Positions 1 to 64,000 of a DNA stretch of 64,000 bases are shown piece after piece (positions within the stretch are counted from its first letter, which is position 1; the number at the start of each line of letters is the position of its first letter). The notes below the pieces were generated by a model that was given only the letters and a program-made list of their open reading frames with translations, was not told the origin of the DNA and searched no databases. A program made the translations under genes and the position numbers. This DNA is from Armatimonadota bacterium (GTDB lineage: Bacteria; Armatimonadota; Chthonomonadetes; Chthonomonadales; CAJBBX01). The stretch lies in NCBI GenBank assembly GCA_026392115.1, contig JAPLCQ010000031.1, positions 26,776-90,775 on the forward strand. The letters are read 5' to 3'.

Positions 1-821
1 AACCGTCCGAGTTCCTGAAGCCCGCCTTGGCGCTGATGATCGCGCGCGTCGTCACGTGGCCGGGGATCGACCTTCGTGCGTCCATCCGATCATTCGCCTG
101 GCCCGCCGGCATCGCGCTGTTCTGCTTCCTCGCGGTGGAGCGCGAGCCCGACATGGGTACGGGCCTGGTGCTGCTCGCCATTGCCCTGGCGGTCTTCTTT
201 CTCGCCGGCGCGCGGATCAAGCATCTCGTCACGGGGTCCGCGCTGGCCATGGTCGGGTTGGCGGTTGCCATCAAGCTCCTTCACTTCAGGAGCGGCCGTA
301 TCCCGGCCTTCTTTGATCCCGAAGGCCACCGCTGGACGACCGGGTTCCAGATTGTGCACAGTCTGGTCGCCGTCGCCAGGAGCGGTGTTGCCGGTGTCGG
401 CTTCGGGCTGGGAGCGGGCAAATCGGTACTCCCGGTCGCCGGCAGCGACTACGTATTCGCCACCGTTGCCGAGGAACTGGGTCTTGTTGGCTCTGTGCTG
501 GTCATTGGCGGGCTCGTGTTCGTCATTATGCGCCTCTTGCAGATCGCCTCGCGGGCTCCGGACCGCCGCATGCGCCTTGCGGCCGGCGGGATATGCCTCG
601 GTCTCGCGGCGCAGGTGCTGCTGAACATCGCCGTCGTCACCAACTGCCTGCCCTCCACCGGCGTCCCGCTGCCCTTCATCTCGGACGGCGGATCGTCCAT
701 GGTGGCCAGTCTCATGTCGGTAGGCATCGTGCTCTCGCTGGGGCAGTCTCGTCCGGACCAGGAATCCGTGGCCGTCGATGGGCTGTCGAGCAGGCCGGCG
801 CGTCGCGGCGCCGTGGCCTAG
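1..821 (+). CDS. ftsW: FtsW/SEDS-family peptidoglycan glycosyltransferase, C-terminal part (5' end lies outside the window; reading phase starts at nt 3)
   Basis: ORF is open to the window edge. SEDS motifs SDYVFATVAEELG and PLPFISDGGSS are present, with multiple hydrophobic helices. It lies directly upstream of murG, as in dcw clusters. Confidence 0.85.
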   Translation, partial: PSEFLKPALALMIARVVTWPGIDLRASIRSFAWPAGIALFCFLAVEREPDMGTGLVLLAIALAVFFLAGARIKHLVTGSALAMVGLAVAIKLLHFRSGRIPAFFDPEGHRWTTGFQIVHSLVAVARSGVAGVGFGLGAGKSVLPVAGSDYVFATVAEELGLVGSVLVIGGLVFVIMRLLQIASRAPDRRMRLAAGGICLGLAAQVLLNIAVVTNCLPSTGVPLPFISDGGSSMVASLMSVGIVLSLGQSRPDQESVAVDGLSSRPARRGAVA

Positions 822-836
822 GCCTGGCCCCGCGAC

Positions 837-1940
837 GTGAAGATCGCGCTTACCGGCGGCGGTAGCGGGGGGCACGCCGCCCCGGCGATCGCCGTGGCCG
901 AGGCACTGCGTCTCCTCGAGCCGCAGGCGGAGCTGTTGTACATCGGTAGCCGCGGCGGCATGGAGGAGGGCCTGGCCCAGCGGTCAGGGCTCTCGTACCG
1001 GGGTATCACCGCCCGGAAAATACAGCGGGCTACACCGCTTGCCATGGTGGGTGTTGGGCTGTCGCTGGTCCGAGGGCTGGCGGAGTCCATCCGGCTGCTT
1101 CGCTCCTTTGGGCCGGACGCGATTCTGGGGACCGGGGGATACGCCGCCGCCTCGGCGGTGCGGGCCGCCTGCGCCCTCGGCATACCGGCCGTGATCCACG
1201 AACAGAACGTCATGCCCGGGCGCACCAACAGGTGGCTGGCGCGCTTTGGAGCCCGCGTCTGCATCTCCACGCCTGCGGGGGCGGCGCACTGGCCCGCGGG
1301 CGAGGCCACGCTTACCGGATTACCGTTGCGATCAGCGGCCATCACGCGCCATGGGGCCGCCGAGGCGCGTTCGGCGCTGGGTTTCGATCCCGCGCGGCCG
1401 GTTCTGCTGGTGATGGGCGGCAGCCAGGGCGCCCAGAGCGTGAACGCCGTGGTCTACGCCGCGGCTCCACTGCTGCCTGAGGCGGTCCAGGTGCTGCACC
1501 AGACAGGCGCGGCGGGCATTGACGCCGCACAGCGCGTGGCCCGGTCACTCGGCCCCGATCGCTATGCGTGCCATGCCTTCATGGACGCCGACCTCCTTTC
1601 GATGGCCTATGCCTCGGCCACGGCGGCGTTGTGTCGGTGCGGTGCGTCGACGCTGGCGGAGTGCCACGTGCACGGCGTGCCGACACTCATGACGCCCCTT
1701 CCCAGTGCATATGCCGACCACCAGCGGCACAACGCCCTTGAAGCCGAGGCCGCCGGTGCAGGTATCCTGCTGCCACAGGCCGAGCTTACGGCCGAACGCC
1801 TTGTGGCGGAGGTCTCGGGTCTGCTGGCGGCGCCGGATCGTCTGCGGGCGCTGGGCGACGCCGCCCAGGCGATGGCGGCACCTGATGCGGCTGAACGAGT
1901 GGCGCGGCTGTTGCTGGAGACGGCATCGAGGAGGAGGTAG
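837..1940 (+). CDS. murG: MurG, UDP-GlcNAc:lipid I N-acetylglucosaminyltransferase
   Basis: GTG start. N-terminus MKIALTGGGSGGHAAPAIAVAEAL is the MurG glycine loop; C-terminal half has LVMGGSQGA. dcw context. Confidence 0.9.
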   Translation: MKIALTGGGSGGHAAPAIAVAEALRLLEPQAELLYIGSRGGMEEGLAQRSGLSYRGITARKIQRATPLAMVGVGLSLVRGLAESIRLLRSFGPDAILGTGGYAAASAVRAACALGIPAVIHEQNVMPGRTNRWLARFGARVCISTPAGAAHWPAGEATLTGLPLRSAAITRHGAAEARSALGFDPARPVLLVMGGSQGAQSVNAVVYAAAPLLPEAVQVLHQTGAAGIDAAQRVARSLGPDRYACHAFMDADLLSMAYASATAALCRCGASTLAECHVHGVPTLMTPLPSAYADHQRHNALEAEAAGAGILLPQAELTAERLVAEVSGLLAAPDRLRALGDAAQAMAAPDAAERVARLLLETASRRR

Positions 1941-1943
1941 ACG

Positions 1944-3353
1944 GTGACGGAGAGGCGTTCGGTGCACCTGATGGGCATTGGCGGCATAGGGGTGAGCGCC
2001 CTGGCGCGCATTTCCCTGAGCCGTGGATGGCGTGTGACCGGGTGTGACCGAAGCGAGAGCCCGTTGCTGGCGAAGCTCCGAGACGAAGGCGCCGAGATCG
2101 CCGTGGGGCATGGCGCCGACCATGTGTCGCGCTTTCGACCGGACCTTCTCATCTACACGGCCGCCGTGCCGGAGGCGCACCCCGAACTGCATGCCGCGCG
2201 CATGGCCGGGGTCGAGGTCGTCGGCAGGGCAGAGTATCTTGGCCGCCTGATGGCCGACCACCCGGGCCCGCGCGTCTCCGTCGCCGGATCCCACGGGAAG
2301 AGTACCACCACGGGCATGGTGACCTGTGCGCTGTCGGCTGCCGGCATCGATCCCACCTGCTTGATCGGAGCCGAGTACCGGCCTATCGCCGGGAATGTGC
2401 GCCTGGGCGCATCGGGCGTCTTCGTCACCGAGAGCTGCGAGGCCTACTCGTCGTTCCACGCGCTTCGGCCCGACGTCGCAGTCCTCACTTCGGCCGACGC
2501 CGACCATCTCGACCACTACGGGACCGCTGAGGCGGTGCTTGCGAGCTTTGTGCGCTTCTGCGAAGGCATCTCACGCGGCGGCAAGCTCATCTACTGCGCC
2601 GATGATCCCTCCGCCGTCGAAGTGGCGCGCCGCGTGGCGGCCACCCGTCCTGACGTGTCGCAGACGCCCTACAGCTCGGTTGCCGCGCTGGATGACGGCT
2701 GGATCGCCGTGGGCGCCTCCCAGCAGGAGGGGCGGACCGCGGCGGCTGTCATCCGGAGGGTTGGCGCCGGCGATCTGCGCCACGTGCCGTTGACCCTCCG
2801 TGTGCCCGGTGAGTACAACGTGCGCAACGCGCTGGCCGCACTGGCCGTGTCGGAGGCCTGCGGAGCCGACGTGGATGTCGCGGCGCAGGCGCTCGCGACC
2901 TTTGCGGGCGTTGGCCGCCGCTTTGAGCTGGTCGGCGAGAGGGCGGGCGTTGAGGTGTGGGACGATTACGCCCACCACCCGACTGAGATCAGTGCGCTAC
3001 TCGGGGGAGTGCGTACCAGGCGCCCCGGCCGCCGCCTCGTCGTCGTGTTTCAGCCGCACCTCTATAGCCGCACCCGCGACTTCATGCAGGGCTTCGCAGA
3101 GGCGTTGGCGGCGGCGGACATGGTGATCATTGATCGAATCTATGCGGCTCGTGAGCCCGATACGATGGGCGTGCACGGGTCGCATCTCGTGGCCGCGATC
3201 GGCGCTGTGAACCCGGACAAGACTGTGTTGTACGCCGACACCGACGCGGAGGCCGTGGGGTACCTGAGACGGCTCACACGGGCCGGGGACGTCGTCCTGA
3301 CCGTGGGCGCCGGGGATGTGGACGCCATCGGCCGGGCGTTCGTGGCGGCATGA
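1944..3353 (+). CDS. murC: MurC, UDP-N-acetylmuramate--L-alanine ligase
   Basis: Begins 4 nt after the murG stop. Has HLMGIGGIGVSALA and the Mur-ligase P-loop GSHGKSTTT, plus the C-terminal DDYAHHPTEI motif. Confidence 0.9.
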   Translation: MTERRSVHLMGIGGIGVSALARISLSRGWRVTGCDRSESPLLAKLRDEGAEIAVGHGADHVSRFRPDLLIYTAAVPEAHPELHAARMAGVEVVGRAEYLGRLMADHPGPRVSVAGSHGKSTTTGMVTCALSAAGIDPTCLIGAEYRPIAGNVRLGASGVFVTESCEAYSSFHALRPDVAVLTSADADHLDHYGTAEAVLASFVRFCEGISRGGKLIYCADDPSAVEVARRVAATRPDVSQTPYSSVAALDDGWIAVGASQQEGRTAAAVIRRVGAGDLRHVPLTLRVPGEYNVRNALAALAVSEACGADVDVAAQALATFAGVGRRFELVGERAGVEVWDDYAHHPTEISALLGGVRTRRPGRRLVVVFQPHLYSRTRDFMQGFAEALAAADMVIIDRIYAAREPDTMGVHGSHLVAAIGAVNPDKTVLYADTDAEAVGYLRRLTRAGDVVLTVGAGDVDAIGRAFVAA

Positions 3354-3386
3354 ACCGGCGACTCGGTCGAGAGTGGAGGGCGGGAG

Positions 3387-4190
3387 ATGAGCAACAGGTC
3401 CCGTAGCGCCGGCTGGGCGCCTCCCGTGGCGCGGTACAACCGACGAGCCCGGCGTTCCTTCGCGTCGGTGGCCGCCGCATGGCTGGCGGTTATCCTTGCC
3501 GTTGAGTTGGGGGCTGCCGTCTACTCGTCGCCGATGCTCGATATCAAGACCGTCACCTTTCGCCTTGATCCTGCCGCCACCGCCGAGGAGAGGGCCGCGG
3601 TGCGCAGGGCCGCCACGGTCCAGCCGGGCACGAGCCTTCCCGCGTTCCCGTCCGGGCGCCTGGAGGCCGATCTGCGCAAGCAGACCTGGGTTCAGGGCGC
3701 ATGGGTAGCCAAGGGCCTCAAGGGTCTCACCGTGACGGTCGCCGCCCGCAAGGCAGCCGCCGTGCTGCAGGGCGCGGCTGGTCCCTGGGAGATCGACGCC
3801 AACGGCTGCGCGGTCCGGCCCGCCCGGCCACGGACCGGCCTTCCCATGGTCACCATTCAGGCGGAGTGGTACCCCACCGCCGGCAAACGCGTGGCCGGCT
3901 CGCCCTTGGACGCCGCGCTGATCGTCTTGGCCCGCTCGGGGCGCCTGAGCCCCGTGCAAGTTCGCAGCGTCGTCGTTGATCGCAATGTGGATGTGTGGTT
4001 AACTACTTCGGACGACCTCGAGGTCCGTCTGGGGCAGGCGACCAACTTGCCGGACAAGATGGCGCGGCTCGCGAGGCTCTACGCCAAGGAGCCGCGACTG
4101 GGCAAGAAGCTCAGTGTGGTCAATCTGCAATCGCTCAAGTGGCTCTCCTGCGTTGAGCGCGGCTCGCCATCCGGGGCGAAGCCGCTGTGA
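3387..4190 (+). CDS. ftsQ: FtsQ/DivIB-like cell division protein
   Basis: Basic N-terminus, a single TM helix (AAWLAVILAVELGAAVY), then a POTRA-like region. Located between murC and ftsA. Confidence 0.7.
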   Translation: MSNRSRSAGWAPPVARYNRRARRSFASVAAAWLAVILAVELGAAVYSSPMLDIKTVTFRLDPAATAEERAAVRRAATVQPGTSLPAFPSGRLEADLRKQTWVQGAWVAKGLKGLTVTVAARKAAAVLQGAAGPWEIDANGCAVRPARPRTGLPMVTIQAEWYPTAGKRVAGSPLDAALIVLARSGRLSPVQVRSVVVDRNVDVWLTTSDDLEVRLGQATNLPDKMARLARLYAKEPRLGKKLSVVNLQSLKWLSCVERGSPSGAKPL

Positions 4191-4228
4191 CCGGCTCGGT
4201 CGCCCTACGTTTCTAAACCCACTGATTC

Positions 4229-5005
4229 ATGAATGTATTCACTGCAAATATACGCCACCAACCCTGGGTGTGGCAGGTCACGTCGCTCTGCTTTGTGCTG
4301 GGCTTGCTCGTTACCGTCTCGCTGCAGACGGTGTCGAGCATCCGCCAGTCCGGGGCGGGTACGGGCCGAGTGGGCGGGCCGCCCCTGGCCATGACGTCGC
4401 TTTCCGAGACGGTGCGCAAGCGCGAGAAGGAGATCTCCGACCTCCGCGAGAAGCAGACCCAACTCGAGAACACGATGGCGCACGGCAATGATCGTCTGAA
4501 GACGCTCAATGACGAGCTACAGAAGACGAAGATGCTTGCGGGCCTGACCGAAGTGACCGGCCCAGGCATCATCCTGACCCTGAATGACAGTGCGCGCCGT
4601 CCGCCCTCTAACCGGGCCTTTGAGCAGGAGCGCTACAACATCCACGACTACGACCTGCAGACCGTCGTGAATGAACTGGGCGCCAGCGGAGCCGAGGCGC
4701 TCTCCATCAACGGTCAGCGGTTCATCAGCCGGACATCCATCCGGTGCGTAGGGCCGACCATCCTCGTCAATGCCGTTCCCATGACCCCGCCGTACCATGT
4801 GCAGGCCATCGGCGATCCGCTCACGCTGGCCGGGGCGCTCAATCTGCCGGGCGGGTACTTGGATAACCTGCGCCAGACCGACCCGGGCATGTTCCGCCTT
4901 GAGAAGAGGGCGTTGCTGAGCATTCCCGACTACACGGGCAGCACCGAGGTGCGGTATATGCGGCCGGCCGACGCCGAAGGCTCATCCCGGAGGCGGCGCC
5001 GATGA
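4229..5005 (+). CDS. DUF881-family division-associated membrane protein (YlxW/YlxX-like)
   Basis: N-terminal TM helix, a coiled-coil segment, and the DUF881 hallmark TGPGIILTLND...GAEALSINGQRF...PPYHVQAIGD. Confidence 0.75.
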   Translation: MNVFTANIRHQPWVWQVTSLCFVLGLLVTVSLQTVSSIRQSGAGTGRVGGPPLAMTSLSETVRKREKEISDLREKQTQLENTMAHGNDRLKTLNDELQKTKMLAGLTEVTGPGIILTLNDSARRPPSNRAFEQERYNIHDYDLQTVVNELGASGAEALSINGQRFISRTSIRCVGPTILVNAVPMTPPYHVQAIGDPLTLAGALNLPGGYLDNLRQTDPGMFRLEKRALLSIPDYTGSTEVRYMRPADAEGSSRRRRR

Positions 5006-5388
5006 GAGGCTGGATGCCCGTGGCGGGCCTGTTGGCCGGCGTTCTGCTTGGCCTCTTCGGCTATCCGCTCCTCAATATCAGCCCGGAGGTGGCGAGCGCC
5101 TACGCGCCCTACCTGTCGCTGGCCACGCTGGCGGGTCTCGATACCGTCCTGGGTGGTGTTCGGGCAGGCATTGAGGGGCGCTTCCAGGACGACATCTTCG
5201 TCAGCGGCTTCCTCTTGAACACGCTGCTTGCGGCCGGCCTCGCATTCGTGGGTGATCGCATCGGCGTCGACCTCTTCCTTGCCGCGGTAGTTGCGCTGGG
5301 GTCGCGCGTGTTCCTGAACCTGTCCCTGATTCGGCGGTACGGGTTAACGAAGATGGCGTTGAACCGGCGTAAGGACGGCAGCGCCTAG
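5002..5388 (+). CDS. sbp: Small basic protein Sbp (DUF1290) membrane protein
   Basis: 4-nt overlap with the DUF881 gene. 128 aa, four hydrophobic segments, basic tail. Same ylxX-sbp-ftsA order as in Firmicutes. Confidence 0.6.
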   Translation: MRGWMPVAGLLAGVLLGLFGYPLLNISPEVASAYAPYLSLATLAGLDTVLGGVRAGIEGRFQDDIFVSGFLLNTLLAAGLAFVGDRIGVDLFLAAVVALGSRVFLNLSLIRRYGLTKMALNRRKDGSA

Positions 5389-5411
5389 GAGCGTTGCGGC
5401 AGGAGTAGACT

Positions 5412-6656
5412 TTGGGCAGGGAAACCTGGGTGGCCGGCCTTGATATCGGGTCCACGAAGACGTGCTGTGTCGTTGCGTGCGTGGACGAAGCAGGCGACAC
5501 GGCAGTCGCCGGCGTAGGTGTGGCCGTGAACACCGGGGTCAGGCGTGGCGCCGTGGTGGACATCGAACTCACGGCGGCGTCCATCCGCGAGGCCGTTGGG
5601 CGCGCATCGTCACAGGCCGGCATCGCCGTATCGGCGCTCCACGTCGGCGTGACCGGTGAGCATATCGTCGGCCAGAACTCGCGCGGCGTCACCGCCATCG
5701 TGGACCACGACCAGGACATCACGGAAGAGGACCGCTTGCGCGCTCTGCGCCAGGCGCGCGTCATCGTGGTCCCGCCGGATCGAACCATCCTCCACGCCTT
5801 GCCCCGAGGCTACGTGGTGGATGGGCACGAGGGGGTGCGGCATCCCGTGGGCATGTCGGGCGCCCGGCTGGAGGTCGAGGCGCACATCGTGACGGCCGGG
5901 CAGACCTTCCTGGCGAACATTCGCAAGTGCGTCGAGCGGGCCGGGTACTACTGCGCGGATATGTTCTTGGAACCGATCGCCGCCGGCGACGCAGCACTCG
6001 CCGACGGTGACCTGACGCAAGGCGTCTGCCTGGTCGACATCGGCGGCGAGGTCACCAACGTCGCCGTTTTCGACGAGCTGGGTATATACTACACATCCGT
6101 TCTTCCGCTGGGCGGGCGCCATGTCACGGCTGACATCGCACAACTCCTCCGTGTCAGCGCGGAGGAGGCGGAGCGTCTCAAGGTTTCCCATGGCGGCGCC
6201 ATGCCGGCTGCTGTGGCAGAAGACGAACTGGTCGGTGTTCACCAGATCGGTCGCGCCGAGGCTCGGCCGTTCAGGCGTCGAGCGCTGTGCCAGATTATGG
6301 AGGCGCGTGTCCGCGAGATTTTCGATCTGGTGCAGGACGAGATGGTCAAGTGCGGCGCCGACGTGCGCGCCGCAGGCGGCATCGTCCTGATCGGCGGTAC
6401 GGCAGCGATGCCGGGGATACGCGAATGCGCCGCGGCGCAGACGGGCCTTCCTGTGCGTTTGGGAGGCCCTGTAGGCGTTTCGGGGCTCTCGGACGCGGTG
6501 GCCGGGTCTGCGTGTTGTACGGCGTTGGGACTGGCCCTCCGCGCGGCTTCCGCGGCGCACATGGCCTCGGCGCCGACAGGCATGTTCGCCGTGCTGGTGG
6601 AGTGGTGGCGCAGGTTCCGGAGCGTCTTTCGACCGCACTCCGGCGGTGGACGCTAG
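5412..6656 (+). CDS. ftsA: FtsA, actin-like cell division protein
   Basis: TTG start with AGGAG 6 nt upstream. Actin-fold motifs GLDIGSTKTC and LVDIGGEVTNV. C-terminal amphipathic tail FAVLVEWWRRFRSVF. Confidence 0.9.
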   Translation: MGRETWVAGLDIGSTKTCCVVACVDEAGDTAVAGVGVAVNTGVRRGAVVDIELTAASIREAVGRASSQAGIAVSALHVGVTGEHIVGQNSRGVTAIVDHDQDITEEDRLRALRQARVIVVPPDRTILHALPRGYVVDGHEGVRHPVGMSGARLEVEAHIVTAGQTFLANIRKCVERAGYYCADMFLEPIAAGDAALADGDLTQGVCLVDIGGEVTNVAVFDELGIYYTSVLPLGGRHVTADIAQLLRVSAEEAERLKVSHGGAMPAAVAEDELVGVHQIGRAEARPFRRRALCQIMEARVREIFDLVQDEMVKCGADVRAAGGIVLIGGTAAMPGIRECAAAQTGLPVRLGGPVGVSGLSDAVAGSACCTALGLALRAASAAHMASAPTGMFAVLVEWWRRFRSVFRPHSGGGR

Positions 6657-6670
6657 CTCGACGCTTGGCT

Positions 6671-6697
6671 GCTTTTATATCATTATGAATTCATAGC
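6671..6697 (+). promoter_or_regulatory. AT-rich island with the 12-bp perfect palindrome TATGAATTCATA (6684-6695), just upstream of ftsZ-1
   Basis: gcttttatatcattatgaattcatagcc stands out in GC-rich DNA, in the ftsA-ftsZ gap. I could not fit a clean -35/-10 pair. Confidence 0.25.
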
Positions 6698-6709
6698 CTC
6701 ACTCTGGGG

Positions 6710-7999
6710 GTGGGTCGAATGGCTGATCAATCTGGGTTGCACCCGGCGGCTGACGTGAGCGGCGCGAGGATTCGTGTCGTCGGCGTCGGTGGTGCGGGCA
6801 CGAACGCCGTTAACCGAATGATCGAGGCCGGCCTCTCCGGCGTCGAGTTCATCGCGATGAACACGGACGCCCTGGTGCTGGAGACCTCTCTGGCGCCGGT
6901 GCGCCTGCACCTGGGCGAGGATCACGTGCGCGGCCTGGGCGCGGGAGGTAGGCCCGAAGTGGGCCGGGCTGCCGCCGAGCAGAGCAAGAGCGAAATCAAG
7001 CGCCTCCTGGACAAGTCGGACATGGTGTTCATTACAGCCGGCATGGGCGGCGGCACGGGGACGGGCGCCGCGCCGGTAGTCGCCGAGGTCGCCCGCGAGA
7101 TGGGCGCCCTCACCGTGGCGGTGGTCACCAAGCCCTTCGCGTTTGAGGGCCCCGTGCGCGGCCGCACGGCCGAACAGGGCGTTGACGCCCTCCGCTCGAC
7201 AGTGGACACCGTGATTACTGTGCCCAATGATCGCCTCCTCTCCATTGCCGACAAACGCGTGACGCTGGTCGATGCTTTCCGTATGGCCGACGAGGTCCTG
7301 CGCCAGGGCGTGCAGGGCATATCGGATATCATTACCATCGCGGGCGTCGTAAATGTCGACTTTGCCGACGTTGAGGCCACGATGCGCATGGCAGGCACCG
7401 CCATCATGGGCGTAGGCGCTGCATCCGGCGATCGACGAGCCGTGGAGGCCGCCCGGTTGGCCATCTCGTCGCCGTTGCTGGAGTGTTCCATTGAAGGCGC
7501 CCTGCGGGTGCTGATCAACGTCACCTCGGGTCCGGACCTGACGCTGCCGGAGGTCCATGAGGCGACGCAGATGGTTACGGATCTCTGCGACCCGCGCGAC
7601 GCCAATATCTACTTCGGCTGGGTTTGCGATCCCGACATGGTGGGCGAGGTCCGGGTCACCGTCCTGGCGACTGGATTCGGCTCGAGCCCGAGTAGCTCCG
7701 CCGCCCGAAGCGCCGCCGCGGCGGTTCCCAAGCCGGCGGCTCCCGCTCCGCCGGCGCCGGAGCCCCGGCGGGTGGCAGAGCCCTACCGCCTGCCCGAAGC
7801 TGTGACAACCGCCCCTGTGGCCGCCCCCGTGGCCGTGGCCGTGGCGCCCGTGGCAGCGCCCGCGCCGCCGCCCGCCGACGAGATCAGGCTGCCGGACCTG
7901 GCGCTGGACAATCGCCGGGCCGGTGCGCGCCGGGCTCCGGCGGACCGGGCCGCAGGCGAAGAAGCGTTGCAGATGCCGGCGTTCCTGCGCCGCGGTTAA
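6710..7999 (+). CDS. ftsZ: FtsZ paralog 1, with a long Pro/Ala-rich linker of about 105 aa (alternative ATG start at 6719)
   Basis: [15 protein letters not shown], tubulin signature [11 protein letters not shown]7 loop NVDFADV, and C-terminal peptide LQMPAFLRRG. Confidence 0.95.
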   Translation: MGRMADQSGLHPAADVSGARIRVVGVGGAGTNAVNRMIEAGLSGVEFIAMNTDALVLETSLAPVRLHLGEDHVRGLGAGGRPEVGRAAAEQSKSEIKRLLDKSDMVFITAGMGGGTGTGAAPVVAEVAREMGALTVAVVTKPFAFEGPVRGRTAEQGVDALRSTVDTVITVPNDRLLSIADKRVTLVDAFRMADEVLRQGVQGISDIITIAGVVNVDFADVEATMRMAGTAIMGVGAASGDRRAVEAARLAISSPLLECSIEGALRVLINVTSGPDLTLPEVHEATQMVTDLCDPRDANIYFGWVCDPDMVGEVRVTVLATGFGSSPSSSAARSAAAAVPKPAAPAPPAPEPRRVAEPYRLPEAVTTAPVAAPVAVAVAPVAAPAPPPADEIRLPDLALDNRRAGARRAPADRAAGEEALQMPAFLRRG

Positions 8000-8025
8000 C
8001 GAACCTCAAGGCATAACGCGAACGC

Positions 8026-8052
8026 GAGGCGACCGACCGGCTCGGTCGCCTC
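8026..8052 (+). terminator. Stem-loop between the two ftsZ genes: 11-bp perfect stem gaggcgaccga/tcggtcgcctc, loop ccggc, no U-tract
   Basis: Arms at 8026-8036 and 8042-8052 are exact reverse complements. It could act as a partial terminator or a processing/stability element. Confidence 0.35.
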
Positions 8053-8081
8053 CGTTCATGCGTGGGCAGATAGTGGAGTAG

Positions 8082-9182
8082 GTGAGCATGGGCGCATTCA
8101 ACGCAGGTGGTCCCGGCGCGGTCATCAAGGTCGTGGGCGTGGGCGGCGGCGGCACCAACGCCGTGAACCGAATGATCGAGGCCGGTCTGGGTGGCGTCGA
8201 GTTCATCGCTATGAACACGGACCGACTGGTCCTCGATGTCTCGCTGTCGCCGGTCAAGATGCGGCTGGGCGAGAACCGCACGCGCGGGCTCGGCGCCGGC
8301 GGAGATCCCGACGTGGGTCACCAGGCCGCCGAAGAGAGCCGCTCGGACATCCGCAAGGAGCTCGAGGGCGCCGATATGGTGTTCATCACGGCCGGCATGG
8401 GCGGCGGCACCGGCACCGGCGCCGCGCCCGTGATCGCCGAGATCGCCCGGAGCCTGAACGCCCTGACCGTTGCGGTGGTCACCAAGCCCTTCAACTTCGA
8501 GGGGCCGCGCCGGATGCGGACCGCCGAAGAAGGCATCGACAAGCTGAAGCAGTCTGTGGACACCGTCATCACAGTTCCGAACGACCGCCTGCTGAGCCTC
8601 GGTGACCGCCGCATGACCCTGGTAGACGCCTTCCGTATGGCCGATGACGTGCTGCGGCAGGGCGTTCAAGGCATCTCGGACATCATCACGATCCCGGGCC
8701 TGATCAACGTCGACTTTGCCGACGTCCGCTCCACCATGGAGAGCGCCGGCACCGCCCTCATGGGGATCGGCGTGGCCCACGGCGACCATCGTGCCGTGGA
8801 AGCGGCCCAGGCGGCGATCTCCAGCCCGCTTCTGGAGACCACCATCGACGGGGCGCGCAAGGTGTTGATCAACCTCACCTCGGGTCCCGACCTGGCGCTG
8901 GCCGAGGCGCACGAGGCCGCTCAGATGATCAGCGGCTTGTGCGACCTGAAGGAGGCGAGCATCATCCTGGGTTGGGTGATGGACCCCGACATGGAGGGGC
9001 AGCTTCGCGTCACGGTACTGGCGGCGGGGTTCGGTCCGCGCCCGGTGGTGCGGCCGGCGGTAACCGTCCGTCCCGCAGCCCCGGGGCCCGCGGCTCCCGC
9101 GCCGCCGCCGCCGACCCCGCCGCGCACCGAGACGAAGGCGATCGATCTGCCCAGCTTCGTCAACCGTCCGGGTTCAGAGTAG
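8082..9182 (+). CDS. ftsZ: FtsZ paralog 2, with a short linker of about 48 aa (alternative ATG start at 8088)
   Basis: [36 protein letters not shown], and C-terminal peptide IDLPSFV. My hand alignment to paralog 1 is ungapped over about 305 core residues, with 84 mismatches (about 72% identity). Confidence 0.93.
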
Positions 9183-9217
9183 GGGACACTGGGTTCGGCC
9201 CCCATTGCGGGAGGCTG

Positions 9218-9262
9218 CTGCGCGGCGCACACCGGTCCCGAGGTGCGCCGCGCAGTCGTTTG
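9218..9262. terminator. Bidirectional terminator hairpin between convergent ftsZ-2 and the GT operon
   Basis: 13-bp perfect stem ctgcgcggcgcac (9218-9230) / gtgcgccgcgcag (9243-9255), followed by tcgtttgt. Confidence 0.6.
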
Positions 9263-9271
9263 TCGATGAGC

Positions 9272-10402
9272 CTACGCCGCTCCGCCGGCCACTTCCTCGT
9301 AGAGCGATAGCGTGGAGGCGCCCGTCTCGGACCACGTGAGCTCCGCAGCCCGGCTGAGGCCCGCCGCGGAGAGCTTGTCCCGGAGGTCCTGACTGGCCAT
9401 GACGCTGGCCAAGGCATCACCCCATGCCGCCGCATCCATGGCGGGCAGCACCCACGCGCCATTGCCGGCCACCTCGGGCATGGCGGGAGCTTCGCTGACG
9501 AGGGTTGGCGTGCCGCATGCCATGGCTTCCAGCGGGGGCAACCCGAAGCCCTCATAGAGCGACGTGAACGCCATGGCGTCGGCGGCGCGGTAGAGGTCTG
9601 GAAGCGCCTCGTCGGGCACGTAGCCGGCCAGCGCCACTGAGTCGTTCAAATCCAACCGCGAGATGAGCCGGTCCACCCGTTCCGACTGCCAGCCCTTCTT
9701 GCCCACGAGCAACAGCTGGTGCGTCTTGCCCGCCTGACGGATGGCCCTGGCGAAGGCCTCCACCAGCAGTGGCACGTTCTTGCGCGGCTGCAGGACACCC
9801 ACCGAGATGATGTAGGGCTTGGTGACGCCCAGCGTCGCGGCTGCGGCCCGGGCAACCTCCCGGTCGCCGGGCTGGTACTCGGGTCCGGCGGCCAGCGGTA
9901 TGGCCACCACCTTGTCGGTCGCAAATCCGAACACCCGCAGGATGTCGCGCTGAGAGCTCTCCGACACGGTGATCACCGCGTCGGCATGGCGCATGGAGGG
10001 CGGCACCGTGAGGTTCATCAGCATGCGGTGCTTGCGCGGGAACCACTCGGGGTAGAGCCTGAACGAGATGTCGTGCACCGTTGTAACCATCTTGCAGGGG
10101 CGCGACATGGGGATCGTGTACTGCGTATGGGCCAGGTCGATGTTGTCCTGCCGCAGCGCACGAGGAAAGGTGAGCATGGTCCAGAGCCGATCATTGCTGG
10201 CCGGCAGGCAGCGCTGCGTGAGACAGGGCGCCTCTGGTAGCTCGCCGGCGGGGATCGGCAACCGGGTGTAGACGACGAACTCATGCTGCTCGGGCCATCC
10301 CTCGGCCATGGCCTCGACGAATGATCGCAGCAGGTTGCGCCAGTAGGTCCGGTCGCCTGTGTACCGGCCCGAAAGAACGCGCCCGTCAATGCCAATCCGC
10401 AT
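9272..10402 (-). CDS. Glycosyltransferase family 4 (GT-B, group 1)
   Basis: C-terminal EGFGLPPLEAMACGTPTLVS (E-x7-E region). The ATG directly abuts the stop codon of the upstream gene. Confidence 0.85.
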   Translation of the reverse strand: MRIGIDGRVLSGRYTGDRTYWRNLLRSFVEAMAEGWPEQHEFVVYTRLPIPAGELPEAPCLTQRCLPASNDRLWTMLTFPRALRQDNIDLAHTQYTIPMSRPCKMVTTVHDISFRLYPEWFPRKHRMLMNLTVPPSMRHADAVITVSESSQRDILRVFGFATDKVVAIPLAAGPEYQPGDREVARAAAATLGVTKPYIISVGVLQPRKNVPLLVEAFARAIRQAGKTHQLLLVGKKGWQSERVDRLISRLDLNDSVALAGYVPDEALPDLYRAADAMAFTSLYEGFGLPPLEAMACGTPTLVSEAPAMPEVAGNGAWVLPAMDAAAWGDALASVMASQDLRDKLSAAGLSRAAELTWSETGASTLSLYEEVAGGAA

Positions 10403-11437
10403 CTATGCTTCCCCCAGCGTGGACCGGTAGACGGCGGCGGTCTGGGCCGCCATCTCGGCGAATCCATGCATCTCCGCGTAGCGCCGGGAACCCGCCTCCA
10501 GCGCCCCCAACTTGCTCCTGTCGGCCCTCAGGGCCATCAGGGTTTCCGCCATGCGCTCCGCGTCGCCCGAGGCAAAGAGCGCCATTGCGCCGGGGCACAC
10601 CTCGTCAAACTCCCGGTTCACCGGGATGTCCGACGCCACGACCGCTCGCCCGCATGAGACCGCCAGCGAGAGCGAGCTCGACGCGCTGCACTCCAGGAAC
10701 GGCGCAGCCGCTACGTCGCACGCGGCCAGGGCGTCCAGGTAGCCGGCATCCGTAAGTATCCCCGTAACCCGCACGCGCCTGCCAGCCGCGGCGGCCGCCT
10801 GCTCCACCTCGGCCGCGTGACCCGTGGCATCGGCCGGATGGCGTCCGCCGGCGATCAACAACAGCGTGTCCTCAGGCATTCGGCTCACCGCGTCGATGGC
10901 GATCAGGTGGCCCTTCCGAGCGGAAAGGTACCCGAACAGCGCCACCACGAATCGCCCCTCGGCCGATAGCCTGGCCCTGGCCTCGTCGCGTGCAGGCAAC
11001 GTCGGGCGCGGCTGGATGCCGTGCCGGACCACGTGCAGCCTGTCGCTCGGCAGGCCGGCCGCGGCCATTCGGTCCCGGTCCTGTCTGGTATGGACCAGAA
11101 TGGCCCGTACCGCCCGCGCACCGAAGTGCAGCCGATTGGAGAGCCGAATAGCCGCCCGGCGGGCCGCGTTGCCCTGCGGAACCACGAACTCGTGCGCCGT
11201 GAGCGCCATGGGCGTGGGCGCATTGCGGTAGAGGCGGCGCGCCGTGCACTTCCACGGCGCGACGCCGCCAAACAGGTGGTACTCGTGCTGCACGTGTACC
11301 AGATCGGCGCCGGGCGGACCGACCATATACCGCTCAGGCTCCAGGACCTCCGAGACCTCGACGGTCGTCGCCAATGCCTCCCGCAGGAGCGCCGTATAGA
11401 TGCCGACGCCGCACTGCCTGTCGGTTGGCCCCACCAT
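10403..11437 (-). CDS. Glycosyltransferase, group 1 (start uncertain; the ORF is open up to 11662)
   Basis: GT-B C-terminal pattern. I chose the start at MVGPTDRQCGVGIYT because the longer ORF would overlap the upstream GT gene by about 145 nt. Confidence 0.7.
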   Translation of the reverse strand: MVGPTDRQCGVGIYTALLREALATTVEVSEVLEPERYMVGPPGADLVHVQHEYHLFGGVAPWKCTARRLYRNAPTPMALTAHEFVVPQGNAARRAAIRLSNRLHFGARAVRAILVHTRQDRDRMAAAGLPSDRLHVVRHGIQPRPTLPARDEARARLSAEGRFVVALFGYLSARKGHLIAIDAVSRMPEDTLLLIAGGRHPADATGHAAEVEQAAAAAGRRVRVTGILTDAGYLDALAACDVAAAPFLECSASSSLSLAVSCGRAVVASDIPVNREFDEVCPGAMALFASGDAERMAETLMALRADRSKLGALEAGSRRYAEMHGFAEMAAQTAAVYRSTLGEA

Positions 11438-11516
11438 CGTCACACGGAGCAATCGCGGACCTCGTCGCACCGGCTCCGGCCTCTGCTCGAACAGCGCCGC
11501 ACAGCCGTTGGTCTGG

Positions 11517-12677
11517 TTATACCCTGCGCGCGCGTCCGGCCGCATCCTGCACAGCTTGCCGGTAGATGCCCATGGTGCTCTCGGCCACCATTCGCCACGA
11601 CCTGGCGCCGCCATAGGCGAGGGCTGCGGCGGCCATGCGGTCCCGCTCGGCTGTGTCGCCAAGGATGCCCATCACCGCCTCTGAGAGGCGCGCAGCGTTG
11701 CCCACGGGGAAGATCCGGATACAGCGCCCGTCTCGGGCGATCTCGCGGAAGCACGCCAGATCAGATGCCACCATGGGGCGCCCGTAGAAGATGGGCACGG
11801 TCACCGAGTAGGAGCCGGTGGCCTGGGTGTGGGGGATGAGCACCAAATCCGCCGCGGCCATCGCCTCGGCCACGTCCGCATCGGAGAGGTAGCCGGTGAT
11901 GAGCGGGCGGCCCGCCACGGGTCGGGCGCCCAGACTCGCTTGGAGCTGGTCGACGTAGGGCTGCTCCTCCGGCGTGCGCGCTCCGCCCGCCAGGACTAGC
12001 GTGACGTCGTCAGGCCATCCGCAGGCGGCTTCCAGGGCCACTTCGTTGCCCTTGTACGGGTTCACGAAGCCGAAGATGACCACGAGGCGCTTGCCACCCA
12101 GGCCGAACCGATCACGGAACGCCGCGCCGCCCGTGCCTGCCGGTGGGCCGGACGGAATGCCCGCGGGCAGCACATGGAGGAGCCGATCCGGCAGACCCCG
12201 GCCGGCCAGCGCGTTGCGTCCCTCATCGGTGTGGACGATGACGTGCCCGCCGACGAACGGCACGCGCTCCACCTGGGCGCGGTACGGCGGCCAGAGAAGC
12301 AGGCCCTGCTTGGCGATCCGGTGCGGCGCCCGCGTCTCCTCGGCGACCCGCAGCATGTGGGCCGCGCTGTACGTTGTGTGGGCCGTCACCACCACCGGAT
12401 TGTCCAGCATGGCCCGGAAGGCTCCGAACGCATTGGCCCCGGGCATGACCGAACCCCAGAAGCTATACTCGTGCTGGATGTGCACCACGTCGCATGCGTT
12501 GAGCCGCCGGGCCATGGCTTCGTAGTGGGCGAGCGGCTGCTTGCCGGGCTGGACGGCCTCGAAGCTCATCTCGGCCAGCGGGGCCAATTCTGCCATGAGT
12601 GCGGCAGTGTAGGCGGCGATGCCGCACCGGTTGCCGACGCTCGCCACCATGCCGACACGGAGGGGGACGCCGCTCAT
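11517..12677 (-). CDS. Glycosyltransferase family 4 (group 1), first gene of the three-gene GT operon
   Basis: N-terminus [19 protein letters not shown] and the C-terminal GT-B pattern [25 protein letters not shown]. Confidence 0.8.
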
Positions 12678-12723
12678 CGTTGGACCTCCGGGGCGGCCGG
12701 CGAGAGGGAAGGCCGCGCCGCCA

Positions 12724-12753
12724 TTGCGCGATTGCGCTGCAGTGGGCTATACT
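12724..12753 (+). promoter_or_regulatory. Candidate sigma-70 promoter of rpmE: TTGCGC-18-TATACT
   Basis: -35 at 12724-12729 and -10 at 12748-12753, about 50 nt upstream of the rpmE ATG, in a divergent intergenic region. Confidence 0.4.
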
Positions 12754-12803
12754 CATTGGCCCAGAACGAGACCAGACTACACAGACCTCGAGGTAACCGT
12801 CGC

Positions 12804-13007
12804 ATGAAGGAAGCCATTCATCCCAAGTACCAGGTGACCACGGTTACCTGCGCCTGTGGCAACGCATTCGAGACCCGGTCGACCAAGCCCGGCATCCGTG
12901 TCGAAATCTGCTCCAACTGCCACCCGTTCTTCACTGGTCGGCAGAAGATCGTGGACACCGAAGGCCGCGTGGAGAAGTTCCTGCAGAAATACAAGATGGC
13001 AGGCTGA
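12804..13007 (+). CDS. rpmE: Ribosomal protein L31, zinc-binding (type A)
   Basis: [10 protein letters not shown]...CACGN...[10 protein letters not shown]. 67 aa, embedded at the end of a longer spurious ORF. Confidence 0.95.
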
Positions 13008-13043
13008 TCCCAGGCCGGCCCGTAGGGTCGGAGAACCATCACG

Positions 13044-14000
13044 GTGTCAGAGTACCTCCAATACGGTGGGCAGGCGGTCATCGAAGGGGTGATGATGCGC
13101 GGCCCCCGTTTCTTTGCGGTCGCGTGCCGCCGACCCGACGGCTCCATCTGCGTCCGCGAGGAGCCCGTGCGGTCGGGGGCGCTTGCTCGTGCCCCGTTCC
13201 TGAACAAGCCGTTCGTGCGCGGAGCGCTGGCCCTCTTCGATGCCATGGCCCTGGGCATGCGCGCCCTCAGTTTCTCGGCGCAGGTGCAGACGGAGTCCGA
13301 TGAGCCGGCGGCGCCCGCTGTCGAGGCGGGGCGGAAGTCGTCCGTCGGCGACATCGCCATCGGCGTCACCATGCTGATCTCATTCGCTTTCGGCATGGGG
13401 CTCTTTGTGGCGTTGCCCACGACGTTGACCCAGCTCTTGCAGGGCGCCCTGCACGTTCACGCCCCGTTCCTTCGCAATGTCATGGACGGCGTGCTCCGCA
13501 TCGCGATCTTCCTGGCCTACATCAACCTCATCTCGCTGATGCACAACGTGCGGCGGGTCTTCCAGTACCACGGCGCCGAGCACAAGGCCATCAACACGCT
13601 TGAGGAGCAGAGGGACGTTACGCTGGCGGAGGCGCTGACCTCCTCGCGCATCCACCCGAGGTGCGGCACCAGCTTCATCGTGGTGGTGTTGGTGGTCTCG
13701 ATCGTCGTCCATTCGCTGTTGCCGAGGCCGGAGAATGCGCTGATCCGGGTGGCTCTGCACCTGGGCCTCCTGCCCGTCATCGCCGGGATCGCGTACGAGG
13801 CCATCCGCTTCGCCGGCCGCCGCCGGGGCGCTTCGGCGCTGACGGCCATGATGGCGCCCGGGCTCTGGACGCAGCGGATCACCACTCGTGAACCCTCGAC
13901 CGACCAGGTCGAAGTGGCGCTGGCGGCCCTGACGGCCGTCATACGCTTGGAGACCGGCGCTCCCGACGCGGCGCCGGTCGAGGCCGCATCTGGAGGCTAG
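13044..14000 (+). CDS. DUF1385-family membrane protein (commonly linked to prfA/prmC)
   Basis: GTG start. Hallmark YGGQAVIEGVMMRG and YHGAEHKAIN. Lies in the conserved rpmE-DUF1385-prfA-prmC neighbourhood. Confidence 0.8.
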   Translation: MSEYLQYGGQAVIEGVMMRGPRFFAVACRRPDGSICVREEPVRSGALARAPFLNKPFVRGALALFDAMALGMRALSFSAQVQTESDEPAAPAVEAGRKSSVGDIAIGVTMLISFAFGMGLFVALPTTLTQLLQGALHVHAPFLRNVMDGVLRIAIFLAYINLISLMHNVRRVFQYHGAEHKAINTLEEQRDVTLAEALTSSRIHPRCGTSFIVVVLVVSIVVHSLLPRPENALIRVALHLGLLPVIAGIAYEAIRFAGRRRGASALTAMMAPGLWTQRITTREPSTDQVEVALAALTAVIRLETGAPDAAPVEAASGG

Positions 14001-14053
14001 CCCCGGCGGACCGCCCGCCCGTTGGACGCAACCCACAGGACAGGAGACTTTGC

Positions 14054-15130
14054 ATGGCGTTGGAACTGCCGCGAAAGAAGCTCGATGAACTCGCGTCCAG
14101 GTACGAGGAGCTCGGTCAGCAGCTGATGGACCCCGTCGTGAGCGGAGACCCTCGGCGATACCGGCAGGTCAACCAGGCATGGAATGATCTCAAGCCAGTC
14201 ACCGAAGCCTATCGCAATCTGCTTGAGGCCGAGAAGCAGGCCGCCGACGCGGAGTCGCTACTGGGTGATGCGGAGCTGGGCGATCTTGCCGCCCTGGAGC
14301 TGTCCGAGCTTCGGGAGAGCGTGACCGCCCTTTCGGAGAAGATCAAGATACTGCTGCTGCCCACCGACCCCAACGACGCCAAGGACATCCTGCTGGAGAT
14401 CCGGCCCGCCGCGGGCGGCGAGGAGGCGGCCCTCTTTGCCGGCGACCTCATGCGCATGTACTCCCGCTACGCCGAGCGGCGCGGCTGGAAGGTCGAGATC
14501 ATGAGCGCCCAGGAGAGCGGCATCGGCGGCTTCAGCGACGTGGTCCTCTCCATTCAGGCCCAGGGCGCCTACAGCCAGCTGAAGTTCGAGAGCGGCGTCC
14601 ATCGCGTGCAGCGGGTGCCGGCCACCGAGAGTTCGGGCCGCATCCATACCAGCACGGCCACGGTGGCCGTGCTGCCGGAGGCCGAGGACGTCGAGATCGA
14701 GATCAACGCCGGCGACATCCAGATGGACGTCTACCACTCCTCCAGCGCCGGTGGACAGAACGTCCAGAAGGTGGCCACGGCCATTCGCATCCTGCATAAG
14801 CCCACGGGGATCGTCGTCACCTGCCAGGATGAGCGGAGCCAACTCCAGAACAAGGAGAAGGCGACGCGAATGCTGCGGGCGCGCCTCTTCGAGCGTGAGA
14901 CCGAGTTGCGGCAGGGCGAGCGGACCGCGACGCGCCGGTCGCAGGTGGGAAGCGGCGATCGGTCGGAGAAGATCAGGACGTACAATTTCCCGGACGGCCG
15001 CGTGACGGACCATCGCATCGGCCTCACGGTCCATAACATACCGAGCATCCTGGATGGCGACATCCAGCGGTTCGTCGATGCGCTCGTCACCGCCGATCAG
15101 GCGGAGCGGCTGCGCGCCGAAGCCGCCTAG
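14054..15130 (+). CDS. prfA: Peptide chain release factor 1
   Basis: GGQ motif (SSAGGQNVQKV) and the RF1-type PAT tripeptide (RVPATESSGRIHTS). Confidence 0.95.
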   Translation: MALELPRKKLDELASRYEELGQQLMDPVVSGDPRRYRQVNQAWNDLKPVTEAYRNLLEAEKQAADAESLLGDAELGDLAALELSELRESVTALSEKIKILLLPTDPNDAKDILLEIRPAAGGEEAALFAGDLMRMYSRYAERRGWKVEIMSAQESGIGGFSDVVLSIQAQGAYSQLKFESGVHRVQRVPATESSGRIHTSTATVAVLPEAEDVEIEINAGDIQMDVYHSSSAGGQNVQKVATAIRILHKPTGIVVTCQDERSQLQNKEKATRMLRARLFERETELRQGERTATRRSQVGSGDRSEKIRTYNFPDGRVTDHRIGLTVHNIPSILDGDIQRFVDALVTADQAERLRAEAA

Positions 15131-15149
15131 CCTGTCCGGCGTGGCGACT

Positions 15150-16013
15150 ATGGCTGCGACTCCGGGCGTGGTCTCGCTGGGTTCGTTGGTGCAGTCCGCC
15201 GTGGCCGATCTAGCCCGAGCCGGCGTCGAAACGCCGCGGCTGGAGGCGGAGTTGCTGGCGGCGCAGGCGATGGGCTGGACGCGCTTGCAGGTGATGACCC
15301 GGCGAGAGCATGGCGTCTCCGTTCAGCAGGCGGCGGACCTGCGCGGCCTCTATGCGGCCCGATGCCGGCGGGCGCCGCTGGCCTACCTGGCCGGTCGCCG
15401 GGAGTTCTACGGGCTGGGCCTGAGAGTCGGTCCCGGTGTGCTGACGCCCAGGCCCGAGACGGAGCTGCTGGTCGATCTGGCGCTGGATGAGGCTCGCCGA
15501 CGCGGCGCCGTGCGGCTGGCCGATGTCTGTACCGGTTCCGGCTGCGTGGCTGTGGCCCTGGCGATCGGGCTGCCCGATGCGCGCCTGCTGGCGACCGACC
15601 TCTCGCATGCCGCCATTCGCTGCGCCGCCCGGAACGCGACCGAGCACGGCGTGGCCGACAGGCTGGGGCTCGTGCGCTGCGATCTGACGCGGGCGTTGCG
15701 GCCGGGCTGGGCTGAGATTCTGGTGGCGAATCCGCCGTATGTACCGTCAGCTGCCACGGCGGGTCTCCAGCCCGAGGTCGCTTGCTACGAGCCCTGGGTC
15801 GCGCTGGATGGGGGTGGATCGGGCTTGACGATTCTGGAGGCGTTGGCCATCGGCGCCCGCCGCGTACTGGGTGCCGGCGGCCTATTCGCATCGGAGATCG
15901 GCAGCGATCAGGGCGACGCTGCGCTACGAATCGTGCGGGCTGTCGGCTTCGGGCGTCCCGCCATCGTCCGTGACCTTGCCGGCATGGATCGGGTAGTCAC
16001 CGCACGAGCCTGA
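15150..16013 (+). CDS. prmC: Release-factor glutamine N5-methyltransferase PrmC (alternative GTG start at 15141)
   Basis: NPPY motif (LVANPPYV) and SAM-binding DVCTGSGCVAVAL. The longer ORF from 15054 overlaps prfA and is discounted. Confidence 0.85.
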   Translation: MAATPGVVSLGSLVQSAVADLARAGVETPRLEAELLAAQAMGWTRLQVMTRREHGVSVQQAADLRGLYAARCRRAPLAYLAGRREFYGLGLRVGPGVLTPRPETELLVDLALDEARRRGAVRLADVCTGSGCVAVALAIGLPDARLLATDLSHAAIRCAARNATEHGVADRLGLVRCDLTRALRPGWAEILVANPPYVPSAATAGLQPEVACYEPWVALDGGGSGLTILEALAIGARRVLGAGGLFASEIGSDQGDAALRIVRAVGFGRPAIVRDLAGMDRVVTARA

Positions 16014-16046
16014 CGACGGCGGGCGCTCAGTGCAGGGAGTGGACCA

Positions 16047-16859
16047 ATGCGCATCAAACTAGCGGTCGTGACGGCTCTGGTCGTGGCCCTGGCGGGCTGC
16101 GCCGTGACCCCCTCCGATATCAGCGATATGAACCGGGCCGCCACCGAGTACCGGCAGGGCTCCGCAGCCGCGGCCCGGGTCATCGTGGAACGGCTGTTGG
16201 CCCAGAAGCGGACCGATCCGGGGCGCGCAGCCCTGGTGCTGCAGTCGGTCTGTATGGCGGCTCACAGGTTCAAGGACGCCGCCGAACTGGCGGACGGCGC
16301 CATCGCCGTGGCGGACCGCTCCAAGTCCGAGGGAATGGCGGAGCTATACACCGTCATCGGCATGGCGAAGCACCAGATGGGTGACACCGAGGCCGCCATC
16401 GCCGCCTACAAGGAAGCGTTGCGCAACCGGGGCGATGATCACACGGCGATGAACAACCTCGGGTACGCCTATGCCGAGGCGCCTCCGGCGGGTCGGAACC
16501 TGGATGAGGCCCTTGGGCTAACGACACGGGCCGTCAGGCTGGCTCGTGAGCGCGGCGTGCCGGACGCGCAGGTGGGCGTTTTCGTGGACTCCGTCGGCTG
16601 GGTTCAGTACCGAATGGGACGGTCCGTGGAGGCCATCGTCACGCTGACCGAGGCTTTGGAGCTCTGTCCAGAGCAGGCCGACGTGCCCTATCACCTGGCG
16701 CGCGCCTACCTTGCCGTGGGTCGGCGCGACGACGCGGTCGTCATGCTGCGCCGGGCCGTCGCGATGAATCCGTCGCTCGAGGTCGCCAGGCGGCTGCTTG
16801 ACAGCCTGCTTGCGGGCTCCGACGCCCCATCGGAAACTACCGGTCCGGGCGGTTCGTAA
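16047..16859 (+). CDS. TPR-repeat lipoprotein
   Basis: Signal peptide with lipobox LAGC. TPR-like repeats (e.g. AIAAYKEALRN, AMNNLGYAYAE). Confidence 0.7.
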   Translation: MRIKLAVVTALVVALAGCAVTPSDISDMNRAATEYRQGSAAAARVIVERLLAQKRTDPGRAALVLQSVCMAAHRFKDAAELADGAIAVADRSKSEGMAELYTVIGMAKHQMGDTEAAIAAYKEALRNRGDDHTAMNNLGYAYAEAPPAGRNLDEALGLTTRAVRLARERGVPDAQVGVFVDSVGWVQYRMGRSVEAIVTLTEALELCPEQADVPYHLARAYLAVGRRDDAVVMLRRAVAMNPSLEVARRLLDSLLAGSDAPSETTGPGGS

Positions 16860-16868
16860 GACCAAGGT

Positions 16869-17480
16869 GTGCGCGCCCCGATATCGCGCGACACAACGAC
16901 CTGGACGCGATCGGTGTCAGGTGTAAGGTGTGTGCCCGTGAGTGACATTGCCTGCTTGGGCGATCTGCTGCGAGTCGCAGACCTCTTCTCGCATATCGTC
17001 TCACGTACGCTCAACGAGCGACTCGTGGCGGAGATATCCGACGACCACGTCAGCGTGGCCCAACTGGGCGCCGTGCGGTTCATCAGGCTGCACCGCCGCG
17101 TTCGCATGGGTGATCTGGCCAACGGCCTGATGATCACCTATCCCTCTGCCACCAATATGGTGAACCGCTTGGAGCGTCAGGGGCTCGCCACGCGAGGCGT
17201 GAACCCGTCCGACCACCGGGAAGTGGAGGTCAGCCTCACGCCGGAGGGCATGGCGTTGGCCGACAGGATCGATGAGGAGCGCGCCTCTCGCCTGGAGACC
17301 ATGCTGGGGTCCATGCCCGAGCGAGCGCGCGAGTCGCTGTCCGACGGCCTCTACAGCTTCGTATCCGCCGCGGTTGGCGGTAGCCTGGCATTGGCCGAGG
17401 ACATCTGCCTGCGGTGCGGAACGCGTGCCGGGTCGGGTTGCCCCGTGGCCTCGCTGAACCCTGAGGCGCCCTGCCGCTGA
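16869..17480 (+). CDS. MarR-family transcriptional regulator with a C-terminal Cys cluster (start uncertain; an internal GTG near 16938 is possible)
   Basis: Winged-HTH pattern VSVAQLGAVRFI...MGDLANGL...PSATNMVNRLERQGLATR. The tail is CLRCGTRAGSGCPVASLNPEAPC. Confidence 0.7.
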   Translation: MRAPISRDTTTWTRSVSGVRCVPVSDIACLGDLLRVADLFSHIVSRTLNERLVAEISDDHVSVAQLGAVRFIRLHRRVRMGDLANGLMITYPSATNMVNRLERQGLATRGVNPSDHREVEVSLTPEGMALADRIDEERASRLETMLGSMPERARESLSDGLYSFVSAAVGGSLALAEDICLRCGTRAGSGCPVASLNPEAPCR

Positions 17481-17560
17481 GCGCGACGCCTCCGAGTTTC
17501 AGACTGACCTACCTCGACCACGCGGCCGACACGCCGCTCTGTCCTTCTGCTCGCGAGGCC

Positions 17561-18655
17561 ATGCTGCCCGTGCTCGCCGAGCACTGGGGCAGCGCATCCT
17601 CCGTGCATGCCATGGGCGCTCAGGCGCGCGCATGGCTTGAGCGGGCGCGAGAGCAGGTGGCCGGGATGGCTGGCTGCGAGCCGGATGAGGTCTACTTCAC
17701 GTCCGGGGCCACCGAGGCCCTGAACTGGGCTGTGAAGGTGGCTGGACTGGGTGATGCCCATGTGCCGCGCGGGATTGTCGCATCGCCCATCGAGCATGAG
17801 GCGACGCTGGCGGCCTGCAGGTGGGTCGCCGGCAAGGGCGCCCCGCTCCAGTGGATGCAGGTTGGCGCTGATGGACGAGCCAGGCCCGACGAGGTCGATC
17901 GCCGATGCCTCGCAGGTGTCGGGCTGGTGGTCCTGATGGCGGCGAACAACGAGACGGGTTGCGTCCAGCCCCTGGACCAGGCCGTCCGGTTGGCCCGTGA
18001 CGCAGGCGCGCTGCTGCTGGTCGATGCCGTGCAATCGGCGCCCTGGGGGCTCGCGCCGTTCCGCGGATCCGGCGCCGACCTGCTGGCCCTATCGGCCCAC
18101 AAGTTCAACGGTCCGCAGGGCGTGGGCGCGCTTCTCATCCGCCGCGGGACCGAGTTTACGTCGTTGTTGCATGGAGGCGGCCAGGAGCAGGGACTTCGTG
18201 CAGGCACGCCGAATACTGCATCTGCGGTAGGTATGGGTGCGGCGGCGGCTCAGGTTGAGGCCCGTCGACGATCGGCCGGCGCCGTCGCGGCACTGCGTGA
18301 CGGACTGCAGGCGTTGCTGTCTGCCTCGATCGAGGGTGTGACGTTGACTGCACCGGGGTCGCCTCGGTTGCCGGGTCACCTGCATATCTCGGTTCGAGGC
18401 GTGCAGGGCGAGGCGGTGGTCGTTGGCCTCTCGCAGATGGGTGTCTGCGCTTCCTCCGGGGCCGCGTGCAGTTCGGGCGCAGTGGAGGTCTCGCACGTTC
18501 TGAAGGTCATGGGCGTGTCGGAAGAGCAGGGCAGGGGGGCGGTGCGGTTCACTCTGGGACCGGAGACCACCGCAGATGACGTAGACAGGACCGTGAGAGC
18601 GATGGCGGAGGTCGTCGCCGAACTTCGGTCGCTGGGCGGCCGCGGGACAGGTTGA
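17561..18655 (+). CDS. Cysteine desulfurase (class V aminotransferase, NifS/IscS-like); the true start is probably upstream, near 17504
   Basis: PLP lysine motif [10 protein letters not shown] and catalytic loop SSGAACSSG. The conserved LTYLDHAA segment lies in frame upstream of the first ATG, which implies a non-ATG start. Confidence 0.85.
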
Positions 18656-18680
18656 CAGCCGCAAGAGAGTGTTATACAAT
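18652..18680 (+). promoter_or_regulatory. Consensus-like sigma-70 promoter of rpoD: TTGACA-17 nt-TACAAT
   Basis: TTGACA at 18652-18657 (overlapping the desulfurase stop codon) and TACAAT at 18675-18680, with a spacer of exactly 17 nt. Confidence 0.7.
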
Positions 18681-18804
18681 ACGCAGGGGACTTTTCGCTA
18701 CCTGCGAGAGGCGACCCGGCAAGAATTCAGCACAGGAGTGGGCGAGGGCACAGAGTGCGTCAGTGAGCAGTGGTCCGGTTCCTGGTCCTTGGGAGGTTAG
18801 TTCA

Positions 18805-19869
18805 ATGGAAGGCAGCTCGGCGACGGTCGACCGGCCGCGCGCGCCGAAGCGCGACACAAAGAAGAAGGTCGTTGATGCGGAAGTTGACTTCGCGCCGGCC
18901 GACGAACAGCACGATGAGTTCGTGGAAGAGCCGGCAGACGGTCTGCTCTCGCTGACGAACGCCCTCGACGATGATGTCGCACAGCCTGACCTCGAGGAGG
19001 CCGAGGACACCGCCGAAGCCGAGTACAGCGCCACGCCTCCGGCAAGGCCCGATGATGAAGAGATTCACATCTGGGTCAGCCGCGCCAGGGGTGCGCAGCT
19101 TCTCACCGCCGACGAAGAGGTGCGCCTCGCCAAGCGCGTGCAGCGCGGCGACAAGAGGGCCAAGGACGAACTGACTGAGGCCAACCTCCGCCTTGTGGTT
19201 AGCATAGCCAAGAAGTACAGCGTGCGAGGTATCCCGCTGCCCGACCTCATCCAGGAGGGCAACATCGGGCTGATTCGCGCCGTGGAGAAGTTCGACCCGG
19301 ACAAGGGCTTCCGGTTCAGCACCTATGCGACATGGTGGATTCGGCGCGCCATTGCCAGGGCCATCATCAACCAGGGGCGGACGATCCGGATTCCGGTCTA
19401 CGTGGCCGAAATCATCCATAAGCTGGTCAAGGCGTCGAGCCGCCTGCGGCAGCAGCTCCAGCGCGAGCCGACGGTGGACGAACTGGCCCGTGAGCTCGAA
19501 GTGACGGTGGACCGCGTGAACGAGATCATGCGGATCGCCATGGAGCCGCTCTCGCTGGAGACGCCCGTCGGAGAGAAGGACAACAGCCAGCTGTCCGATT
19601 TCATCCAGTCCAGCACGGCGCCGTCGCCTTCCGAGGCCACGCTGAACCTGATTCGCCGAGAGCAGATTGAGGAGGTCCTCAATAAGCTCACCGGTCGCGA
19701 GCGCGAGGTGCTCCGTATGCGCTTCGGGCTGGACGACGGTTATGCCCGTACCCTGGAGGAGGTGGGAAGCCGCCTGCACGTCACCAGGGAGCGGGTCCGC
19801 CAGATTGAGCTGCGGGCGCTGAAGAAGCTGCGCCACTTTGGTCCTGCCGAGCTGATGCGCCACGCATAG
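18805..19869 (+). CDS. rpoD: Primary RNA polymerase sigma factor (RpoD/SigA)
   Basis: GGGAGG RBS 8 nt upstream of the ATG at 18805. Acidic region 1.1; region 2 has [18 protein letters not shown] and [10 protein letters not shown]; region 4.2 has [20 protein letters not shown]. Confidence 0.93.
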
Positions 19870-19896
19870 GCTCGACCAGATCGACAACGATGCGAT

Positions 19897-19920
19897 AGGG
19901 GAGGGCCCACGCCCTCCCCT
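19897..19920 (+). terminator. Hairpin after rpoD: 10-bp stem aggggagggc/gccctcccct, loop ccac
   Basis: Exact reverse-complement arms at 19897-19906 and 19911-19920. Only a single T follows. Confidence 0.45.
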
Positions 19921-19945
19921 TGGCGCGTCGGGGAGCCATGCCGCC

Positions 19946-21331
19946 ATGAGCATTCGGACCGCCGTCATCCTCGCCGCCGGCGCGTGCGCCCGCATGTGGC
20001 CCTTCGCGACGGTGCGCAACAAGGCCGCCATGCCGGTGGCCAACGTGCCCAATGTGCGCCGCCTGGCCGACAGCCTGGCGACGATCGGCATCGACCGGCT
20101 TGTGGTCGTGGTCGGCGCGCAGGCCGGCTCCGTCCGCCACGCCCTCCTGGGCTGCTCCCTGCCCGTCGCGTTCGTGGGCTCCGAGTCCGGCGGCACCGCG
20201 TCCGGCGGCACCGCGTCCGCCCTCCTGGCGGGCCTTGGGCAGGTGGAGGATGAGACCTTCCTGGTCGTGTACGGCGACACCGTGACCACCGAGGCCAACC
20301 TGCGCGCCGTGGCCCAGGCGCCCTCCGCCGCCGGCGCGGCAGGGGCCGTCCTGACCGATCCCATGCCCCACGGCGAGGGCTCCGACTGGTACCACGCCCA
20401 TGTGGAGGAGGGGCGCGTCCGCGGCATCGTCGGCCACGAATGCGACGGCGAGGTCCGCGTCTGCGGCGTGCTGGCGCTCCATCGCTCCATCATTCCCGTG
20501 CTGGAGGCCAATCCCGGCTTCATGCGGGCCGTGCCGGTGGGCGGAATGCCGCCGGCCGAGGCCGACCTGATGCAGAGCCTCAACGACTGGGACGCCGACG
20601 TGGCCGCGGTGCCCGCCACCGACTTCGTCATCGACATGGACAAGCCCTGGCAGGCGCTGGCGGCCAACCACGCCATGGCGCGGCGCCTCACGGACGGGCT
20701 TACGGAGAGCGTGATCCATCCCACGGCGGCCATCAGCGACGGCGCGGAGATATCCGGTTTCGTGCAGGTCGGGGCGGGCTCCGTCATCGGCAAAAGATCC
20801 GTGCTCAGGGGGCCGGCTATCATCGGCGCGGGCACGCGGCTCATCAACGGTCCCATCCTCGAGGGCGGCAACGTCATTGGCGACGGGACGCGGCTCAGCG
20901 ACTACGGCCTGGTGGGCCAGTACTCCGTGGTGGGCCACCACTGTGTGGTGGGCCATGGAGCCGAGATCGACGGGGCCATGCTCGACGGCTCGTACCTGTG
21001 GCATTACTGCGAGGTATGCGGTTTGGTGGGCCACTCCGTGGATATCGGCGCCGCGACGGTTTGCGGTACGCTTCGCTTCGACGACGGCAACGCGGAGCAT
21101 CGCGTCCGTGGCCGCCGCGAGCGCCCGACCGTGCTGGCGAACAGCACCTACTACGGCGACTTCTCGCGCACCGGCGTGAACGTCATAACCATGCCGGGCG
21201 CCAGGATCGGCTGCTACGCCTGCGTCGGCGCGGGGGTGGTCGTCACCGGCGATGTGCCGGACCGTACCCTCCGCCTCCTGAAGCAGGAGACGGTGGACCG
21301 CCCGTGGGGCCCGGAGCGCTACGGCTGGTAG
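19946..21331 (+). CDS. Sugar-phosphate nucleotidyltransferase fused to a left-handed beta-helix (GlmU / eIF2B-gamma-like architecture)
   Basis: N-terminal AVILAAGACARM...KAAMPV NTP-transferase pattern. The C-terminal half is rich in hexapeptide repeats (IGAGTRLINGPILEGGNVIGDGTRL...). Confidence 0.75.
   Translation: MSIRTAVILAAGACARMWPFATVRNKAAMPVANVPNVRRLADSLATIGIDRLVVVVGAQAGSVRHALLGCSLPVAFVGSESGGTASGGTASALLAGLGQVEDETFLVVYGDTVTTEANLRAVAQAPSAAGAAGAVLTDPMPHGEGSDWYHAHVEEGRVRGIVGHECDGEVRVCGVLALHRSIIPVLEANPGFMRAVPVGGMPPAEADLMQSLNDWDADVAAVPATDFVIDMDKPWQALAANHAMARRLTDGLTESVIHPTAAISDGAEISGFVQVGAGSVIGKRSVLRGPAIIGAGTRLINGPILEGGNVIGDGTRLSDYGLVGQYSVVGHHCVVGHGAEIDGAMLDGSYLWHYCEVCGLVGHSVDIGAATVCGTLRFDDGNAEHRVRGRRERPTVLANSTYYGDFSRTGVNVITMPGARIGCYACVGAGVVVTGDVPDRTLRLLKQETVDRPWGPERYGW
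20186..20220 (+). repeat. Perfect in-frame tandem duplication of a 15-nt unit (tccggcggcaccgcg, 2.3 copies), encoding SGGTA-SGGTA-S
   Basis: 20186-20200 and 20201-20215 are identical, and the next 5 nt repeat again. It lies inside the nucleotidyltransferase domain. Confidence 0.9.
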
Positions 21332-21458
21332 CCGCCACGGGCGAGGGTTCGCGCTGAGCCCGCCGAATCGCGCCGGACCTGGTGGCTCGGGCGTCCGTGG
21401 CCGAGCGCCTCGTGGTTCGCCCGTTGGCGTTGCAGGAAGAGGTCTGGGCCTGAGGCGC

Positions 21459-21649
21459 GGCGGTTGAAACCGCAGCAACGAACGGCGGGAAGTCGCCCTT
21501 CGGCGACTCGGCGAGGACCTCGGTGCGGTGGCTGTTCGAGAGTGCCCGGAGGGGCACTTCGTGCCGTTCGTTGCCCGCGACTTCAGTCGCCGGGCCCCGG
21601 GACCCGCCTGTGGCTCGGCCTATCGCCGGCATCCGGTTTCCTCACCGCC
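21459..21649 (+). ncRNA. Candidate structured RNA or nested inverted-repeat element of about 190 nt; family unknown, strand tentative
   Basis: Outer helix 21459-21472 / 21634-21649: ggcggt+gaaaccg pairs with cggtttc+accgcc. Inner 12-bp perfect helix 21475-21486 / 21563-21574: gcaacgaacggc / gccgttcgttgc. That helix encloses two 7-bp hairpins (21491-21508, loop CTTC; 21541-21558, loop GGAG). No credible ORF in the region. Confidence 0.3.
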
Positions 21650-21868
21650 AGGGTCGGACCTCGGCCCGGCCGGCCCGCGCTGCTTCGGCTGCGTCAGACG
21701 CCGCAGCGGGTGCGGGATGCCGCCGTCGCTGTGGCAGCTCGAACAGGTCCATGTGGACCCGTGTCCGGTGCGCCTCCGGCATAGTCAGTGCTCAGCGAGT
21801 CTGTCCTGGTTAGGCGCTCAGCGGCTCTGTCCAGGGCCTTGGATCCGGCATCGTGTCCGTGCCCGCCC

Positions 21869-21898
21869 TTGACTCTCCGCGGCCCGCCGAAGTATCAT
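21869..21898 (+). promoter_or_regulatory. groES promoter candidate: TTGACT-18-TATCAT
   Basis: -35 at 21869-21874 and -10 at 21893-21898, immediately followed by the CIRCE operator. Confidence 0.6.
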
Positions 21899-21900
21899 GG

Positions 21901-21927
21901 TTAGCACTCTGGCGGTGAGAGTGCTAA
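21901..21927 (+). promoter_or_regulatory. CIRCE operator (HrcA binding site): TTAGCACTC-N9-GAGTGCTAA
   Basis: Exact match to the CIRCE consensus inverted repeat, 47 nt upstream of the groES start. Confidence 0.95.
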
Positions 21928-21973
21928 TCACCGCCGGTCACTCAGCGTATGGAACTCGGGAGGTTGAACGACT

Positions 21974-22261
21974 ATGGCATTGCGACCGCTTGGCACAAAG
22001 ATCGTCGTCGAGCCTGCGGCGGAAGAAGAGAAGACCGCAGGCGGCATCGTTCTTCCCGACACGGCGAAGAAGAAGTCCCAGGAAGGCACCGTCATCGCAG
22101 TCGGTACCGGCCGGACGCTTGATGACGGCACCAAGGTGCCCGTCGCCGTTGCAGTCGGACAGACGGTGATCTACTCGAAGTACGGCGGCACCGAGATCGC
22201 GCTCCAGGGCAAAGACTACATCGTCCTGGACGAGGATCAGGTCTACGCGATCAAGGAGTAG
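21974..22261 (+). CDS. groES: Co-chaperonin GroES
   Basis: [14 protein letters not shown]...[16 protein letters not shown]...GTVIAVG, 95 aa. Confidence 0.97.
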
Positions 22262-22317
22262 CGCTCCTGGAGCTTGAGCGGCCCCTGACGCAGGACGCCG
22301 CATCTGATACGGAGTAG

Positions 22318-23946
<1,629 letters not shown>

Positions 23947-23968
23947 TCCCACGCCCGACCGCTGAACC

Positions 23969-24009
23969 GCACCGAACCCCCGGCGCCGCATCGGCCGGGG
24001 GTTCGGTGC
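23969..24009. terminator. Bidirectional terminator hairpin between groEL and the convergent FGE-domain gene
   Basis: 16-bp perfect stem gcaccgaacccccggc (23969-23984) / gccgggggttcggtgc (23994-24009), with further flanking complementarity ccgctga/tcagcgg. Confidence 0.65.
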
Positions 24010-24010
24010 G

Positions 24011-25942
24011 TCAGCGGGCGCAGCGGAAGCCGACGGGCAGGTAGTAGAAGAGTTGCGGGCCCGTGCTGGGCCGCCGGTCCATGCTGTCCATCGGCACGAC
24101 GTGGCCCATCTCGGGCCGGAGCCGCCGGGGCCGTTCGCGCCAGACCGCGTAGCCGTCCTGCAGCGCCGACTGGAAGCCCGGGCGGCTGGTGGGCAGCGTG
24201 ACGGCGTCGGCCTCGTACTCCGAGCCCACGGTCAGCTTCACTCGCGACACCGGAGCCACGTTGGCAAGCAGGTCGCTGAGATTGGACCACATCATGAGGT
24301 CGTCCGATGTCGGTCCGAACATGGCCCGCCGGTAGAGGCGCGAGAGCGGGGGCAGCAGGCCTCCGATGGACGAACCCACGTCGAGAGGCCGCGGGCCGAA
24401 CGTCTGGGTCCGAGCGGGCTCGAAACCGAACTGCAACCAGAAGGTCCGTCGGTTCAGGGGCCGCCACGACGGCGGCGCGACCAGTTCCGCGGCGTTCAGG
24501 ATCATGTCCTCGGCGCCCTCGGGCGACTTGTCGAAACCTCGGCTCCCAACCGGCAACGCCAGCAACGGGTCCCGCCATGCCTGCGCAAGGGTCTCGTATG
24601 CTCTGACGGCCTCGTCATGCGACCATTGGGCGGCCTCTCGGGTTGCCGGCGTCCGTGAGATCCACGGAAGCGCATAGGGCGAGGGATGCAGGCCACGATC
24701 GACCCCTGGGTTGGTGCGAAGGAACGCCTCGTGCGAGCGGCAGAGCTTCTGCCACGCGGCGTCTCGATCGCGGAGGTAGGCTCGCACCCAGTCGGGCGGT
24801 TGGGCCGGGCCATTCGGACCCATGGCCGCCCTGCACCACTCATAGGGGGTGGGGAGCCGCTTGCCGTGGGCGCGGGCATAGCCCTGGGCGCCGGGGAGCG
24901 GGACGCCAAGGACGGGTAGGTCGGCGATCTCGTCGGTGAAGGGCTCCGCGTCTGATCCCCAGGTAGTGGGGCGGTGGCGGGTGCGGAAGGCGAGCGAGCG
25001 TCGGCCATCGGCGGGCAGGCCGAGCCAGTAGCGCATGTACTCGCGGTTGGTCACCTCGTGGGTGTCGATCCGGTAAGGGGCCAGGCAGGCCGTGGCGGAG
25101 CCCTGCAGGTCAGGCTGCTGTGCGACCACCTGAGCAGGGACGGTTGTCGGGCCGCCCTCGATGGCCACCATGGGTCCGTCGGCCTCTGCGGGCTCAGCAG
25201 TGGGCGCCGCGGTCACGCAGTTGGTGGCGTCGCCCAGCTCCTCGAAGTCGCGCACATCGGCTGACCGGGCGCGGGCGTCGACGGCGCAGACAAGACCCAC
25301 GATGTGTCCGTCGGCGGTTCGCACGGCGTCGCCGAGGGATGGCGATGTGGCGGCCTCATCCCATGTCGCCGACCAGCGTGGCGCGCCGGGCTCGTCATGC
25401 GGTCCAGCCGGCTTTAGCTTCAGTTGTGTCGTGCGCGGCTCGGGTCCACCGGCGTGGATGGCCTCGCAGTCCGACGGCACGCTCCCTCCCGGAACCAGCA
25501 TCGGCCTGACGGCGGGCCAGTGCGTCCCCACGCACCTGAGGACGCTCCAGCCCGTGCGCACGGGTCCGCCGGCGACGACGCCGGCCGGCATTTTGCGTTC
25601 AGCCGGCGTGCCGGTCCCGAAGCGGGCCTCGATAGCCTGCTTGCCGCCCTCCTCGGGGCGGCCGGCCACCGTGATGGTCCGTGAGAGGAGCTCTGACGGC
25701 GCCAGGAGGAAGCCGTCGCAGCGGATCACGAGCGCGGCGCCCGTCCGCGTGAAGCTGACCGATCCGTCGTCGGCGGTTGTCACGACGCGGAGGCCCACGA
25801 CCGCCTGCTGCGGGGGCCCCGCATGTGCGGCAGGCCACGCCGCCGCCGGACTCGCCTGGCGCCGTGCGCCTGCCGCCAAGCAGGCAACGGTCCATGCGAC
25901 CGCGAAGCAGATGCGTCCCAATGCGGGCGCCATACTCATCAA
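24011..25942 (-). CDS. Secreted protein with an FGE-sulfatase (SUMF1/EgtB/PvdO) domain and an N-terminal trypsin-like region
   Basis: Signal-like N-terminus. YRIDTHEVTNREYMRYW and the C-terminal ...YYLPVGFRCAR are typical of the FGE-sulfatase fold. The N-terminal half has DGFLLAPSELL and GHIVGLVCA patterns. Confidence 0.65.
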   Translation of the reverse strand: MMSMAPALGRICFAVAWTVACLAAGARRQASPAAAWPAAHAGPPQQAVVGLRVVTTADDGSVSFTRTGAALVIRCDGFLLAPSELLSRTITVAGRPEEGGKQAIEARFGTGTPAERKMPAGVVAGGPVRTGWSVLRCVGTHWPAVRPMLVPGGSVPSDCEAIHAGGPEPRTTQLKLKPAGPHDEPGAPRWSATWDEAATSPSLGDAVRTADGHIVGLVCAVDARARSADVRDFEELGDATNCVTAAPTAEPAEADGPMVAIEGGPTTVPAQVVAQQPDLQGSATACLAPYRIDTHEVTNREYMRYWLGLPADGRRSLAFRTRHRPTTWGSDAEPFTDEIADLPVLGVPLPGAQGYARAHGKRLPTPYEWCRAAMGPNGPAQPPDWVRAYLRDRDAAWQKLCRSHEAFLRTNPGVDRGLHPSPYALPWISRTPATREAAQWSHDEAVRAYETLAQAWRDPLLALPVGSRGFDKSPEGAEDMILNAAELVAPPSWRPLNRRTFWLQFGFEPARTQTFGPRPLDVGSSIGGLLPPLSRLYRRAMFGPTSDDLMMWSNLSDLLANVAPVSRVKLTVGSEYEADAVTLPTSRPGFQSALQDGYAVWRERPRRLRPEMGHVVPMDSMDRRPSTGPQLFYYLPVGFRCAR

Positions 25943-26401
25943 CGTCCTCCATGTGTCGGACGCTGCGAGTGGCGGGTTGGGTTACACGCCGGGCGCAACC
26001 GGAGGCGCCGGCGCCGCGGTACGCCATACCTCCCATCGTCGACGGCTGTGCCACTCGGACTTGAAGCGCCTCGGGCACGAGAACCAGAGCGAACTCCACA
26101 TCCGGACCCTCAGCCGCGATCCGCGCGACTTGAGGGCTATACGTCGCCTAAGCACCGCTGCACACTGCTGTGCCGCTCATCGGTTGCCTCCAGACTGAAC
26201 AGGAACCACCAGAATCGGCCCTGCGAGTGCAAGACCCACCGCTCAATAGCCAAGAGTATCACATCGTAAACCGGTTGTCAACAGACCTTCGCGCCCTATC
26301 AGGTGGTACGCGGGGCCATGGCGCACTCGCCGCCCAGGCGGGGTACCCTTACCACCGGACGCCGGTCTGGCGGACCCTCACCCGGTAGTCAGGAGGCCGC
26401 C

Positions 26402-27028
26402 ATGCGCGTTCATGTCTTCAGCGTCGGTCCGATGGAGAACAACACCTACGTCATTGAGGACGAGGCCACGGGCGCCGCGGCGGTCATCGACCCGGCCTTC
26501 GGCAGCGAGGCCGTCCTGGTCTTTGTCCAGTCGCGCGAACTACGGCTCGAGTGGGTGCTGAACACGCATGCCCACCTCGATCACGTGGTCATGAACGCTG
26601 ACTTCGTTAACGCGACCGCCGCCCTCCTGGCGATCCACCCCGAGGAGTTGCCTCTGCTGCGCGCGACGCGAGAGCAGGCGGCCTGGTTCGGCGTCGAGCC
26701 GCCCGAGTATGTGGAGCCGGGGCGGCTCCTGGCGGATGGTGATCTGGTTCGCGTGGGTGACTCGGTGCTTGAGGTAGCCCACACGCCGGGTCATTCGGCA
26801 GGGAGCGTCTGCTTCCTGTCCCCGGGAGTGGCCGTCGTCGGCGATGTCCTCTTTGCGGGTTCCATCGGCCGCACCGACCTGCCTGGCGGCGACATGGACA
26901 CCCTCCTGACGAGCATCCGGACGAGGCTCTATACGCTCGATCCGGCAACGCGCATACTCCCGGGACATGGCCCCGAGACGACCGTGCTGGAGGAGAAGCT
27001 GCACAACCCCTTCGTCGGTGCGGCCTGA
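26402..27028 (+). CDS. MBL-fold metallo-hydrolase (glyoxalase II-like)
   Basis: AGGAGG RBS. NTHAHLDHV (HxHxDH), TPGHSAGS, and GSIGRTDLPGGD. Confidence 0.85.
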   Translation: MRVHVFSVGPMENNTYVIEDEATGAAAVIDPAFGSEAVLVFVQSRELRLEWVLNTHAHLDHVVMNADFVNATAALLAIHPEELPLLRATREQAAWFGVEPPEYVEPGRLLADGDLVRVGDSVLEVAHTPGHSAGSVCFLSPGVAVVGDVLFAGSIGRTDLPGGDMDTLLTSIRTRLYTLDPATRILPGHGPETTVLEEKLHNPFVGAA

Positions 27029-27040
27029 GAGGAGAGAACC

Positions 27041-27484
27041 ATGGCGCTTGTGGAGACGGGACTGGTTCGGCTGACGCTGGAGGGCGCTCAGGTGGCTCTG
27101 GAAGCCGCCATGAACCGGGCGCGGGCGATAGGCGTGGACATGGATGTGGCGGTGACCGATGCGGCGGGCATCCTCCTGGCCTTCGCCCGCATGGACGGCG
27201 CCAAGCTGACGAGCGTGGAGATCGCCGTCAACAAGGCCTTCACCGCTGCCTGCACCCGAAAGGGCACGCACGAGTACGCCGCCGTGGCCGGTTGCGGCGG
27301 GGGCGCCTTCGGCATCCACGCCAGCCACGGAGGACGCTTCAGCATCTTCGGCGGCGGCGTGCCCATCGTCGTGGGTGGGCAGTGCATTGGGGCCGTAGGT
27401 TGCAGCAGCGGCTCGGCGGAGCAGGACCGGGATGTGGCCGACGCCGGCGTTTGCGCGTTGCTGGAGGCCATCGGCGAGGCCTAA
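27041..27484 (+). CDS. GlcG/HbpS-like (DUF336) heme-binding protein
   Basis: GGGVPIVVGGQCIGAVGCSSGSAEQDRDVA is the family's core motif. Confidence 0.8.
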   Translation: MALVETGLVRLTLEGAQVALEAAMNRARAIGVDMDVAVTDAAGILLAFARMDGAKLTSVEIAVNKAFTAACTRKGTHEYAAVAGCGGGAFGIHASHGGRFSIFGGGVPIVVGGQCIGAVGCSSGSAEQDRDVADAGVCALLEAIGEA

Positions 27485-29430
27485 AGGCCGCCGATCCCCG
27501 ACTCGGGCGGCAGGTGCCAACCGAAGATCATGTCCAGTACCGTTCGCGCGAACCCAGTGGCGAACTCGCCCAGCACCAGGCCGATGAAGAAGGGCAGGGC
27601 GCGCTGGTAGGTCTTCAGGCCGCCGTAGCGCAGGATCAGCACCTTCGCCATCCAGCTCACGAAGATGGGTAGCCAGAGCCGGAACAGCCCGAAGCTCCCC
27701 GCCACCAGGTAGCCCGCCGGATGGAAGGGCCACCAGACGAACCGTGTCCGCATGCCGGCCAGGAACACCGTGAAGAGCGTGCCTAAGGCGTAGGCCATCA
27801 TGGAGCCCGGGTCCGCCTGTTGCGGCGAGGTGAGCCAGCCGTCCAGCTTCGACCAGGGCTCGTTGCCGAACGCCCACATGGCCGGGCCGCGGAACTTGGC
27901 GCTCTCCAGACCAACCACATAGGTGCTGTGCAGGTAGGCCCAGAAAGCCGCCACGGCCCCGGCGCCCGTCGCCAGCACGATGGCGAGCGTCAGCGCGGGC
28001 AGGTGCGTGTTCGTCTTCCTCCCGAGGCGCAGCGCGTCCACGTGCGTCTGCATGGGGAACTGGCGATGCGTCCGGGAGAGGAAGAAGAAGAGCGTCATCA
28101 CGGTCAGGTCGCCGCGTGTCCACGCCGCGGTGCCCGAAACGCGCTGGAGCACCTGGTCGGCGCCCACCTGATAGAGCTCGAAGGTCGGCAGGCCCAGCTC
28201 GGCGCGAAGACGAGCCACTACGATGACGATGACGAAGAGGATGCCCAGATAGAGGGCCGCGGTGGCTGGGCGCATCCCCGCCGTCACGGCGAAGGTCACC
28301 ATTCCAGCCGCTCCAGCCAGGGCGCCGAAGACCGCCATGCGGTAGCTCATGGCCTCGGGCTCATCCCCGGGACCCGGCTTCGGCGGGTGCATGGCCTCGT
28401 CCCAGGCGACCGCGAGGTGGCGTCGAGCGGCCCACAGGATGGCCAGGAATACACCCAGAATCGCGCCAACCCCCTGCTGCTGCACGTAGGGGAACTTGCC
28501 CCATTCGGTATAGCCCATCATGGCCGCGCCGACCATCTCCAGGCGGCTGAGGAGCATGAAGAACCAGCACGAGAAGCCCAGTTGGGTAGGCAACAGGAAG
28601 GCAAGGCCATAGGCGAATGGGAAGCTCGAGACCGGCAACGGGCCGGCCGCGTTCCAGGGGTAGGTCTGGGCCGTGTAGATCTGGACCCCGATCGGCAAGC
28701 CGGGGACGGACGGGACCAGCGCGTGGATCAGGTTGACGATCTGGCCGGTGGCCCCGATGCCTGCTCCGATCCAGAAGACCGGAGAGCCCGTGAGGCTTCC
28801 CGGTTGCGTGATGATCTGGATCGGAATCTCGGCGATCGGATAGTTGAGCCGCTCGGCGTCCCACTGTTTGCGAAGCAACGAGGAGAGGCAGAGCATGGTC
28901 CACGCCACCATCATGACGAACAGCGTCCACCAGCCCAGAGGCGCCAGCCAGGGCCGGATATGCTCCCAAGTGTAGAGGGTGTTGTTGCCCTGGTAGAGGG
29001 CGTCGATGACCGACTTGTCCGCCACCACAAGGTGCGGGGCGATGTGCGGCACGATCTTGTCCGCCCAGCCCGTCTCCGGAGTGCTGTGGCGGAAAACGTA
29101 GGTCAGCGTGGTGAATAGGATCTGCAGTTGGTCGTGCCCGGCCAGGTTGCTGGCCACCGCGGCAATGATGTAGGCGCCTGCCAGTTCGGCCTGGCTGAGC
29201 ATCCACCTCGGGCAAAGGCGGCGGAGCAGGGCATTGATGCCCATCAGGACCAGCAGCAGCGTGACGCAGTTGAAGAAGATGGCCTGGGTGGTGGCGTTGT
29301 CCGAGTACCGGACGTACTCGATCTCGGTGATCCACCAGGCGTTGGCTGGGATGAGCAGGGCGCAGAGCAACGCCACGCGAAGCGTGAGGGGGGACCGGCG
29401 ACCTTCCGTAGGTCCTGCGTGCACGGCCAT
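27481..29430 (-). CDS. Uncharacterised polytopic membrane protein (649 aa, more than 12 predicted TM helices)
   Basis: Long G/C-third-position ORF with many hydrophobic segments rich in Trp/Tyr/Pro. Its stop overlaps the glcG stop. 5-nt gap from the upstream LTD gene. Confidence 0.7.
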   Translation of the reverse strand: MAVHAGPTEGRRSPLTLRVALLCALLIPANAWWITEIEYVRYSDNATTQAIFFNCVTLLLVLMGINALLRRLCPRWMLSQAELAGAYIIAAVASNLAGHDQLQILFTTLTYVFRHSTPETGWADKIVPHIAPHLVVADKSVIDALYQGNNTLYTWEHIRPWLAPLGWWTLFVMMVAWTMLCLSSLLRKQWDAERLNYPIAEIPIQIITQPGSLTGSPVFWIGAGIGATGQIVNLIHALVPSVPGLPIGVQIYTAQTYPWNAAGPLPVSSFPFAYGLAFLLPTQLGFSCWFFMLLSRLEMVGAAMMGYTEWGKFPYVQQQGVGAILGVFLAILWAARRHLAVAWDEAMHPPKPGPGDEPEAMSYRMAVFGALAGAAGMVTFAVTAGMRPATAALYLGILFVIVIVVARLRAELGLPTFELYQVGADQVLQRVSGTAAWTRGDLTVMTLFFFLSRTHRQFPMQTHVDALRLGRKTNTHLPALTLAIVLATGAGAVAAFWAYLHSTYVVGLESAKFRGPAMWAFGNEPWSKLDGWLTSPQQADPGSMMAYALGTLFTVFLAGMRTRFVWWPFHPAGYLVAGSFGLFRLWLPIFVSWMAKVLILRYGGLKTYQRALPFFIGLVLGEFATGFARTVLDMIFGWHLPPESGIGGL

Positions 29431-29435
29431 GCGGG

Positions 29436-29834
29436 CTACATTCGCGCCGCGACGGACGGCTCAAGGGCGGCCGGCTGGGCCCTGCGCATGGAGACCGGCT
29501 GCAGGAGGTAGACACGGTCGGCGTCCTTCCACGCCGTCCGCTCCTTGCCCCAGAAGACCAGGTAGGCGAACTTCCCGTCTGTCGTGGGTCGCCATTCGTT
29601 GGCGCCCTGACCGGTGAACAGGACGATCCGCACGTAGGGTTTCACCGCGATGTCCTCGGTGAAGACGTACATGGCGTGTTGACCGAGTTCGGCATCCGCC
29701 GCCATGTATGAGTCGTCGCAGATCACCCAACCGCGCAGCGAGATCGTGTTCAGTCCGTGGTTTTGGAGCACCACATACTCGCCGGCGGGGTCGGCGCAGG
29801 GATGGATATCCTCGATTTTCAGCATGCCTAGCAC
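29436..29834 (-). CDS. Small lamin-tail-domain (LTD)-like protein with no signal peptide
   Basis: GEYVVLQNHGLNTISLRGWVICDD matches the LTD core pattern (E[YF]VEL.N.G...L.GW.L.D). 132 aa. Confidence 0.55.
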   Translation of the reverse strand: MLGMLKIEDIHPCADPAGEYVVLQNHGLNTISLRGWVICDDSYMAADAELGQHAMYVFTEDIAVKPYVRIVLFTGQGANEWRPTTDGKFAYLVFWGKERTAWKDADRVYLLQPVSMRRAQPAALEPSVAARM

Positions 29835-29895
29835 TCCCCATGGTGGCCGCGCCGAGCCCTGGACGGCGACCCGACGCGGCGGAGATAGTAGGGCG

Positions 29896-32673
29896 TTAGG
29901 AGCAGCCGAACACGGAGCCGCAGTTCAGACACTTGTAGCAGGCTCCGTTGCGAACCATCAGCGCGCCGCACTCCGCACAGGCGGGTGCGTCGGCTTGCAA
30001 CTGGAATATCTCACGTTCACGTGCCGTATAGGCCGAGACCGCGCCGGCCGCCGCCGCCTTGGGTGCGGCCTCAGGCGCAGGCTCGGACCCGTTCAGCGAG
30101 CGGGCGTCTGTCGGAGGCTGCGCGTCCCTGGGTAGGTACTTCTGGCCCAGCCAGCGGAAGATGTAGTCCGGGATCGACTTGGCGAAGCGGATGTCCGGGT
30201 TGGGCGTCATGCCCGACGGCTCGAACCGCATATGGGCGAACTTGCTCACCAGCGTCTCCAGCGGCACGCCATACTGCAACGCCAGCGAGGCCATGGTCGC
30301 GATGGTGTCCATGAGGCCGGAGATGGTCGACCCCTCCTTGCTCATCGTGAGGAATATCTCGCCGGGCGAGCCATCCTCGTACATGCCCACCGTTATGTAT
30401 CCCTCGTGACCGGCGATGCTGAACTTGTGGGTGATGGCCTTGCGCTCATCGGGCAGCTTCAGGCGCACAGGGCGCATCTCGGCGGCGACCGGTGCGGGCT
30501 CGTCCGCCTTGCCCTTCTCCTGCTCCTGCGGCTTGGTGTTCAGCGGCTGGGTGCGCTTTGAGCCGTCGCGGTAGATGGCGATAGCCTTGATGCCCAGGCG
30601 CCACCCCTCCACGTAGACCTCCATGATGTCCTCGGCCGTGGCGCTGTTGGGCATGTTCACGGTCTTGGAGATCGCGCCGCTGATGAACGGCTGGACGGCG
30701 GCCATCATGCGGACGTGGCCCATGTAGTGGATTGAGCGCTGGCCGTTGGCCGGCGTGAAGGCGCAGTCGAAGACCGACAGGTGCTCGTTCTTCAGGAAGG
30801 GCGCGCCCTCGATGGTGTCATTGGCGTCGATGTAGGCGATGATGTCCTTGACCTGCCTGGTGGTATAGCCCAGCCTGTGCAGCGCCTCGGGGACGGTGTT
30901 GTTGACGATCTTCATCACTCCGCCGCCCACGAGGCTCTTGTACTTCACGATGGCGATATCCGGCTCGACGCCGGTGGTATCGCAATCCATCATGAAGCCG
31001 ATAGTGCCCGTCGGCGCCAGGACGGTGGCCTGTGCGTTGCGGTAGCCGTACGTGGAGCCCAACTCGATAGCCGCGTCCCACGATGCCCTCGCCCCGGCCA
31101 GGATTTCGGCCGGCGCCAGGCGGGCGTCGATGGTCTCGATCGCCTGCCGATGCATGCGCATCACGTCGAGGAACGGTTCCCGGTTCGGCGCGTAGCCCTC
31201 GAAGGGGCCGCCGTGGTCGCGGGCGATGATCGCGCTCTGGTGATAGGCCTCGCCGGTCATGACGGCGGTGATGGCGGCCGCGATGGCTCGACCCTCGTCG
31301 CTGTCGTACGCCACGCCGCGGGACATCAGCAGCGCGCCGAGGTTGGCGTAACCCAGGCCCAGCGGGCGGTACTTCAGGCTGTTGGCCCAGATCGCCGGCG
31401 TGGGGTAGCTGGCGCACCCGACGACGATCTCCTGCGCGGTCAGCATCACGCGGCAGGCATGCTTGAAGGCCTCCACGTCGACGTCGCCGCCCTCGCGCCG
31501 GAACTTCATCAGGTTCAGCGAGGCCAGATTGCAGGCGCTGTCGTTGAGGAACATGTACTCGGAGCAGGGATTACTGGCGTGGATGCGGTCAGAGACCTTG
31601 CAGGTGTGCCACTTGTTGATCGTGGTGTCGTACTGCATGCCGGGGTCGCCGCAGACCCAGGCGCTGTCGGCGATGAGCCGCATGACCGACTCGGCGGAGC
31701 AGGTCTCGGCGGGATGGCGGTCCAGCACGGTGCGCGTCGTCCAGTCCTTGCCGTCGATGTAGGCGGTCATGAAGTCGTCGGTGACGCGCACGGAGTGGTT
31801 CGCGTTCTGGTAGTTCACTGAGTCGTACGCGCCGCCGGAGGCGTTGAAGTTGCCGTCGTAGCCCGCGTCGATGAGGGCCCAGGCCTTGCGCTCCTCGTCG
31901 GCCTTGCACGTGATGAACTGGCGAATGTCCGGGTGATCCACGTTCAGGATCACCATCTTGGCCGCGCGCCGCGTCTTGCCGCCGGACTTGATGACGCCGG
32001 CGAAGGCGTCGTAGCCGCGCATAAAGGAGACCGGCCCCGAGGCCGTGCCGCCGCCTTGCAGCCTCTCATGCGATGAGCGGAGCGTTGAGAAGTTGGTGCC
32101 GGTGCCGGAGCCGAACTTGAAGAGCATGCCCTCGGTCCGCGCCAGAGTGAGGATGCTGTCCATGGTATCGTCGACCGAGTTGATGAAGCAGGCCGAACAC
32201 TGCGGTTGCGGCTGGTCGGGCAGGCCCACGTTGAACCAGACCGGCGAGTTGAAAGCGGCCTTCTGATGCAGCAGCAGGTGGGTCAACTCGTCGCGGAACG
32301 CGGCTGCGTCGTCGGCTGTGGCGAAGTAGCCGTTCGTATTCCCCCACTCCGCGATGGTGTACGAGACGCGGCGGATGAGCTGGCGCACCGAGGTCTCGCG
32401 TTCGGGCGTATCCACGTGTCCGCGGAAGTACTTTGAGGCGACCACATTGATGGCAAGCTGCGTCCAGCCGGCCGGAGCCTCGATATCGGTCTGCTTGAAG
32501 ACGACCTGACCGCGCTCACCGGTGATAATGGCGCTTCTCGAGGCCCACTCTACGCTGTCCCACACATCGTCTGTGGCTCCGGTGAAGTAGCGCGAAACCT
32601 CCAGGCCCCGTGCGTCGCTGGTCTGGGTCTGCGTGCCGCCTTCCGTGCTTGCCTTGCCTTTGGGTCCCGGCAT
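29896..32673 (-). CDS. nrdJ: Class II (adenosylcobalamin-dependent) ribonucleotide reductase with a C-terminal zinc ribbon
   Basis: Active-site region NPCSEYMFLNDSACNLASLNL and the C-terminus CAECGALMVRNGACYKCLNCGSVFGCS. Lies downstream of nrdR. Confidence 0.9.
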   Translation of the reverse strand: MPGPKGKASTEGGTQTQTSDARGLEVSRYFTGATDDVWDSVEWASRSAIITGERGQVVFKQTDIEAPAGWTQLAINVVASKYFRGHVDTPERETSVRQLIRRVSYTIAEWGNTNGYFATADDAAAFRDELTHLLLHQKAAFNSPVWFNVGLPDQPQPQCSACFINSVDDTMDSILTLARTEGMLFKFGSGTGTNFSTLRSSHERLQGGGTASGPVSFMRGYDAFAGVIKSGGKTRRAAKMVILNVDHPDIRQFITCKADEERKAWALIDAGYDGNFNASGGAYDSVNYQNANHSVRVTDDFMTAYIDGKDWTTRTVLDRHPAETCSAESVMRLIADSAWVCGDPGMQYDTTINKWHTCKVSDRIHASNPCSEYMFLNDSACNLASLNLMKFRREGGDVDVEAFKHACRVMLTAQEIVVGCASYPTPAIWANSLKYRPLGLGYANLGALLMSRGVAYDSDEGRAIAAAITAVMTGEAYHQSAIIARDHGGPFEGYAPNREPFLDVMRMHRQAIETIDARLAPAEILAGARASWDAAIELGSTYGYRNAQATVLAPTGTIGFMMDCDTTGVEPDIAIVKYKSLVGGGVMKIVNNTVPEALHRLGYTTRQVKDIIAYIDANDTIEGAPFLKNEHLSVFDCAFTPANGQRSIHYMGHVRMMAAVQPFISGAISKTVNMPNSATAEDIMEVYVEGWRLGIKAIAIYRDGSKRTQPLNTKPQEQEKGKADEPAPVAAEMRPVRLKLPDERKAITHKFSIAGHEGYITVGMYEDGSPGEIFLTMSKEGSTISGLMDTIATMASLALQYGVPLETLVSKFAHMRFEPSGMTPNPDIRFAKSIPDYIFRWLGQKYLPRDAQPPTDARSLNGSEPAPEAAPKAAAAGAVSAYTAREREIFQLQADAPACAECGALMVRNGACYKCLNCGSVFGCS

Positions 32674-32733
32674 CTAGTCTCGATCCTCTCTATTCGTTGG
32701 CGGCGCCGCGAGCGCACGCGGCTACCGAATGGG

Positions 32734-33201
32734 TCAGGTCTCAGCGCGGCTCTTCCGCCGCAACATGTTGACGATCTCTCTAAACTGCGTGGCGTCCTCG
32801 AACTGCCTGTAGACGGACGCGAATCGCACGTAGGCTACCTGATCGATCTGCCGCAGGCGGGCCATGACGAGGTCGCCCACGTCCTGGGACGTGACCTCGC
32901 GCTCCAGCCTGTTGTAGAGCATGCGCTCGATGTCGTCCGCCGTGGACTCCATCTGCTCGGCGGTCACCTGGCGGCCGGTGCAGGCGATGCGCAGGCCCTT
33001 GAGAATCTTCTCCCGGCTGAAGGGCTCGCGCCGGCCGTCCCGCTTGACGACCAGAAGCGACTGCTCCTCGATCTGCTCGAAGGTTGTGAACCGCCTGCCG
33101 CACTGCTTGCACTCCCGCCTGCGCCGGACGGTCACGCCGTCGGGCGCCTCGCGGGAGTCGAGCACGCGGTCCTCTTTGTCACCGCAGAAGGGGCATCGCA
33201 T
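32734..33201 (-). CDS. nrdR: NrdR transcriptional repressor (zinc ribbon + ATP-cone)
   Basis: MRCPFCGDKEDRVLDSRE...CKQCGRRFTTFE followed by an ATP-cone. Confidence 0.95.
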   Translation of the reverse strand: MRCPFCGDKEDRVLDSREAPDGVTVRRRRECKQCGRRFTTFEQIEEQSLLVVKRDGRREPFSREKILKGLRIACTGRQVTAEQMESTADDIERMLYNRLEREVTSQDVGDLVMARLRQIDQVAYVRFASVYRQFEDATQFREIVNMLRRKSRAET

Positions 33202-33220
33202 GGTCTGTCTCGGGGTGCCA

Positions 33221-33267
33221 GTCTACCATATGTTGGGGCTGCGATGATGATATCACCCTACATGTGG
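33221..33267 (-). promoter_or_regulatory. Two weak NrdR-box-like AT-containing imperfect palindromes, 31 bp apart, upstream of nrdR
   Basis: On the minus strand: CCACATGTAGGGTGAT (33252-33267) and CCAACATATGGTAGAC (33221-33236). The spacing fits tandem NrdR boxes but the match to the consensus is poor. Confidence 0.25.
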
Positions 33268-33394
33268 CGTGTCAAGGGTTCCGGGCGCCATTGGACCAGA
33301 ACGTCGCGGGCCGCCACCCGGATTGCAGGACTTCGGCGTCGGCGCGTGCAATCATCAGGATGATCGACAACCCTCTCCACACTGGAGCACTGCC

Positions 33395-36300
33395 ATGCGC
33401 CTCGTTTCGACCCTTGCCCTGCTCATCGCGCTCTGCTCAATCCCTGCCGGCGCCGGTCCCACGTCCGCAAGCCTGGCGCGGGGCTTCCAGGCCCCGCCCG
33501 CGTCGGCGCGGCCCTGGGTCTACTGGTTTTGGCTGAATGGCAACATCACCCGCGAGGGCATCACCGCCGATCTGGAGGCCATGAAGCGCGTGGGGATCGG
33601 CGGGGTGCTGATCATGGAGGTGGACCAGGGCGCGCCGCTGGGCCCGGTCGCCTTCGCGGGCGAGCAGTGGCGGTCGATGTTCAGGCATGTGGTCTCGGAG
33701 GCCGCTCGGCTGGGCCTGAAGGTCAACATGAACAACGACGCGGGCTGGTGCGGCAGCGGCGGTCCGTGGATCACGCCCGAACTGGCTATGCAGCGGCTCG
33801 TCTGGACCGAGACGTCCGTGGAGGGACCGGGGCAGGTCGACCGGGAGCTTCCGAGGCCGGCTGCGGTAGCGGGCTACTACCGGGACGTGGCCCTCCTGGC
33901 CTACCCGACGCCGTCCGACCCGGCCCGCATCCCAGGCTTCAACGCTCGCGCAGTGGCCGACATCGTGGGCGTATCGCTTCCGGCGCTCGTGGACGTCCCG
34001 GCCGCGCCCGCGGCACGCGTGGTGCCGCAGAGCTCGATCGTGGATCTAACCCAGAGGATGGACTCCGGTGGGCGCCTGCGGTGGGACGTCCCGCCGGGAC
34101 GCTGGACCCTCCTGCGCCTTGGGCATACCCCCACGGGCGCCAACAACGCCCCGTCGCCTGAGTCGGGCAGGGGGCTGGAGTGCGACAAGCTGAGCAAGGA
34201 CGCCTCGCGCGCCATGTTCGAGGGCCTGATGGGCAAGCTGGTGGCCGATGTGGGGCCGCTGGCTGGCAAGGCGCTGGTGTCGACGCACATAGACAGCTGG
34301 GAGGTGGGCGTTCAGAACTGGACCCCGAAGATGCGCGAGGAGTTCCGGTCCCGCCGCGGCTACGACCCCATGGCATGGCTGCCGGTCATCACCGGTCGCA
34401 CGGTGGGCGGTGCGGAGCCATCCGAGCGGTTCCTCTGGGACTGGCGGCAGACGATCTCCGAACTGGTACTCGACAACTACGCCGGGGCGTTCCGCGCACT
34501 GGCCCACGAGCACGGCATCGGTCTCAGCATCGAAGCCTACAACACCTGCCCGACGGACGAAATGGCCTACGCCGGCCGCGCCGATGAGCCTATGGGTGAG
34601 TTCTGGTCATGGGGGAAGTACGGCGCGGCCTACAGCGTGCGCGAGATGGCCTCTGCGGGGCACGTCTACGGCAAGCCCATCATCGGCGCGGAGGCCTTCA
34701 CCGCGGCCGACGGCGAGGCGTGGCAGGGGTATCCGGGCAACATCAAGGACCTGGGCGACTGGGCCTTCTGCGAGGGGATCAACCGGTTTGTGTTCCACCG
34801 GTATGCGCTGCAGCCGTGGCGCGACGTCCGCCCGGGCATGTCCATGGGGCCGTGGGGGCTCCACTACGAGCGGACCCAGACCTGGTGGGAGCAATCGTCG
34901 GCCTGGCATCGCTACCTCTCCCGATGCCAGTATCTCCTGCAGCAGGGGCTCGTCGTGGCCGATACCTGCTTGCTCGGCCCCGAGGGCTCCCCGCAGTCGC
35001 TCAACGGCCAGGCGTCCCTGGCGTCGCTGGAGCGCCCGCCGTACAACTTCGACGTCTGCCCGCCCGACGCGGCGCTCACGCGGATGTCGGCCCGGGCGGG
35101 CCGGCTGGTCATGCCCGACGGCATGAGCTACCGGCTACTGGCCTTGCCGCGGGTGGAGGCGATGACGCCCAGGCTTCTGCGCAAGGTGCGCGATCTCGTG
35201 CGCGCCTGCGCCACCGTTGCGGGGCCAAGGCCGCGGAAGTCGCCCGGCCTGAGCGGCTTCCCGGGATGCGACGCGGAAGTGCGCAGGCTTGCGGCCGAGC
35301 TATGGGGCAGAGGCCCGACGCCGGCGGGCATCGCCGAACGGCGCGTCGGCAAGGGACGCGTCATCTGGGGATCGGCGTTTCTGCCGTCGGAACCTGCCGG
35401 CGCCGAGCCACGGCTTGCCGGCGCGGAGTGGATCTGGTATCCCGAGGGGCGTCCGGATGTCTCCGCGCCGCCCGCTCGCCGGTACTTCGCGCGTAGGTTC
35501 GACGTGGCGGACCGATCGGCTGTGCGCACGGCGAAGCTCGCGATCACGGCAGACAACGAGTTCCAGGTCTGGCTGAACGGGCGGCCGGCCGGCGAGGGCA
35601 ACGCCTTCAACCGTGTGTTCGTGGTTGACGTGGCAGGGCTCCTGGTAACCGGGGCCAACACGCTGGCCGTTGTGGCGGCGAACACCACCGATCTGCCGAA
35701 TCCCGCGGGGTTGGTCGCATCTCTGGAGATACGCTATCGTTCCGGTCGGGTGCAGGCCATCCGGTCCGGACGTGCCTGGCGGGCGGCATCGGCGGTCCCG
35801 GCCGGCTGGCCCTTCCCCGCGGCTCTGGAGGCCGGATGGTCGGATGCACTGGACTTGGGGCCGGTCGGCATGGCGCCCTGGGGCGATGTTGAGGCGGGCT
35901 CCACGGCGTCGGATTTGTACCCAGATCTGGACCTGATCACCCGGCTGCACCGGCGTATGGGCCTGCCGCCCGACTTCGAGAGCCGCACAGCCAACGGGCC
36001 CGCGGGCTTCCGGTACATCCACAAGGTGATCGCCGGGAACGACATCTACTTCCTCTCCAACAAGGAGCCCCGCGCTATGGAGGCGGTCTGCTCGTTCCGG
36101 CCGGCGGGGAAGCGGCCCGAGCTATGGTGGCCCGATACCGGCCGGACCGAGCGGACGGCAGTGTACGACCTTGCGCCCAACGGGACCATCCGAATGCCGG
36201 TTCGCCTGGGTCCCAGTGGCTCGGTCTTTGTCGTGTTTCCCGCCGGCGGGGCGGCAGAGCCCAACAGGATCGTGCGCGTCGACCGCGGCGGGGCGCAGGT

Positions 36301-37555
36301 CGCTTCGGCTGCGCTGCCTCCTGCCGTTGCCGCGTCCGCGGCCAACAGCTCGGCTCCTTCTCGGAGCTTCACGATCGCGGTCTGGGCCAGGCCAGGCGCG
36401 CCGACGACGCTGGTCCGCGAGACCAACCGCGGCATCAGCGGCCAGGCCGAGCCGCGCAACGATGCGCTCTACCCCGCGCCTGGTCACGAGGCGTTCGGCG
36501 ACTGGGGCAGCGCCGGCGTCGGTCTCGCCGTCGGCAGCAACGGTGTCTGCGTCTTCGAGCATGGCGCAGACCACTTCGCGCCGGTGCTGGTATGGCCGGC
36601 CGGCCTCACCACCTGGACCCACGTAGCGGTGGTCTACCGTGACGGCGTGCCGACGCTCTATCTGAATGGCCGCAAGGTGCATGTCGGGCTATCCAGCGCC
36701 CTCGTGGCCCGGTCCGGCCTTGGCGTGGCGCACGGAAGGTCCGTCGCCCCGTTCGCCGGCGAGCTCGGACCGTTCCGGCAGGCGGGTCGGTCCTTGTCGG
36801 ATGCCGAGGTCGCGCGGTGGGCCCGGTCTATGCCGCGCCCCAGGGGCAGGATGCCCGATGCTGCGGTCGCCGTTACCCGTGATGCGATGGGCAGGCTGGT
36901 GATCGAGTCGGGCGCGTCCGGCGCCTACGAGATGCATAGCGCCGACGGCAGCGTGCAACGCCTGGTTGTGCCCGGCCTGCCGACGGCGCGGACGCTCCAA
37001 GCGCCGTGGCAGGTGACGTTCGCCAAAGGCTGGGGAGCGCCGGAGAGGATCATCCTTCCGGCGCTGGCTTCGCTGGACCGGCATGCCGATCCGGGCGTGC
37101 GGCACTACTCCGGCGTGGCGTCCTACACGACCAGCTTCGCCATGCCTGCGGGCTCGCTCGCTGCCGGGCGGCGCTTCGAACTCGACCTGGGCGTCGTAGC
37201 CGTCATGGCCGATGTGACGCTGAACGGCCGCAAGCTCGGGACCCTCTGGCACGCTCCCTTCCGGTTGGATGTCACGAGCGCGCTCAGGTCGGGCCCCAAC
37301 GCGCTCAAGGTCGATGTGGCCAACCTCTGGGTGAACAGGCAGATAGGCGACGAGTCGCTTCCGGAGGACAGCGACCGAACGCCTGGCGGCACGCTTCGCT
37401 CCTGGCCCGAGTGGTTGCGGCAGGGCAAGCCCAGCCCCACGGGCCGCTTCACATTCACTAGTTGGCGCCTATGGCATGGGAACTCCCCGCTCGTGGAGTC
37501 GGGGCTGGTCGGGCCGGTGAAGCTGGAGGCGGTGCAGAGGGTGGTCGGACGCTAA
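33395..37555 (+). CDS. Secreted 1386-aa multidomain glycoside hydrolase: GH106-like N-terminus, rhamnosidase-N-like domain, LamG-like domain and a C-terminal GH2-type sugar-binding-like domain
   Basis: Signal peptide MRLVSTLALLIALCSIPAGA. FQAPPASARPWVYWFWLNGNITREGITADLEAMKRVGIGG. AEWIWYPEG...AKLAITADNEFQVWLNGRP. FTIAVWARP...WTHVAVVYRDGVPTLYLNG. Confidence 0.65.
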   Translation: MRLVSTLALLIALCSIPAGAGPTSASLARGFQAPPASARPWVYWFWLNGNITREGITADLEAMKRVGIGGVLIMEVDQGAPLGPVAFAGEQWRSMFRHVVSEAARLGLKVNMNNDAGWCGSGGPWITPELAMQRLVWTETSVEGPGQVDRELPRPAAVAGYYRDVALLAYPTPSDPARIPGFNARAVADIVGVSLPALVDVPAAPAARVVPQSSIVDLTQRMDSGGRLRWDVPPGRWTLLRLGHTPTGANNAPSPESGRGLECDKLSKDASRAMFEGLMGKLVADVGPLAGKALVSTHIDSWEVGVQNWTPKMREEFRSRRGYDPMAWLPVITGRTVGGAEPSERFLWDWRQTISELVLDNYAGAFRALAHEHGIGLSIEAYNTCPTDEMAYAGRADEPMGEFWSWGKYGAAYSVREMASAGHVYGKPIIGAEAFTAADGEAWQGYPGNIKDLGDWAFCEGINRFVFHRYALQPWRDVRPGMSMGPWGLHYERTQTWWEQSSAWHRYLSRCQYLLQQGLVVADTCLLGPEGSPQSLNGQASLASLERPPYNFDVCPPDAALTRMSARAGRLVMPDGMSYRLLALPRVEAMTPRLLRKVRDLVRACATVAGPRPRKSPGLSGFPGCDAEVRRLAAELWGRGPTPAGIAERRVGKGRVIWGSAFLPSEPAGAEPRLAGAEWIWYPEGRPDVSAPPARRYFARRFDVADRSAVRTAKLAITADNEFQVWLNGRPAGEGNAFNRVFVVDVAGLLVTGANTLAVVAANTTDLPNPAGLVASLEIRYRSGRVQAIRSGRAWRAASAVPAGWPFPAALEAGWSDALDLGPVGMAPWGDVEAGSTASDLYPDLDLITRLHRRMGLPPDFESRTANGPAGFRYIHKVIAGNDIYFLSNKEPRAMEAVCSFRPAGKRPELWWPDTGRTERTAVYDLAPNGTIRMPVRLGPSGSVFVVFPAGGAAEPNRIVRVDRGGAQVASAALPPAVAASAANSSAPSRSFTIAVWARPGAPTTLVRETNRGISGQAEPRNDALYPAPGHEAFGDWGSAGVGLAVGSNGVCVFEHGADHFAPVLVWPAGLTTWTHVAVVYRDGVPTLYLNGRKVHVGLSSALVARSGLGVAHGRSVAPFAGELGPFRQAGRSLSDAEVARWARSMPRPRGRMPDAAVAVTRDAMGRLVIESGASGAYEMHSADGSVQRLVVPGLPTARTLQAPWQVTFAKGWGAPERIILPALASLDRHADPGVRHYSGVASYTTSFAMPAGSLAAGRRFELDLGVVAVMADVTLNGRKLGTLWHAPFRLDVTSALRSGPNALKVDVANLWVNRQIGDESLPEDSDRTPGGTLRSWPEWLRQGKPSPTGRFTFTSWRLWHGNSPLVESGLVGPVKLEAVQRVVGR

Positions 37556-37625
37556 GCGGGCGCCACCCGGCAGGAATGCGCCTGCCGTCGGGCGAACCTT
37601 AGGCCGCCGATCAGGCACACTCAGG

Positions 37626-39299
37626 ATGGAGGCCCAGCCCATGGTCCCACGCGCCGGCGAGACCGACCCGCGTATACGCTCGTTCGTTCAGCCCGCTCGC
37701 GTCGTTTGGACGTCCGGCGCAGGCGTCACCGACCCCGAGGCGCTCCTCAACAGCGGCTCCGTCGGCACCGTGGAGGGGCCCGCCGCCCCGCCGCGCGCCT
37801 GCACGCTGACCCCTGCTTCCGGCTGCGAGGTGCCGGCGTTGCTGCTCGACTTTGGCTGCGAGTTGCACGGCGGCATTCGAATCGACGCGCCCGGAGGACC
37901 GGCCCAGCGTCCCCTCCGGGTGCGGATTCGCTTCGGCGAGTCGGCCTCCGAGGCCATGGGCGGACCGAACCAGGACCATACGCTCCACGACCTTGAGCTG
38001 GGCGTGCCCTGGATGGGACACCAGGAGATCGGCAACACGGGCTTCCGGTTCGTGCGCGTCGACCTGCTGGAGACCGACGCGCCCCTGCGCCTCAGCGGCG
38101 TCCGTGCCGTCTTCCTGCGGCGCGACCTGCCCTACCTGGGCTCCTTCGAGTGCGACGACGAACTGCTGAACCGCGTATGGCAGGCCGGGGCCTACACCGT
38201 CCACCTGAACATGCAGGATTTCCTATGGGACGGCATCAAGCGCGACCGCCTGGTCTGGATGGGCGACATGCACCCCGAGACGCGCGTCGTCTCCACGGTC
38301 TTCGGCGGCATCGACGTGGTGCCCCGAAGCATGGAGTACGTGCGCGACCGGACGCCGTTGCCCGGCTGGATGAACGGCATCTCCTCCTACTCGCTCTGGT
38401 GGCTCATCTGCCACCTGGACTGGTACCGCTACACCGGCGACCTGGAGACCGTGAAGGGCCAGGCCGGCTACCTGCCGCAGCTGGTGGATCTGGTGGCCCA
38501 GCTTGTGGGCGATGATGGCCAGGAGGGCCTGACCGGGATGCGCTTCCTGGAGTGGCCCACCAGCACCGATCCCACGGCCATCGACGCCGGGCTCCAGGCC
38601 CTCACCGTCCTGGCGCTGACGGCGGGGGCGTCGCTCTGCCGCCTCTTGGGCGAGTACGAGGTGGCCGGCCGCGCCGAGGATGCGGCCCGGCGCGCGTCGG
38701 CGGTGCGGCGTCCCGCGAGCCCCAGCAAGCAGGCGAACGCACTCCTCGTGCTTGCCGGCATGGCCGACGCCGCCGAGGCCAACCGGACGGTCCTTGCCGT
38801 CGATCCCTTCCGCGGCGTCTCGACCTTCTACGGCTACTACATTCTGGCGGCGCGCGCCCAGGCTGGCGATCACGCGGGTTGCCTGGACCTGATCCGCGCG
38901 TTCTGGGGCGGCATGCTGGAACTCGGCGCGACGACTTTCTGGGAGGACTTCAACCTCGACTGGACGCCCGGCGCCGCAGGCATCGGCGACCTGGTTCCGC
39001 CCGGCATGAAGGACATCCACGCGGACTTCGGCGACTTCTGCTACAAGGGCCTCCGACACAGCCTCTGTCACGGCTGGGCCGCCGGTCCCACCGCCTGGCT
39101 CACCGAGCACGTCCTGGGCCTGGCCCCCGCCGATCCCGGCTTCGCGACCCTCAGCGTGCGGCCCAACCTGGGTGGGCTGCAGTGGGCCCGCGGCTCCGTG
39201 CCCACTCCCATGGGCGTCGTGCACGTCGAACACCGGATCGACGCAGACGGCCAACTGCGCACCGACCTGGATCTGCCGCCCGGCATGCGGGTGGCGTGA
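37626..39299 (+). CDS. GH78-like alpha-L-rhamnosidase / six-hairpin glycosidase family protein
   Basis: WDGIKRDRLVWMGDMHPE and the C-terminal (alpha/alpha)6-like region ...FWEDFN...SLCHGWAAGPTAWL. Confidence 0.6.
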   Translation: MEAQPMVPRAGETDPRIRSFVQPARVVWTSGAGVTDPEALLNSGSVGTVEGPAAPPRACTLTPASGCEVPALLLDFGCELHGGIRIDAPGGPAQRPLRVRIRFGESASEAMGGPNQDHTLHDLELGVPWMGHQEIGNTGFRFVRVDLLETDAPLRLSGVRAVFLRRDLPYLGSFECDDELLNRVWQAGAYTVHLNMQDFLWDGIKRDRLVWMGDMHPETRVVSTVFGGIDVVPRSMEYVRDRTPLPGWMNGISSYSLWWLICHLDWYRYTGDLETVKGQAGYLPQLVDLVAQLVGDDGQEGLTGMRFLEWPTSTDPTAIDAGLQALTVLALTAGASLCRLLGEYEVAGRAEDAARRASAVRRPASPSKQANALLVLAGMADAAEANRTVLAVDPFRGVSTFYGYYILAARAQAGDHAGCLDLIRAFWGGMLELGATTFWEDFNLDWTPGAAGIGDLVPPGMKDIHADFGDFCYKGLRHSLCHGWAAGPTAWLTEHVLGLAPADPGFATLSVRPNLGGLQWARGSVPTPMGVVHVEHRIDADGQLRTDLDLPPGMRVA

Positions 39300-39309
39300 G
39301 GAGCAGACC

Positions 39310-40407
39310 ATGACTGAACGAGAGCGATTCCACGCGTGTATGCGCTACGAGGCCATGGACAAGGCTCCCCACTGGACCTGGGGCGGCTGGCCCGAGACCA
39401 TGGAGCGGTGGCGGCGCGAGGGCTTCGACGGGGCGTCCATGGACGTGCTACAGGGCGCCGACCGCGTGAACTGGGTGGGGCACTGGTTCTTCCCCAATCC
39501 TCCCTTCGAGCACCAGGTGCTGGAGGAGGACGACACGCACATCCTCTACGTCAACCACGAGGGCATCCTCATGCGTGAGATGAAGGGGAACCCCTACAGC
39601 TCCATGCCCCAGTTCGTGAAGTTCCCCGCCGAGACGCGCGAGGAGTTCCGCCGCTTCTGGTCAGAGCGGATGAAGCCCGACCTGGCCGCGCGCCTGGGCG
39701 AGGACTGGCGCGGAGTCCTGCATGGCTTGCAGTCCGACACGGCGCCGCTGGTGGTGATCTCGGACCGCTGGGGAGGCTTTTTCGGCCCGCTGCGCAACCT
39801 CGTGGGCGTCGAGCGGCTCTGTATGCTCTTCTACGACGATCCAGCCTTCATCGAGGAGATGATGGACGCCAACGCGGACTTCATCATCGCAGTCATGGGC
39901 CAGGTGCTGGACGAGATTCGTGTGGACGCCTTCGCCTTCTGGGAGGATATGGCCTACAAGACCGGCCCGCTTCTCACGCCCAGGCTGGCGCGACGGTTCA
40001 TGCTGCCACGCTACCGGCGCGTGGTGGAGTTCCTGCGCGGCAGGGGAGTGGAGTGGATCGGCTTGGACAGCGATGGGCGCATTGACGCGCTCATCCCGGT
40101 TTGGGTCGACGCCGGACTCAACTTCCTCTATCCGTTCGAGGTGCAGTCGGGCATGGACGTGCTGCAGGTGCGCCGAGAATACGGCCGCGACCTGCGCCTC
40201 TGGGGCGGGGTGGACAAGCGCGCTATGGCCGAGGGTCCGGCGGCCATCGATGCCGAGTTGGAGCGCGTGCGGCCGCTGATCGAGGAGGGCGGCTACATCC
40301 CCATGGCCGACCATTCGTGCCCGCCGGACATCAGTTGGCCCTGCTACGTCTACCACATGGCGCGGTTGCGGCAGGTCTGTTTCGAGGCCGCGCGCGCCGG
40401 AGGGTAA
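39310..40407 (+). CDS. Uroporphyrinogen-decarboxylase (URO-D)-like family protein A
   Basis: GAGGAG RBS and ATG 11 nt after the upstream stop. URO-D/MtaA-like TIM-barrel pattern (FWEDMAYKTGPLLTP..., IPMADHSCPPD). Confidence 0.6.
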   Translation: MTERERFHACMRYEAMDKAPHWTWGGWPETMERWRREGFDGASMDVLQGADRVNWVGHWFFPNPPFEHQVLEEDDTHILYVNHEGILMREMKGNPYSSMPQFVKFPAETREEFRRFWSERMKPDLAARLGEDWRGVLHGLQSDTAPLVVISDRWGGFFGPLRNLVGVERLCMLFYDDPAFIEEMMDANADFIIAVMGQVLDEIRVDAFAFWEDMAYKTGPLLTPRLARRFMLPRYRRVVEFLRGRGVEWIGLDSDGRIDALIPVWVDAGLNFLYPFEVQSGMDVLQVRREYGRDLRLWGGVDKRAMAEGPAAIDAELERVRPLIEEGGYIPMADHSCPPDISWPCYVYHMARLRQVCFEAARAGG

Positions 40408-40455
40408 GCCGCTGTAGGTGTGTTGGTTCATCTGGTCGATTTGGAGAAGTGAACG

Positions 40456-41034
40456 ATGGGCAAGCGTGTCCTTGTGATTCTGGGTCATCCCCGCGCCGAC
40501 AGCTTCTGCGGAGCCATGGCGGAGGCCTACGCCTCGGGCGCCCGCGAGGCGAGCCATGAGGTGCGCCTCCTCGCCGTGGGTGCGTTGACCTTCGACGGCA
40601 TCCTGCGGCACGGGTTCGGGCCGGAGCAGCCGCTGGAGCCCGACCTCGCCGCCGCGCAGGGCGACATCTCGTGGGCCCAGCACCTTGTGTTCGCCTACCC
40701 GATTTGGTGGGGAGCCATGCCCGCATTGCTCAAGGGCTTCATCGACCGGGTCCTGCTGCCGGGCTTCGCCTTCCGTTACCGTGAGGGCTCCCACCTGTGG
40801 GACCGCCTGCTAACCGGTCGCTCGGCCCACCTCCTCGTGACGATGGATTCGCCGCCATGGTACTACTCGCTCTTCTCGCGCGCGCCGGGCCACAACCAGA
40901 TGAAGCGATCCATCCTGGGGTTCTGCGGCGTGGCGCCGGTGCGGATCAGCAGCTTCGGCCCGGTGCGGAGCAGCAGTCGGGAGAAGCGCGAGGGCTGGCT
41001 GGGTCAGGCGAAGGCCCTCGGCAGGGGCGCTTAG
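40456..41034 (+). CDS. NAD(P)H-dependent oxidoreductase, flavodoxin-like fold (quinone reductase family)
   Basis: MGKRVLVILGHPRADSFCGAMA..., YPIWWGAMPALLKGFIDR. Confidence 0.8.
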   Translation: MGKRVLVILGHPRADSFCGAMAEAYASGAREASHEVRLLAVGALTFDGILRHGFGPEQPLEPDLAAAQGDISWAQHLVFAYPIWWGAMPALLKGFIDRVLLPGFAFRYREGSHLWDRLLTGRSAHLLVTMDSPPWYYSLFSRAPGHNQMKRSILGFCGVAPVRISSFGPVRSSSREKREGWLGQAKALGRGA

Positions 41035-41036
41035 GC

Positions 41037-41067
41037 ATCGGCCCCGTGCGCCGGGCACGGGGCCGAT
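41037..41067. terminator. Bidirectional terminator hairpin between convergent genes
   Basis: 13-bp perfect stem atcggccccgtgc (41037-41049) / gcacggggccgat (41055-41067), with a 5-nt loop. Confidence 0.55.
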
Positions 41068-41081
41068 AGGCGTGCGGCCGG

Positions 41082-42413
41082 TTAGTAGTTGCCCCAGGTC
41101 TCGGCCTGGAGGATGTAGCTTGCCGCCAGGTCCACCTGCGCATCGGTGGGGTTGTCGAACAGGAGCAAGGCGGAGGCCTCCGGCGTGAACCGCGTGCCCG
41201 GCGCGTCGATGCGGATTCCGCGCAGGTAGGTCACATGCATGCGGTCCAGCGCTTCGTCGGCATCGCAGGCGACGCCGGCCTGGTCGGTGGTGATGTCCTC
41301 GATGAACGACTGGATGCCCGCCCGCTTGAAGCAGCGGCCGATGTTGAGGGTGTAGGTGATCTTCTGCAGCGCCGGGCGCGAGACCTGGATGCCGTTCATG
41401 TCGGCGTAGAGGGCCATGGCGTCGGTCATCTGCATCACGGTGAGGCCGGCGTCGTCCCTGCCCTCGATCTCGGCCCAGAGGGCCCGCACCAGCCTCTCCC
41501 GGTCGACCCAGGGGACCATGGGCACGCGCTTGTTCTGCAGCACGCCGCGATAGTACTGCGCCAGAGTCGCCGCCGAAGCCGCCGGCGCCGCCTGCTTGCC
41601 CTGGTCGGCCGGTGCGGCGGCGCTTGTGTTGCCGGGCGCCGCAGCCAGAGCCTCGATGACGACGTCCATCCCCTGCATTCCCGCGATGCGAACGATCCCG
41701 TGCTCCTCGGCGGCCTCGACGAAGCCCTTGAAGGTGCGGAAGCCCAGGTTCTTCGCCTCGAAGGTGGGCTGGATGCGGCGCATCATCTGGGCCGTGTTGG
41801 CGCCGGTGCAGGTAAGACCCTGGTTGGCCACGCTCTCCAGCGCACGGAGGAGCGTCTCGCGGGCGCGGTCCATCTCGTCCATCACGGCCGGGGTCTCGGG
41901 TTCGGCGGTCTCGGTCGTACTGCTGGTTTCGTCTGCCCTCGGCAGCAGGTCGTCGTAGTACCAGTAGGCATCGCACAGGCGGGCAAGGGAGCCGCTGATG
42001 CTGCCCTTCAGGCCAATTCCGATGAGCTGCTTCGTATATCGTTTGAGTTTCTGGACCAGCGGCACGTAATCCCGGTCGCCGGAGCCGACGATCACCACAT
42101 CGGGGCCGGCCGGCAGGAGGGCCATCTCCATGGCGTCCAGGGCGAGTTGCATGTCGGCGGTGTTCTTGCCCTTGGCGTCCGTGGAGAGGAGCGCCATTTC
42201 GACCCCCGCCTTCATCAGATCGCGCTTGGTGCTCTGGAGGTAGGGGCGCGTGAAGTCGCCATAGGCCCGGGCGACGACCATGCGCCCTTCGGTTCGGGCT
42301 CTGGCAATAATAAGATTGACGTCAAAATCGAGTCCTTGCTGCATGGCATGAATACACAGGTTTTCGACGTCCAGGTAGACGGCCACGCGTCCATCGCCAA
42401 GTTCAACGGGCAT
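41082..42413 (-). CDS. NYN (LabA/PIN-like RNase) domain protein with C-terminal OST-HTH/LOTUS-like repeats
   Basis: AAGGAG RBS. N-terminus VAVYLDVENL...IVGSGDRDYVPLVQKLK is the NYN pattern. The C-terminal part has repeated roughly 70-aa helical modules. The longer ORF from 42614 is discounted. Confidence 0.65.
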   Translation of the reverse strand: MPVELGDGRVAVYLDVENLCIHAMQQGLDFDVNLIIARARTEGRMVVARAYGDFTRPYLQSTKRDLMKAGVEMALLSTDAKGKNTADMQLALDAMEMALLPAGPDVVIVGSGDRDYVPLVQKLKRYTKQLIGIGLKGSISGSLARLCDAYWYYDDLLPRADETSSTTETAEPETPAVMDEMDRARETLLRALESVANQGLTCTGANTAQMMRRIQPTFEAKNLGFRTFKGFVEAAEEHGIVRIAGMQGMDVVIEALAAAPGNTSAAAPADQGKQAAPAASAATLAQYYRGVLQNKRVPMVPWVDRERLVRALWAEIEGRDDAGLTVMQMTDAMALYADMNGIQVSRPALQKITYTLNIGRCFKRAGIQSFIEDITTDQAGVACDADEALDRMHVTYLRGIRIDAPGTRFTPEASALLLFDNPTDAQVDLAASYILQAETWGNY

Positions 42414-42542
42414 AGGGTCTCCTTCAGCGGTCTGAGAGCCGCTCGGTCGGTGGCTGTCGCCGCAAGCGCGGAGGAATACAGCCGGTCCCTGTAGAATGGC
42501 ATAACCACGGCCGAACGATGGCCGAACCCGACTGGAGGCAGC

Positions 42543-43814
42543 ATGCCGGAGCCAACGGTACTGGTGATCGGCGGCGGACCGGCAGGCCTGCTGGCGGCGG
42601 GCCGGTCGGCCCAATGCGGCGCCCGCACGCTACTGCTGGAAAAGGGGCCCAAGACCGGCCGCAAGCTGCGGATGACCGGCAAGGGCCGCTGCAACATCAC
42701 GAATACGACAACCCCGCGCGGCTTCGTCGATGCCTTCGGGCCCAAGGGGCGCTTCCTCTACGGCCCGCTGAGCCGCTTCTTCCGTGACGATATTCTGGGC
42801 ATCCTCGCGTCGCGCGGCGTCGAGGTGAAGGCCGAGCGCGGCGGGCGCGTCTTCCCGGCGTCGGACAGCGCGCTCGATGTCGCCGCGGCTCTGGAGGAGT
42901 GGGCGGCCGATGCCGGTTCGCAGCTGCGCCGTCTCGCGTGCGTCGACCGGATCGTGGTAGACGAGCAGGGCGTCGCCGGCGTGGGCCTGGGAGACCAGGT
43001 CATCCATGGCCGAGCGGCCATCATCTGCACCGGCGGGGCATCCTATCCCGGTACGGGCTCCGCGGGTGACGGCTACCGCCTGGCCGGCGCGTTGGGCCAC
43101 GCCATTGTGGAGCCTACGCCGGCGCTCTCGGCCGTCATCACCATGGAGCCCTGGGTCGGACGTCTGTCCGGCTTGGCGCTGCGCAACGTGGAGGTCTCCA
43201 TCGGCTCACCGCCTGCCGATGGCGTCTTCCGGCCCGTGGCGTCGCGCTTCGGCGAGATGCTCTTTACGCACGAGGGGCTTTCGGGTCCAGTGGTCCTCAC
43301 CCTGAGCCGTGAGGCCCCGGCGCTGCTCCGCACGGGCGGCGCCCAGATGCGCATCGACCTGAAGCCCGCGCTGACGCCCGAGCAGCTCCACACGCGTTTC
43401 ATACGCGACTGGCGCAAGCCCCAGCACTTCAAGAACTACCTGAAGGAGCTTCTGCCGCTCTCCATGCTGGAGGTCTTTCCGGACCTGGCGGGTATCCCGC
43501 CGTCGCTGCCCGTACATCAGATCACCGCCGAGATGCGCCACCGGCTGGTGGCCACGCTGAAGGGGCTGCCCGTCACCATTCGGCGCATGGCCGCGCTGGA
43601 GCACGCCATCGTCACCGCCGGCGGCGTGGCCCTGGGCGAGGTGGATTCGAAGACCATGATGTCCCGCAAGGTGGCCGGCCTATACTTCGCCGGCGAGGTG
43701 CTGGACCTGGATGCCGAGACCGGTGGGTACAACCTGCAGGCGGCCTTCTCGACGGGCTGGGTTGCGGGCTCCTGCGCCGCCGAGCGCGTGCTGTCGCTGG
43801 AATCCGAGGAGTGA
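42543..43814 (+). CDS. HI0933/BaiN-like FAD-dependent oxidoreductase
   Basis: VLVIGGGPAGLLAAGRSAQCG dinucleotide-binding motif, GRCNITN, and C-terminal GLYFAGEVLDLDAETGGYNLQ. Confidence 0.85.
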   Translation: MPEPTVLVIGGGPAGLLAAGRSAQCGARTLLLEKGPKTGRKLRMTGKGRCNITNTTTPRGFVDAFGPKGRFLYGPLSRFFRDDILGILASRGVEVKAERGGRVFPASDSALDVAAALEEWAADAGSQLRRLACVDRIVVDEQGVAGVGLGDQVIHGRAAIICTGGASYPGTGSAGDGYRLAGALGHAIVEPTPALSAVITMEPWVGRLSGLALRNVEVSIGSPPADGVFRPVASRFGEMLFTHEGLSGPVVLTLSREAPALLRTGGAQMRIDLKPALTPEQLHTRFIRDWRKPQHFKNYLKELLPLSMLEVFPDLAGIPPSLPVHQITAEMRHRLVATLKGLPVTIRRMAALEHAIVTAGGVALGEVDSKTMMSRKVAGLYFAGEVLDLDAETGGYNLQAAFSTGWVAGSCAAERVLSLESEE

Positions 43815-44770
43815 TGGATATGGATAGCCGTGAGATCGTGCTGCGGGCCATCGAGTTCCGCGACCCGCCGCGCCTGCCGATCAACTACTGCAACCGCGAC
43901 TTCGAGTGCTCCGATGTGCTGGCCAGCGGGGCCGGTCCCGATGCCTCGTTCCGTGCCGCGGAGCCGGGCATGACCGAGTGGGGCTACGTCTGGGGCAGCC
44001 TGGACCAGACCATGGGCCAGCCGCACGGCCACCCGCTGGCCGACGCCGCGCGCATCGCGGACTACCGTCGGCCTCTCGGCACAGACCCCTCGCGCTATGC
44101 CCACCTTCCGGGCTGGATCGCCGAGAATCGAAGCAAGTTCCTGCGCGCCTCGGTGGGGATCAGCGGCTTCAACCAGGCGACCTTCCTGCGTGGCTTCGAG
44201 GCGTTCCTGGAGGACCTCTACACGGATCCGGCCCGAGCCGGGGCCATCCTCGACATGGTCTTCGATTTCGAGAACGAACTGATCGAGCGTTACTGCGCAC
44301 TGGATGTGGACTGCGTCGTCTTCGGCGACGATTGGGGCACGCAGAACGGCCTGATCATCTCGCCCGCCAAGTGGCGGAAGGTCTTCAAGCCTCGCTACGC
44401 CGAGCAGTTCGCCGCCATCCGTGCGGCGGGCAAGAGGGTCTGGTTCCACTGCTGCGGCAACATCCGCGACATCATCGGCGACTTCATCGACATCGGCGTG
44501 GACGTGCTCGAGTTTCTACAGCCGGATGTCTTCGGAGTCGAATGGCTGGCCCGGGAGTTCGGCGGCAAGGTCTGCTTCTGCTGCTCCGTGGACCACCAGC
44601 GGCTGGCCGTGCAGGGCACTGAGCAAGAGATCAAGGAGTACGCCCGCATGCTCAAGGATGAGCTTGGAGGGTTCGGCGGCGGCCTCATCGGCTACGTAGA
44701 GGACTACCGATCGCTGGGCATGACCGAGCAGAACTACCAGTGGATACGCCAGGCGTTCCACAGCCTGTAG
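43811..44770 (+). CDS. Uroporphyrinogen-decarboxylase (URO-D)-like family protein B
   Basis: The start overlaps the upstream stop (GTGATG). FGDDWGTQNGLIISPAKWRKVFKPRY and WFHCCGNIRDII are typical of the URO-D-like family. Confidence 0.65.
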   Translation: MMDMDSREIVLRAIEFRDPPRLPINYCNRDFECSDVLASGAGPDASFRAAEPGMTEWGYVWGSLDQTMGQPHGHPLADAARIADYRRPLGTDPSRYAHLPGWIAENRSKFLRASVGISGFNQATFLRGFEAFLEDLYTDPARAGAILDMVFDFENELIERYCALDVDCVVFGDDWGTQNGLIISPAKWRKVFKPRYAEQFAAIRAAGKRVWFHCCGNIRDIIGDFIDIGVDVLEFLQPDVFGVEWLAREFGGKVCFCCSVDHQRLAVQGTEQEIKEYARMLKDELGGFGGGLIGYVEDYRSLGMTEQNYQWIRQAFHSL

Positions 44771-44806
44771 GGGCGCTCTGCCCCGGTGCAACCGAAAGGA
44801 CGAACC

Positions 44807-46135
44807 ATGATCGACCCTAGAAACCCAGAGCCGCCCGACGGCCTCTCGCGGCGCGGCCTCTTCCAGGCGGCGGCGGCCGGGGCCGCGGCCGTCTTCATGC
44901 CCGCGGTGGTGCCGGCCTCCGCCCTGGGGCGCGGCGGCGCCGTTGCGCCCAGCAACCGGATCGTCATGGGGCATATCGGAGTCGGCGGTCAGGGTATGCA
45001 GCACGTCGTGGGCGGCGTCTGGACCCAGACGGGCGGCATGACCGGCCGCGACGACGTCCATGTGGTCGCGGTTTGCGATGTGAACCGCCAGCGGCTGGAG
45101 AACGCCCGCGACCAGGTGAACCAGCGCTACGGCGATAAGGGCTGCTCCACCTACCGCGATTTCCGTTCGCTACTGGCGCGGCCGGACATCGATGCGGTAC
45201 TCATTGCCACCGGTGAGCGCTGGCACCCGCTCATCTCGATGTACGCCGCCCGGGCGGGCAAGGACATCTACTGCGAGAAGCCGCTCTCGGTCACCATCGA
45301 GGAGGCGCTGGCCGTTCGGCGCGTGGTCGACCGGAATGGCGTTATCTTACAGATGGGGACCCAGCAGCGCTCGAGCCACGCCTTCCGGCACGCCTGCGAA
45401 CTGGTGCGGAACGGCCACATCGGCACGCTGCGCGAGGTGGTCATCGGCGTCGGCGGACCGGCGGGCTACAAGGACTGCCACCTGCCCGAGGAGCCCGTGC
45501 CGGAGTACCTGGACTACGACATGTGGCTGGGGCCCGCGCCGTGGCGCCCCTACAACTCGAGCCTGGTGAATGGTTGGATGGCCTGGCGCGACTTCAGCGG
45601 TGGCGAGATGACCAACTGGGGGGCCCACCACTTCGACATCGGCCAATGGGGCATCGGCATGGACAACAGCGGGCCCGTTGAGGTCCACCCGCCCGACGGC
45701 AAGGAGACCAAGGTACTGACCTACCGCTACGCCAACGGCGTCCTGATGACCCGCGACACCGACCGCACCTACCGCGAGTCGCCCGACGGCAACGGCGTGA
45801 TCTTCGTTGGCACAAAGGGGAAGATCGCAGTCTGGCGTTACGACCTGAAGACCTGGCCCGACGCCCTGAAGAAGCACGTCACGGGGCCCGGCGAAGTGCG
45901 GCTGCACTCCTCCGACAACCATCACTCGGACTTTCTCGACTCGGTGCGGACGCGCCGCCAGCCCAACTGCCCGGCGTCCGTGGGCGCGCGCTCCATCACC
46001 GTCGGGCATCTGGGCAACATCGCCTACGAGCTCAACAGGCCGATCCAGTGGGACCCGCAGTCGGAGCGGTTCGTCAACGATCCCGAGGCCACCCGGCTGA
46101 TGTCGCGACCCATGCGCGCGCCCTGGCGCCTGTAG
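44807..46135 (+). CDS. Gfo/Idh/MocA-family oxidoreductase with a twin-arginine (Tat) signal
   Basis: SRRGLFQAAAAGAAAVFMP Tat motif, a Rossmann-type segment MGHIGVGGQG, and EKPLS. Confidence 0.85.
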   Translation: MIDPRNPEPPDGLSRRGLFQAAAAGAAAVFMPAVVPASALGRGGAVAPSNRIVMGHIGVGGQGMQHVVGGVWTQTGGMTGRDDVHVVAVCDVNRQRLENARDQVNQRYGDKGCSTYRDFRSLLARPDIDAVLIATGERWHPLISMYAARAGKDIYCEKPLSVTIEEALAVRRVVDRNGVILQMGTQQRSSHAFRHACELVRNGHIGTLREVVIGVGGPAGYKDCHLPEEPVPEYLDYDMWLGPAPWRPYNSSLVNGWMAWRDFSGGEMTNWGAHHFDIGQWGIGMDNSGPVEVHPPDGKETKVLTYRYANGVLMTRDTDRTYRESPDGNGVIFVGTKGKIAVWRYDLKTWPDALKKHVTGPGEVRLHSSDNHHSDFLDSVRTRRQPNCPASVGARSITVGHLGNIAYELNRPIQWDPQSERFVNDPEATRLMSRPMRAPWRL

Positions 46136-46144
46136 GAGGCAACC

Positions 46145-48691
46145 ATGAGACCCTATGCGCTGATCGCAACCGCGGCCTGTCTCGCCTGTGGGATAGCCAC
46201 CCACGCTCAGACGACGGCGCCCGCTCCGCCGCCTCCGCCGTTGCCCGATGCCGTGGCGCAACTCAAGGAGTGGCGCTTCCGTGCGGACCGCTCCCTGCTC
46301 GACGGCATCGCCACCCGCGTGGCCGAGTCGCGCGCCACGGCTGCCTCCCGCCGAGAGGCGGCCGCCCTGCTGGCCTCGGTGCTTCGGTCGCCTGCCGCCT
46401 TCGATGCCAAGCAGTTCGCCTGCCGTCAGCTCGTGCTGGTTGGGGGCAACGCCGAGGTGCCGTGGTTGGTTCCGTTGCTCTCCGACAGCCGGCTGGCCGA
46501 GTACGCGTTGCAGGTTCTGTTGCACGTGCCGGGCGACGCTTCCACCTCGGCCCTGATCCGCGCCGCGCAGGCGGCGGGGCCGGCTCGGCTGGGCGCCATC
46601 GCGGTGCTGGGCCAGCGGCGAGACCTGCGCGCCTTGCCGACGCTGACGGCCGTCATGTCCGGCGGCGACGCGCAGGCCGCATGGAGCGCCGCCGCATCGC
46701 TCGCCGCCATCGGCGGGTCCGACGCCTGCTCGGCGGTGCAGAATGCCTACCGCCTGGCTCCGCCCGCATGGCGCCGCGTCATGGCCGAGCGCCTCCTCGC
46801 CTGCGCTGAGGACTGCCTCAAGCGGGGCGACATGGGTCTCGGCAGGGCCATTCTGTCGAGGCTCGAGGCCGACCCGGCCGCCGCCGCCCTGCGCCCCGCG
46901 CTGTTGCTGTTTGCCGTGCGGGCCATGCCCGAGACCGCCGGTCCTAGGCTGGTGGCCGCCATGCGACAGGAGGGTTCCCGGACCCAGCGCGCGGCGGCGC
47001 AGGCCCTGCGGTTGCTGCCCGGCGCCACGGCCGGGGCGCTCCTGTCGGCGGAACTGCCCAAACTGGGACCGAACGGCCGCGCACTGGCGCTCTACGCCCT
47101 GGCCGAGGTCAACGGTTCCGCTGCCACGTCGGCGGTGGCGACCCTGTTGCGCGACCCCGTGCCCTCGGTTCGGCAGGCCGCGGCACGGACGCTGGGCGCC
47201 ATCGGCGGCGCCAAGGCCGTGGCACCGCTCCTCGACGTGGCGGCAGCCGGAGGCGCGGAGGCAGGCGCGGCGCGGACGGCGCTTGGTTCCATGCGCGGCA
47301 GCGACGTGGAGCCGGGCCTTCTCGCCGCCATGCAGGCCGGGACGCCTGCTCGCCGGGCGGCAGCGCTGAGCGTGCTTGGCGACCGGCGCTCGCCGGCCGT
47401 TAAGCCGCGCCTACTGGCCGCGGCCGCATCGAAGGACGCGCCTGTGCGCCAGGCCGCGCTGCGCATCCTGCGCCAGATCGGTGAGCCGTCGCTGGCGCCG
47501 AATCTGGTCAGCCTGATGCTGGCCAACCCGGCGGGCTCGCGGGATGAGATCGCAGCCACGCTGGCCGACGTTGCCCGCCGCGGACAGACCGAGGTCGAGC
47601 GCACCGGTGCGCTGGAGGCATCCGCGTCCACATCCAAGGGACAGGACCTGGCCGACGTGCTGGGCGTACTGGCCGATGTGGGCGGGCCGGGCGCCCTGAA
47701 GGCCCTTCGATCCGGGCTCAAGGACGCTGCGCCCGAGGTCCGGCGCGTGGCGCTGACCCGGCTGGCCGATTGGCCCTCCGATGAGCCCATGTCCGAGCTG
47801 CTGGCCGAGGCCGGCGGGGCCGAAGCGCAGCGCGACCGCACGGTGGCGCTGCGCGGCTACATCCGGATGATCGGCATGGACGTCAGCCGCAAGCCCGAGG
47901 CAACGGTGCAGCTCTACCGCAACGCGGCCAATCTGGCGCGTACCGCGGCTGACCGACGCATGGTGCTCTCCGGGCTGGGCGGACTGCCGAGCCCCATCGC
48001 GCTGGGGATGGCCTCCGAGATGGTGTCGGACCCCGAGCTTCGAGGCGAGGCCGAGCTGGCGCTGGTTTCCATCGGCCGGGCGACGGCAGGTGCTTGGCGA
48101 TCCGAGACGCGCGCCTGCATGGCGTTACTGGCGACATCGGCCGGCGACGACGCCGTCAAGACCAAGGCAGCCGCCATCGTTGAGCTGGTGGACCGGTTCG
48201 GCGACTTCGTCACGGCCTGGAAGGTCTCTCCCGCCTACACCAAGGAGGGCGTCACCTTCCCTGCCATCTTCGACGAGCCCTTCGCGCCGGAGCTGCCAGG
48301 CGCCGCGGACGGTGTGCCGTGGCGGGTGATGCCTGCCGGAGGCGCCGCCGACCAGCCCTGGTTGATGGACCTGCTGGCCGTGCTGGGCGGTGAACAGCGC
48401 GTGGCCTACCTGGTGACCCGCGTGCAGAGCGACCGCGAACAGCCCCTTCTGCTCCAAGTCGGCAGCGACGACGGACCCAAGGTCTGGTGGAACGGCGAGG
48501 TTGTTCTGTCGCACAACCAGCCCCGCGCCTGCGCCCCGGATCAGGACCGCGCCGCGGTGACCGCCCGGCGGGGCTGGAACACGCTCATGGTGAAGGTCCC
48601 GCAGAACGTCATGGGCTGGGGCGTCTGCGTTCGGGCGGCGAAGCCCGACGGCACGGCCGCCGAGGGGCTGACGTTTGCGGTTCCCGAGTAA
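46145..48691 (+). CDS. Secreted HEAT-repeat protein with a C-terminal beta-sandwich-like domain
   Basis: AGGAGG RBS and a signal peptide. About 600 aa of Ala/Leu/Arg-rich HEAT/PBS-lyase-like repeats (...PVRQAALRIL...). The C-terminal roughly 190 aa is non-repetitive. Confidence 0.7.
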   Translation: MRPYALIATAACLACGIATHAQTTAPAPPPPPLPDAVAQLKEWRFRADRSLLDGIATRVAESRATAASRREAAALLASVLRSPAAFDAKQFACRQLVLVGGNAEVPWLVPLLSDSRLAEYALQVLLHVPGDASTSALIRAAQAAGPARLGAIAVLGQRRDLRALPTLTAVMSGGDAQAAWSAAASLAAIGGSDACSAVQNAYRLAPPAWRRVMAERLLACAEDCLKRGDMGLGRAILSRLEADPAAAALRPALLLFAVRAMPETAGPRLVAAMRQEGSRTQRAAAQALRLLPGATAGALLSAELPKLGPNGRALALYALAEVNGSAATSAVATLLRDPVPSVRQAAARTLGAIGGAKAVAPLLDVAAAGGAEAGAARTALGSMRGSDVEPGLLAAMQAGTPARRAAALSVLGDRRSPAVKPRLLAAAASKDAPVRQAALRILRQIGEPSLAPNLVSLMLANPAGSRDEIAATLADVARRGQTEVERTGALEASASTSKGQDLADVLGVLADVGGPGALKALRSGLKDAAPEVRRVALTRLADWPSDEPMSELLAEAGGAEAQRDRTVALRGYIRMIGMDVSRKPEATVQLYRNAANLARTAADRRMVLSGLGGLPSPIALGMASEMVSDPELRGEAELALVSIGRATAGAWRSETRACMALLATSAGDDAVKTKAAAIVELVDRFGDFVTAWKVSPAYTKEGVTFPAIFDEPFAPELPGAADGVPWRVMPAGGAADQPWLMDLLAVLGGEQRVAYLVTRVQSDREQPLLLQVGSDDGPKVWWNGEVVLSHNQPRACAPDQDRAAVTARRGWNTLMVKVPQNVMGWGVCVRAAKPDGTAAEGLTFAVPE

Positions 48692-48696
48692 AGGCA

Positions 48697-48745
48697 GTGT
48701 AAAGTCTAAAGCCGCAAGTCTAAAGTCTAAAGTCCGAAGTTCAGA
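48697..48745. repeat. Degenerate heptamer tandem array (7 x 7 nt, consensus GTCTAAA)
   Basis: gtgtaaa gtctaaa gccgcaa gtctaaa gtctaaa gtccgaa gttcaga. It starts 6 nt after the HEAT gene stop and is AT-rich relative to its surroundings. Confidence 0.85.
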
Positions 48746-48766
48746 GGCTACGGTCATGCCGTACGG

Positions 48767-48801
48767 GCGGCGGCGCGGCGTTGGGGTGCGCCGCCGCTTT
48801 T
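48767..48801 (+). terminator. Rho-independent terminator (10-bp GC stem plus T-tract)
   Basis: gcggcggcgc (48767-48776) / gcgccgccgc (48788-48797) followed by tttt. It abuts the stop of the convergent HD gene. Confidence 0.75.
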
Positions 48802-48802
48802 G

Positions 48803-49498
48803 TCATGCCGGCTTGATCCAGCCCTTCTGCTGAGCATCGGCAACAAGCCACTGCGCGAAGGCCCAGAGCTCCGGTGAGCCGTCTTCGATAACGCAGTTTC
48901 GGGCCAGGACGCGCTCGGCGGTGATGCCGTGGGTGCGCCAGCTGTGGCCCTCGGTGCAGTGGTTCAGCATCATCGGCTGCAAGCGGTCGAGGGAGTTGGC
49001 GTAGCGCGACTCCGGAGTGGCCCGGGCTTCGAACTCGTCCCACAGGGCCCGGAGTTCGGCGCCCGTCTCGGGCGGGAGGAGGCCGAAGAGGCGCGTGGCC
49101 GCCGCCTGCTCCTTCTCCTCCTTCAGCGCCATGCCCGCGTCGTCGTAGCAGAACGTGTCGCCGCAGTCGGCTTCGACGATGTCGTGGCAGAGGAGCATCT
49201 TCACGCTGCGGAGGATGTTGGTGCCCGGTTCTGCGGCGTGGGGCGCCAGTACGAGCGCCATGAGCGCCACATGCCAGGAGTGCTCCGCGGAGTTTTCGTG
49301 TCGCGAGGCGTCGGCGATCAGCGTTCGGCGCAGGACCGTCTTGAGCCGGTCCATCTCGATGAGGAAGGCGAGAGCTTGGCAGAGGTCGGGCGGTATGGGC
49401 GCTTCGGCGAGGTCGCGGGTCGGATTCGTGTCGGTCACAGGCGGGCCTTTCACGCGTCGGTTCGGAGGAGTCGGAGGTCCATTCGCAGAATACCGCAC
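48803..49498 (-). CDS. HD-domain phosphohydrolase (YfbR-like 5'-deoxynucleotidase family); start uncertain
   Basis: DRLKTVLRRT...ENSAEHSWHVALMA...LCHDIVEADCGD. Confidence 0.8.
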   Translation of the reverse strand: MRYSANGPPTPPNRRVKGPPVTDTNPTRDLAEAPIPPDLCQALAFLIEMDRLKTVLRRTLIADASRHENSAEHSWHVALMALVLAPHAAEPGTNILRSVKMLLCHDIVEADCGDTFCYDDAGMALKEEKEQAAATRLFGLLPPETGAELRALWDEFEARATPESRYANSLDRLQPMMLNHCTEGHSWRTHGITAERVLARNCVIEDGSPELWAFAQWLVADAQQKGWIKPA

Positions 49499-49534
49499 TG
49501 GTGGCGGCCATGGCCGGCCGCGCGGGAGGTGGTG

Positions 49535-52288
49535 ATGAGGAGCATGGTAGCCCTGGCGGCGCTGGTGGCCGCCTTGCCGGTGCAGTCCGGCGCGCAGCAG
49601 GCGCAGCCCTGGACGGCTACGCTGGCTCAGAACGGCGCTGTGACGTTGTCACGGCAGGGCCGGACGCTGGGCACGCTGGAGCCGGGCCTGTTCGAGGCCG
49701 TCTGGCGCGGCGCCTCGCTGGGCGGCGGCCGTCCGGGCGATGCGATCCGAGGGCCGCGGCGCAGCGGGACGATCACGGCGCCGGGCGGCTGCGTGGTGGG
49801 TGTGGCAGTGACCGTGGCCGAGGCCAGCGAGCATGGCTTGGCCCTGCGCTACCGGATGACGCCCCGTTCGGCGCTCAAGCTCAACAGCCTCCACGTCACG
49901 CTCGGACTGCCCGTCGCGTGGGCGCACGGCGGCTCCTGGGCGGCCGACGGCAGGGACGGCGTCTTCCCCGCCGAACTTCGCGACGTGCAGTTCCGCTCCG
50001 GCCCCGTGACGCGCCTGGCCCTCAAAGGCCCCGACGGCGCCGCACTCACGTTCGCCTTCGCCGAACCGACGGCGGCGCTGCTGCAGGACGACCGCCAGTG
50101 GGGCGGCGCCTTCAGCCTCCGCATCGGGCCTCAGATCTCCGGCGACGATGTCTGGCCCGCAGGCAAGGCGCTCGACATCGCCTTCCGCATCGAGGCCGAA
50201 TGGGGGTTCCGCATGGAAGAGGACGCACCCGTTACGCTGCAGCCCGGCAAGGAGTGGGCTCCGCTGGAGGCTTCGCTGGACATCGAGGCGGGCTCCGCGC
50301 TGGACTTCTCGTCCGTCGTCCCGTGGCATGCGCCGGCGGGGAAGCTGGGCCGCGTGGTGGCCGGCCCGGGCGGCTCCTTCGCCTTCGCGTCCGAGCCCAA
50401 GAAGCCCGTGCGCTTCTACGGCGTCAACCTCTGCTTCTCGGCCCAGTACCTGAGCCGCGAGGAGACCGACCGGTTGGCGGTGCGATTGCGGCGGTTGGGC
50501 TACAACGCCCTGCGTATCCACCACTATGAGTCCATGCTCGTGGACCGGGCCGGCGGCAACAGCGTCACGCTGAACCCGGCCGCGCTGGATCAGCTCGATT
50601 ACCTCTTCGCCGCGCTGAAGAAGCAGGGAATCTACATCACCACCGACCTCTATGTCTCGAGACCCGTCTTCGCCGCCGAGGTCTGGCCCGGCGAGGCAGG
50701 CGACGTGGGCATGGACGAGTTCAAGATGGCCGTGCCGGTGAACGAGCGCGCCTACGCCAACTACATGGCGTTTGCCCGGGCGATCCTGACCCATGTCAAC
50801 CCCTACACCGGCATGAGGTGGGGAGATGACCCGACGCTGGCCTGGCTCAGCCTGATCAACGAGGGCAACCCCGGCAACTTCATTGGCGGCCTTACGGAGC
50901 GATGCCTCAACGACTACAAGGCCGCCTACCGCACGTCGCTCGCCGCCAACGGCCTGGCCGCCGCATCGGACCTGCCGAAAGAGGGGGCGCAGCTGAACCG
51001 CTTCCTGGCGGACAACCAGCGGGCCTTCTACCGTCGCGTCAGGGCCGACCTGCGCGACTCGCTGGGCTGCAAGGCGCTCTTGACCAACATGAACGCCTGG
51101 ACGAACCCGCAGGCGATCCAGTCCGTCCGCTCCGAGTTCGACTACGTGGACGACCACTTCTATGTGGACCATCCCGAGTTCATCGAGCGGCCCTGGTCGC
51201 TTCCCTCCAAGTGCCCCAACACCAGCCCTGTGGCGGCAGGCGTGCCGGGCGGTCGCGGCTGCGCCTTCGTGCGTGTGTTGGAGAAGCCCTTCACCTGTAG
51301 CGAGTTCAACTACTCCGGGCCGGGCAAGTACCGGGGCGTGGGCGGTATCCTCACGGGAGCGCTGGGCGCGGTGCAGGACTGGTCCATCATCTGGCGCTTC
51401 GCGTACGCCCACAACCGCGAGGCGGTGACGGAGCCGAGGCCTGCGGGCTACTTCGACCTGGCCTCCGACCCGCTGAACCAGGCCGCCGACCGCGCCTCGG
51501 TCTGCCTCTTCCGCCGCGGAGACCTGAAGCCCTCGCGCGCCACCGCCGCCGTGCGCACCGCCGGACAGCCCCGCTCGACACGCGGGGTCGTGCCGCCGTG
51601 GGACGCCCTGGCCTGGGTGGTAAAGGTAGGCGGGACCTTCGCGCCTGCCCCCGACGGCGCGGTTGTGCTGGATGCCGAGACCGCCGACGGCGCCGATGGG
51701 CCCGCCTTCGCCGCTGGAGCTTCGGAACGCATCCTGCACGACCTGCGGAGCCAGGGGCGCCTGCTCCCAGCTAAGCGCACCGACCTCGGGCGCACGCTGC
51801 TGCAGTCGGAGGCCGGCGAACTGACGATTGACGGCCAGCGCGATGTCCTGACCATCGATACGCCACGCACGGCAGGCGGCTTCGCCAACCCCGGCGAGAC
51901 GGTGACGGCGGCGGATATGAAGGCCAAGGTGATGGACGCCCCGGCCACCGTCTGGGTCTCCAGCATCGACGGCCAGCCCATCCGCCGAAGCCGCCGGCTG
52001 TTGGTCACGCACCTGACGGACCTGCAGAACCAGGGCGTGCGCTACGCCGACACGGCCCGGAGGGTCCTGTTGGCGTGGGGCGGACTGCCGCACCTGGTGC
52101 GCGCGGGCCGCACCGAGCTGAGCGTGCGGGTGGCCGACCCGTCCAAGGCTCGGGTCTGGGAACTCGCCCAGAGCGGCAAGCGGCTGGCCGTGGTGCCGCA
52201 TACCGTCCGGGGCGAGTACCTGGTCGTGGCCCTCAACACGGTGGCCGGAGGCAAGGGGCGAATGCTCTACGAGATCGCCGAGAAGTAG
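49535..52288 (+). CDS. Secreted glycoside-hydrolase-like protein with a clan GH-A TIM-barrel core (family unassigned)
   Basis: GGGAGG RBS and signal peptide MRSMVALAALVAALPVQSGAQQ. FYGVNLCFSAQYLSREETDRLAVRLRRLGYNALRIHHYE resembles GH5/GH2-type barrels. The long 5' extension from 48929 is antisense to the HD gene and is discounted. Confidence 0.55.
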   Translation: MRSMVALAALVAALPVQSGAQQAQPWTATLAQNGAVTLSRQGRTLGTLEPGLFEAVWRGASLGGGRPGDAIRGPRRSGTITAPGGCVVGVAVTVAEASEHGLALRYRMTPRSALKLNSLHVTLGLPVAWAHGGSWAADGRDGVFPAELRDVQFRSGPVTRLALKGPDGAALTFAFAEPTAALLQDDRQWGGAFSLRIGPQISGDDVWPAGKALDIAFRIEAEWGFRMEEDAPVTLQPGKEWAPLEASLDIEAGSALDFSSVVPWHAPAGKLGRVVAGPGGSFAFASEPKKPVRFYGVNLCFSAQYLSREETDRLAVRLRRLGYNALRIHHYESMLVDRAGGNSVTLNPAALDQLDYLFAALKKQGIYITTDLYVSRPVFAAEVWPGEAGDVGMDEFKMAVPVNERAYANYMAFARAILTHVNPYTGMRWGDDPTLAWLSLINEGNPGNFIGGLTERCLNDYKAAYRTSLAANGLAAASDLPKEGAQLNRFLADNQRAFYRRVRADLRDSLGCKALLTNMNAWTNPQAIQSVRSEFDYVDDHFYVDHPEFIERPWSLPSKCPNTSPVAAGVPGGRGCAFVRVLEKPFTCSEFNYSGPGKYRGVGGILTGALGAVQDWSIIWRFAYAHNREAVTEPRPAGYFDLASDPLNQAADRASVCLFRRGDLKPSRATAAVRTAGQPRSTRGVVPPWDALAWVVKVGGTFAPAPDGAVVLDAETADGADGPAFAAGASERILHDLRSQGRLLPAKRTDLGRTLLQSEAGELTIDGQRDVLTIDTPRTAGGFANPGETVTAADMKAKVMDAPATVWVSSIDGQPIRRSRRLLVTHLTDLQNQGVRYADTARRVLLAWGGLPHLVRAGRTELSVRVADPSKARVWELAQSGKRLAVVPHTVRGEYLVVALNTVAGGKGRMLYEIAEK

Positions 52289-52293
52289 CCGGC

Positions 52294-52323
52294 GGGAGGG
52301 GGCGGAGCGATCCGCCCCCTCCC
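52294..52323. terminator. Bidirectional terminator hairpin
   Basis: 13-bp perfect stem gggagggggcgga (52294-52306) / tccgccccctccc (52311-52323), loop gcga. Confidence 0.6.
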
Positions 52324-52335
52324 AAGGGTCCGGAC

Positions 52336-53295
52336 CTACAGGCCGCCCATGAACTGGTAGATGGCGTCGTTGATACCCGGCAGGCCCTCGTGGCCGAAGT
52401 CCGGGTAGATCACCAGCGACTTCCTCGACGTGATCTTGTTGTACGCGGCGAATTGCGACGAGGGTGGGCAGACGGTGTCCATCAGCCCGATTCCGAGCAG
52501 CACTTCGGCCCGGATCCGCGAGGCCAGGTGCTGATTGTCGATGTACCCCAGCCGTGTGAAGATGGCCGCCTCGCGTTCGTGCCTCGGGTCGAAGCGGCGG
52601 AAGTAGTCTTTCAGCTCCTGATAGGCCGCCACAGCCAGGTCGATCTCCCAGACGCGCTGGTAGTCGCACAGGAATGGGAAGACCGGCGCGGCGAGCTTGA
52701 TCCGCGGCTCCAGTGCGGCACAGGCCAGCGTGAGGCCGCCGCCCTGCGAGCCGCCGGTGACGCCCACGCGCGCCCCGTCCACCTGCGGCATCTCCATGAC
52801 CAGGCCGGTGAGCTCGGCGCAGTCGAGGAAGATCTGCCGGAAGAGCAGGTCGTCGGGTTTGCCGTCGAGGCCGCGTATGATGTGCCCGTTCAGTGTGTTG
52901 CCCGGCACGCCGCCCACGTCCTCGGAGAGACCGCCTTGGCCTCGGCAGTCCAGAGCAGCCACGGTGTAGCCGCGCGCCACGTAGGCCAGCTTGTCGGACC
53001 AGTCGCCGCTGTCGCCGGAGTACCCGTGGAACATGACCACGGCGGGGTGCGGCTCGGCGCAGCCCTTCGGATGGAGCAGCTTGGCGTGAATGCGGGCCCC
53101 GCGCACACCCGTGAAGGTCATGTCGAAGCAGTCCGCACAGGGGGCGGAGAAGGCGCTGGGCGCGAGGGTGACGCAGGGGTCCGTCGCGCGCATTTCGGCC
53201 AGCGCGGCATCCCAGTAGGCGTCAAAGTCGTCGGGCCGCGGATTGACGCCGTTGTACCGGTGGAGGTCGGCAAGCGGCATATCTAACAGAGGCAT
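52336..53295 (-). CDS. CE7 acetyl xylan esterase / cephalosporin-C deacetylase family
   Basis: MPLLDMPLADLHRY...PDDFDAYW, nucleophile motif GGSQGGG, and HGYSGDSGDW. Confidence 0.85.
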   Translation of the reverse strand: MPLLDMPLADLHRYNGVNPRPDDFDAYWDAALAEMRATDPCVTLAPSAFSAPCADCFDMTFTGVRGARIHAKLLHPKGCAEPHPAVVMFHGYSGDSGDWSDKLAYVARGYTVAALDCRGQGGLSEDVGGVPGNTLNGHIIRGLDGKPDDLLFRQIFLDCAELTGLVMEMPQVDGARVGVTGGSQGGGLTLACAALEPRIKLAAPVFPFLCDYQRVWEIDLAVAAYQELKDYFRRFDPRHEREAAIFTRLGYIDNQHLASRIRAEVLLGIGLMDTVCPPSSQFAAYNKITSRKSLVIYPDFGHEGLPGINDAIYQFMGGL

Positions 53296-53398
53296 TGGGC
53301 GCTCCAAGAGGCGAGATGCCCGCCGGCGCTGCGGCGGGTGACTCACTATTCCACAGAACGCCCCGCGCCTCCTGCCGACATCTGCGGTTCGGGAGCGG

Positions 53399-53599
53399 CT
53401 ACGCTACCTCTTGCAGGATGCCGTCGGGTCCCACGCGCCACTTGCCGGTGGCGTAGACCTCCCGGGCGCTGCGCAGGATGCCGGCGTAGCGCTCGCACTG
53501 CTCGCAGAGCTTGGCCGCGTCGCCCTTGTGGTCGCAGACGCCGCCCTGACCGCAGGGCCGCGTGCTCCTCCGTTCTTCCAGCCAGATGATGTCGTCCAT
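53399..53599 (-). CDS. Small Cys-rich hypothetical protein (66 aa; C-x5-C-x9-C-x2-C)
   Basis: GAGGAG RBS 4 nt upstream of the ATG. Third codon positions are strongly G/C. I recognise no family. Confidence 0.5.
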   Translation of the reverse strand: MDDIIWLEERRSTRPCGQGGVCDHKGDAAKLCEQCERYAGILRSAREVYATGKWRVGPDGILQEVA

Positions 53600-53767
53600 G
53601 GTTCTCCTCGCTTGGCCCGCAGGCCGACCGACGTCGTCGTCGAAATATGTAGTCAGGCTAACATACCACCCGGCGTCGCTCGGTGTTCCTCGAAGCCTCG
53701 CTGAACACAGAAGCTAATGGAGCGTCTATGGCGTTGTAGCTGGAAGGCATCCGCCAGGGAGGGACCC

Positions 53768-54298
53768 ATGAGGAACGTCACACGATGCGTAGCGGCGCTT
53801 GCGCTGGCCTTGGCCCCTGTGGCCGGCGTGGCGCAGGCGCCGAAGGCCGAACGGAAGGCAGACGTGCCGCCGGTGCGCGGGAAGGACCAGCAGAAGCCGC
53901 AGCGAACGCCGGTTCGCGGACGCTTGCCGGCCGGGCTCGCGGCTCTGAAACTGACCCCGGAGCAGAAGGAGCGCCTGCAGGGCATCAGGGCCAAGGCCAG
54001 GGAGAAAGTCGAGGCCATTCGCGGCGAGAAGGAGCTGACACCCCTGCAGCAACGCACCCGGGCGGCGGCAGCCAGGGCCGACGCTCTCGCAGAGGCCCGG
54101 AAGGTGCTGACGCAGGAGCAGCAGAAGAAGGTGCGCACCGCCATCGAACGACGGCGCGGCGCCTCGGTGCAGGCAGGTCCGTGGCGTCAGGGAAGGCCCG
54201 GCGGGCCCGGGGTCGCCCGGCGTCGGATGCAGGCGCCGCCGGCGGGTGCGCGGCCGTGGCTTCGGGAGCGGATCAGGCAGCGGCGCGGCTGGTACTGA
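53768..54298 (+). CDS. Periplasmic LTXXQ-motif (Spy/CpxP-like) protein
   Basis: Signal peptide MRNVTRCVAALALALAPVAGVAQA. Repeated LTPEQKERL, LTPLQQ and LTQEQQKKV motifs. Confidence 0.65.
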   Translation: MRNVTRCVAALALALAPVAGVAQAPKAERKADVPPVRGKDQQKPQRTPVRGRLPAGLAALKLTPEQKERLQGIRAKAREKVEAIRGEKELTPLQQRTRAAAARADALAEARKVLTQEQQKKVRTAIERRRGASVQAGPWRQGRPGGPGVARRRMQAPPAGARPWLRERIRQRRGWY

Positions 54299-54353
54299 TC
54301 GGTCGAGTCTGGGTCGGATGCCCACGCCATGCGGCCTCCGACCCGGACGTGGC

Positions 54354-55967
54354 CTACCGCTTCGGCTGTGGCCTCCAAGCCAACACCTGACCCGCGGCCT
54401 CTAGTTTGGCGCGCAGGGCCGAGTAGGGCACGTCCTGCACGGTGCAGCCACGATCCAGCGCCGCGGCTGCAGCCAGCGCGGCGCTTTGGGCCATGATCAT
54501 GAAGACCGGTTCCATGCGGATGGAGCCGTAGGCAATGTGGCTGGCCGATAGGCAGACCGGCACGAGCAGGTTGCCGCACTCGCCGCGCCGAGGCGTGATG
54601 GACCGGTACGAGACCGGGTAGGGTGTGGAGACGCCGACCTGCACGTCGCCTTCGTTCCGCACCGCGCCGTCCACCACCGTGCGGCGGCAGTTATGCGAGT
54701 CCATACCATAGGCGCCCAGTCCTACGCTGTCCTCCGGCACCCGCTTCAGCGTGCAGTCCGCCTCGGTGGCGACATAGTCCGACACCATGCGTCTCGCCTC
54801 GCGGACGTAGAGCTGGTGCGGCCAGCCCCCGGTGGTCTGGAACTCATCCCGGCAGAGCCCCCAGAGCGACATCCGCGCTCGGGCCTCGTCGGGCACGGCC
54901 GGGTCGTTGCATAGGAACCAGAACCAGCCCATCTGGTAGCGCACATGTGCCTGGAAGATGCGTTCCCGCTCGGCGTAGCCGGCTTCGGGGTAGCGGTGGT
55001 TCATGCCGATCCAGTCGGTGGAGACCGATCCGTGGTTGTTCTTGTCCACCTTGTCGCCGCGGATCGGATCGAACTTACCGAAGAGGTACTTCGAGTCGAT
55101 CTTCAGGGCTCGGGCCAGCAATTCGTAGTCGCCGCGCCGGTAGCCGCGGGGCTTGGGGAACGGGATGCGGTTGGCGGGGGCCTGGGTGAGGCACATGCGG
55201 AAGTTGTACGCCTGCACGCGCCTATCGCCGGTTCCCGCCGGCTCCAACGGCGTCGCGTCGATGCCCGGTAGGAGGCCCGATGCCGGGTCGCCGGGCCGAA
55301 TGTAGGGGTCCACGGCGCCCTCGAACTGGTGCTTGTCACGCAGTTGGACGCCGTTCAGTGTCTCGCCGTAGGTGGAATTGGCCTCGCGGCCCACGGTGTA
55401 GCTGACGCCGGCGCGTTCCATCAGGTCGCCTTCGTAGCTGCAGTCGATGTAGACGCCCGCCCGTACGGTGAGGCCCGAGGTTGTGGTCAGCGAGGCGATG
55501 CGGCCCTCCTTCATCCGGACTGACCGGACGTACTGGGCGTTCCGTACCTCGACGCCCGCGTCGGAGGCCAGCTTCGAGAGAACCTCGCCGGCCACGTGGG
55601 GCTCGAAGTTCCACTCCTCCGCCACGCCGTAGCGGGCGCCGCAGGCGCGGTAGAACTCGCGCGAGATGCCGCCGATGCCCGCCTTGTTGCCGAAGTCGGT
55701 GCAGCTGAGCCCACCCGTGGTCAGGCCGCCGATCTGCCGCGCCGGGTTCAGGACGATGACGCGCTTGCCGGATCGCGATGCCTGCACGGCCGCCGCGATG
55801 CCCGCCGCGTTGCCGCCGTAGACGCATATCTCGGTGTCGAGCGTCTGCACAACCCGAGGCGCCGGCGCGTAGTAGGTGGGCTTACCATCGGCGGTGGCGG
55901 CCATGGCGGCTACTCCAAGGGCTAGGACCGCCGGTACGAGCCCGGCAGTCCGTACCTTTCGCGTCAC
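54354..55967 (-). CDS. Secreted FAD-dependent oxidoreductase (PF12831-like family frequent in glycan loci)
   Basis: Signal peptide, then EICVYGGNAAGIAAAVQASRSGKRV dinucleotide-binding motif. The GTG start overlaps the GH38 stop (GTGA). Confidence 0.75.
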   Translation of the reverse strand: MTRKVRTAGLVPAVLALGVAAMAATADGKPTYYAPAPRVVQTLDTEICVYGGNAAGIAAAVQASRSGKRVIVLNPARQIGGLTTGGLSCTDFGNKAGIGGISREFYRACGARYGVAEEWNFEPHVAGEVLSKLASDAGVEVRNAQYVRSVRMKEGRIASLTTTSGLTVRAGVYIDCSYEGDLMERAGVSYTVGREANSTYGETLNGVQLRDKHQFEGAVDPYIRPGDPASGLLPGIDATPLEPAGTGDRRVQAYNFRMCLTQAPANRIPFPKPRGYRRGDYELLARALKIDSKYLFGKFDPIRGDKVDKNNHGSVSTDWIGMNHRYPEAGYAERERIFQAHVRYQMGWFWFLCNDPAVPDEARARMSLWGLCRDEFQTTGGWPHQLYVREARRMVSDYVATEADCTLKRVPEDSVGLGAYGMDSHNCRRTVVDGAVRNEGDVQVGVSTPYPVSYRSITPRRGECGNLLVPVCLSASHIAYGSIRMEPVFMIMAQSAALAAAAALDRGCTVQDVPYSALRAKLEAAGQVLAWRPQPKR

Positions 55968-58963
55968 GGGATGATCCTCAGCGTCTCCACGGTGAAGGGA
56001 CCCAGGGGCAGGCGAATACTGCCGCCCGCGGCGTCCAGCTTCTCCTGGTCATCCTCGACGAGGTTGGTGCGCCGGACTTCGGCGGGCTCGGCGGCGAGCG
56101 CCACTTCTGCGGTGCAGCTTGCGCCGGCGGCCTCGTGGAGCCTGACAATGAGGCCTCGGCCGTCCTCAGCCCGCTTCAGCGAGTCGACGATGACGCTGTC
56201 GGGCGTCACGCGAAGCAGTGGCGCTGCCGGGGCGCCCGCCTGACCGGCCGGCATGGGTACGGCAACGGGCGCCATGTTGAAGGCGGCCGCCACGTGGCCC
56301 ACGCGGGCCTCCACGACGTCGCCCGTGTGCGGGTAGAGGCCGTAGCGGAAGCAGTGCTCGGCGCGGTCGGCCGTGGGGTCGGGATAGCCAGGGCTCCGCA
56401 GCAGGTTCAGGTCCAGCGTGGAGCCGTCCAGCCGGTGGCCGTACTTGCAGTTGTTGAGCAGGGCCAGGCCTGCGCCACGGTCGCTCAGGTCCACCCAGCG
56501 CTGGGCGCAGACCTCGAAGCGGGCCGCGTCCCAGGTGGTGTTCGTGTGCGTGGGCCGCTTGATGGAGCCGAACTGGATCTCGCAGGTCGCCTCCGGTGTC
56601 ACCACCGTGGTGGGGAACTGCGCCCGGAGCATCTTGCCGGTCTCGCGCCAGTCGACCCAGGTGTCGAACTCCAGCACGGGTGAGCCCTGCGTGAGGAACG
56701 CCTTCTGCACCATGCGCGAGGCTCCGTAGGCCAGCTCCATGCGGAGGCCCGCCGCGGGGCCGTCGGCGAAGGGCTCGCAGCTCACCAGCTCGAAGGCGCC
56801 GGCGGGCTGGGCTTGGTAGTCGAACGGCATGTCCCACGCGTCGCCCTGGTCGTGGTAGAGCGCCAGCCTGTTGGCGACCTGGCCGGGCTGCACCATTTCG
56901 CGGTCGGTTGCCAGGTCCACGAGGCTCTCCAGGCGACCCTGGGTGTCGAACCGTGCGTGGACGAGGCCGTTATCGAGGCAGTTGTCCGCCACCGTGGGCG
57001 GGGTGGGCTGCGGCGCGGCGTCCAGATCGACGACCGTGCAGGCCAGCGCCGGCAGGTCGGCGCAGACCCAGCCGCCGTCCGCCAGGCGGCTCCAGCCGGT
57101 GCGCGGGGTTGCGCCCGCGTTCATCACCAGGGCCGGGCGGGCGGCTGCCCCTGCGTCGATCGTGGCCGTGAGCGCGGTTAGGGCCGATGCGGTGAGCGCC
57201 TGCGTCCGGGCCAGTAGGTCGGCGTAGCGCGCCAGCGACTCGGCGTAGACCCGACCGATGGACGAGCCCGGCAGGATGTCGTGGAACTGGTAGAGCAGCG
57301 TCTCCTTCCAGATCTCCTCGATCTCGGCGGCGGGATAGGCGGTGCCGGATGCCTGGGCCAGCACGCAGGCGAACTCGGCCTCCTGCAGGGACTGCTCCAT
57401 GCGCCGGTTGTACTGCTTGTTCCTGGCCTGGGTGGTGTAGGTGCCCTGGTGGCGCTCCAGGTAGAGTTCGCCGGCCCAGCCGCGCAGGCGGTCGTTGTGC
57501 CTCAGTATCCGCTCGAAGAAGGCCTGCGAGGGCTCCTGCACCACGGGCGAGAGGCCCGCCAGGTCCTTCTCGCGGAGCAGCCGTTCCAGATGCTCCTCGC
57601 CGGGCCCGCCGCCGCCGTCGCCGATGCCGAAGAGAACGAGGCACTCGTCCGAGACGGCCTTGTCGTGGAACTCGCGCTCGGCCTTGGCGATGGCCCGCGG
57701 CGCGGCAGACGAGTTGTAGGTATCCTCCGGCGGCGTATGCGCGAGGACCTCGGAGCCGTCGATGCCCTTCCAGCGGAACGTGTGGTGCGGCATCCGGTTT
57801 ACGGTGTTCCAGGAGAGCTTCTGGGTCATGAACCAGTCGCAGCCCGCCTTGCGGAGCAACTGCGGCAGCGCGCCGGAGTAGCCGAAGACGTCGGGGAGCC
57901 AGAGGCCCTTCACGTCGATGCCGAACTCCTCGCGGTAGAAGCGCTTGCCGTAGAGGATCTGCCGGGCCAGCGACTCGCCGCTGGGCACGTTGGCGTCGGC
58001 CTCCACCCACATGCAGCCCTGCACCTCCCAGCGCCCCTCTGCCACGCGCTGCTTGATCCGCTCGTAGAGGCGCGGGTGCATCCGCTTCATCCAGTCATAG
58101 AGCTGTGGCTGGCTGGCGCCGAAGACGAAGTCCGGGTACCGGTCCATCAGCTCGAGCACGGTGGCGAAGGTGCGGGCGCCTTTACGGTAGGTCTCGCGGA
58201 GGGGCCATAGCCAGGCCAGGTCGATGTGCGCGTGGCCGATGGCCGAGACGGTGAGGGATGCATCGCCGCCCCGCTTGGCCAGCTCGGGCGCCAGGATGGC
58301 CCGTGCTTCGGCCGCGTTGGCCTCGGTGAGTTCGAGCATCACGCCGGCCGCTCGGTCCAGGGCGTCCCAGATGCGGTGGCGCCGGGCCGAACCTTCGGGT
58401 AGCTGCAGCATCAACTCGCCTAGCACCTCGCAGTCATAACTGAGGGCGCGGAGGTTCGGGTTGACGGTGACGATGCGCGCTTCGCGGACCGTGCCTTTGT
58501 CGCGTAGCTCACCGAAGAGGTCGTTGCAGCCCGCGTCTACCCAGAGGTCGATGGCCTCGCCGCCCGCGGCGCAGTCGGTAACCGGCACAACGCGCTTGCC
58601 CGGGTTGCCCAGGCTGTGGTCATAGCCGGAGCTCACGTTGGTCAGGCCCAGCCGAGGCTCGCCCTGGGCATCGACCACGAGGCCTTCCCCGCTCAGGTCG
58701 ACGAGCAGCGCCACGGGCTTGCCGGCGCACTCGGCGGGCACGGCGCCGGTGAAGTGGAACCAGGCGCAGTCGAAGAGGCCGCCCCACTTGTCGCCGGGCT
58801 TCGGCGTGATCCGGGCGCCTGAGGTGCGCTCGGCGAAGGGGACAGGCTCGGCGGTCTGCCACGCCTCGATGTCGAGTTGCGCGGCGGTGATGTAGACGAC
58901 ATCGGCGATGCGGCGACCCAGATGCTCAAGGTCGCGGCGTCGCTGGTCGCGGATGTAGGGCAT
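55964..58963 (-). CDS. GH38 alpha-mannosidase
   Basis: GHAHIDLAWLWPLRET, a GH38 central domain, and C-terminal beta-sandwich regions. Start chosen at MPYIRDQ; the ORF is open to 59017. Confidence 0.85.
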   Translation of the reverse strand: MPYIRDQRRRDLEHLGRRIADVVYITAAQLDIEAWQTAEPVPFAERTSGARITPKPGDKWGGLFDCAWFHFTGAVPAECAGKPVALLVDLSGEGLVVDAQGEPRLGLTNVSSGYDHSLGNPGKRVVPVTDCAAGGEAIDLWVDAGCNDLFGELRDKGTVREARIVTVNPNLRALSYDCEVLGELMLQLPEGSARRHRIWDALDRAAGVMLELTEANAAEARAILAPELAKRGGDASLTVSAIGHAHIDLAWLWPLRETYRKGARTFATVLELMDRYPDFVFGASQPQLYDWMKRMHPRLYERIKQRVAEGRWEVQGCMWVEADANVPSGESLARQILYGKRFYREEFGIDVKGLWLPDVFGYSGALPQLLRKAGCDWFMTQKLSWNTVNRMPHHTFRWKGIDGSEVLAHTPPEDTYNSSAAPRAIAKAEREFHDKAVSDECLVLFGIGDGGGGPGEEHLERLLREKDLAGLSPVVQEPSQAFFERILRHNDRLRGWAGELYLERHQGTYTTQARNKQYNRRMEQSLQEAEFACVLAQASGTAYPAAEIEEIWKETLLYQFHDILPGSSIGRVYAESLARYADLLARTQALTASALTALTATIDAGAAARPALVMNAGATPRTGWSRLADGGWVCADLPALACTVVDLDAAPQPTPPTVADNCLDNGLVHARFDTQGRLESLVDLATDREMVQPGQVANRLALYHDQGDAWDMPFDYQAQPAGAFELVSCEPFADGPAAGLRMELAYGASRMVQKAFLTQGSPVLEFDTWVDWRETGKMLRAQFPTTVVTPEATCEIQFGSIKRPTHTNTTWDAARFEVCAQRWVDLSDRGAGLALLNNCKYGHRLDGSTLDLNLLRSPGYPDPTADRAEHCFRYGLYPHTGDVVEARVGHVAAAFNMAPVAVPMPAGQAGAPAAPLLRVTPDSVIVDSLKRAEDGRGLIVRLHEAAGASCTAEVALAAEPAEVRRTNLVEDDQEKLDAAGGSIRLPLGPFTVETLRIIP

Positions 58964-59122
58964 AGCGAGGAGCTCCCGTTGCGGCGGCGTTGCGGGTGGC
59001 GGACAGAACCGCCGCACCGGCCCCTAAGTTGGCCGCGCGGGGCCGGAACTCCTGCCCAAGAGGCCGCATCTGGGCGGCGCTGGTGGGTCGTGATGATGGC
59101 GCCCATGGCGGATGCCTCGCAC

Positions 59123-60169
59123 GGACGGACCTTGGCGCATGTGAAGGGTCAGCGAATTCCGTATACGGGTAGTGCATGAGTGGACGGCTCTGTGGTGATC
59201 CGGTTGCCTCGGATGCGCCTGAGCGGCTTCGTTCCTGGCTTCCTGCGGCCACAGCACCGTGCGATAGCGGAGGTGGACGCGTGGGTCGAGCGGGCCCTGC
59301 TGTGCGGCGTGAGCCGGTCGGAGCTGTGCCAGCTCATGTCGATCGTCACGGGTTTTGTGCCGGCCCCGTCGGTACTGGCCCGTGTGGAGGCCACGCTGGA
59401 CGCGAAGGTCAAGCAGTTCAAGGAGCGTCGGCTACCGTCGGTCTATGAGTACCTGTACCTGGATGCGGCCTGGGTGAAGGACCTGATCGGCCGAACGACG
59501 GGTCGGGTCTGTGTGCTCATGGCGATCGGCGTCACAACTGATGGTCGAAAGGAGATCCTGGGCTTTGAGCGTGTTCAGCGTGAGAGCGGCTCGTTCTGGC
59601 GCGGGTTCCTAACCCGTCTGGTGGCTCGCGGACTGGCGCCTGATCGGCTACACCTGGTGATATCGGACGAGCACCGTGGCCTCCTCGAAGCCGTCCCTGA
59701 GGTTCTGGGCGACGTGCCGCACCAGCTCTGCTGGGCGCACCGGATGCACAACGTGCACGATGCGGTAGTGGTGGCGCATCGGGTTGAGGTTCGCGACGGA
59801 CTGCGAGGCGTTTACGAGGCCGGAAGCCTGACCGAGGCCGATGCCAGGCTACGGGCGTTCTGTCGGCGCTGGGGTTCGACGTACCCCAACCTCGCCGCCA
59901 AGCTGTTGGGCGACGCCCGCTACCTTCTGGTCTGCTTCTCCGAGCCGCCCTGCCGCCGCGAGTACCTTCGGACCACCAACCCGATCGAGCGCACCTTCCG
60001 CGAGGTCCGGCGTTGGCGACGCGGCTGCGACGCGTTCGCAGACGTCAAGTCGTGCGACCGTACCTTCTTCAAGGTCTCATACCTGCTGAACGAGAGGCGG
60101 GCAACCCACGACCTGTGGTACAAGCGCCGCAAGTTGCCCGAGCCGGCACAGGACGGACGGACGCCGTAG
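59123..60169 (+). mobile_element. IS256-family (mutator-type) transposase gene, decayed: in-frame TGA at 59177-59179 and a missing or unrecognisable N-terminus
   Basis: The ORF 59180-60169 has IRLPRMRLSGFVPGFL, YLYLDAAWVKD, LVISDEHRGL and TTNPIERTFREVRRWRR (DDE triad context). The same frame upstream reads GRTLAHVKGQRIPY, which resembles the ERT...QRNGY segment. No terminal inverted repeats found. Confidence 0.7.
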
Positions 60170-60300
60170 GCTCAGCCGGTCGGCTGCGTGGAGCTCCAAG
60201 CTAAGCTCAGGCGCGGCCGACCGGCGGGACAACCGAGAAACATGAGAGCAAGACCCGCCCACGACAAGGGCAGGAGCACGGAACCAGTTACACACACCAG

Positions 60301-60330
60301 TTGACACGACCGGGCTCACGGACGTATCTT
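60301..60330 (+). promoter_or_regulatory. Candidate promoter for the DUF11 genes: TTGACA-18-TATCTT
   Basis: -35 at 60301-60306 and -10 at 60325-60330. This would give a leader of about 220 nt. Confidence 0.3.
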
Positions 60331-60555
60331 GCGCCATGTTAAGATCGGTGGTACCATGGCCACTACGAATTGAGCACCACGGTAGCGGTCCATGACGAGC
60401 GGTACTGGATCTGTGCGTTGGGCGTCGCATGAACGGTTCGCACAGCCTGTGGTCGTCCTGTGTCCCTACAACCGACCCAAGTGGCGGGCGGGAGCTCATA
60501 TCGTGCCGATCGCGACACAGCTGTCGCCGCAACCGCGCTGATCTCAGGAGGAACG

Positions 60556-61086
60556 ATGAACCGTAAGCTAGCCATACCGGTCCTGCTGGCCGCATGCCTT
60601 GGCCTGTCGGCGCAGGTGGCCGCCGTCGCTCAGACGAAGCCCGCTGGTGATGTGGTGTCGAGCCTGACGGCTCACCGCATCGTTCGAGACGGCAAGGGTG
60701 TTGAGACCAAGGTGACCGCAGAGGCTGCCCGGCCGGGCGATACTATCGAGTACGCCCTGACCTACACAAACGGGAGCGAGAAGCCGATTCGGAACCTCAA
60801 GGCGACGCTGCCGATCCCGGTCCGCACTGAGTTCCTCCCGAATACTGCAGAGCCTGCCGACATCCTGGCCAGCGTGGACGGGCGCACCTATGCGGCGCCT
60901 CCCCTCACGCGTAAGGTCTCACTGCCTGGAGGCAAGACCCGTACTGAGAACGTCCCACTGGACGAGTACCGCTACGTTCGCTGGACGGTTGCGGATCTAG
61001 GTCCAGCCAAGTCGACGACGCTTCACCTACGAGTCAGGGTGCTTCCGGGTGACAGGAAGGGGGGTGCAGCCAAGCCCTCTCGTTGA
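60556..61086 (+). CDS. Secreted single-domain DUF11 (conserved repeat domain) protein
   Basis: AGGAGG RBS and signal peptide MNRKLAIPVLLAACLGLSAQVAAVAQ. ARPGDTIEYALTYTNGSEKPIRNL is the DUF11 core. Confidence 0.7.
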   Translation: MNRKLAIPVLLAACLGLSAQVAAVAQTKPAGDVVSSLTAHRIVRDGKGVETKVTAEAARPGDTIEYALTYTNGSEKPIRNLKATLPIPVRTEFLPNTAEPADILASVDGRTYAAPPLTRKVSLPGGKTRTENVPLDEYRYVRWTVADLGPAKSTTLHLRVRVLPGDRKGGAAKPSR

Positions 61087-61301
61087 CGTAGTGCGCTGTT
61101 TCCTGTAGGCGCGTGTCTGTTCCAGTGCCTCAGATCCACCCCCTGATACCGGCCGGCGTCCAAGACGCTGCGGCCGGACCTGTGAAGTAGCCGCACCGCA
61201 GCAAGCATCGCAGGTCCAGTATCTGTAGCCATGCACCAAGCGCGGTCTGGCGCCGCGTGTCCGATGACGGATCACTCTGAGAGCAATAAGGGGAACGAGT
61301 C

Positions 61302-63929
61302 ATGAGAGTCGGGAGGATTGGGCTAATCGCTACCGCGCTCTGTGCGGTCGCGCTCACAGGATGGGCAGGCAAGGCCGATGCGCAGATGCCGCCGGCCGGT
61401 GCAACCATCGGCAACCAGGCATCTGCCACGTACACCGATGGCTCCGGCGTATCGCGAACCGTCAGTTCCAACGTCGTAACCACGATCGTCCAGCAGGTCG
61501 CCGCCCTCACGCTGACCATGGACAACACCAAGGTCGCGGTAGCCGGCGGCAAGGTCTGGTACCCGCACACCCTGACCAACACAGGCAACGGGACCGACAC
61601 GTTCTCGCTGCTACTCACCCAGTTGGCCACCGACAACTTCGACCTCGCGGGCGCTCTCATCTACCCCGACGCCGACGGTGATGGTGTGCCCGACTCCGGC
61701 GCAGCCGCTATTACGAGCACAGGCCCGTTGGTGGCCGGCGGATCGTTCCGGTTCGTGATCGAAGGCTCGATCCCGGGCAGCGCGACGAACGGGCAGAACT
61801 CCGTCGTCACGATCAAGGGCACCAGCGCCTTCGCGGCCGGCGTGACCGCGCTGAACACGGACACCGTGTCCGTCACGCAGAACGCCGTGATCACCGCGAC
61901 CAAGGGCATCGACGTCCAGACCGGCGCGGCGCCCAGCGGACCGTACACCTATACCGTTACGTACACGAACAACGGTATCGGCGCGGCCAGTAACCTCAAG
62001 GTCGAGGACATCGTCCCGGCCGGCATGACCTATGTTCCAGGCAGCGCGCGCTGGAGCCGATCGGGCGGCACGGCGCTGACCGACGCGACGGGCGGTGACC
62101 CGTCTGGGATCGCTTATGACTTCGGCCAGACCACCGGCAACGCCCTGACCGCCGTGATCGCTTCGGTTCCGCAAGGGGCCCGCGAAACCCTTACCTTCCA
62201 GGTGATGGTCGCATCCGGCACGCTGGCGGGTACCATCACGAACACGGCCACCCTCAGCTACAACGACGGCACCGGCACCACTGTAGCCGGCTCCACCAAC
62301 GGCGCTCCGTTCACCGTCGCCAAGGCGGCCGGCGTCACCATCACCGGCGATACCGTGGCCTCCGCCGCCCAGGGCGGCACGGTCACCTTCAACAACGTGG
62401 TGACTAATACCGGCAACGCCACGGACATCATCGACATCCTGCTGCAGAACAGCACGTTCCCGGCCGGCACCACCTTCCAGCTCTACAAGAGCGACGGCGT
62501 CACTCCGCTGACGGCCTCGGAAGGCAGCCAGTATCCCGACACCGGCCCCTTGGCGCCCGGTCAGTCCTACACCGTGGTCCTGAAGGCGACGCTGCCTCCA
62601 GGGTTCTCCGGCAACGGACCCTACACAGTGCAGAAGAAGGCGATGTCGGATAACGATGGCACGGTGTTCGCCGTCGCCACCGACAGCCTCGGCGCCGTTC
62701 TCGCCAACGCCGTCGACCTTACCAACGATGCACCGTACAGCGCCACGGTTCCCGCACCCGGCCAGGGCCAGGGTCCTGAAACGAACCCGGTGACCACCCT
62801 CACCACGAACCCGGGGAGCACGGTCCGCTTCACGCTGTATGTGAACAACCGCAGTTCCGTGACGGACAGCTTCTCGCTTCAGGCCAGCCTGGATAAGACC
62901 TTCGCCAACATGACCTTGCCGCCTGGTATGACCGTCTCCTTCAAGGATTCTGGCGGTGCGGTGATCACCACAACCGGCGCCATCGCTGCCGGCGGCAGCA
63001 AGGTGGTCTACGCGGACATGTTCGTCCCGTCCACCACTCCGCCCGGCACGGTGTCCGGCTACTTCCGCGCCATCTCACCGACCAGCGGCGCGTTCGACAT
63101 CAAGCATGACGCAATCACCGTACAGACGCTCCGCAGCATATCCATCCAGCCCGACGGCAACGGCCAGGTCCAGCCCGGCGGCTCGGTAGTCTATGCCCAC
63201 ACCGTGACCAACACGGGTAATGTGCTGGAAGGCTCCGGATCGGCTACTAGCTCGACCACGTCGACCCTGGTCGATAGCCAGCCCGGGTGGTCGTCGGCGG
63301 TCTACTACGACGCCAACGGAAACGGTGTCCTCGATATCACCGACCCGATCATCACCGACCTGTCGCCCATGGGCGGCATCGCCCCCGGCGCCTCCAAGAC
63401 CATCTTCGTCAAGGTCTACTCGCCGGCAGGCGCCCCGGTGGGCGCTATCGACACTACGACGGTCACACTGACCACCGACCAGGGCATCTATCAGGTGGCG
63501 GCGCCGCCTGCGGTGAACAGCCACGACACCACGACCGTCATCTCGGGCCAACTCCAGATCATCAAGGAGCAGGCTCTCGATGCCAACGGTGACGGTACTG
63601 CCGAGACCGCGTTCGGCACCACCAACCTGACCACCGGCGCCGTGCCGGGCGCCTGCATCCGATACCGGATCAGGCTCACCAACAACGGCACCACTCCTGC
63701 CACCACGGTGGTTCTGAGTGATGCCACGCCCAGGTGGACTACGTACCACCTGGGTGACGGCTCGACGAGCCCGACCGGCAAGGCCTGCATGAGCACGGAC
63801 AACAACACCACGTTCGTGGCCATCACGGCACCGGCCGCTGACGGCACCGGCACCTTCAGTGCCAGCGTCGCCACCATCGCTCCGGGGCAGACGGTCTACG
63901 TCTACTTCGGCGTCAAGATCAAGCAGTAG
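61302..63929 (+). CDS. Large secreted DUF11-repeat surface protein (875 aa, several tandem Ig-like repeats)
   Basis: Signal peptide. Recurrent pattern G..v.Y..t.TN.GN..d.f.l (e.g. VWYPHTLTNTGNGTDTFSL, VTFNNVVTNTGNATDIIDI, VVYAHTVTNTGNVLEG, IRYRIRLTNNGTTPAT). Confidence 0.75.
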   Translation: MRVGRIGLIATALCAVALTGWAGKADAQMPPAGATIGNQASATYTDGSGVSRTVSSNVVTTIVQQVAALTLTMDNTKVAVAGGKVWYPHTLTNTGNGTDTFSLLLTQLATDNFDLAGALIYPDADGDGVPDSGAAAITSTGPLVAGGSFRFVIEGSIPGSATNGQNSVVTIKGTSAFAAGVTALNTDTVSVTQNAVITATKGIDVQTGAAPSGPYTYTVTYTNNGIGAASNLKVEDIVPAGMTYVPGSARWSRSGGTALTDATGGDPSGIAYDFGQTTGNALTAVIASVPQGARETLTFQVMVASGTLAGTITNTATLSYNDGTGTTVAGSTNGAPFTVAKAAGVTITGDTVASAAQGGTVTFNNVVTNTGNATDIIDILLQNSTFPAGTTFQLYKSDGVTPLTASEGSQYPDTGPLAPGQSYTVVLKATLPPGFSGNGPYTVQKKAMSDNDGTVFAVATDSLGAVLANAVDLTNDAPYSATVPAPGQGQGPETNPVTTLTTNPGSTVRFTLYVNNRSSVTDSFSLQASLDKTFANMTLPPGMTVSFKDSGGAVITTTGAIAAGGSKVVYADMFVPSTTPPGTVSGYFRAISPTSGAFDIKHDAITVQTLRSISIQPDGNGQVQPGGSVVYAHTVTNTGNVLEGSGSATSSTTSTLVDSQPGWSSAVYYDANGNGVLDITDPIITDLSPMGGIAPGASKTIFVKVYSPAGAPVGAIDTTTVTLTTDQGIYQVAAPPAVNSHDTTTVISGQLQIIKEQALDANGDGTAETAFGTTNLTTGAVPGACIRYRIRLTNNGTTPATTVVLSDATPRWTTYHLGDGSTSPTGKACMSTDNNTTFVAITAPAADGTGTFSASVATIAPGQTVYVYFGVKIKQ

Positions 63930-63936
63930 GGACAGC

Positions 63937-63974
63937 GTGGGCTCCACCGTGCACCGCTGCACGGTGGAGCCCAC
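63937..63974 (+). terminator. Strong hairpin after the DUF11 gene (17-bp perfect stem, 4-nt loop, no U-tract)
   Basis: gtgggctccaccgtgca (63937-63953) / tgcacggtggagcccac (63958-63974). Confidence 0.55.
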
Positions 63975-64000
63975 CGCACCGCTGCCGTGCTACCCAGGGT

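Follow-up and report, generated by a model that had tools for sequence, protein, structure and literature searches.

Two complete ftsZ genes at the end of the dcw cluster

The window (the whole 64,000 nucleotide stretch of DNA that was analysed, from an Armatimonadota bacterium) contains the end of a dcw cluster in the order ftsW (partial), murG, murC, ftsQ, DUF881, DUF1290/sbp and ftsA, followed by two ftsZ genes, here designated Z1 and Z2. The order of genes in the neighbourhood of ftsA was identical in all related loci examined. An earlier note on this DNA, made from the sequence alone, had described two tandem, full-length ftsZ genes 82 nt apart, and both the ORF coordinates and the family scores confirm that description. 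The two genes lie head to tail 3' of ftsA, score well above the cutoff of 295 bits for the NCBIfam ftsZ equivalog TIGR00065 (392 bits for Z1 and 403 bits for Z2), and exceed the cutoffs for Pfam Tubulin (PF00091) and FtsZ_C (PF12327), while solved FtsZ cores aligned end to end with each of them (E about 1e-107).

Counted from their GTG codons, the Z1 ORF (6710-7999) encodes 429 aa and the Z2 ORF (8082-9182) encodes 366 aa. The likely real starts are the ATG codons at 6719 (426 aa) and 8088 (364 aa), each with a purine-rich ribosome-binding site ahead of it, and with these starts the spacing of the genes becomes 88 nt rather than the 82 nt between the ORFs. The database proteins P0001 (426 aa, 100% identical) and P0019 (363 aa) agree with the ATG starts of Z1 and Z2, respectively. 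P0001 was recovered by homolog search; exact-sequence look-ups of the window's own FtsZ proteins in four start-codon variants returned no record. No third FtsZ was found within the 64-kb window, and a Pfam scan of 20 further window ORFs identified no sepF, min or zap genes. The coordinates of the genes and associated features are given in Table 1.

Table 1. Features of the tandem ftsZ locus, in window coordinates
Feature	Position	Strand	Remarks
ftsA	5412..6656	+	TIGR01174 355.8 bits; Pfam FtsA and SHS2_FTSA; last dcw gene 5' of the pair
Conserved ftsA-Z1 intergenic element	6673..6714	+	AT-rich TTTTATATCATTATGAATTCATAG (6673-6696), then ribosome-binding site GGGGGTGGG (6706-6714)
ftsZ copy 1 (Z1)	6719..7999	+	Fast-evolving paralog; ancestral-type long tail, PAFLRR-type C-terminal peptide; GTG alternative at 6710
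Z1 T1 loop, GVGGAGTNAV	6782..6811	+	Ala at the third glycine of GGGG (column 21)
Z1 tubulin signature / G-box (T4 loop)	7040..7075	+	Intact
Z1 T7 synergy loop, NVDFADV	7352..7372	+	Intact, both catalytic aspartates
Z1 linker, disordered, Pro/Ala-rich	7679..7957	+	Sequence and length vary among close orthologs
Conserved CTP-like island in Z1 linker	7877-7918	+	DEIRLPDLALDNRR
Z1 C-terminal peptide	7958..7996	+	EEALQMPAFLRRG; ancestral P-A-F-L-R-R type; single-copy relatives have DDLDIPAFLRRR
GC-rich hairpin between Z1 and Z2	8016..8063	+	Inner stem 8026-8052, without T-run; -38.2 kcal/mol, z = -2.7
Z2 ribosome-binding site	8075..8086	+	GGAGTAGGTGAG; almost unchanged in the sister species L161
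ftsZ copy 2 (Z2)	8088..9182	+	Conservative core, shortened tail, derived C-terminal peptide, L306 and A313 signature; GTG alternative at 8082
Z2 G-box	8394..8429	+	Intact
Z2 T7 loop, NVDFADV	8706..8726	+	Intact
Z2 C-terminal peptide	9138..9179	+	D-L-P-x-F-V hydrophobic core kept, basic RRR end lost
Strong GC hairpin, then CGTTTGTCG	9217..9256	.	-53.1 kcal/mol, z = -3.48; 0/200 shuffles as stable

Motifs, linkers and C-terminal peptides

The cores of Z1 and Z2 were 72% identical by BLASTP (224 of 310 residues, 0 gaps, E = 5e-140), in agreement with the ungapped hand alignment reported earlier. Both copies had been judged functional, and their GTPase motifs, T7 loops and C-terminal peptides were indeed found to be intact. 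Z1 and Z2 each have a G-box of the GGGTG[ST]G type, the T1-T6 loops are conserved across all Z1- and Z2-type proteins, and each member of both paralog families retains all of the motifs in all lineages compared. The alanine in the T1 loop of Z1 (column 21) is shared by 7 of 10 Z1-type lineage representatives, at a position that is Gly in 98% of other FtsZ proteins. The departure of Z1 from the PGLIN motif is real, in that IAGVVN replaces IPGLIN, but it is not unusual, since in the alignment the FtsZ of S. aureus has VSGEVN at the same place.

The tails differ as sharply as had been described, with 106 aa following the core in Z1 and 49 aa in Z2. Across the lineages the Z2 linker has been shortened to 48-67 aa, while that of Z1, at 73-108 aa, is of ancestral length; even against the sister species ortholog, the Z1 linker has 13 gapped positions. 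A C-terminal peptide is present in Z1 and Z2 in all lineages compared. That of Z2 is DLDIPPFLRP in other lineages and LPSFVNRP in the window, where it is the weaker match to the partner-binding pattern D/E-x-h-P-x-F-h-R/K, since F-V is followed by N and not by R/K.

Distribution of the tandem pair

Relatives were collected by a metagenome scan with Z1 and a GTDB scan with Z2, and the first 160 related loci comprised 80 GTDB species representatives and 80 metagenome contigs. Two ftsZ genes were present in only one of these loci (L001), and the other 159 had one within the flanks covered. Further tandem lineages were reached via the tree neighbours P0082, P0121 and P0161. The pair was thereby found on the P0002 contig, on 13 examined contigs carrying P0019 (including the sister species locus L161, which is the same as L001), and in L166/L167, L168 and L169/L170. 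The syntenic pair with the same neighbours is therefore present in at least five diverged lineages and in many independent assemblies, and in every tandem lineage the genes are adjacent, with gaps of 40-88 nt and without a terminator between them. The carriers are uncultured soil and lake bacteria of the Armatimonadota, order Chthonomonadales, represented throughout by MAGs or metagenome contigs; we know of no cultured organism with a tandem ftsZ pair. In L162 and L164, the closest outgroups, one ftsZ occupies the position of the pair, and the other Armatimonadota loci compared likewise have one ftsZ at the ftsA-ftsZ locus.

Age and origin of the duplication

In a tree of concatenated MurC, DUF881, Sbp and FtsA sequences the tandem genomes formed one clade with 97% bootstrap support. 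The FtsZ phylogeny, a Neighbor Joining (NJ) tree with a simple distance correction, placed both copies among Chthonomonadales FtsZ proteins. Monophyly of the Z1-type proteins had 69-77% bootstrap support, and a sister relationship between the two copies of the window had 13-22%. Joint monophyly of all paralogs had only 41-44%, so that the exact duplication node is not firmly placed in this tree. There are 25 derived states exclusive to Z1 lineages and 15 exclusive to Z2 lineages, compared with 1-2 common to both copies within one genome, and L306 and A313 occur together only in 12 Z2-type proteins among 207 FtsZ sequences. In the window genome the only derived residue exclusive to both copies is Q47L, at a 98%-conserved position beside the T2 loop. 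Because the shared derived residues divide into Z1-specific and Z2-specific sets, they point to a single old duplication that was not followed by gene conversion. We conclude from these comparisons that a single tandem duplication of ftsZ took place in the ancestor of a Chthonomonadales subclade, and that both copies have been kept since in the order ftsA-Z1-Z2. The comparison with relatives that the earlier note proposed thus revealed a pair conserved across one clade and an old duplication.

Three other origins were considered. Independent duplication in each lineage is contradicted by the 25 Z1-only and 15 Z2-only states, by the exclusive L306/A313 combination and by the identical gene order everywhere. 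A foreign origin of Z1 by horizontal transfer was not supported, as the outside sequences closest to it are FtsZ proteins of the Chthonomonadales (74% identity), an order within which it clusters with Z2, with the weak NJ support for joint monophyly given above. Gene conversion or concerted evolution was also rejected: the longest run of synonymous-codon identity was 7 (permutation P = 0.81). The fraction of identical codons between Z1 and Z2 was 0.55, compared with 0.45 expected from codon usage, and core nucleotide identity was 71%, falling to 51% at third codon positions. Stretches of higher DNA similarity had been pointed out previously, and identity does reach 82-88% around 6776-6866 against 71% overall; this is not meaningful as a sign of conversion, however, since this DNA encodes the T1 loop and helix H1, the most conserved peptide, in a codon-biased genome.

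Selection and asymmetric divergence

Between the window and the sister species, core dN/dS was 0.022 for Z1 and 0.023 for Z2 at a dS of about 0.7, and 0.099 for ftsA. Between L166 and L168, core dN was 0.314 for Z1, 0.135 for Z2 and 0.416 for ftsA. These values indicate strong purifying selection on both FtsZ cores, tighter than on ftsA.

The Z1 core nevertheless evolves about 2-5 times faster than the Z2 core. In Tajima relative-rate tests the unique changes in Z1 and Z2 numbered 38:26 to 43:19 for the window (P = 0.002-0.13 by outgroup), 40:16 to 42:19 for L166 and 66:13 to 75:12 for L168 (P down to 1e-11). The asymmetry is therefore modest in the window's own lineage, and over the recent interval separating it from the sister species both cores have been equally slow. 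Of 158 near-invariant columns, 34 deviate in Z1-type proteins and 8 in Z2-type proteins. Recurrent changes in Z1 lie at the edge of the nucleotide pocket and the longitudinal interface, namely T1 GGGG to GGAG, replacement of Q47, and I116V. Neither G21A nor the Q47 replacement occurs in every Z1-type protein, as the L166 group keeps both ancestral residues, so that no single Z1 mechanism can be read from them. Divergence of the two copies is complementary: Z2 combines an ancestral-like core with an altered tail, and Z1 an ancestral linker and tail with a faster core. The sub-functionalisation suggested by the earlier note fits this patterned, asymmetric core-versus-tail divergence of two selectively retained copies.

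Transcription signals

The AT-rich stretch of the ftsA-Z1 intergenic element lies in a genome of 68% GC. By eye the element is well conserved between the window and the sister species, although the flanking genes differ at approximately 47-53% of their synonymous sites. A sigma-70 consensus scan did not flag it (6673-6714), and it may possibly represent an ftsZ-proximal promoter or 5' UTR. The hairpin between Z1 and Z2 is weaker in the sister species (z = -1.5), and no structure was found at this place in L166 or L168. A consensus scan for an intrinsic terminator between the two genes found none, and the hairpin, which has no T-run and is not conserved past the sister species, was rejected as one; it is possibly an attenuator, or a processing or stabilising element that tunes the ratio of Z1 to Z2. 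The hairpin 3' of Z2 separates that gene from a convergent GT4 glycosyltransferase gene (9272-10402, minus strand) and is probably the terminator of the dcw transcript.

Proposed roles of Z1 and Z2

We consider it reasonably likely that Z1 and Z2 are transcribed together and serve as sub-functionalised subunits of a single Z ring. Co-transcription is suggested because there is no terminator between the genes and a terminator-like hairpin occurs 3' of Z2; each gene would be translated from its own ribosome-binding site. The two proteins would then be made together and would co-assemble in one ring as mixed filaments or bundles, with Z2 as the main polymer backbone. Z1, with its altered GTP-pocket edge, its long linker and the basic end of its C-terminus, would modulate the dynamics, spacing and bundling of the filaments. 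The different tail peptides may steer the two proteins preferentially towards different membrane anchors or regulators. We infer joint assembly and the division of labour from gene order and sequence, and whatever is said here of Z1 and Z2 beyond comparative genomics is likewise inference. A stricter version, in which the ring is heteropolymeric and requires both proteins, as an independently evolved counterpart of plastid FtsZ1/FtsZ2 in free-living bacteria, is a tentative suggestion that we hold with much less confidence.

Several other explanations were weighed. Both copies are complete and occupy the same operon position, and they could be functionally redundant, either FtsZ sufficing for division and the second providing dosage or robustness; a precedent is available in the two full-length FtsZ proteins of Segatella copri DSM 18205, which have been reported as redundant (bioRxiv 10.64898/2026.04.17.719208). 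Survival to synonymous saturation (pS 0.55-0.69 between paralogs) in at least five lineages, however, is not expected of redundant copies, and with a dN/dS of about 0.02 in both cores, and with fixed residues, linker lengths and tail peptides that are paralog-specific and conserved within each family, we regard redundancy as unlikely. Similarly improbable is the use of the two proteins in separate structures, Z2 serving division and Z1 filaments another division mode, a change of cell shape, or a stress- or stage-specific ring. Such a role would suit the Z1 core, which evolves faster and varies more among lineages, and either the lineage-specific hairpin between the genes or a promoter-like site inside Z1 (7203-7231) could uncouple their expression, but the strict adjacency without an intervening terminator in any lineage argues for joint expression. 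Furthermore, the divisome-binding peptide of Z1 is ancestral, matching the peptide of single-copy relatives exactly or almost exactly, and therefore suggests the same partners at the division site.

An obligate alternating heterodimer like alpha/beta-tubulin or BtubA/B, with filaments formed only from Z1-Z2 pairs, would be in keeping with the btubAB-like tandem co-operonic layout and with the occurrence of Q47L in both window copies. We think it very unlikely, given that both copies in all lineages have a complete GTP pocket and catalytic T7 loop with no sign of a non-hydrolysing site, that the motifs of the interface region are close to those of homopolymerising single-copy FtsZ, and that no systematic complementary interface changes were found. 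The obligate co-polymerisation suggested by the earlier note is likewise not supported, as neither copy has lost its catalytic T7 residues in the way that a subunit of a tubulin-like heterodimer might. The earlier note also raised an assembly artefact and a decaying duplicate, for which the general rarity of two ftsZ genes is the sole argument. Neither is credible: the pair was recovered in many independent assemblies and samples, copies differing at 29% of core nucleotides are not a repeat mis-assembly, and the frames and motifs are intact under the strong constraint described above. Co-transcribed subunits sharing one ring therefore remain our preferred reading.

Comparison with known FtsZ pairs

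Nearly all bacteria have, to our knowledge, one FtsZ. The clade described here probably builds its division ring from two and would be a rare natural bacterial case; in the literature searched, we found no description of a tandem ftsZ pair inside the dcw cluster. The unusual feature is that two complete, adjacent and co-operonic bacterial ftsZ genes are under strong constraint while diverging in complementary fashion in core and tail. They offer a natural experiment in the conversion of a homopolymeric cytoskeletal filament to a two-subunit system, a step also taken in plastids, archaea and, remotely, tubulin, and the co-operonic order together with the recurrent remodelling of the Z1 GTP-pocket edge hints at a path towards tubulin-like specialised subunits. 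Z1 and Z2 could serve as matched natural variants for studying the effects of linker length and of C-terminal charge, and the way in which pocket-edge residues set treadmilling speed, with the closely related single-copy sister lineages as controls.

Plant FtsZ1 lacks the conserved C-terminal peptide, whereas Z1 and Z2 each keep a C-terminal peptide. The present pair also differs from the plastid pair in that its duplication occurred in the Chthonomonadales, not in the cyanobacterial/plastid lineage, and its genes are adjacent in one operon. In both systems, duplication of a bacterial-type FtsZ gave rise to two paralogs that are GTPase-competent, have been long retained and have distinct tails. 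Plastid FtsZ1/FtsZ2 (FtsZB/FtsZA in red algae) co-assemble in one ring as a stable backbone and a paralog that raises its dynamics (PMC3494859, PMC12343686). By analogy, we use this backbone/dynamics scheme as a working model for Z2 and Z1.

In archaea, two full-length proteins, FtsZ1 and FtsZ2, act in division, and non-redundant roles have been reported in Haloferax. The parallel with archaeal and plastid pairs drawn in the earlier note holds as an analogy, but the tree and signature residues indicate that the duplication here was independent and confined to one Chthonomonadales subclade. The archaeal paralogs are both widely retained (PMC8178401), and their duplication is older than the diversification of archaea and the genes are unlinked (PMC9871819), whereas Z1 and Z2 lie in tandem and are limited to a single subclade within one bacterial order.

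Among bacteria, FtsZ duplicates with an active GTPase domain have been described in alphaproteobacteria (Agrobacterium FtsZ1/FtsZ3, Sinorhizobium FtsZ2 and Hyphomicrobiales paralogs), and A. tumefaciens FtsZ1 co-polymerises with canonical FtsZ and needs it to localise at midcell (10.1101/412759; 10.1101/2025.09.29.679267). The alphaproteobacterial duplicates are encoded away from the dcw operon, and most are truncated copies that lack the linker and/or the C-terminal peptide, in contrast to the full-length Z1 and Z2 inside the dcw cluster. Two full-length FtsZ proteins occur in S. copri DSM 18205, where they are reported as redundant, and in S. sanihominis (bioRxiv 10.64898/2026.04.17.719208); these are strain- or species-level cases in the Bacteroidota, and the accessible part of that source describes neither a tandem dcw arrangement nor clade-wide conservation.

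Some Armatimonadetes have been reported to possess two FtsZ homologs (Pende et al. 2021; PMC8178401, Fig. 5b legend). In Supplementary Data 2 of that study the two hits are on different contigs or have distant locus tags (Chthonomonas sp. UBA2354, UBA2785, Fimbriimonas ginsengisoli and Uphvl-Ar2), only one of each pair adjoins ftsA, and C. calidirosea has one copy. The second FtsZ of those genomes is thus a different, unlinked paralog, unlike Z1 and Z2 with their 82-88 nt separation. The same study reported both FtsA and SepF in Armatimonadetes, including Chthonomonas, and the tail peptides of Z1 and Z2 could route the two proteins to these separate anchors, FtsA versus SepF.

The tandem ftsZ locus

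The distal part of the dcw cluster opens the window (G+C about 68%) and ends in two ftsZ genes, the upstream copy Z1 and the downstream copy Z2, beyond which lie three GT4 glycosyltransferase genes on the minus strand. A purine-rich ribosome-binding site precedes the ATG of each copy, and these ATG starts agree with the database proteins P0001 (100% identical to Z1) and P0019 (for Z2). By BLASTP the two proteins share 72% identity (224/310) without gaps. Both exceed the 295-bit cutoff of the TIGR00065 ftsZ equivalog (Z1 392 bits, Z2 403 bits) and contain the Pfam Tubulin and FtsZ_C domains, and the entire globular core of each aligns with solved FtsZ structures (E value about 1e-107). The G-box, the T7 loop NVDFADV and the C-terminal peptide are present in both, with tails of 106 aa in Z1 and 49 aa in Z2. 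Since the open reading frames, ungapped identity, domain scores, motifs and tails all agree, the earlier note's description of two tandem, full-length ftsZ genes with intact motifs and differing tails holds in every measurable detail.

The ftsQ-DUF881-DUF1290-ftsA arrangement is kept in all Chthonomonadales loci examined; the placement of the two DUF genes recalls the Bacillus ylxW/ylxX-sbp genes adjoining ftsA.

Features of the window, with positions in nucleotides
Feature	Position	Strand	Details
Distal dcw cluster	first 9.2 kb	+	ftsW (partial), murG, murC, ftsQ, DUF881, DUF1290 (sbp-like), ftsA, two ftsZ
DUF881 and DUF1290 (small basic protein-like) genes	4229-5388		between ftsQ and ftsA
ftsA	5412-6656	+
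AT-rich element upstream of Z1	6673-6696		apparently conserved, window vs sister species L161
Z1	6719-7999	+	426 aa from ATG; 429 aa from GTG 6710
Column-47 Leu site, Z1	6854-6874		AMNTDAL
Sigma-70-like site inside Z1	7203-7231	+	TGGACA, 17-nt spacer, AATGAT
Z1 linker island	7877-7918		DEI[R/K]LPDLAL[D/E][D/N]RR
Z1-Z2 intergenic hairpin	8016-8063		GC-rich, no T-run; -38 kcal/mol, z = -2.7
Z2	8088-9182	+	364 aa from ATG; 366 aa from GTG 8082
Column-47 Leu site, Z2	8208-8228		AMNTDRL
Hairpin after Z2	9217-9256		much stronger, z = -3.5; faces convergent GT4 gene
690-aa ORF	18802-20877	-	gene-like codon composition (GC3 0.80)
Mutator-family transposase	59180-60169	+	PF00872, E = 2.4e-53
Right end of window	60000-64000		G+C falls from about 0.68-0.70 to 0.64-0.66; GC skew reversed

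Recurrence of the pair in other assemblies

An assembly artefact and a decaying duplicate, two of the outcomes that the earlier note had set against its reading, are both excluded. The core DNA of the copies is only 71% identical (51% at third codon positions), and the pair was recovered with the same neighbours in many independent assemblies; wherever the context was readable, a Z1-type protein lay directly upstream of a Z2-type protein. The context of P0019 was taken from 13 contigs of several samples; L161, which derives from lake samples, is identical to L001, the GTDB representative 'uncultured Chthonomonas sp.' The longest contigs of the proteins P0160 and P0122, 33,946 bp each, suggest a further pair. 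In the comparison of the window with L161 (dS about 0.7), core dN/dS was about 0.02 in both copies (Z1 0.022, Z2 0.023) and 0.099 in ftsA, and neither copy is decaying. The tails gave a dN/dS of about 0.1, with indels present.

Tandem ftsZ pairs in related loci
Source	Z1 (aa)	Z2 (aa)	Gap (nt)
P0002 contig (Z1 89% identical to the window's)	428	360	83
Contigs with P0019, including L161	425	363	83
L166/L167	393	378	43
L168	419	387	40
L169/L170	409	383	44

Distribution and age of the duplication

Of the first 160 related loci, half of them GTDB species representatives and half metagenome contigs (80 each), only L001 had two ftsZ genes; the other 159 showed one inside the flanks, to which the count was limited. 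The closest single-copy relatives, L162 (P0037) and L164/L165 (P0003), carry a single ftsZ after ftsA in the corresponding place, and the downstream GT4 genes are common to L162 and the window. In a Neighbor Joining tree of concatenated MurC, DUF881, Sbp and FtsA (716 columns), the tandem-bearing genomes formed a clade (97% bootstrap) adjoining these single-copy lineages. A second Neighbor Joining tree, of 207 FtsZ cores, placed the paralogs in one compact group of 26 sequences, 14 Z1-type and 12 Z2-type. Bootstrap values were 69-77% for Z1-type monophyly, 96-100% for the Z2 group of the L166/L168 type and only 13-22% for a sister pairing of Z1 and Z2 from the window; all paralogs together were weakly supported as monophyletic (41-44%).

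The character evidence is clearer than the distance tree. The combination of L306 and A313 is exclusive to the 12 Z2-type sequences among the 207 FtsZ, the others being 97-100% V and T there. In columns with agreement among no fewer than 10 of 12 outgroups, 25 derived states were common only to Z1 lineages and 15 only to Z2 lineages, while the window and L168 each had one exclusive to the two copies of the same genome (Q47L in the window). No conversion tracts between Z1 and Z2 were found in the window pair. Together, the paralog-specific derived states and the absence of conversion tracts indicate that a tandem duplication happened once, long ago, at the base of a Chthonomonadales subclade, and that the copies have evolved independently since.

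Divergence of the cores

Core identity across lineages is 61-69% among Z1 orthologs and 76-87% among Z2 orthologs; the single-copy relatives are 82-90% identical to one another, 75-80% to Z2 and 59-74% to Z1. Judged by these identities, lower in Z2 and lowest in Z1, both copies have accelerated relative to single-copy FtsZ, Z1 far more so. At greater evolutionary depth the two cores part ways: between L166 and L168, core dN was 0.314 for Z1, 0.135 for Z2 and 0.416 for ftsA. For the window, Tajima relative-rate tests counted 38:26 to 43:19 unique changes (Z1:Z2; P = 0.13 to 0.002); the counts were 40:16 to 42:19 for L166 (P about 0.001-0.003) and 66:13 to 75:12 for L168 (P 1e-7 to 1e-11).

Near-invariant columns were altered at 34 of 158 in Z1-type and 8 of 158 in Z2-type sequences, and loops T1-T7 are kept in all members of both types. 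The Z1-type changes recur at positions close to the nucleotide pocket and longitudinal interface: among 10 lineage representatives, I116V occurs in all 10, T1 GGGG has become GGAG in seven (window included), and Q47, 98% conserved, is replaced in seven.

Column 47, which adjoins the T2 loop, is Leu in both window paralogs and Gln in 98% of other FtsZ, and is the sole derived state exclusive to both copies of the window genome. It could reflect co-adaptation at a shared interface, a change made twice in parallel, or conversion over a very short stretch.

Tails and C-terminal peptides

The tails of single-copy relatives measure 73-101 aa (median 78; 139 hits) and end in DDLDIPAFLRRR. Z1 tails (73-108 aa) keep this design, the C-terminal end being DLDIPAFLRRR in the L166 group, DLDRPAFWRRR in L168 and EEALQMPAFLRRG in the window. 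Z2 tails are shorter (48-67 aa) with an altered peptide, DLDIPPFLRP in most lineages; that of the window lineage is another sequence, which has lost the basic end. With core and tail changes lying in opposite copies, the divergence is complementary, Z2 pairing a conservative core with a derived tail and Z1 a derived core with an ancestral tail. In B. subtilis and E. coli, charge at the extreme C-terminus is known to affect how FtsZ bundles laterally; a basic stretch ends Z1, and the window's Z2 is without one.

The Pro/Ala linker of Z1 is variable apart from a conserved island, which the three close orthologs (window, L161 and P0002) share and which is absent from other Z1-type lineages. The island resembles the C-terminal peptide pattern (acidic-h-x-h-P-x-h-h) and may be a second, internal partner-binding motif. 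Z2 linkers of the L166 type (L166:9226-10362; P0122, P0125, P0127) contain a conserved GRMLD[V/L]PP[A/G]LR segment, which looks like a degenerate internal copy of the terminal DLDIPPFLR peptide of the same proteins.

Expression signals

A consensus scan predicted no intrinsic terminator from ftsA to the end of Z2, and the Z1-Z2 gap is 40-88 nt across all lineages, with a ribosome-binding site ahead of Z2; co-transcription would be the simplest reading. The intergenic hairpin is weaker in L161, and folding gave none in the gaps of deeper lineages; it may tune the Z1:Z2 ratio in the window lineage. The hairpin after Z2 is likely a terminator. A promoter proximal to ftsZ may lie in the AT-rich element ahead of Z1, though the consensus scan did not call it.

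The sigma-70-like site inside Z1, about 850 nt upstream of Z2, is the only such site within 6400-9400 (9/12 matches; 0.1 expected from shuffles) and is possibly a chance match.

Relation to known systems and proposed roles

Pende et al. 2021 (PMC8178401) noted 'two copies of FtsZ' in Armatimonadetes, and their table places these on different contigs or distant loci, with a single copy in C. calidirosea. A second FtsZ far from ftsA-ftsZ is recorded in Chthonomonas sp. UBA2354 and UBA2785, Fimbriimonas ginsengisoli and Uphvl-Ar2 (PMC8178401, Supplementary Data 2). That second FtsZ is an unlinked, different paralog, whereas the window pair is tandem; the 64-kb window holds no third FtsZ. The literature searched yielded no description of a tandem ftsZ pair in a dcw cluster. 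The closest functional analogies are plastid and archaeal FtsZ1/FtsZ2, but the window pair falls outside those families because it is of independent origin, both copies keep the C-terminal peptide and the genes are adjacent. FtsZ paralog pairs are a known phenomenon, of which the tandem dcw pair is a variant. To specialists in cell division it would come as a surprise, and it makes a tractable system for evolutionary study; known from comparative genomics of uncultured organisms, it overturns no principle.

At the level of sequence, the comparisons show that the two complete FtsZ genes form an old pair, found throughout the clade and maintained by selection, whose members have diverged in complementary ways. 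The interpretation in the earlier note is thereby supported in part: functional retention is borne out by the low core dN/dS and the clade-wide pair, and the suggestion of sub-functionalisation gains from the complementary core and tail divergence. We propose that Z1 and Z2 are produced together and co-assemble at the division site, where Z2 would be the chief polymer-forming backbone and the altered pocket edge, long linker and basic end of Z1 would let it modulate the dynamics of the filaments as well as their spacing and bundling. The differing tail peptides may steer the copies to different anchors; FtsA and SepF are both reported in Armatimonadetes, Chthonomonas included (PMC8178401).

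Pure redundancy of the copies, reported for the FtsZ pair of Segatella copri (bioRxiv 10.64898/2026.04.17.719208), is disfavoured here by the age of the pair and its patterned divergence; complementary divergence is expected under sub-functionalisation, not redundancy. Assembly of Z1 and Z2 into separate structures fits poorly with their strictly conserved adjacency and with the ancestral divisome-binding peptide kept by Z1. An obligate alternating Z1-Z2 heterodimer is likewise disfavoured, since the sites for GTP binding and catalysis are complete in each copy.

Other features of the window

A Pfam search at E <= 1e-5 gave no match for the 690-aa ORF on the minus strand. The Mutator-family transposase and the shift in G+C and GC skew at the right end of the window may mark a segment that is mobile or of recent acquisition.
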